A stretch of 35,791 nt of DNA. Origin: Basidioascus undulatus. Lineage: Eukaryota. The notes below the pieces were generated by a model. The model was not told the DNA's origin. It saw only the letters and a program-made list of their open reading frames with translations, and did not search any database. Position numbers and translations under genes: made by a program. Within the stretch, counting starts at the first letter, position 1. Each line of letters begins with the position of its first letter. The stretch spans positions 1 through 35,791 of the forward strand of contig JTLS01000064.1 of NCBI GenBank assembly GCA_000826855.1, in the 5' to 3' direction. Shown here piece after piece: positions 1-35,791 of this stretch.

Positions 1-675
1 AAGGAGGTTGCTCGGCTGTGGAGGTGGGTGGTGGTGGTGTGGTGGTGGTGAGCGGCAGGGGGCCCGAGTAGGGTGGAGGGGGAAGGAGCAGGGGTCGCGG
101 AGATGGGACGCACACTGCCGCTATTGACCACAAGGGAATCCAGACGCCACGAAAGAAGCCCCGAAGCCCCTCTTCCCTGAATTTCCCAGCCTCCCATCAG
201 CTGCCGTGCATCCTGCGAGTGTGCTTCAAGCGACGGACCGGTGAACCGCCCTGGCACACCCTAAGATCGTCTTGTGCGCCCTGTCGGTCTGTAATCGCGC
301 CTTGATCGAGTCGAGCTGTAATCCGCCCATAGTCGACATAAGTTCAGAGCCCCCTGACAGCACTGAGAGGATCAGACGCACCGGGAAGCCCACGAGCGTG
401 CTGACCAGACTAGCCGAAGTCGCGCATACCACCGTCTTGTTCTCTGTCCCTCCGGTCCCAATGAGCAGCGCATCCCTCCCCCTGAACGCGTTCACCCTCA
501 ACGCACTGTACAGCAGTTCAATCGCCTTCGCCGAAGGTCTTCGAGGCCGGTCGTCGGTGCCTGGCAGGCCAGAGCTGTGGTTCCGCCCGCTCTCGCTCAG
601 CGCTGCTGCTTCCAGGGTAACCTTGGCTGGGAGCGGATGGGAGCGGGCGGACCTAGGTTGTTGGTTTTGTGCCAT
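1..675 (-). CDS. Mitochondrial carrier family (SLC25) protein, 5' part; the gene runs off the left edge
   Basis: ATG at 675. Exons 675-382, 315-239 and 176-114 join through GT-AG introns to give ...GFP|LDSIKARLQT...HR|EEGLRGFFRGVWIPLW. This contains both halves of the carrier signature, Px[DE]xx[KR]xR and [DE]Gxxxx[FYW][KR]G. Positions 113-1 are intronic. Confidence 0.92.
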
Positions 676-1253
676 GGACGAGGGGCCTCGGGAGCATGCT
701 CTGTCCCCGTGCAGCTGTGGAGTGTGCGGGTGCGTCGTTATCCAGCGAGGGGGCGGCGGGGAGGACAAGGGCGAGCGCGATGGGAGAAGACCGGAGAGAT
801 GACCCGGCAGTGCGGTGAGAGCGCAACGGAGCCCACGGAGCCGCCGCGAACCCACGCGCCTTGCCGACTTCGAAACTTCGGCTTTTCGGATTTTACTTGC
901 ACCACTTCGCCTCATTCGTCGGACGGCCCATGTCCCGCTCACTGCACACAGAAGAGAAACGCTGGACGCAGAATACCTATCAGCAGAATCTTCGAGGTTG
1001 CAGAGAGGTGTACGCGAAAAATCGTAAGGTCTGAGGTTTGTGGTCGCCGCATTGCGCTCGTTCTCTTTTCCCGTGAATGTACCGCGATCGTCCAGCTGCA
1101 TCAGGAAAGGAATGCAGACAGCAGCATGATTGTCCGTAAATAATGTGAGACAAAAGTGAAAGCGCAAGATGGACAAGTGAAGGGTATGCTCGTGTAGCCA
1201 CGGAGAGCATCAGGTGCAGTGATGTAGGTGAAAAAGCGAAACGTAGAGCGTCG

Positions 1254-2587
1254 TTATTCCATGGGATTAGTCCGTCCGGCCTGCATGCAAAGCTCGGCAG
1301 CTTCAACGAACAGTCTTCCGCAACGGATACCGTATCCACCCCCCGAGAAAGGGGTACGCACCTGATCGTCATCGTCGTCCTCCCTCCCGCAGCAAAACAG
1401 CCAGTCCATCCACCACTGCTTCTTCTTCCCGTCTTGCTCCCTTCCCGCGCGCCGATGCCTTTCCTCCGTCTCTGAATCCACGTCCTCCGCCGCTCGGAGG
1501 TTCGGCGAGCTCCGCCGGCGCGGGCCCAGGACGTCCGCGACGGGGAACGCATCCTGCGGCGGGCCGCCAGGCTGGCCGGTCGACACGCCCGAAGACGCGA
1601 GCGGTGTCGGGCGTCGTTGCGGCTGATGTGAGGGCGCGGGAGGCGCAGGATCAGCAAAGGGATCTTGCTCCGACCCGCCCTGCCCCGGCGCGTCGACGCG
1701 TATTGCCGGGCCTTTGCTGGACGGCAGGGAAGGCGGGCGAAAGAAGCTCTTGGGCTCGCCATTGTCGCCCAACTCGAGCCCGCGCAGCGTCGTCTCGCCG
1801 CCGTCGGCCCATGCGCGCCCCTTGCCCTTGTTCTTGAACGCGGGGCGGTCCGCGGTGCTGACGCGCGGGGAGGAGGAAGGGGACGCGGCGGGGTCCTCGA
1901 CCAGCGGCTCGCTGTCGCGCGCGGCGGCGGCGCGCCGCCTCTCGCTGCTACCTCGCATGAGGAGGGTGGTGCGCCGCGCGAGGGCAGCTGCGGCGGAGGG
2001 CGCGGGCTGGGTCGGAGAGGAAGTGGAGAGTGCCTTGGACGCTCGCGCGGCTCTTCGCCGTTGGCGCTCGGCTTCTTCCCATCGCTTCAGATTCTATGAA
2101 CGAGTAAGAAGTATAAGTCAATCATGAAATCTTCATAGCGTCGCGCATGTACTGTTTCGCTCCGGCAACCATGCTGCAGCCCCCCGCGAAGCCCCATCCA
2201 CAACAAGTCCCACCATCCTGCCTGCCGCATCCGATTCGCACTCACCTCAGCGATCCTCTTTTCCTCCTCCTCGTCCTCCTGAACCGGCGGATAGGCCGTC
2301 CCGCTCCCCCACGAGTCCGGCCTTCCGTCCTCCAACTCCGCTCCATCGACCACGCCCATCTCCACGTCCGGCTCGCGCTCCTTCGCCTTGCTCTTGCCCT
2401 TGCGCGACGCGCCCCTCAGCGGCGGGCTGTCGGGGTCGTCATCGCCAAGCTTGACGTAGGACGAGCTGGAGCTCGCGATGTGGCTCCTGGTTTTGGGCGA
2501 GGATACGGAGGCGCGTGGGGCGGGCGGGCCCGCGGGTGGGGAGGCGAGGTCGGTCGGCTCGCGCGGCGGGCTGAACGGCGGGTCCAT
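1254..2587 (-). CDS. Uncharacterised, largely disordered protein with a short charged helix and a C-terminal WWMDWLFCCG...AGRTNPME tail
   Basis: Exons 2587-2246, 2093-1362 and 1280-1254 join in frame through canonical donors (GTGAGT, GTGCGT) and AG acceptors. Stop TAA at 1256-1254. Confidence 0.8.
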
Positions 2588-5106
2588 AGGACGGGGCGGA
2601 TAGGGGTCGGCGTGTCCGTCGGAGAACTATGGCGGTGCGGTGGATGCGGGCGGAAGGGAGGTCCCGGCCGGGGTATACGCGCAGTGTGGGATCGAAGAGG
2701 AGGTCAGGGGGCAGACTGCGAGAGAGAGGGCGCCGGCCGTCAGCTTGGGTGGGCTAGACGCGCTGAGACTAGTTAACAAACTAAGTTATATGCACGCGAG
2801 ACTGCTTACGCAAATTTCTGTGCAATTCTCCTGCGACCGTAAGGCCAGAGTTGGCAGAAGGGTAAAATTGACAGTCTAATCGAGTTGGGAAACATCCAGA
2901 TGGTCAATGGAGCGAAAATGAAACAGCGAGGAAGGGCACACCGTGGCATTGAAACGGGGTGCGCTCGCCGGGTGAGTGCTTTCTTCCGCTTCGCAGCTTT
3001 CTGCGCACCCCGGTACGCACTTCCACGACGTATGTCAGTGATGGGGTCGTGGCCCAGAAACATCACTGAAACTTGGGGAAATAAGTCGGTAGCTAGAAGA
3101 GCAGTGAAGTGTCCGCCAATACACCGTTGTGGGTTGCACGTCGTCAGCCTCATTGTTGTAGTGCTCTCGTCACATTTCACAGGGAAGCAGGTGTCTTCAT
3201 GAGCACATTCCAATGTTGCGGCCTGAAATCTCGTAAGTTAATAAGCAGACATCGGGGACAGGCCTCCAATGTGCCCGATGGATGCCCAGCGCATCGGTAC
3301 CCTTCCGCTGCGGCTGACGTTGCTCGTGAGGCACATTCCAGAAAGTATACATAGTGCAAGCCCAGACGATGTAGGGTTCTAGACGGGTTCGATCTTTGCG
3401 GCCCAGCGTGGCATTAGGTGCCCTCCGGGTGCGGCCTCAACTTCCCAGGTCGACGTTGGTCGACGCCTTTAGCTCTTACTCCGCCGCGCTATTGAACTCT
3501 TCAATGAGGATTGAACATCTGTTTATTCAATCGTAGCCTATACGCATCTGACGAAGCAGGGTTTGTCAATGCTGCCGCCCTTCTGCTCACACAACACCAA
3601 CTCGTATTTCCGGGTACACTGGAGAGCTATTCTTAAGTCCGTTATGACCCCTGTACAGCTTGTGTGCCCCTTACACACTGAGCTTGCTCAGTTTGACCAC
3701 AGCGTCTTCTGCTTGCATCTGAAGTTGCCAAGGACATGCACCCGCATGCTCGAGGAAGACAGTAGAGCAAACGAGGACCGCCTGGAAGATTGCAAGTAAA
3801 ATTCACGAAGAATACCCAACTACACGAAAATGGAAAAAGTTCAAGCTTCATGCCAATCCGTCTTCCTGTTGCTGGGCAGTCAGCGACAGTTCGCCACAAA
3901 CGCCGGCCTGCCCAACTTCCCTTCCCTCCACCCGTTGAGTCCTCCACTCCCATAGAATACCAAAGACATTGTTCTGGCTGTGAGTTATCACTGACTCCCA
4001 TTCTAGTTCCTTGGTCTGGCGTCCCTATACCTGGTACCATCTCCAGCTATCCTGTGTTGGGACCGGTCCTTGCCTGGTCTTCGCCAGGTCAGTATATGGA
4101 AGGAGTGGTCTTCACAGCTTGATTTATGCAGGTTCCTACTTTCCTCGACGGCCTTGCTTTTGCATATTCCGGCCGTGGTTTCATCGATGACAAACAGGGG
4201 TCCTTTCCCTCAGCCGGTTCTTCGGCCTTGACATCTCTCGAAGGTATACAGCGTGACCTGCGACTTGAGCTGCCCAGAAACCCTGAAGGAATAAATGGGC
4301 TGTTAGAACTGTTTCTCTATAATCCGCAATACTTTGCGCACATTGCACTGGTCGGCCACAGCGTACAGCGAAAAAGAAATGAAGACTATGCTTGCAGGAG
4401 GGGTTGGATTACCGCTGAGCAAAGGTTATGTGTCGTGGATCCCCTGGCACCCACTACTGAACCTCAAATCGAATGTTGGATATAGAAGAAGGCCAGACCG
4501 AGGCGAGGCGTCTTCTTGTCTTTGGCTGCGAAGGTGCTGCATGTCTGTAGCTATTTCAGTATGCCTTCTTCCCGCTCTCAAAGTATGGGACGTCTGCAGG
4601 AATCTTCATTTCATTTCGTAATTGAGGTAGTCTTGAGGTCATAGCTATGGTGTGGCGAGTGTGCAATGATCCGAGTTTCCCGCCAATGTGCAAGCTCCAA
4701 GATATGCTGGGATACCGTACAAGGAGTGCTAAACCGAAGAAGACGCAAGTAAAGGAAGGCCCTGCGAGGGCGGACGGGTATAGAGACGCACTCAATAGGT
4801 AGGTATCTCGGTAAGTCATAGCGCGTAGATTGGTATAGATTGGGCGCGGCGAGGCCCAGCCTTCAATACCGTAAGCGTGAAGACCTCTGGCGCATCGTGT
4901 CTCAAAGGTCCGAACATCAGCGCGAACAGGGTGTTGTAATCATGCAACAAATGTGGATATATAAAATGCAAAGCAATGGCAAGCATGTGCGGTGATTGTT
5001 CCGGGTCAAGTCCTCCTCCGCTCAAACATCAGCAACAACACAGAGCGACCCGACCCGGAAGCTTTTGAGACGCCAATAACACATGAAGAGGGGTCGAGGA
5101 GCCCAA

Positions 5107-5658
5107 TCACTCCTGGATAGAGGTGTCGCCCTCGAACTCGGACTCCTCCTCGTTCTCGTCCGCCTTGAGCCCGGCCTTGCTCAGGGCCTCCTCGGACGCG
5201 TAGTTGACGTTGGAGCGCGTGCGACGCCCGGGGAGGATCGCGGTGGGGTCGATCTCGGCAAAGTCTGTTGAGTGGGGAAGGCGGCGTCAGTGGGCAATCT
5301 CGGTTGGCGCATGCAGGGCCAGTGACGTGCCCTCCAGGTCCTCCTGGAAGACGGGCGTGTCAGCGTGAACAGATGGGAGTGACGCGACCATGTGAGAACA
5401 ACTCACATCGTCATCGTCGTCGTCCTCCTCCTCCATCTCCTCGTCGCTGTCCTCGTCATCTTCCTCCTCCGCAGCTGCAAATCCCCACACGCCCAGCATC
5501 AGCCTCCGCTGCATCTCTGCACCCCTTGCCCCCTGCAGGTACGCACGAGCAGGCGCCTTGCCCTTGCCCTTGTCCATAGACGTCGGCTCGACGGGCGCAA
5601 CGTCGGACGCGGCCGTCATCGTCTCGCTGGGCTTGTCGGTGGTGCTGTCCACCGCCAT
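5107..5658 (-). CDS. CHZ1: Histone H2A.Z chaperone Chz1-like protein (CHZ domain)
   Basis: Exons 5658-5547, 5474-5407, 5343-5331 and 5264-5107. A long D/E tract is followed by DFAEIDPTAILPGRRTRSNVNY, matching the CHZ motif (EIDxxNII-GRRTRG-x-IDY). Confidence 0.85.
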
Positions 5659-7017
5659 GGTCGTCAGAGAGCAGTCCTGCTGGAAGTCAAGCAGAGCACG
5701 CTTACACAGGGGCGGCGGGAGCGGTGGTGTCAGACATGATGGCAGATGTGTGGGTGTGGTAAGAGGTAGAGAAGGGGAGGGTGCGAGGTGGGGATTAGTG
5801 GGCAAGCATGGAATCCGGGCTTGCGACGCGCTCAGCGGCGCGTCCGCCCTGGGACCGGGGTCCTACCACTCGGTCGCGTTTCTGCTCATTTACTCGCCGA
5901 CGGTGGTCTGCAGGATGCGCGGTACACCCTGAATGGGTATATTGAGTCGGGAGGAATCAAACGCTACATACGTTTTAAATGTTATACGGCGCAACTGAAG
6001 CCGCAGTCTATCCAAATTGAACGACTGTTCCAATGGCATTCTGAGGTCCCGGGCTTGACATGCTTGCCTCAGATTGTCTGGAGTGTCGATGCTCGCCTGC
6101 GGAATAAGATATGAGGTTGGGAAAACATTACTTGACAAACATGTCCAAGCAGGACTAGGAAAGCTCAGATTTGGCAGCACTGGGCGTGTTCGCGAACTGT
6201 GGGTGAACTTGAGCGTGACACTGGTATACTCAAACGACAGCTTCTGCTTGCCACCAAACCGCTCGTCTTGGGGCTAAAAGTAGTCTTGATGGTTTATAAT
6301 TTAGATCTGCAGAACTTCTAACAGCTCGATCAGGACGGCGCAGGTGCCCAATGGGTAGGTCAAACACCTTCCGAGTAGTTACCAGAGCGGCCTCGGTCGT
6401 CGGGCCTCGCTCGAGAAAGCGGAGTTGGCAAATGGTTCCATGGTGTGTACAAATGAACGAGTACAAATGAACGAGACGAGATTTTCGCGAACAATGGTTT
6501 GGCACCTCGAATATGCGCCAGGAGGCCCAGAAGACGGTTCGTGAAGTGCCAATTGTCGTTCGACTCACTACTGCCGGTCAAACGGGCGAATGTCAGCTTT
6601 GGTTTCTCCAGGTCATTACTAGGATGATTTATAATGCGCGTCAGGATACACTTAATTTATTACAGTCATTCGGGTGGAACACAGTCACAATGCAGGCTGA
6701 TTGTCAGATGACCGAGTACCGAAAGCGGACTGCATCTTCGCACCTTGCAGCGGCTGTCGGACTACTCGGCAGCCCCCACGAAGATGTGGACTTCATAGAA
6801 GATCTTGGACCCTGAAGGGATGTCAACGGCCGAAGTCAGCTGCTGTCAAGCTCACAATTCTGCGGGATGGGCCTGCTGAGCGCTGGACGATTCCAATCTC
6901 TTCCGAGCGGTCCCACCGAGGTATATCTTAGGCAAAGCTGATGTGTGCGCGGTTTGCCCACAAACCGGTATCATCCCTCTTCCACTTCCTATCAAATATC
7001 CTCAGACAAACTCCATC

Positions 7018-8710
7018 ATGCCAAACGGCGGCAGCCCTTCGGTACTCGTTCAGACTATGAAAGCTCTGCGCTTTCACGCGAAACGCGACCTGCGTATCGA
7101 GGACATCCGGGTCCCCTCTCCACGTGCAGGGGAGATAAAGTTTAAGGTGAGTAATAACTCCCCTCTTTTAACAAGATTGAGATTCTGAATAGCTTTGCCG
7201 CCTCCAGGTGGCGTGGTGTGGCATTTGTGCGTGGACTGCTTGCAAACCCTAGGATTACCTCACGAGCCGTTTCAACAGGCGGAAGCGACATACACGAAGT
7301 GCACATTCTTTCTCCCCGGTATTTCCAAGTCAGCTGGAGCTAAAATTGCTTTCAGTTCCTCGACGGGCCAGTCTGTGCCGGGATCCTGGCAACCCTCACA
7401 AGACATTTGACACATCCCTTTGGCTTTGACGGGCGATTGTTTCAAAAATTGTTTTACTGACTTTGGCATTCTCAGCCCCTCAACCATGGGCCACGAGTTC
7501 AGCGGCAGCGGCACGGTCGTTGCCATTGGGCCGGACGTCGACCCAAAGTTCGAGGTCGGCCAGCAAGTCTGCGTCGAGCCGACGATCTCATGCCGCAAGT
7601 GCTCGGTCTGTCAAGCTGCACTCTGTAAGCATAATTCCACGTCGCAAAGTTCATGGCTAACGAGTATTCCCCGACAGACAACATTTGCCCGGACCTTAGT
7701 TTTGTGTAAGAATGCGGTACCAGGATCCAGGATGGGTGGTTCACATCTTGCCGGACAACGTTTCCCGTGCGTGACATGATGCTGATTCTCTTACCAAAGA
7801 CGATTTTTTAACAGCACCTTTCAATGGAGCGAAGCAGGAGCCTTGATGGAGTTATATTCCCAAAAAAAACCCCTTGACGTCAACCCAGACTGGTGGCTCA
7901 CATCCTCGGCGGTCGCTCGCAACCTAGCCACTTGCTGTCGCGTGGCACGCGGTCGAAAGGGGCTCCTTCAGAGCCGGACAGTTCGGCTCTCGTTATCGTT
8001 TCGGGACCCATCGGACTCTTCATCATAAGGCCCTGAAGGCTATATAGGGGCGTCGTTCATCGATGTCAGCGAGCGATGGACGCCCGCAAGAAGATGGCCC
8101 TGCATGCTGGAGCAGACCTCGTTTGGGACCCGAGGACGGCTGATGTCGAGGTGAGTAGCTCTGGGAGAGGGCATTGCTGTACCCGCTAACCAGGGAGACT
8201 GTAAACTACCAGGCAGAATGTCAGAAGGCCTCCCAAGGCGGACAAGGCGTAGACTGCAGCTTTGACTGCGCCGGTGCATCTGCTGCAAATTTAGGTGTCC
8301 GTGACAAGCAAGCTAAAGCTCCGCCGGAGGGGCACGATCGTGAATATTGCAATCTGGGTAGGCCGCCTTTAGCTTTGTGGACCTTGTCGAGCGATTGCCT
8401 CACACTTCGGCTCGGACCAGGAACGCCCCACCTCGCTTAATCTAAACGACCTCCTGCTTCAAGAGCGGACTACACGGGAGCAAGTGGCTACGCGAACAAC
8501 CACCCGGACGTCCTAGCAGCGGTATCCGAGGGCCGAATTACATGCGACGGTTTGTTTGCGCGGCACTTGATTTCAGCAAGAGATACTGAAATATCGGATC
8601 CAACAGAGTTGATCACGGCTAAAATCCCTTTGGAGAAGGTCGTCGACGGGGGATTCCGGGAGCTTCTCAACCACAAGGAGCGGGACATCAAGATCTTGAT
8701 GCAGCCGTGA
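7018..8710 (+). pseudogene. Decayed Zn-dependent medium-chain dehydrogenase (2,3-butanediol dehydrogenase-like)
   Basis: Recognisable motifs: MKALRFH, VAWCGIC|GSDIHE, MGHEFSG, CRKCSVC..NIC, PLAVAWHAV, GPIG, DCSFDCAG and IKILMQP*. Frame breaks near 7380, 7981, 8027, 8075 and 8469. A splice donor is missing near 7421, and the first Gly of GxGxxG reads as Val. Confidence 0.85.
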
Positions 8711-8975
8711 ACCGGAACCGGGCGTGTAGCTCGAGTCTTCCTGTCGTGCACTGCTTCGCTCTACCGCTGTGCCTTACCTTCATACGGGAATGAGGGGTTT
8801 GCATTTGTATTTAATTCTATGACGAGACAATATGTTCCCCTCCCGAGTTATCCAAGCACGGAGCATATCGAATCACAGCTCGTCATGCACAACGCCCGAA
8901 GATACAAGTGTCACCTCACCTCCGTGTGCTGTTGGAAAATTTGAGCATGCAAGATTTTTACAGGTCTACAGAGAA

Positions 8976-10175
8976 ACTCACCTCTTTGACCGCTCCAGAC
9001 GAAATAAACGTCCTCCACTGCTCGTCTTCTTCCCGGTACCTCTCCGCCTCGAGCGCATGCGCATCGTAGCTCCCATCCTGAAACTTGGCCCACTCGATCG
9101 TCCCCCGTCCCTCCGCACGAGCTCCGGACATCTCCTCCAGTACGTCCAGCACCACTTCTTCCGTTTCCCCTTTCACCCACACGGTAACCCGGATCGTCGG
9201 CTCGCCCGGCAAGTCGTCTAGCACGACGCGCACGAGCGGCGCGAAGTTGTCCTCCGCACGCGCACGCATCCCTTCCTGCAGCGCGATTACCGCGGTACGC
9301 AGGCCGGTCGCGGCGGTGGTGAGGACGACACTCGCCTGCTTCGGGAGGACCAACCAGCGCTGAACGAGAGGGTGTAGCAACCCACCACGGAGGACGATCC
9401 CCAGCGTGCGGAGGAGGACCTGTGCGCGCGGCACCGTAGGCGGTTGTGTCGGGGTGGGCGTGGCGGAAGCGAAACGAGGCTTGGGCAGGGAAAAGACGAC
9501 GCGAAGCTCGCTGCGCGTCGTCGGTGTCGCCTAGCTCGAGCACGTTGACATCTGTGAGCTCCAAGCTCTTCGTCGCGTCCTCGACCTCCTCCGGTGACCC
9601 CGAAGCGACGAGATCGAACCCCAAGCCGTACCCGTGGTCGGTGGTGAGGACGTGAACAACGATCCGCCCCGAGTCGACGATGACGATTGTTGACTCTCCT
9701 CGTCCGGCCCGTCAGACCGATGCCCAACCCAGTGAGGGTGGGGAACGGCTCTGAGAACGTCCACGCCGATTCGGGGTCGATGAGGCCGAGCGCCGTGACG
9801 GCCGCAATGCGCTGCGCGTCGGTGAGCAAGGGCGGGACGGTCAAGCCAAGGGCTTCGATGGGGCTACAGAGCTTGGTCGCTTATGTACGAATGAGAGAAC
9901 TTTAAGCGGGTTCAATTTGGAGAGGATACGGACCAATTGAATGCACCTGCCAACTTCGGTAGCTCCGCCAGCACCTGAGCGAACATTTGCGAAGTCTCCT
10001 CTCCCTCTTCCGCGTCGATGAAACCGTTTGAGGGGAGAATCATAAATGCATTACCATCTGGAGTGTCGCTGTCAATGGGCTGTTCCGAGTCGGCAGCGAA
10101 GACGACCGCAGCGAGGATGAGAAGCGCAACCGTGACGAGCGACGTCGCAGTTGTCAGAACCTTTAGCTGAAACAT
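8976..10175 (-). pseudogene. Probably decayed gene for an unknown protein with an N-terminal signal peptide/anchor
   Basis: Exon 10175-9934 (MFQLKVLTTATSLVTVALLILAAVVFAA) splices in frame through intron 9933-9864 to ..FNC PIEALGLTVPP... A frame change is needed near 9705-9720, and there is no phase-compatible canonical donor near 9510 for the 9419-8976 exon. The 3' end is uncertain. Confidence 0.5.
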
Positions 10176-10579
10176 AGGGAAGCTGGAAGCCTCCGAAATG
10201 CTCCTGTCGCGTGCTTAGTTCGCAAACGGACGAGTGCGTGGTGGAAGTCCAAGAAGGGCGCGTGCTGCAGCGGCGACGTGTTGAGGTCAACCTGACACGT
10301 CTGCACCTCAGGTGACAGGGACTCATTCAATGTGCTGCACTGAATAATAGCACATGAGTTCTAATCATCGCTATGTTGTTTGTCGGGTGAAAATACGGAC
10401 CCTCCGGCCGCCTAGCAAACGGTACTTCGACAGGTGTTCTTGAGCACTCCCGGCATCCGCATACGGCGGGTACAATAAGGAGCGGCGGAAACACTTCACG
10501 CTTACAAGCTGACAAAATCGGCCAGGATATGTCCCGGTCTAATATGCACGGTATCCCTGATAGGTTCCGCTGTGCATGG

Positions 10580-11394
10580 TAAGGCTCGAACTTATACTCA
10601 TATTCATACGCTTTCGGCGTATGAATAAGTATGAGTATGAGTATGAGGTATATATGTCATAGAATCTCCTACTATGAGATTCCGTATGACCTTACCAGTG
10701 GGGCTGTAGATTTTCAGTTAGGGGAAGACTTTTTCACTATTTCGGTGCTGTTAGGCCCTACAAACAAATGAACATCTTCACTATGCATGTAACTGCTGAG
10801 AATAATGGTATTTTTAAAGATTTTCTGCCTAATTGTAGGAATACATTACACAATGCTGTGGTATTGCCACTGGCAAACAACTCAAAACTACTGGGGGTAC
10901 TGGTCCATCAATGCAAATAGGACCACCACTTCCACCATGCTTCACCACTTTCCAAGAAAAACCTCCTTGATATTTTGTAAAAGGGAATGGCTGACATGAT
11001 GATTAGTATTGATTTGCATTGAGTGCCAGTCCACCTCGCTGCACCAAGCCGAGGTTCAAGATGAAGCAGGAAACTGCTTCCAGCCCTGATGTCAGCAAGC
11101 TATTGCCCTTTCAGGCCTCTCAATTTTCCTTCTTCTGATGTTTCTTTTGAAGTTCTGGAGGTGTCAAGGAGGTTCAAGCTTGTGTACATGAAAGGGGAGC
11201 TGAAAGGGGCCTGTACACCGGAGTTTGACCAAGCTTGGGCTCTTTTCTAGTCTGAACCTCATACTTTTCTCATACTATGAGAGTCAACCTCATATGAGGT
11301 AAGTACTGAGGGTGTATGAATGAGTATGTGATATGAGGAAGAATGAGGGAATGAGCATACTATGAGGTATGTATGAGATGAGGTCCGAGCCTTA
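10580..11394. mobile_element. Non-autonomous hAT-type DNA transposon (815 bp)
   Basis: Imperfect TIRs: left TAAGGCTCGAACTTATACTCATA, right (reverse complement) TAAGGCTCGGACCTCATCTCATA. Perfect 8-bp direct flank GTGCATGG at 10572-10579 and 11395-11402. Subterminal TATGAG/CTCATA repeats at both ends. No transposase-length ORF. Confidence 0.9.
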
Positions 11395-11887
11395 GTGCAT
11401 GGGCATGTCCACAGTTCAAGCATCAACTGAGCAGAGGAAAGGCGGTGCAAGAGCCAGCTGTAGTCTTGACCTGTTCACCGGGGACAAGGGGTGTATGCAA
11501 TTCTGGTGGTAACTCTGTGAATATCTTGAAACAAAATCAATTCTATGAACTGTCTCCACTGCATACCTTCCTGTGATCGAGTCACATCTGTTCTGCCCCT
11601 GCCTGTTTCCCAACGGTTCTGCGGACAACACACCTGTTCTACCAACCCGCTCCCCCGCTGAAACCTCCATGTCGAAACCCTTCATATCTGTTTCCAAGAT
11701 TTTAAGGTGTTGGTAACTCTGTGATTCGAGCGGGGCTAATTGCTTCCTGACCTGCAGTTGTAGTGCAATAACGACTGGGCCGGAGGAGGGGGCCTGGTCG
11801 GTTTATAATGAACATCGAACTTCCCTGTATCGTTCATTCCAAATTCATTCTCAACAGCCATCGGGGGAGGGCTGATAGGGGTCCAAA

Positions 11888-13735
11888 ATGCTCAACGTTG
11901 TTCGCCGCTGCTCGAGTGCGGCTGCGACTCTCCTTTCAGTAGGCACCGCAGTCAACGCGTCTGAATCGGACGCGTCCAAGGCGCGTATCGTCCTTCCGCC
12001 CACGATTCACCCCATCCGCGCTCAGATATTCAATATGGTACTTCCAAGCTCATCCACCCCGGCACACAAACGCAAGTCTACAGCTGCGAACGAGTCCGAC
12101 GCCAACGGCAAGAAGGCGAAGCTGTCCTCGGGCGCGGGCGCCTCCGCGGCGGCATCGGCGTCGAGCTCGAGCCACGCAGTCTACCAGTACGTCCGAAACA
12201 GTTATGGGCTGGGAGCTGTACGATGGTCTGAGTGTAGTATTCGCAGAGGGTGCAAGGACTCGCGGAACGGCACCGTCCCCTCTCCCATCTTGCTGCCGTC
12301 CCCGACGCTGGGCTGCGTCAAGCTCGCGGCATGGAACATCGTTTCATATGCGTCGTCGATGAAGAAGGTTAGTTGAATTTACCGTCCATCCCTTCTCTAA
12401 AACTCGGAGCTCATGTGCTTACGTTGACAGGGACTCGAGAAGTATATCAAGGCGGAGAACGCGGACCTGGTCGGTCGTCGTCTGAGCTTCGGGGCGCGGT
12501 GGCCAGCACGAATGAGGTTCATTTACTCCGTGGGCGGAGCAGATAATCCTCTGCGAGACCAAGACCTCTTCCACTCCTGCCAACATGATCCTCCGCTCGC
12601 TGTACCCGCACCAAGCGTGGTCGCACTCCGAAACGAAGGGATACGGTGGGCCCCATCTATTCCTTCACCCCTTCGGACCTTGTTGAAGTTGGGATTGTCA
12701 GCGGGGACGGCAATCCTCTCGAAGTACAAGCCGCTCTCAAAGTCGCTCGTACTTCCGACACACCCCGATCCGGCGAGCACGAAGGGCCGGATCGTCACGC
12801 TCGAGTTCGAGAATTGCTGGGTCGTTGGGACGTATGTTCCGAACTCCGGCTTGGGAGTGCGTTTTGGACCTTCTTTATCTCGTTTCACCGATTCTTATCT
12901 GCCTTTTGAATTGCAGAAAGAGGTCTTGAGGGCGGCGTGGGATCGTGCGTTCGTGAAGTACGTCCGGCAGCTCGAGAAGTCCAAGCCTGTAGTACGCTTC
13001 CTCTGTCCCCGCACCAGCATTTAGCAGCTGAACAATGCCTCTACAGATTTGGGGTGGAGACATGAAGTACGCATAACCCGCACTGCTGCATATGACGCGT
13101 GCTGACGACTTGCTTGCCCACTACACAGCGTGGTTGCAAGCAAGAAGGGCGAGTCGCCAGGACGTTCATCCCGTCGTCCTGTAGTCATGCTATTAAATTT
13201 CTACTCCGCAGACATCCACCCGAAGGATTGCGCATGGGGAAAGGACCCAGGAAGCACCGACGCCGAGCGCGCCGCGTTCGACGCCATCCTCAACCCGCCT
13301 CCCGACTCGGGCGAGAGCCGATACGTCGACTCATGGCGGCACATTCCGAAGTACGCAGATGTCGACGGTAAGCCGGTACTCTTGTAAAGGCGCGCCTCGC
13401 TGGCTCTTGCCGACGCTGTGCGTATGCAGGGCACTACACCTACTTCAGCATGCGCATCAGCGGGCGCGGCAGCGGGGTCGGCTGGAGACTGGACGCGTTC
13501 GTGATCGCAGAGGCGCTGCTTCCGCGTCTGGCGAGTGAGTCGGACCACTTTGTTTTCTGACTGATGGCGTGTCGGCTGACGTGGTGGTTGTTCTTTGCCA
13601 GCTTCGGAGATTCGCTACGAGATCTACGGAGCGAGTGACCACGTCCCAGGTCAGCTTACGTGATCGACGGAAGAGAATCCTGCCTCAGCTGATGACCGAT
13701 TTACAGTGGTACTTGAGCTTACGGGGAGCCTGTGA
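11888..13735 (+). CDS. AP endonuclease of the exonuclease III / APE1 (EEP) family
   Basis: The spliced product keeps the ordered motifs AWNI, LCETK, KGYAGTAILSK, GRIVTLEF, YVPNSG, WGGDMN, YTYF, GWRLD and GASDHVP, and all joins are phase-compatible. Stop TGA at 13733-13735. Start is ATG 11888 or 12035. There is no Apn2-type C-terminal extension. Confidence 0.93.
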
Positions 13736-14553
13736 GCTGGGCTTTGTCCGCCGAGCTGCCTGGTCCCTCTGTTCTCGGCCTCTCTCTCTTCCCCCTTCTT
13801 CATTGGCTCGCTCGCTTGGAGCCTCGCATCTACACGCATGTCATTCGCTCGATCATATGATACCCGGTTACCTTTCTTTCGCCAGCATGCCGTGTGAGAG
13901 ACACAGCCAAATTCGGAGGCAGGGTCGCAAGGGATGCAACGCAAACTGGCGGCCCTGTAGTCCATCAAAGCCGCGATTCTGTGTCCCTTGAAAAGAACCG
14001 GTCTGCTATAAAGTCATGGCAATGTCTTCATGTATCGACAGTCGTTCACCGATGTACGTGCACGCAGCCCAAACAGCGGATGCAGCTGAGGGTGTTCCGT
14101 GGTGGTTTCTTTTCGCTTTCGAGACACAACAGCTTGTCAGGCTGGGGAACACTTGGGCAACACGATGAAGTTTGGACAGCGATCGCTCTTGGTGAACAGG
14201 GCAAACAGAGATCAGTCATTCTAATGTCGCCGGTTGCCCACCGGGTGTGCCCGCCGCCCCCGTTGCCGTCCTTGCGGTGCAGTGGTGGCTTCCCGTTTGA
14301 ATGATAATGGCGCACTCTCACAGATGCTGAAGAAGAATCCTTTAAAATTTTTAGGGTGGTAAAGTCAGTATCCAGCACTCTGTGATCAATGGGCGCGTAC
14401 ATTCGTCCACCAGTGCAAGTGCCTCCGGCTGGACATTCAGAATGAGACCTCCTCTCGACTAACGCCAACATCACATCAACGTATATAAAGCGATTCAACT
14501 GTTACACTTTCTCCCCCAACCATCAACAACACCACAACCACGTTAGTTATTCG

Positions 14554-15289
14554 ATGTAGCTGTGCGGTACTACTCGCCTCTATTCCAGCTATGTGAGTCT
14601 CTTCCGGTCTTCGCAGCTCTCCACAATCCCGTGCGTTGACCAGACAAGAAGCAGAGCCCGACAGGGGGCATTCCTCAACTTGTCTCAAGGACGTCGTCTT
14701 CGTACCCCTACCGAGTTGGCTCCTCTTGCTTTCCTTCCCGCTCCTCTACCTCCTCCCGGCACCTCCGGCTTCGCCGTCGCCCGCGAAGCGCACCAAGCTG
14801 CACCTGAGTCTCTCAATTCTACACCCTCCTCGTCGTCGCAACGCTCCTCATGAGCATTCTCGAGATTTTTTGGCTCGCGCTCGCCGACCGCGGCATCGGG
14901 CTGCTCCCCCTTCATTTTTGTCGAGCTGCTCGTCGCCCTCGCGCTGCGGCACGGCGTCAGTGTGCCGAGGTGGAGGGCGGGATGGGCCCTGCTGGGGTTC
15001 TGGATCGTGTCGGCTATGATGGAGCCGGTCAAGGTTGGTACCCTATTCAAGCTGTACAGGAGGGAGAAGAGGACCGATACAAAGTATCCCGCTTCGGATC
15101 AGGTAGGTCCACTCGAATGCAGCTGTCTTGTGGTGTTGTCGCTGACTCTCTCCACTGAACATGCAGATCATCGACTTGGCGGTCATACTAGCTCTATACG
15201 TTCTCTTCATTTTATTCGAGCTTCTTTACCTCCGTTATCTCCACAAGGTCGATCTTCCGTGTCCTCCGACGATGTGCCAGAAGAGCTGA
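14554..15289 (+). pseudogene. Decayed small multi-pass membrane protein gene
   Basis: ATG 14554 is immediately followed by TAG. Hydrophobic segments CLKDVVFVPLPSWLLLL / YTLLVVATLLMSILEIFWLALADRGIGLLP / FIFVELLVALAL...WALLGFWIV...KYPASDQ|IIDLAVILALYVLFILFEL require frame changes, with breaks near 14818 and 14910. An intact intron starts GTAGGT at ~15103. Confidence 0.7.
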
Positions 15290-17261
15290 CAGCGCTACAT
15301 TACGTTGGGCAATAACAGACACCCACCGTGATCCCGCCGAACAATGCTGAAGTAGTCACAGCGGAGTCAAAGGATTAGCCTCTTCATAAATTTTCCTGTG
15401 ATTTTGTGGCTTTGGGCATCTAATATGGGATACTTGTACAAGCGGACAGTGTGCTCGTGCAGGCTGCGCCCTGGGGTGCCCACACTGCGATCGAAACTGT
15501 AGACTCGATTGAAGTCACCGGAGGCCATTAGAAGAAAAAACATGCTGCTTGAGCTACAATGGAAGCCGCCGGCGGGATGAATTTAACGGCCTGCCGCTGT
15601 TGCTGGCTGCAACGCGGGGCATACTGCCCAGCACGCGCTCCAAGTGACGAGTTTCACCAAAAAGGGGCAAACATATCTCATTAATGCACAGCTCCGAGAG
15701 TCGAGCAAGTACATCCTTTGTTTCGGATCCGTCCCCTCATGCCACAAGTTGCACAGGAGACAGCCAGCGAAGGCAAACGGGGCCCGCCGCGGTCACACAA
15801 GATTGGTCCAGCCCAAGCATTTTATGAGTAATATGCCTTCTCCCAAAAATAAGGAAGAGACCACATAAAGTGGACGGACCTCAATTTACTTGAGGGACTG
15901 CTTCGGTACTCGAGCAATCGTCGGTTGAAGACGGCTGTGGGCCCGAACGGGGCTTTTTTGTGCCTTGTTGAAGCAAAATGCTAAATGCTGCCAGTCTCCC
16001 AGCCATTTTACTTTCACAGAAAGCATCTGCAGCGTCATTCTTCTCGCGTAGACTGTGCAAAGCATGGGAGGCGAGCAATGTCCAATATTTGGGCGTGCCT
16101 GATGAAAGACAATGCGTCGTATGGAAAGGGCCGCCACTGCCTGTAAATAAAATTTAAATGGCCTTGTGAATTCCACATTTATTTACAAAGAAGCCGGCAT
16201 GGAAAGCAGCTGCATTGTTCTGAGGTGAAAAATGGAATACGTGAAAACGCCGTGAGAGAAGCTGATTATGCGTGACACGCAAGAACGCAAGATACGACAG
16301 CTATGCCGGAAAAACACCGCGCACCTTCATCTCCTCGAGCACTGCTTACAGCTTGTTTGAACACTGCAGCACTTATGCGCTGCGATCACGGTATGCCATG
16401 GTCATGGTAAAAAGTTACACTGACCACGAGCGCTCTGCCGTTCACCGTCTTCCTCACGCTCCCTCTCTCTCGATCGCAACGTTGCTCATATCATGGAGCC
16501 CTCGAGATTTGGTATCATCATAACGTACCGATATTATCCCCACTCGCCATACATATGGAGAGTAGAGTAACGCCGTTCCGGTGGTTCCCTATTTCTCTGG
16601 TGCGTAGCACTTCTGCTGCCCTTACTGAGCGATTCGTCCTGGTTCATGCATCGCCTTCACTCCGCAGTTTCATGTATACAATGCAAGTTACAAAGAGATA
16701 ATTCTTCAAGCTGTGAGGGCCCAAGCCGCGTCGCTGCCCTGAGGCGGGCGCAGAGCGACGGGCGACCAAACAAACGACCGTCAGGAGTTTGACGGAACGC
16801 CCAACAGCTGATCCGTCGCGTCGAGGCGCCCTCGTTCTTTATCCTCTCCCCACGATCATCTCGTACACCGCGCCCCCCCCAGAATACAAAATCTCTGCAT
16901 ACCTCCAGCGCAACCCCACTACATCTTGATATCGCAGCTTGGGCGCCCGTACTCTCCTCGGTGAGTAGGCGCCCTGCTTCTCGCCAGGTTGGTGGACGCA
17001 TCATCCGCACTAGATCCCTTGCTTCGACCTGGCTTTACATTTGAAGAATCTCGGAGAACCTCCTTGTCGACGCTCAGCCGGTTGTATTCGGACGGGGCTA
17101 TCCCCTGATCTCTTCCAGTGGCGCTGACGACCGTCTTCCATCTTTACAGCGCCGCGGCTGCAATCGCCCTTCTCCGCTATCTAACCGCACCCTATACCTT
17201 CACCCACCTACCACCACCACCTCTACACGTATTCTTTCTCCCCACCTGCGCCGCTCTCAGC

Positions 17262-20200
17262 ATGGCTCCATCTTCGTCTCTAAGCAAGCTCCTCGAGCCC
17301 GTCTCCTCGTACCCGCTCTCGAAAGAGAACAAGTCCTCCCTCACCCCGACGCTCAAGGCGCTGGCGCAGCTGCTGCCCAAGCTCGAGCGCGCCGAACCCC
17401 CCGTCGCGGTCGCGCGCGAGATCGGCGAGCTCTTCAGCAAGAACGCCACCGACCTGTACATCCATGTCGGACTCGCCGCGCTCGCGCTCGCGGAGGGAGT
17501 CCTGCGCCGGCTCTGGGATCTGGCAAGAGCTGAGCCGAGCTTCACGTCTTCGTCCGACGACAGCGAGGACGGGGCGTCGTCGGAAGGCCTCCCGCCCGGA
17601 GGCGAGTGGGAGAGTGCGGTCACGATGGGAGTTCTTACCAGCTTCGAGGTGCGTCTTCGTTTCCATGAGGCAAAGCGAGCTCACGCTGACAGGGAACGGA
17701 CGGTCCGCAGGACTACCTCAACGACAACGAGCACAAGCCAGATTTGTCACTTTTCGCCGGCCGGCTCTACGCGATACTGGTCTCCATTCTCCGCTTCGTG
17801 CCGTCGGACGACGCCGAGGAGTACAAGCTCTCGCCCTTAGGCCGCGCGAAGGTCAGCTCTTTGTGCACTGTTGAACACGATGAGACCGAATTGACATTAT
17901 ATACCTTTCAGATCGCTATCATCCTGAATCAGACCCTCGCCGGAAGCCCCGCAAACAAGCTGCTCCTTCGCTCCGACGGCTTCCTTCCCGAGTGCGTGTG
18001 CCGTGCTCCTCCCACTTCGGCCCGATACGCGCTGAATTCTCCCGCCTTTCGTCAGTACTGTGCTTGGTGACCTGATCGGCAGCGCGGATGGTGCCCCGAC
18101 TGTAACGAACAGCGTGAGGAACCAGTGACTGACGATGCTGCGCAGACCCCGACCTCCTCATCGCCCTGCTCGAGATCGCCCTCCGCACGATGAAGCCCCC
18201 CCGCAAGAATGCCTCCGAAGACGAGGCCCGTCGCGACCGCGCAGAGCGTCGCGCGGCGTGCGAGACCATATTCCGCGCTGCGGATGCACCCCATCTCGCC
18301 AACGCTTTCTTGGACGTCACAGTCACGTCGTGGGCGGAGGTACGTCGGTCTGTGTCTATTGTTGGCTTTGCATCGGAATTGACTCACGTCTCCCATCAGG
18401 ACATGGACAACATCCTCGGCGGGATCGCTAAGATTGACCTCTCGCGCATCCAGCTCTTCCACGCGCTCAAGGTCGTCGCCGGAAGTATCGATCTTCACGA
18501 GACGTACGGCATGGACAAAGACACCCCGCTGCGCGTCTTCTTCACTCCTCAATCCATCGTGATCCATACGGCGGAGGTGAGGCTTTATCGAGCCTGTCGC
18601 TCACGGAACGCGGAAACTGACTTTCATCTCGCCGCAGGAACAAGATCGGCTCGAAGTTCCGCTCAACCGTCGCGAGGTCGGGCAGATTTCAATGCGCCAC
18701 GGAGACACTTCCGGTGCGTACGCTATTCATGTCGCAGAACACCATCCTTGAGCGCTCATCCTCTACCCCCTTCCGTCAGACATGTTCGTCTTGAAGATGC
18801 TTCTAAAGCAGTCCCCTCTTCGTTACGGCGAGCGCCACCCCGACGTCCCTGCCGGCAGTACCGTTCGCATCGTACTTCCGCACACGGAGAAGACGCGCTT
18901 GAAGGACCTCCTCTTCTTCCTCGGCTGGATGAATCCCACGCGGTCCCGCGCGGTCCCGCAAGAGGGGCCCAAGGCTGCGAGACCGCCGAGCGTCGTTCGT
19001 GGCATCGAGGTCCTTAGCTCCGCCCCTGTCTGCCCAGACTTTGTGCGGATCTCACCCGACTGTCCTGCTCTCAACAGGTCCAGGTCCCCACCCCGCCCGG
19101 CGCCCGCATGCAATTCCAGTCGCAGCTCTCGCAGCCGCTAGCCAGCTCTCAGCCCGTCTTCGAACCGCCCCGCTCGGGAAAGTCCACTCCAGCGCGCCCA
19201 GCGCGGGCCGAGGGCCCGGGAACGAGCAGAAAGCGTCGCGAGAAGGAAGTCGAGAACAGTGCGTCTTCTTCTTTCGCCCTCTCTATCTGCAAGTGCTTCG
19301 GACTACAAATGACATGTGCATTACTTGCCTCAGTCTACAATACCGACGGTCGGTCCGAGCCGCCCGACGCCGAGGACTTCGACAACGGCGGCAGGCGCGA
19401 CGACGCGGTCAAGCTCGGGTACGCGTCGCGCCTGACCGTGCCTTCGCCCGGGCACACCGCTTGCCCATCACCGAAGGCGAGAGCGCCGTCGAGTCCGAAG
19501 GGCGTCACGCACTGGCAGCCTCCCGTCCGGGCGCCTCCTCTCGCTCGCCAGTCCTCGGCCGTCCGCGCTGTCCTCGGCGGCTCGGAGGACGATTCGGCTC
19601 TGTCCTCACCGCCTCCGGGGCCCGCGCAGCAAACCACGAGCGGCCAAGAGCCCGTCGAGCAGCCCAGCGCGGCGAGGCCGACCCGAGCGAGCGCGAAGAA
19701 GCGCAAGTCGTCCGACGCGGTCGAGCCCGCCGACCAAGTTGAAGCCGACGCCGCGGCGTCCGCCAGCAAGAAGAGGAAGATCTCCAAGCCGTCATCGCCT
19801 CCGCAGGACGCCGTCGAGCCCAAGAAGACGCCCGCGCGCAACAAGCAGCGCTACGGCAAATCTGCCGCCAGGCTTTCCGCGCGTCGCGGTCGGGCGGGCA
19901 AGGGGACCTCCGAGGCCGGGACCGAGGACAAGAACGACCAAGTCGACTTTGACGCGATCCCGGGCGCGTCTGCAGCCGACCAGGTCAGGGCCTCCTCGCG
20001 CTCCTCGACGGGCAAGAAGCGCACGGCGGCGATGCAGTCTAGGAAGAACGCCAAGTCCGCGTCGGCCCCGTCCGACGACGAGTTCGACGTGCTCCCTCAA
20101 CCGGCCATGTCGGCCGCGTCGACGGACGGCAAGGACAAGGGCAAGGGTGCGGCTCAGTCCAAGCCGCCGCCGAGCAAGAAGAGCAAGACGAAGAAGGACG

Positions 20201-23116
20201 ACGCGTCGCCGTCCGCAACCCCTCTCGCTAAACGCGCGACTCGCGCGTCCAAGAAGGCCGAGTTGGCGTCGATGAACGCCGAGTCCTCCGCGCCCGTGGG
20301 CGACGAGCCACCGCTGAATCGAAAACTTCGCAGCACGAAGCAAGACACGCTCGGACCGGCGGACACGGATGAGCGCGAGACCTTCCTGCCCCCCCCGCCC
20401 CCTGTCCGCAAGACGCCCGTCAAGCAGAAGGACGAGAAGGCAGGGGCCGGCTCAGCAAGTCGGGCGATGCTCGCGGGCGAGCTCGAAGCCGAGGCGCTGC
20501 CGCGCGGGAGTCGCTCGGGCGACGAGGAGGGCAAGCAGGGCAAGCAACTGCTCATGGACGATGACAACAATCACCTTTCGGCCCTTTCCGTCGCTTCTTC
20601 GCCGTCGCCGTCGCCCTCCTCGCGCCCGCCGTTCATCTTCGGCCAAGTTCCGGCCGTCGTCGTCCAGCCTCCGACGCAGGAGGCTTCCCGAGCATCTCTC
20701 GGTTCTCGCACATCGCGCTCGGCCGAACGTTGGCAGACGGAGGACATCGCCGGGCGTCGGACCGAGGGCAGCGGTGGACAGGGACAACGGCGGGAAGGTC
20801 TGAAGGTGAGCGGGACGATCTTTTTCACCACTCTGGCGGACTGCTGATGAGGTACCGTGCTCCTCTTTCTCTCGCAGACCACTGAGCCTCGTCCGGCACC
20901 GCAGCCAGCGGCCTCAACCTCGAAGCGTCGCGCGACCGCCGAGACGCCTGCTCCGAAGCCTTCGGTTGCTCCTGCCGAGACCAAAAGCGCGACAAAGACG
21001 TTCCGCCTGCCGTGGCTGGCGAAGGACTACGCGCAACCGCAAGAGCCAGTCGACGCAGAGATGTCCGAGCCCGCAGCCGCCGTGCTCGAGGTCGAGCAGT
21101 ACGAGAACCCCTTCGACGCGGAGACATACGAGGCGGACGTGCCGGACAGTCTTCCCCTCGTGCGTGTGCGTCGCCAGGTCTTCCTCGGTCGTTATCGCCC
21201 AGCCGCTGACACGTCTGTGCAGGCCGACAAGCAGGTCCACAACCCGATCCACACAGGGACCCCGTCTATCAAGGTTCGTAGCACCGGTGCACGCACAGCT
21301 TTCCCTTCCGCTTTAACTGGAAGCGCGCCGACAGAGGCGTGAGACGTCCAAGAAGTCTGCCGATGCGGACGACGCTTCGCCGCCCGTCGCTCCAGCCCCC
21401 ATCCCGCCCACGCACCAGACCCCGACAGTGCCGCCGCTCTCGCACTCGACCTCCAAGGCGCCCAAGCCGTCCAAGGCTCGCTCGCCGGCACCTGAGAAGC
21501 CGATGGTGTCCTCGGAGAAGGACAAGGTCGGTCGGTCGCTTGATTCCGCTGTGCGATCCTAAGCTGACCACCGGCGGATAAGCAGTCTCGCGCCGACGTT
21601 CCGGCTCCTGCGATGGTCCCGCTATCGAAGCTTGCCACGCCTTCGCTCGTCGGGCAACGTCTGCCGTATGGAACGGCGAGCGGGGGCTCGGCACGCCACG
21701 AGAAACCCGCTGCTCCCTCGCGCGAGCCTGACGCCGACGCAGACATGGATTTGGGCTTTGAGGGAGGCGCGGACGGGAAGGTGCGTCGCTGTGTAGTGGG
21801 CTGAAACGCATGGGGCCTGACGTGTAGTTTTTCGACAGTTCGCTGTCGAGGGTGCGCCTCTCGCGGGTCACCGACCGGCAGACCCCGAAGCGACTCTCGG
21901 TGCGCCGGCCGTTCAAAAGCATCTCAAGACTGGCAAGGGCAGCCCTTCGGGCATCTACGACAAGGTGATGCTCTTCTACAACTGTCAACGTGCGCTGCCT
22001 GCGGACGCTGATGACATGCATCTCGCAGGACGGCAACCTCGCCGCAGCGTACGCGGCGCTCAGCAAGGGATTCACGGCCGAGCAGCTCAGGAAGATCGAG
22101 CAGATGATGAAGGACAACGCCGCCAGCGCGGACGACGTCGACGGCATAGAAAGCTCGGACGAGGACATCCAGAGCTTCAGCGACGACAACTGCGCGCGGA
22201 AGACGTCGCGTCCCGCTCCGCACGAGCACGGCCGCGACGAGGACACGCCCACGCAGCCTTCCTCCGTGGCTCGCTGCCTATTCATCCGCGAGCCCTCGCG
22301 CGACGGCCTGCTGAGCTCTCCGGACGCCCCGGCGCCGATCGCTCGCCCTGCGCCTACGAGTGAGTCCTAAGCGGTTGCCGACGAGGTTAAAGCCGCTGAC
22401 AGTTCATGCCTCAGCCGTGGCGCCTGTCTTCATGAACCCGACCGCGAGGCGGGTCGAGATCGCCGCGGCGAGCGCGAAACACAGCAAGAGCGCCGCCGCG
22501 CCCAAGCTCAAGTCGTCAGAGAGGAGGAAGGGCGGTAAGGCGGGGACGGGGCCGGTTGAGGAGCCGGCGCCCGAGCGCGGGGGGAAAATGCAAGAGGTGC
22601 TCGAGGTACACTCTCCGCCGCTCACTCCGCAGGGACATCATTTGAAGCTGCTGCTCTAGGTCATCGATGCCATCCACTTCGAGATCAGGAGCAGGATCGA
22701 GGGCACGCCCGACGGCATCCTCGACGATGCCCGCAGCGCAGCGCGTGCGCTCATGCGCGAGGCGGCGGACGTAATGCAGGACTGCGTCGAGGACACGTGC
22801 GTTCTTCGTCATTCTGGGACCAGGAGATGACCCGTCCTGAGCCCAGACCCACAGAGCGTCCGTCGTAGCTCACATTCGGACGCATGCGGAGAAGATCAAC
22901 GCGCACTTCGGCGTTTCGCAGAAGGCATTTGCGAAGCTGCAGAAGCACGACGAGGCAAGTCACGATCAATCCTCGCCTGTCTCACGCTGCGATGCTGAAT
23001 CACTACGTCGTTTCCTCCTCCAGAAAACGGCTCGCGCAATCAAGCAAGGCCGGGGCATATCCGAGGGGATGCGTCACGTACCAAGGGAGTTCTTGGTCAA
23101 GCTGTCGGGGGAGTGA
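17262..23116 (+). CDS. Large (~1,550 aa) protein; candidate SYCP2/Rec10/Red1-like meiotic chromosome axis core protein
   Basis: About 20 exons join in frame from ATG 17262 to TGA 23114-23116. Architecture: helical N-terminal domain, beta-rich domain (to ~18940), very long S/P/K/A-rich disordered region, short amphipathic helical C-terminus. The gene model is well supported; the family assignment comes from remembered motif similarity. Confidence 0.7.
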
Positions 23117-23893
23117 GAGCGCACGGGTGTAGGGACGCTGTATGGAGGTTCGACCGGCCTATGAAGCTGGAGCAGCATGGAACCGTTTGTGCGAGCTACC
23201 CGGCTTGCTTCCTGTCGTAGCCCACCGCCAGTTCATTGATCGTCGCAGGAAGAGCAGAATAGACTTCAACATAATGCTCACTCGATGCAGATCCTCCGGC
23301 TAAACCTGGATTTTCTCTTTTAGAACAGCCCACCAGTCCAACCCAGCAGCCGACAGCCTCGCAGTCGCGCCGCAAGCGCTTGAACTGGTCTTCAGTTTCT
23401 GCCCTGCCCGGAACCATACATGCGGTATGAGCTTTACCGAAGGAATCGAGACTCGGCTCTGCGTATCTTTGCTCTTCTATGAGAGGATTACCTCTGTCAG
23501 TATAACGGCTCGTTGAAGGTGGCGCAGCGTGCCGGCGTGAAACATGTTACGTTCAGTCCATGTCGCGGTTTGAAACTGCCTCGCCACTTGCCACATTCAC
23601 GACTTGCACTCCGCCTTAAGCGCGCCCAAAGTTCGTAAAGTCTACATGGCTTCTGGAGTATTTTTGAAAAGGACAAGGGTCTTTTTATTAATGTAGTCAG
23701 AGTTTGACTGATTTCCCAGCTGGTCTGAATGTGGCTGTGCTCGGTGCAGTCGATGCGTTTTTTGGGAGGTAGCGTCCGCGGAATGGAGCCGGAAGATGGT
23801 GGCCAGACGCTGCTATCTTTCTTGTCCTTCTTCTACCTCCATGTAGACACCTCAGGCCCTTTTCCACCTTCACCCTTTACGCGGTTGCCAGCC

Positions 23894-26461
23894 ATGTCGC
23901 CGTCCGCGCCGCGGAGCTCGCCGACAGCGGCGACGACGCCGTCTCGCCCGCCCCGGATCGAGATCCCTCAGAGCGCCGCGCCGACGTCGTACCGCAAGCA
24001 CTCAGGCTCGACCGCCGCGCAGTCGACGTCCTCATCTTCTCCGCCGAATCCCACCCACACGCACATCCCGCTGTCTCCCGGGTCTACCGAGAATGACCTC
24101 GAACGGCAGCGGATGCAAGACGTCGACTCTGCCCGGCAGATAAGCCGCGCGCGGAGCGGGTCCGTCGCCCAGACATTCACTCCCCGCGTCCGCCGCGGGA
24201 GTCGGTCGGCGGACGAGGACGTCGAGGAGGAGGAGGAGGAGTACGACGAGGATGGCGCGTTCATGTTTCCCCTTTCGGCCGGCGAGAAGGCGGAGATGGA
24301 GCACGCCAAGGCGGGAGGCGCGTACGACTCGGACAGGGAGGCGGAAGCCCCTCGGCAACGGCGCAGTACCCACTCGGTCGACGCCAGCGGACACGACCAT
24401 CGCCCGAGGCGCCGGCGTCCATCCACTAGCTCCAAGACGAGCCGTCGGCGGAGGTCCGGGAGCGGCGGCGAGGAGGAGGGCGACGAGGTCTCAGGAGCAG
24501 AGGCGATGCTGGCGCCCAACAAGTTCGACTTCGCCCACCTGGACGCTTTCGCGGCCGCCGAGTCTTCCCAGCTCGGTCTTCCGTTCTCTCCTCGTCCCGC
24601 TCCCGCACCGGCGCCAGATGCCGCGCTCCGCCAGCGTCCAGCCAAGCAGCGGCACCTCGCGCTGTTCGAGTCGGCTGGCGCTCCGCCTCCCTCCTTTCCC
24701 CCCTCGCCTAGCCCGTCCAAGCCTCCTGCGACCCCGGCAGAGGCAGACCCGTACGCGCCTCCGCCTCCGTCGCAACCCGATCCCGCTCCGCCACGTCCGA
24801 CCAGCGGCAAGGACTATCGCTTCTCGTTCTACTCGAACGCCCTCCCCGCGACGATCCACGCGCGCTCGCTTGCGGAGCTACCAATGCTCGGACAGGGCTT
24901 CGAGGAGCTTTTCTCCGGCCGGACGGCGTCGCCGTCATCCGGGAGCGACACGGCAGTCGCGAGCGAGGCGAACAAGGCGGCGGGCGGCGGCGGCGGCGGT
25001 GGAAGCGGAGCAGGAACGCCCAAGACGCAGCCGAAGGAGGTCGACCCCGAGGCCAACACCTGGTGGCTGGATGTCCTATCGCCAACGGACGCGGAGATGC
25101 GAATGCTGTCGAAGGTACGTTCTGTCTCCTCATTGCTTCATTGCTACGAAGTCTCGCCGACATCAAGGGCGTGCCACAGGTGTTCGGCATTCACCCTCTT
25201 ACGACGGAAGATATCCAAATGGAGGAGACGCGCGAGAAAATCGAGCTTTTCAGGACCTACTACCTCGTCTGTTTCCGCTCGTTCGACCAGGACCCGTACA
25301 GCCCAACGTACCTCGAGCCGCTTAACATGTACATCATCGTCTTCCGCGAGGGCACGCTGTCGGTTCGTTCCGTTCCTACTCCATTTCAGCTCCCGTGTTC
25401 GGTGGCCGACAACATGCGCTCTCATTGCAGTTCCACTTCCGCGGCACTCCGCACCCGCAGAACGTTCGCCGCCGTATCAAGCAGCTGCGGGATTACATCA
25501 ACGTGACGTCCGACTGGATCTCGTACGCGCTTATCGACGACATCACGGACGCGTTCGGGCCATTGATTCAGTCGATCGAGTACGAGGTCGACTCGATCGA
25601 CGAGCTCGTCCTGATTCTCAAGGAGAGCGAGCAGAGCGACATGCTTCGGCGGTGGGTCGTCTGCAACGCGTCGTCTGCAACGCGCAGCCCAAAGCGTTGA
25701 AAACTGACTTGAGAGGCTGCTTCCCAGGATCGGCACGTGTCGGAAGAAGGTCATGGGCTTGTTGAGGTTGATGGGCAACAAGGCGGACGTCGTCAAGGGC
25801 CTGGCGAAGCGTTGCAACGAGAACTGGTCGGTGGCGCCGAAGTCGGACATTGTTCGTCTAACCGCTTGCCGTCCTTCAGCTCTCTATTGCGAAAGCTGAC
25901 TCCCTCTTTCTTCCAGGGTCTCTATCTTTCCGATATTCAGGTTCGGCTTCATTCGCGCCTTCCAACTCCCTGACGAGCACTGTGCTGACCTCCATTCGTC
26001 GGAAACAGGACCACTTGATCACGATGACGCAAAACTTGAACCACTACGAGAAAATTCTTTCGCGCTCGCACTCCAACTACCTCGCGCAAATCTCGATCGA
26101 GATGACGGAGGCCAACAACCAGATCAACAACGTCCTTTCGAAGCTCACCGCGCTCGGTACGGTGCTCATTCCCATGAACATGATAACCGGTGCGTGTCAC
26201 ATTTGTGTTTGGAACATTTCTGTAGGGGTGATACTGACCGTACGCTGGACATGCAGGTCTGTGGGGCATGAACGTCCAGTACGTTTTTATTCAGTGCGTG
26301 GGTAAACACGATGAAGGTACTGATCTTTGGTGATGTGCTTCAGCGTACCTGGAGAGAACGCGCCCGGCCTCAACTGGTTCTTCGGCATCCTCGGGTGCTT
26401 GGTCGGCATTGCTACGCTCGTCGGTCTCATCACCTACCGGTGCATTGTCCGCCAACAATAG
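23894..26461 (+). CDS. ALR1: CorA-family Mg2+ transporter, fungal Alr1-like
   Basis: Motifs WWLDVLSPT, FGIHPLTTEDI, REKIELF, DWISYALIDDITD, YLSDIQDH, YEKILSRSHSNYLAQ, and TGLWGMNVHVPG (GMN motif) between two TM helices. Stop TAG at 26459-26461. Confidence 0.93.
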
Positions 26462-27025
26462 ATGTGCGCTCTCGTCGCGTCACGTCACCGCACTCGGTCC
26501 GGTGCCTTTATATCCCTCTGCGCCGCTCGGCGTTCCTGATTTCTTCCGCGCGTGTGCTTCCTCCTGGACTCCGCCTGCCGCACATCTTTCATCTCGTTGG
26601 CACCGCTCCATGTTCATTCTTGGGTTTCTGGCACTGCTTCATCACGATCGCTTGATTATCTTCTCATTCGCATTATGTCGTTCTTCGCATTCATTTCCGC
26701 ATACACACTGACTTCCTGTACACGTCTCGCATTTACCGTTCGCATCGCTTTTGGTGAGTTTGCCGTCAGTTAGGCGTGGTGTTTGTGGAGTCTGTCCGTT
26801 CTTTGGTCAAAAGCGGCAAGCATGCGCCAGTACGACTCTCTGCACTTGCCTGCGCTCACGGCCCATGCAAACATGGACTTGCCGGACGGACCAGATTTCC
26901 GCCGCAGGACGCAAACCTCGGAAGCCCTCCACCGCATCACAAGGTACTTGCACTTGAGCCGCCTCTAACCGTCGCATATCAACGTTGACCCGTCGCCCAC
27001 TCACCCCGTACCACCACATCTCGCT

Positions 27026-28815
27026 ATGCTGAATCTGCCCACTTACGATGAACTTCCCTCGCGGGAGGGGATCAAAGGCTGCGCTTGGGGGGTGTTTGGC
27101 GAGAATGACCAGCTCGGGACGGTCAATCTCCTCACGCCAGAGGTACGCCCGGTCCATTATCTCGCCGTAGGATGACCATCCCCGTTGAGCACATGTTTCC
27201 AGATCGTGAAGTCCGCAGCTACGGAAATCAAGGTACTTCGTCCAGCGGCGAACACAGGAGCAGGACTTTCCGGCTAAATGCCGACAGACACCGCCCGCAG
27301 ACGGGACAGATGGTTTCGCTCAACTGGCCTATGCACCTTCCCTTAGAGCCGTTCTTCAAGCGCAAGGTATTGAGGCTCTTTCCATCCGTAAAAATCCGGT
27401 TGCGGCTGAAGTATTCTGAGGCGGCTCGCAGAAAGCGCATCACTTCATCAAACCTCGCGGCGGTCCGCGAGCGGACGACGGTGAGCTGCTGACACCAGGC
27501 CCTGCCATCGCTAGGCGACTGACTAGATGGGGAGCCTCAAACTCAAGAGATCCATATCAACACCCAGGTGAGGGAATACCTGGGCTTCCGGCGAAGCGAA
27601 GAAACTGAAACGACCGAAACTTCTTTTGTAGTCGGGAAGTCAGATTGACTGCCTTCGCCATTTCGGTTCGTAAACCACTGATACATCCTCAATGTCAAAC
27701 AATCACGCTAACGAGTTCCCATAAACTAGGGCATAACGCGCTCGGCACCTTCTACAACGGGGTCAAACCGGAGGTTAACAAGCTTGGGGTGCCGGACCTG
27801 CCGCACGACCCGAAGCTGGTAGACCCGGCCGACATCGAGTTGGGTGTTCAGAACTGGTCGGTGTTGTCGTGTGACTGTGAGTTCCCGCTATGTGACATAC
27901 CAATCTGACATTCCTTTAAAGGGCAAACCACGGCATTTCCGGCCGCGGCGTGCTGCTGGACGTGTGGGGGTACTTGGTCCGCCAAACTGGCGAAGCGCGT
28001 CCGTACGACGCCTGCACGTCTGTGCCCATCTCGCTCGACCTCCTGAACGAGGTTGCGCAAGCCGAGGGTATCCAGTTCCGGCACGGCGATATCCTGCTGA
28101 TTCGGAGCGGGTTCACTGTCCGGTGCGGTCTTTGTCGTCGCAGTCGGCTTCTTGTTTCGAGCTGCTTAAATTGTGGGCTCTCCAGCTACTACGACTCGAC
28201 TAAGGAGGAGCGCGAATATTGGGGCACAAGGCAGCAGGATGCTTTCGCCGGTATCGATCAAGTTGGGGATGACATTCGGAGATTCCTCTGGTGCGTTGAT
28301 GACTTGCCGGGCTGTCCGGGCGACACAGCACTGACGAGTATGTTTTGTCCAGGGACAACCACTTCGCGATGGTTGGAGGTGAGCCGATTTTCTTGAATCA
28401 ACTGTAGTCGAGCTCTAACTTGGGACTTTCTGATCTCAAGGCGACGCACCTGCTTTCGAGCGTTGGCCGCCTCCGCAGGGCGAGCCGTATCTGCACGAAC
28501 ATCTGCTGGGCATGTGGGGTGTGCGTCGCATCCGCTCTCTTTCCATTGGTTGAATCATATCCAGATCTGACATGCAGCTCCTCTCCATAGTGCCCGATCG
28601 CCGAGATGCTCGATCTCGAGAGACTCGCCGAGGTGTGCAGCGAGCAAAAACGGTGTGTCGTCTGACTTTTCCACCGGGAATATGCAGCGTTCTCCTAGAA
28701 GCAACCTATTCTGACAGCCCAGGGGTGTCACAGATGGACTTTCTTCCTCTCCAGCTGGCCGCTCGCCTCGTATGGCGGCATCGCGAGCTTGGCAAATGCC
28801 GGCGCAATCTTATGA
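27026..28815 (+). CDS. Cyclase-family (kynurenine formamidase-like fold) putative metal-dependent hydrolase
   Basis: Spliced product LPTYDELP..AWGVFGENDQLGTVNLLTPE..VSLNW..NTQSGSQIDCLRHF..GISGRGVLLD..GDILLIRSGF..W|DNHFAMVGGDAPAFE..LHEHLLGMWGCPIAEMLDLE..GGIASLANAGAIL*. All joins are in frame. Confidence 0.9.
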
Positions 28816-29559
28816 GCACGGCTATCCCGTTCTGTAATCTTGAACATTTTTTGGGCCTCCGGATCATGCCTGAAGTCACAATACCGGTTCTGCCTGACCA
28901 TTAGTTACCCCGTTTATTTGTTCATGCGCAGACAGCTGGTAACCTGGTTGAATGAGACTGGCGTTACCAACTACGCCCGTGAAGCATCGTCTGGCATTAC
29001 AGGGACAGGTTTAAAACTTCTTCAGTTTAAATCTCGGCGAATGTTACTTCAATACTGGCTTGCTGCTCACATCGTCTGAGTGTCTGCTCACTGCTTCATG
29101 ACGGCACGTTCGACCTTGCACAGGTTCCCGTCAGTCAATGGCAACCAAAGGATGCGAAGGGCTGGCACCACAAGAGAATACGTAGCATGAAGACTTTCGG
29201 CGCGTCAGGCATGCAACGACTCCCGAAAACAGGCAAGCAGACGCCGTGAGGTAGAAGTAGAGGCACCTTGCAACGACCACGTAGAACTTGCATGCTCGGC
29301 CTGGCTGTCGTTTAAAACATCCGAATCTATGTCACTTCTTTAAATATCAGTTCAGGCAAGACTGTTCCGCTGGGCCACCAGTCGCTTTGGATGCACCACG
29401 TCGTATTCATGCAGTAGTGTTGCGGCCGCCATCGCACCACGTGAGGGAGCAAAGCTCTTTCGGAACCACAGCAAAACACCATATTGAGTTTTCAATTCCG
29501 AGTTTGTGCATTCCAGATAACTCTCTCCGACCTGAAAATTTAGATCTTATATTGCCATC

Positions 29560-29632
29560 GGGCATTTGGTGTAGGGGCTATCACATCTCATTCGCATTGA
29601 GGGGGTCCCCGGTTCAATTCCGGGAATGTCCA
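29560..29632 (+). tRNA. tRNA-Ala (anticodon CGC), intronless
   Basis: Acceptor stem GGGCATT/AATGTCC with the G3:U70 alanine determinant and discriminator A. Anticodon arm TCTCA-TTCGCAT-TGAGG (CGC at 29593-29595). T-loop GGTTCAATTCC. A downstream T-run follows. Confidence 0.95.
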
Positions 29633-29658
29633 TTTCTTTTGCCATTTATTTTTTTTTG
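29633..29658 (+). terminator. RNA polymerase III oligo-T terminator of the tRNA gene
   Basis: TTTCTTTT directly after the tRNA, with a longer T-run at ~29649-29657. Confidence 0.6.
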
Positions 29659-30132
29659 TCAAGCATGACGAAGAATAATGGGTAGGTAAAGAAGGCAGAG
29701 GACAACTCAGGCAGTGAGTGAATGAGCCCTGCAAGAGCCCTGCGGATTTGCCCGCAGCCTGCCACGCCCTGCAGCCTACCGCCGCGCCGCCGCTCTCCCG
29801 AATAGGTCGAGGGATTCGAATGCACTCTCTCTCCGAATCATTTGAATGCCCAGACATCGTCCACGGTGGGATGGGCAAGGCCGCCCTCAGGGATGGGAAG
29901 CGAGCGGAAAAACCTTTCGCCAGCTTTTGTTTCGCAGTCCTCCCTCATCCGCACCCATGCACGTACACAAAGGACAGGCGAAGACTCATACTTGCACAAC
30001 ACAACACGAGAGCACAGTTCACAAAGCAAGCCCTGCCTGGCAGCCGACCCGCCAACTCATCAACCCCCCCACCTCAACCCCAAGCCCGCCTGTTCAAGAA
30101 TCTCATCCCCCGAGCCGACCTGATTCCACCCA

Positions 30133-32988
30133 CTATCGCTTTTCCAACGCAAACGCCACATAGAGATCTGCCATTGCCCCGCCCTCACGATCAGCGCCTG
30201 TTCCCACCCCGCGACAAGAACAGGAAGGCGAGAAGGAAGTGATGAAAAATGAACAAACGCACTGGCAGCCTCCCACTGGTCCTCAGTCATGTCCGTCTCG
30301 CCCTCGCGGTTGACGACGTTCATGCGCTCAAGGAGCGGGCCAAACTCGCGCGACTCCTGCTCCTCCGCAAAGACCTCGTGGAACTCCTTGCGGTAGAGCA
30401 CGTGGAGGTTGTACTCGTGGGCGAGTCTGCACCCCACCCCACAGGATCAACATCAGGGAAAATCCGGAGAAAGGGGGGAAGGGGAAAAAGGGACGAACAA
30501 CTCGAACACGTCCCAGTGGACGACGAACTCGGGCGCGTCGACGGCGTCCGAGAGGTAGAACCAGTAGCGGTGCCCGAAGTCTGCGCCTGCTGGGTCAGGC
30601 TCGCGCGCGTCAAACTTGATCGTGTACACGTCGTTGCCGAAGGCGAGCTCGTCCGCGTCGTCCGGGATCTCGCGCAGCTGGGTCCTGTTTTTCCTCCGCC
30701 GCACACTCAGCATCTCCGGAACCAGAACTGGGCCAGACGAGCAAAGTGGGGAGACGGGAAGGGGGAGACGGAAACGGAAACAACGGAGAAAGGGAGGAAG
30801 GGAAGGGAGGAAGGGATAAGGGGGAGAAGGATGAAGGGAAGAGAGGGAGAGAGGAGTCTGGGAAGGGCGGGAAGAAGGGGAAAGAGGAGAGCGAGCTGGG
30901 ACCGACAGGAGTTTGTCCGCGTTGGGTATCGTCCCCAAAAAGATGCCCCCCGGGCGGAGGTGGCGCGAGACATTGTCGAGCATCGTGCGCGCCTTGTGCT
31001 CCGTCTCGAACGCGTAATGCATGCAGAACTGCATCGAGACGACGTCGAACGGCGCCGAGAGCCAGGGCGCGGGCACGTGTGCGTCGATGGGCTCCTGGGA
31101 ACCATCAGCACCCGCCCCCCGTGCCATTCGTCAGTAACGAGGAGGGACAGAGGTAGAGGGGACAGGGATGGGGATGGGAAAGAGGGGATGGAAGGAGGTG
31201 AGGAAGGACGCACAGAGAAGCAGTCGAACGCGGCAAAGAACGCGTCGAACCGGTTCTGCCGGATCTGCTGCCACCGCGAGCGCGCCTGCTCGATCGAGAC
31301 GTCGGCGATGTCTGTGTGTGCGGGGTGCGTGGAAGAGAACGGGGGATGGAACGGGGGATGGAACGGGGTGGGGTGCATCAGCGCTGCTGATCGGGGAGTG
31401 TACCGCGCAGTCACGCCCAGCTACTCGGCACCCAGCACCGGCCGTCGTCCGTCCAACCCTTCCATGCGTCCATCCACTCATCCCATCCTCCACCCAGTCG
31501 CAGCCGCATCCCCCTCCGCACCTGTCTGCCCTGCCCTCCCCCGCGGCCCCTCCCCAAAAAAATTCCCCAGTGCCGCAAAACGAGATGGGTCCTACTCACC
31601 GAGCCCCACATACCCCCTCACCCCCGCCTTCTTCCACTTCTGCAGATCCCCGCCCTTCCCGCACCCCATATCCAGCACCTTCGCCCCTCCTCCCCCGCCG
31701 CGATCTCGCCCGCTGGGGCGAGGGACAAACTTGCCGATGAGGACGGACTTGATCCAGTTGTTGAACGCGCGCAGGCCGTAGATCGGCGAGGCGCGCCGCG
31801 CGTCGATGCCCGTTTCGGGGCGGGCGTTGTCTGGGCAGCGGAGGAGCGAGAGGTTAGGGAGGAAGAAAGGGAGAGGGAGTCAGGAGAGGAAAAATGGAGA
31901 CGGGAGACGGGAGTGGGAGGGGTGAAGGTAAAGAGGAGATGGTGGAAAGGAGAAGGGGAAAGGAAGAGAGAAGACGAACAATGCGAAGCGACCGTGCCCG
32001 AGTCGCCCTCGTGCATCGTTTTCCTCCTTACCAGCGGGCGTTCCAGCCCTGCCTCGTCGGTAGCCTCGCTCAAGCCGCGCTTGCTCCCATGAGGGCTCTC
32101 ATGCGCCGCTTTCCTACCATTCGAGGGGATGGCGACCGCAGCGGGCGTCTCGAGGAGAAGCTGCTTTGGGCGCCGGAGCGGATTGGCGCTGTTGCGCGGT
32201 GCGAGCGCCTCGGCCTCCTGGGTCGTGAGCGGGCGGAGGACGGAGGACGGAGGAGCGGAGCGCGAGGGGTGATGGGGGTTGTAGGGCTTTGCGAAGCGCT
32301 TGGGCCCGGCGGCGGGGGTTGGGGGAGGCATGGTGCTGCTGGATGCGGCGGAGGAGGAGGAGGAGGGGCGCGGCAAGGGGACGTGCGGTGAGGTAGTGCT
32401 GGTGCTAGTGCTGGTGCGGGTGGATGTGGATGGGGAGGAGCGGGAGGGGGGGCGAGGGGATTGGGAGCCGGGCGAGGAGATGGGGAGGGCGGAGGGGAAG
32501 GAGAGCGAGGGGCGGCGCGACGAAGGGGAGTGCGAGTGCGCGGCTGCCGCGGCCGTTGTCGAACTTGACGGGAGGGGCGCCGGGCCTGGCACGGCGTCGG
32601 GGGGTACGCTGGCGGGTGTGCGTGGGTATCCCGAAGGACTGCGCTGAGAACCCCGCGAAGAAGTGAACGGGTGGGGTGGGTGGTGGGCGTCTGGTTCAGG
32701 GCCTGAGGGCAGGCTGGGGCGGCGTGGTGGAGGGGCAGGGGAGAGGAGGGAGTGGACGGAGATGGGCGAGGCGGAGGGCGTGGGCGGCTGGGTGTGCGGT
32801 GCTGGTGCAGGTGGTAGGGGCCCGGTGTCGTTTAGGAGGAGGGAGAGAGAGCTCCCGCGGGGTTTGGAGGTCGTGGTGCTGATGGTGGGGGACGAAGGCG
32901 GGTTGTGTGTAGGCAGGAGGAGGGAGGAGAGGGAGGACTCCTCGGACGGGGACTGCACGACCATGTCGCGGATCGGGTCGTACGGCAT
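30133..32988 (-). CDS. ABD1: mRNA cap guanine-N7 methyltransferase with a long Pro/Ser-rich N-terminal extension
   Basis: Motifs VASH|YNARP..SPIYGLRAFNNWIKSVLI, VLDMGCGKGGDLQKW (SAM motif I), DIADVSI, FDVVSMQFCMHYAFE, LRPGGIFLGTIP, PEFVV and WEAA|NLYVAFALEKR*. Stop TAG at 30135-30133. Confidence 0.96.
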
Positions 32989-33760
32989 TTCGGCTGCGTC
33001 TGCGAGCAGGAATAGTGTGTTTGTGGGGACTGGGAATGGGAATGTCTGGCAGGGGCGGAGGCGGGGGCAGGGGGAGCGAGGGGAGGCGAGCGGCGCATTC
33101 GGTCCCCCTCTCGTGCTGCGATCGCCTGCGAATCGGTCGGCGCTACAAGAGTCGGGTACGCTGCTGATACCGTCGCTGTCGCTACCAGAGCCGTGAAAAA
33201 GAAGGGGAAAAAAGAGCTAGTGCGAGGGATAAGGACGAGCTGCGGAGTGCGAACGGGGGTTGATGGGCCCGTTGTGAGCGGCGCAACACGCGGGTCAAAA
33301 GACGGAATCCGCGGCGTCACCATGGATTATCTGGGTAGGCACGCATTGCAAACGCATGCCGCTCGATTCCGCTCCAGACAACACTCATTGCTCTTCTCGC
33401 TCACCAGGAGCTCAAAAATGAGCAGTTCACAATCCAGACTTGCAGCTCGTGGTTGCTGTATGCTGATTTGGCAACGTTGCAAGGCCCGATTGATATAGAC
33501 GACGATTCGGCCGCGGACGCGGACGACCAACACGAACACGTCCGACGAGGACGAGGACGAGCTCAAGCTGACCCAGAGCCGTACTATCGCTGTCCCGGGA
33601 GGGCGGGCGAGGACGTGGACAAAAAGTGCGCCGAGTTTAAAAAGAGCTTTATAGCGAAGGTGAGTGAGCGTCAGCGGAGGTCTAGCGTTGAGGACTCGCT
33701 TGTGGGTGCGGCGAGGTGGACGCGACTGGGACGGGCGCTCGCGTCGGAGGCACTGCGCGT

Positions 33761-33960
33761 CAGGCCAGGTTTTGCGGTCCAGGAAATGAGGGCGGAAAGG
33801 CGCCTTTCATATGGGCCTGTGAAAAATTCACTGAATTTGCCTTTCCTGTGAAGGGCAAGGTGCCGAAAAGCGAACTTTCCTGCGAGCGCGTAGAGGTCGC
33901 TGGAATTCAACTTTCACGAGCCTTTCCTGCCGTCGCAAAGGCGACTTTCGGCCTGGCCGC
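33761..33960. repeat. Cluster of GGAAA/CTTTCC motifs (cluster A)
   Basis: GGAAAGGCGCCTTTC at 33794, followed by several (C/A)CTTTCCTG copies. Bounded by the short inverted pair GGCCAGG/CCTGGCC. Confidence 0.4.
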
Positions 33961-35017
33961 AGAAAAGATACAGCAAAGATCCCTTTGCTACACTAGCATT
34001 GTCCCGTAACATCACTTTCATGCCGTAACTCAGCCAGCCGCACTTGGGCGCGGCCGTGCCAGTGTTCTCCCCGGGCTCATCTCGTGCACCCTGGACACCC
34101 TCTGCAGCCCTGGACACACTTACGATCCAGTTGTTACGACTAGCACGCTGATCGATCTCGGCACCACCACCACCGTCACCGTGAACATCTCCCCCTTCCT
34201 GACCAGTTCCGTTCCTCTCACGGGTGGCCTTGCCCACTGTCAGAGCCTTGGATGGCGCCGAGGGCGAGAAGGGGCGACCTACCGCCTGAATGCTGGCGAA
34301 GGTGAGCCCTCATGCTGTATGGTGCTTAATTTAGGGGACGAGTTGATTAAGGATCGACTAGGCTTCGACTGACCAGCCTCATTCTCCCGCCCGCTCGGTG
34401 CGCTCTCACGATCCTCAACTACCCTCTCCCGAATTCACCTAGCTGATGCTCATCCATTTGCACCCGACCCTCGAGGCGTACTTACAAAATTCTGGCTCTT
34501 CAAAACGTGATCTTCGAGTTCATGTCGACTGTGCGTTCATCCAGACGATCCGTCCTTACGTGTTCATTTCGTGGCTGACAACCTTTCCCCACAGACTTCG
34601 CATTCTCAATATCGTTGAGCGCTTTTCAATCTCTTCCCTGCGACTGTGCATTTGAGGTAGTTGGCATGAGCTTCTCAGGCAGCGTCGCCAGCAGCTACCG
34701 CTTGCTCATGATGTCGCTGGTGAGGGAGAGGTGGAGACGTCCCTCGAGCGAGCAAGCTGGGTGGTAGTGATATCCTTGTCTGGCTTTTGAGGGGAAAGCA
34801 GCGGGGGACAGCGCGCGTGTGCGCGGCAACACAGCCGTAGTGGTGGACACTGCGCCTCTGTACTGCACTCTACTTGACATTTCGCTCGCGCTCCCATTCG
34901 TGTCTAGCCTATTTTTATCCTATCTGTATATCTCTTCTCAAAGAAACCGAAAAAACTTGGAAGGAAGTGACGAAAGCAGCGCCTAGCCAGCCCCAGCAGC
35001 GCGGGCCTGATGACAAA

Positions 35018-35200
35018 GCACCTTTCCTGCACCTTTCCTGAGCCTCTGCTGCGGGGTGCCCGCCCGGTACAGGTCACTGAAAGTCGGCTTTTCCTAACCT
35101 TTCCCGGATCCAGTAAATGTACCGGAAAGGGGCAGGAAACGTCCGGGAAACGTCCGGGAAAGGCGCCTTCCCTTCGCCTTTGCTACCCCTGAAAGGTGGC
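35018..35200. repeat. Cluster of CCTTTCC/GGAAA motifs (cluster B)
   Basis: Tandem GCACCTTTCCT copies from 35017, tandem GGAAACGTCCG x2 at 35135-35156, and GGAAAGGCGCCTT at 35157-35169 (identical to 33794-33806). Confidence 0.45.
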
Positions 35201-35472
35201 CGTGACGCGCAGTGAGGCGTTTGGTCTTGCTCTTTATCTCTTGCTCTTTATCCACCTTGCTCGCTCGCTTGCCGTTCCCAAGAAACACGCTACCATTTCA
35301 CGGACGACCACCATTTCCATCCACTCAGCACATCCTCGCATCCCACTGCGGCCCCATCAGCGCCCCCCCCCCAAACCCAACCTCACCCTTCTTCCCTCAC
35401 CCTATTACAGCCCAGAGACCCGTACTGCAACGCCTTCGAAGACTTCTCCGACCCGTCCCCCACCTCTCGTGC

Positions 35473-35791
35473 ATGGACCCGCATCCGCCGACCGCGGACG
35501 CGCGGAGCGTGATTGTGCACTACCTGAAGGACCACCTCGAGCTGGGGGCGGACGAGGCGGGGCAGCTGGCTGGTGCGTTAAGGTGGTATGCCTTGGTCCT
35601 ATTCTGGTGCGTCGAACGCTGATATGGGTGCATGCTGGGGAACGGGGCTCTGACAGACGCGGCCATCGCTTCCGGATCACCGAGCACCCTCACTCCCTCC
35701 TCCGCTTCCTCCAAGAAGCACACCCTCGGCCCCTCTCCCGGCCCCTCCCGCGCCCCTGCCTCCGCCGCCGCCTCATCAGCCATAGATCGGA
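35473..35791 (+). CDS. 5' end of an unidentified protein-coding gene (runs off the right edge)
   Basis: ATG 35473 gives MDPHPPTADARSVIVHYLKDHLELGADEAGQLA. Intron 35573-35656 (GTGCGT..CTGACAG) joins in frame to DAAIASGSPST..., which stays open to the window end. Confidence 0.65.

What the first reader, a model, noticed from the sequence alone, without database searches (positions are those of the whole stretch)
17262..23116. Hidden, highly divergent SYCP2/Rec10/Red1-like meiotic axis gene
Seen: ~20 exons, invisible as one ORF, splice into a ~1,550-aa protein with a helical domain, a beta-rich domain, ~1,000 disordered residues and a terminal amphipathic helix. Known: this is the layout of axis core proteins (ARM-like + PH/Spt16M-like + closure motif + IDR + coiled coil). 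Inference: the blocks VLGDLIGSADDPDLLIALLEIALR, HLANAFLDVTVTSWAEDMDNILGGI, RIQLFHALKVVAGSIDL and LRVFFTPQSIVIH occur in the same order and hydrophobic pattern as my recollection of the SYCP2 ARM-PH junction (AGDYDLQVGIVEALCR..IAKAF..FETDCRIFLN..RVFTFPC..FWIDFN). Such genes diverge fast and are often left as hypothetical. An intact copy would point to retained meiosis.
Basis: partly seen in the sequence, partly recalled or inferred. Interest (0 to 1): 0.75.

Follow-up and report, generated by a model that had tools for sequence, protein, structure and literature searches.

The report
Possible meiotic axis gene, unproven
A real 20-exon fungal gene encodes a 1,556-residue, mostly disordered protein whose layout resembles meiotic chromosome-axis proteins, but no search or fold prediction could confirm that identity.

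Summary
On the + strand, 17262-23116 splices through 19 short introns (54-75 nt) into one stop-free CDS of 4,671 nt, giving 1,556 aa. Third-codon-position GC is 0.81, against 0.57 GC in the introns. Every intron has a branch-like motif.

The layout is also as described:
- a hydrophobic N-terminal ~420 aa, alpha-periodic first and then beta-periodic;
- about 1,000 aa rich in A/P/S/K;
- a C-terminal ~115 aa helical tail with the best heptad-like pattern in the protein.

The interpretation as SYCP2/Red1/Rec10 stays untested. Exon-level Pfam, PDB phmmer, two word-indexed searches and one exhaustive HMMER search found no relative. This test had low power. The conserved neighbouring cap-methyltransferase gene is only about 55% identical to its best database hits.

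The spliced protein could not be handed to the fold tools. Two contiguous fragments folded at pLDDT 48 and 36, which is unusable. A language-model search places exon 1 near HEAT/ARM N-terminal domains, with weak recognition.

Verdict: a real gene with an axis-core-like layout. Probability of axis-core identity about 0.35.

The parts
17262..23116 (+). Whole CDS span of the 20-exon gene (ATG 17262, stop 23114-23116), 1,556 aa
   Evidence: Model from coordinates, no internal stop. GC3 0.81. No in-frame ATG between the upstream in-frame stop (17106-17108) and 17262.
17262..17648 (+). Exon 1 (aa 1-129), alpha-periodic, with an acidic/Ser-rich loop at about aa 93-118
   Evidence: Nearest named language-model clusters are HEAT/ARM N-terminal domains at 0.92-0.94, with recognition 1882.
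17711..17851 (+). Exon 2 (aa 130-176)
17912..17991 (+). Exon 3 (aa 177-202 plus 2 nt)
18056..18090 (+). Exon 4 (35 nt, aa 203-214)
   Evidence: The shortest exon. Position 3 is not the GC-richest here.
18146..18339 (+). Exon 5 (aa 215-279), helical in a low-confidence model
18400..18576 (+). Exon 6 (aa 280-338), where alpha periodicity gives way to beta periodicity
18638..18713 (+). Exon 7 (aa 339-363 plus 1 nt), beta-periodic
18780..19009 (+). Exon 8 (aa 364-440): the end of the beta-rich part with its closing helix, and the start of the linker
   Evidence: The donor could instead be at 18992 or 18995.
19078..19258 (+). Exon 9 (aa 441-500), disordered. Together with the end of exon 8 it is the place where a HORMAD closure motif would be expected.
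   Evidence: Composition. The expected position comes from PMC6349405 and PMC12871700. No test of binding was possible.
19334..20805 (+). Exon 10 (aa 501-991), the main A/P/S/K-rich disordered linker, with KKRK clusters at aa 622 and 646 (about 19696-19707 and 19768-19779)
   Evidence: No Pfam match.
20878..21159 (+). Exon 11 (aa 992-1085), linker with an acidic F/Y-containing island near aa 1060-1085
21223..21273 (+). Exon 12 (aa 1086-1102)
21335..21526 (+). Exon 13 (aa 1103-1166), Pro-rich linker
21586..21780 (+). Exon 14 (aa 1167-1231)
21839..21964 (+). Exon 15 (aa 1232-1273)
   Evidence: The acceptor at 21838 was chosen because the alternative at 21827 leaves no open frame downstream (own reading).
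22029..22359 (+). Exon 16 (aa 1274-1383). Its first ~30 codons (22029-22118) form an amphipathic island inside the linker.
   Evidence: The best heptad-like score outside the C-terminal tail, at aa 1294-1296. The only Pfam match is a sub-threshold DUF6466 hit, E = 0.036.
22415..22605 (+). Exon 17 (aa 1384-1447). The helical tail starts at about 22585.
22660..22796 (+). Exon 18 (aa 1448-1492), C-terminal helical region
22855..22954 (+). Exon 19 (aa 1493-1526), the core of the heptad-like stretch (aa ~1473-1525, window ~22735-22951)
   Evidence: Maximum heptad score 8.3 at aa 1484, against 7.9 for the 95th percentile of 200 whole-protein shuffles. 1.9% of 1,000 shuffles of the last 120 aa reach it.
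23024..23116 (+). Exon 20 (aa 1527-1556 and stop), preceded by the single GC-AG intron (22955-23023)
   Evidence: That intron is in-frame and stop-free, with in-frame GC3 of 0.43, so it is probably spliced but could be retained.

Best explanation
This is one intact, intron-rich gene of a basidiomycete. It encodes a 1,556-aa protein, probably nuclear, that is mostly disordered.

My most likely specific reading is that it is this organism's axis-core protein of the SYCP2/Red1/Rec10 type. Under that reading:
- the N-terminal ~415 aa (alpha-solenoid part plus beta-rich part) would be the ARM-PH module;
- the stretch just after it would hold the closure motif that recruits the HORMA protein Hop1;
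- the ~1,000-aa linker would carry short docking motifs, for example for cohesin;
- the C-terminal ~115 aa would oligomerise as a coiled coil to build the axis filament.

Shown here: the gene model, the coding signal and the three-part layout. Inferred only: the fold, all binding steps and any meiotic role.
For: - Gene model and coding signal.
- Layout. aa 1-425 is hydrophobic. aa 426-1435 is A/P/S/K-rich with low hydrophobicity and two KKRK clusters.
- The alpha-type hydrophobic moment dominates aa 1-92 (50% against 20% of positions). The beta-type dominates aa 293-415 (52% against 12%).
- The best heptad-like window in the whole protein lies in the C-terminal tail: 8.3 against a shuffle 95th percentile of 7.9.
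- For exon 1, 8 of the ten best named language-model clusters share a family or clan with the top hit, RRP12-type HEAT. The listed rows include RTP1, listerin, MMS19 and RPN2 N-terminal domains, at scores of 0.92-0.94.
- Sizes are comparable to published ones: folded N-domain of 345 aa in Red1, closure motif straight after it, disordered linker, C-terminal coiled coil (PMC12871700, Introduction and Results read). The SYCP2 closure motif sits at 395-414, directly after its N-domain (PMC6349405, passages read).
- Family members are known to escape ordinary searches. [quoted passage not shown]
Against: No sequence relative of any kind was found:
- Pfam on 14 exon pieces at E <= 10: 0 relevant families. 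Four further in-frame pieces at E <= 1: none.
- PDB phmmer on 5 pieces at E <= 10: 2 irrelevant hits, an integrase and a designed helical bundle.
- Word-indexed searches with exon 5-6 and with exon 1: 0 hits.
- Exhaustive HMMER over 1.84 billion representatives: 1 hit, a bacterial repeat protein that I judge spurious.

The fold was not established; the fragment models have pLDDT of 48.3 and 36.1. In the atlas search, recognition was below the tool's 2300 mark in both calls (2265 and 1882), so those hits are weak. The heptad-like stretch covers only about 55 aa and the tail contains a Gly/Pro break, which is shorter than the ~95-aa Red1 coiled coil. The alpha/beta and heptad scores are home-made heuristics using hydrophobicity scales recalled from memory. 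The layout is not unique to axis proteins.
Confidence: 0.35

Rival explanations
1. A different nuclear or chromatin scaffold with an N-terminal alpha-solenoid domain, a long disordered linker and a C-terminal oligomerisation helix, not involved in meiosis. Examples are a Rif1-like phosphatase-docking scaffold, a DNA-damage or replication mediator, or a lineage-specific regulator.
For: The layout and KKRK clusters fit any nuclear scaffold. The exon 1 neighbours are generic HEAT/ARM N-terminal domains, none of them meiotic. An R-V-x-F-type tetrapeptide lies at aa 324-327 (printout). Its resemblance to a PP1-docking motif and the Rif1 architecture are recalled, not tested.
Against: No Pfam match to Rif1_N or any other family on any exon. 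aa 293-415 looks beta-periodic rather than all-helical. The RVxF-like tetrapeptide sits in a hydrophobic, probably buried strand (low-confidence model).
Confidence: 0.3
2. A fast-evolving, lineage-restricted gene with no counterpart in known families. Its resemblance to axis proteins would be coincidental and its role cannot be named from sequence.
For: Zero credible relatives in any search. Both atlas queries fell below the recognition mark.
Against: The searches had low power. Queries were single exons. The conserved cap-methyltransferase neighbour is only about 52-56% identical to the best of 120 database proteins, so this lineage has no close annotated relative. A long intact ORF spread over 20 exons with strong GC3 argues for maintained function.
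Confidence: 0.22
3. The region is not one gene. The N-terminal domain (exons 1-8) and the linker plus tail would be separate transcripts, or part of the model is wrong.
For: The intron 8 donor in my model (GTCCTT at 19010) is the weakest of the 19. Without that splice the frame ends about 40 codons later. Exon 9 holds an in-frame ATG. There is no RNA evidence.
Against: Two alternative donors (18992, and 18995 GTTCGT, the same hexamer as the intron 12 donor) also keep the frame. GC3 stays high on both sides, 0.79 in exon 8 and 0.80 in exon 9. There is no intergenic gap; exons 8 and 9 are 68 nt apart.
Confidence: 0.08

Closest known systems
SYCP2-type axis core proteins (mammalian SYCP2, S. cerevisiae Red1, S. 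pombe Rec10)
   Same: Order of parts: a folded N-terminal domain of roughly 350-420 aa (helical, then beta-rich), a long disordered linker, and a C-terminal helical or coiled-coil tail. Total length is close to SYCP2's, which I recall as about 1,500 aa. Like these proteins it is invisible to BLAST-level searches.
   Different: No detectable sequence similarity to any of them or to the Pfam families for them. The family names (SYCP2_ARLD, SYCP2_SLD, Rec10/Red1) are recalled; none appeared. The fold is unverified. The heptad-like stretch is only about 55 aa. The linker is about 1,000 aa, against about 370 aa in Red1 (PMC12871700).
Rif1 (telomere and replication-timing scaffold)
   Same: N-terminal alpha-solenoid, long disordered region, small C-terminal oligomerisation module, nuclear. 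The architecture is recalled, not taken from a call.
   Different: The Rif1 solenoid is much longer and all-helical. There is no Rif1_N Pfam match here. Here the last ~120 aa of the N-domain look beta-periodic.
Generic HEAT/ARM N-terminal domains (RRP12, RTP1, listerin, MMS19, RPN2)
   Same: Language-model features of exon 1 are nearest to these, at 0.92-0.94.
   Different: Those proteins are solenoids along most of their length. Here only about 300 aa are helical. The hits are leads only (recognition 1882).

Membership tests
SYCP2-type axis core (SYCP2/Red1/Rec10) | Significant profile similarity (E < 1e-2) to the last ARM repeats plus the PH domain (criterion of PMC8131943, section 8) | tested here: not met
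   Pfam hmmscan of the exon pieces at E <= 10 and E <= 1: no family. phmmer against PDB at E <= 10: nothing relevant. HMMER over 1.84 billion representatives: 1 hit, spurious. Power was low. The queries were single exons or read-throughs, and the clade-specific iterated HMMs of that paper were not available.
SYCP2-type axis core (SYCP2/Red1/Rec10) | N-terminal domain folds as a packed ARM-like plus PH (Spt16M-like) module | tested here: inconclusive
   Only contiguous fragments could be folded, without an alignment. They gave pLDDT of 48.3 and 36.1, so no fold search was made. Moment heuristics give alpha then beta periodicity. Exon 1 lies near HEAT/ARM families by language-model features.
SYCP2-type axis core (SYCP2/Red1/Rec10) | HORMAD-binding closure motif directly after the N-terminal domain | not testable with these tools
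   No Hop1 gene is in the window and no motif consensus is available. The position (aa ~425-470) is disordered, with a short hydrophobic core between basic residues (printout). That is only suggestive.
SYCP2-type axis core (SYCP2/Red1/Rec10) | Long disordered linker between the N-domain and the coiled coil | tested here: met
   aa 426-1435: A 14.6%, P 12.4%, S 11.3%, K 7.6%. Hydrophobic fraction is mostly 0.02-0.24 per 41-aa window.
SYCP2-type axis core (SYCP2/Red1/Rec10) | C-terminal coiled coil that forms tetramers and filaments | tested here: inconclusive
   The best heptad-like score in the protein is at aa ~1473-1525. It exceeds the 95th percentile of shuffles, and 1.9% of local shuffles reach it. 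The score is home-made and the stretch is short. Oligomerisation was not tested; the tail is split over four exons, so no contiguous query exists.
SYCP2-type axis core (SYCP2/Red1/Rec10) | Meiosis-specific expression and axis localisation | not testable with these tools
Rif1 | Rif1_N HEAT-repeat domain | tested here: not met
   No Pfam match on any N-terminal exon at E <= 10.

The most novel reading that the evidence does not exclude
The gene is the axis-core protein of a basidiomycete lineage that has no close annotated relative. It is a SYCP2-length form, with a ~1,000-aa linker, in a phylum where BLAST-based meiotic toolkits list RED1 as absent (Cryptococcus neoformans) or not detected (Basidioascus) (PMC4500085 table). 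One subphylum, Ustilaginomycotina, yielded no SYCP2/3 homologue even with HMM hopping (PMC8131943, section 11 passage). The amphipathic island at aa ~1269-1303 would then be the counterpart of the Rec8-binding DR3 helix of Red1 and ASY3.
Probability: 0.12. Interest if true: 0.55.

Novelty: new member of a known kind. Interest (0 to 1): 0.3.

Why it matters
If it is the axis core protein, it marks an intact meiotic axis toolkit in an unannotated basidiomycete. It would also add a very divergent sequence to a family whose fungal members are hard to align. That could help define what is truly conserved: the ARM-PH surface, the position of the closure motif, and cohesin-docking helices in the linker.

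Basidiomycetes are known to undergo meiosis, and SYCP2-type genes have been reported in a wide variety of fungi (PMC8131943). A specialist would therefore expect such a gene to exist. The value is in annotation, not in concept. If it is not an axis protein, it is one more uncharacterised disordered nuclear protein.

Tried and rejected
- **Anchoring introns by typed window strings.** I dropped that step and used numeric coordinates.
- **Intron 14 acceptor at 21827.** Rejected, because the downstream frame closes. I used 21838 instead.
- **Intron 18 acceptors at 22891 and 22894.** Rejected, because they lead into the wrong frame. The acceptor at 22854 gives a continuous helical tail.
- **Database relatives.** Exon 5-6 and exon 1 word-indexed searches found none. 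The exhaustive HMMER search found one bacterial repeat protein (P0001), which I rejected as spurious. The third word-indexed search went on calibration with the cap-methyltransferase exon.
- **Atlas search with exon 5-6.** Best score 0.84, to planctomycete hypothetical proteins. No lead.
- **AF2 on two contiguous fragments.** pLDDT of 48.3 and 36.1. I therefore ran no fold search, since low-confidence models give meaningless matches.
- **Complex prediction.** Not used. The tail and the beta-rich part are each split by frame-shifting introns, and neither outcome would have moved the odds between the rival readings.
- **Antisense and off-frame ORFs in the target.** No Pfam match and weaker GC3. 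Rejected as genes.
- **Collections not searched.** No fungal genome DNA could be searched for orthologues.
- **Supplement of PMC8131943.** This holds the species table and the SYCP2-type sequences. It could not be read, so which basidiomycetes already have a listed orthologue remains unchecked.

Full report
**What is there**

Stop-to-stop ORFs on the + strand between 17.2 and 23.1 kb are short and change frame repeatedly. This is what an intron-rich eukaryotic gene looks like. I first listed GT...AG candidates with branch-like motifs, then fixed a model by numeric coordinates.

The model runs from ATG 17262 to the stop at 23114-23116. It has 20 exons and 19 introns of 54-75 nt, of which 18 are GT-AG and one is GC-AG (22955-23023). 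The CDS is 4,671 nt, giving 1,556 aa with no internal stop.

**Is it more than chance?**

In GC-rich DNA, long open frames and GT...AG pairs are common, so I relied on frame-specific composition.

- GC at codon positions 1/2/3 of the model is 0.66/0.53/0.81, and the introns have 0.57 GC.
- Position 3 is the GC-richest in 16 of 20 exons (P = 2.5e-5 against one third).
- The Pfam-confirmed cap-methyltransferase exons elsewhere in the window show the same GC3, 0.81-0.87.
- Antisense ORFs inside the target show only 0.61-0.72. They have no Pfam match; 10 antisense or off-frame ORFs were scanned.
- Eleven introns shift the frame, and three more carry in-frame stops.
- The five that are in-frame and stop-free have in-frame GC3 of 0.43-0.62.
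- All 19 have a CTGAC/CTCAC/TTGAC-like motif 13-35 nt before the acceptor.
- No in-frame ATG lies between the upstream stop and 17262.

Some ambiguities remain, but they keep the frame. The intron 8 donor could be at 18992, 18995 or 19010, the intron 11 donor at 21160 or 21166, and intron 19 could be retained. No transcript data exist here.

**Layout of the protein**

- aa 1-425: 20-44% hydrophobic residues per 41-aa window.
- aa 426-1435: A/P/S/K-rich (14.6%, 12.4%, 11.3%, 7.6%), with mostly 2-24% hydrophobic residues and two KKRK clusters, at aa 622 and 646.
- Last ~115 aa: Pro-poor and hydrophobic again.

A simple hydrophobic-moment scan gives alpha periodicity at aa 1-92 (50% of positions against 20% beta) and beta periodicity at aa 293-415 (52% against 12% alpha). 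A home-made heptad score peaks in the C-terminal tail (aa ~1473-1525) at 8.3. The 95th percentile of 200 whole-protein shuffles is 7.9, and 1.9% of 1,000 shuffles of the last 120 aa reach 8.3.

The best-scoring region outside that tail is an amphipathic island at aa ~1294 inside the linker. These scores use scales recalled from memory and are heuristics.

**Searches for relatives**

- Pfam on 14 pieces covering 17 of the 20 exons at E <= 10 gave only two sub-threshold, irrelevant matches: DUF6466 at E = 0.036 and CvfB_WH at E = 0.079.
- A second Pfam scan of four more in-frame pieces at E <= 1 added nothing.
- phmmer against all PDB chain sequences at E <= 10 used five pieces: exon 1, exons 2-3, exons 5-6, exon 8 and the C-terminal read-through. 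It gave one prophage integrase and one designed helical bundle.
- Word-indexed searches of 5.8 billion proteins with exons 5-6 and with exon 1 (longer proteins allowed) gave no hit at E <= 0.01.
- An exhaustive HMMER pass over 1.84 billion representatives with exons 5-6 gave one hit at E = 4.6e-5. It is a 651-aa bacterial Gly/Asp-rich repeat protein that matches partly over the intron-encoded insert. I reject it.

So the claimed block-by-block likeness to the SYCP2 ARM-PH junction has no support from any alignment method available here.

**How much do these negatives mean?**

Not much. The database does hold fungal proteomes. A cap-methyltransferase exon from the window found 202 proteins at E <= 1e-10, and the named ones among the 120 listed were basidiomycetes. 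None of them is close, though. tblastn of the 120 listed proteins against the window gives at best about 55% mean identity over about 330 aa, with Agaricomycetes at 52-56% and Sporidiobolales at 52%. The window's own protein was not listed.

This lineage therefore has no close annotated relative in the collection. A fast-evolving protein would be out of reach of single-exon queries. The literature says the same of this family. [quoted passage not shown]

**Structure**

No database orthologue was available to fold, and the spliced protein could not be submitted. I folded two contiguous read-throughs without an alignment. Exon 5-intron 5-exon 6 gave mean pLDDT of 48.3. Exon 7-intron 7-exon 8, with X at the intron's stop, gave 36.1.

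Their secondary-structure strings are helices through exon 5 and the first part of exon 6. After that come strands with a closing helix in exon 8. This agrees with the moment scan, but the confidence is too low to count, and I ran no fold search on them.

A language-model look-alike search was the only positive lead. For exon 1, 8 of the ten best named clusters share a family or clan with the top hit, RRP12-type HEAT. The listed rows include RTP1, listerin, MMS19 and RPN2 N-terminal domains, at 0.92-0.94. Recognition was 1882, below the tool's 2300 mark. The same search with exons 5-6 gave nothing above 0.84. An alpha-solenoid start is compatible with an ARM-like domain but is not specific to SYCP2.

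**Comparison with the known family**

Axis core proteins are described as follows (PMC12871700, Introduction and Results read; PMC6349405, passages read):

- a folded N-terminal ARM-PH domain (1-345 in Red1);
- a closure motif straight after it (346-362 in Red1; 395-414 in SYCP2);
- a long disordered linker with short docking motifs, one of which binds the Rec8 winged helix;
- a C-terminal coiled coil (733-827 in Red1) that forms tetramers and filaments.

The protein here fits in order and size of parts, with a much longer linker. The published membership criterion is significant profile similarity over the last ARM repeats plus PH, together with a C-terminal coiled coil (PMC8131943, section 8). 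The first half was tested here with weak tools and not met. The second half is only suggested. I therefore do not file the gene as a member. I say that it is built like one.

**Rival readings**

- *Another nuclear scaffold with an alpha-solenoid head, for example Rif1-like.* No Rif1_N match was found, and the beta-periodic segment argues against this particular case.
- *A lineage-restricted gene of no known family.*
- *A mis-joined model.* The weakest point is the intron 8 donor, but two other in-frame donors exist and GC3 is continuous across the junction.

**Context and novelty**

BLAST-based meiotic toolkits list RED1 as absent in Cryptococcus neoformans and not detected in Basidioascus (PMC4500085, table passage seen). 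HMM hopping found SYCP2-type genes in 'a wide variety of fungi' but none in Ustilaginomycotina (PMC8131943, section 11 passages seen). The supplement listing species could not be read.

I could not place the organism beyond 'basidiomycete', so I cannot say whether an orthologue is already listed for its group. The two literature searches for axis-core proteins in basidiomycetes returned no paper with an experimentally characterised one in the listings I saw. One search, which searched for meiotic-gene surveys of basidiomycetes, returned none either.

**Verdict**

Interest is modest. If true, this is a new and very divergent member of a known kind.

Noticed in passing
window 29560-29632 (+): A tRNA-Ala gene (anticodon CGC), found by both Rfam (54.5 bits) and ARAGORN. 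It is the only RNA family match in the window.
   Followed up: no
window 30243-31879 (-), extending to about 33216: A multi-exon mRNA cap guanine-N7 methyltransferase (ABD1-like) gene, with Pfam PF03291 matches on four ORF pieces. Its upstream ORF on the same strand is a Pro/Ser/Thr-rich stretch. This explains the strong + strand GC skew (+0.41) at 32001-33000.
   Followed up: partly
window 23729-26302 (+): The next gene downstream is a CorA-like Mg2+ transporter split over several exons (three sub-threshold PF01544 matches in profile order). It is preceded by a long Ser/Pro/Ala-rich N-terminal ORF.
   Followed up: no
window 7411-7776 (+) and 8961-9530 (-): An exon with an alcohol dehydrogenase GroES-like domain (E = 2.5e-9), and an exon with a weak Hsp70 match at threshold (20.7 bits against a cut-off of 20.6).
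   Followed up: no
window 22955-23023 (+): The last intron of the gene has a GC donor (GCAAGT) instead of GT. It is in-frame and stop-free, so retention would add 23 residues to the C-terminal tail.
   Followed up: partly
whole window: No protein of this window appeared in the protein collection. The best cap-methyltransferase matches are only about 52-56% identical across both Agaricomycetes and Sporidiobolales. The source therefore looks like a basidiomycete lineage without a close annotated genome.
   Followed up: partly
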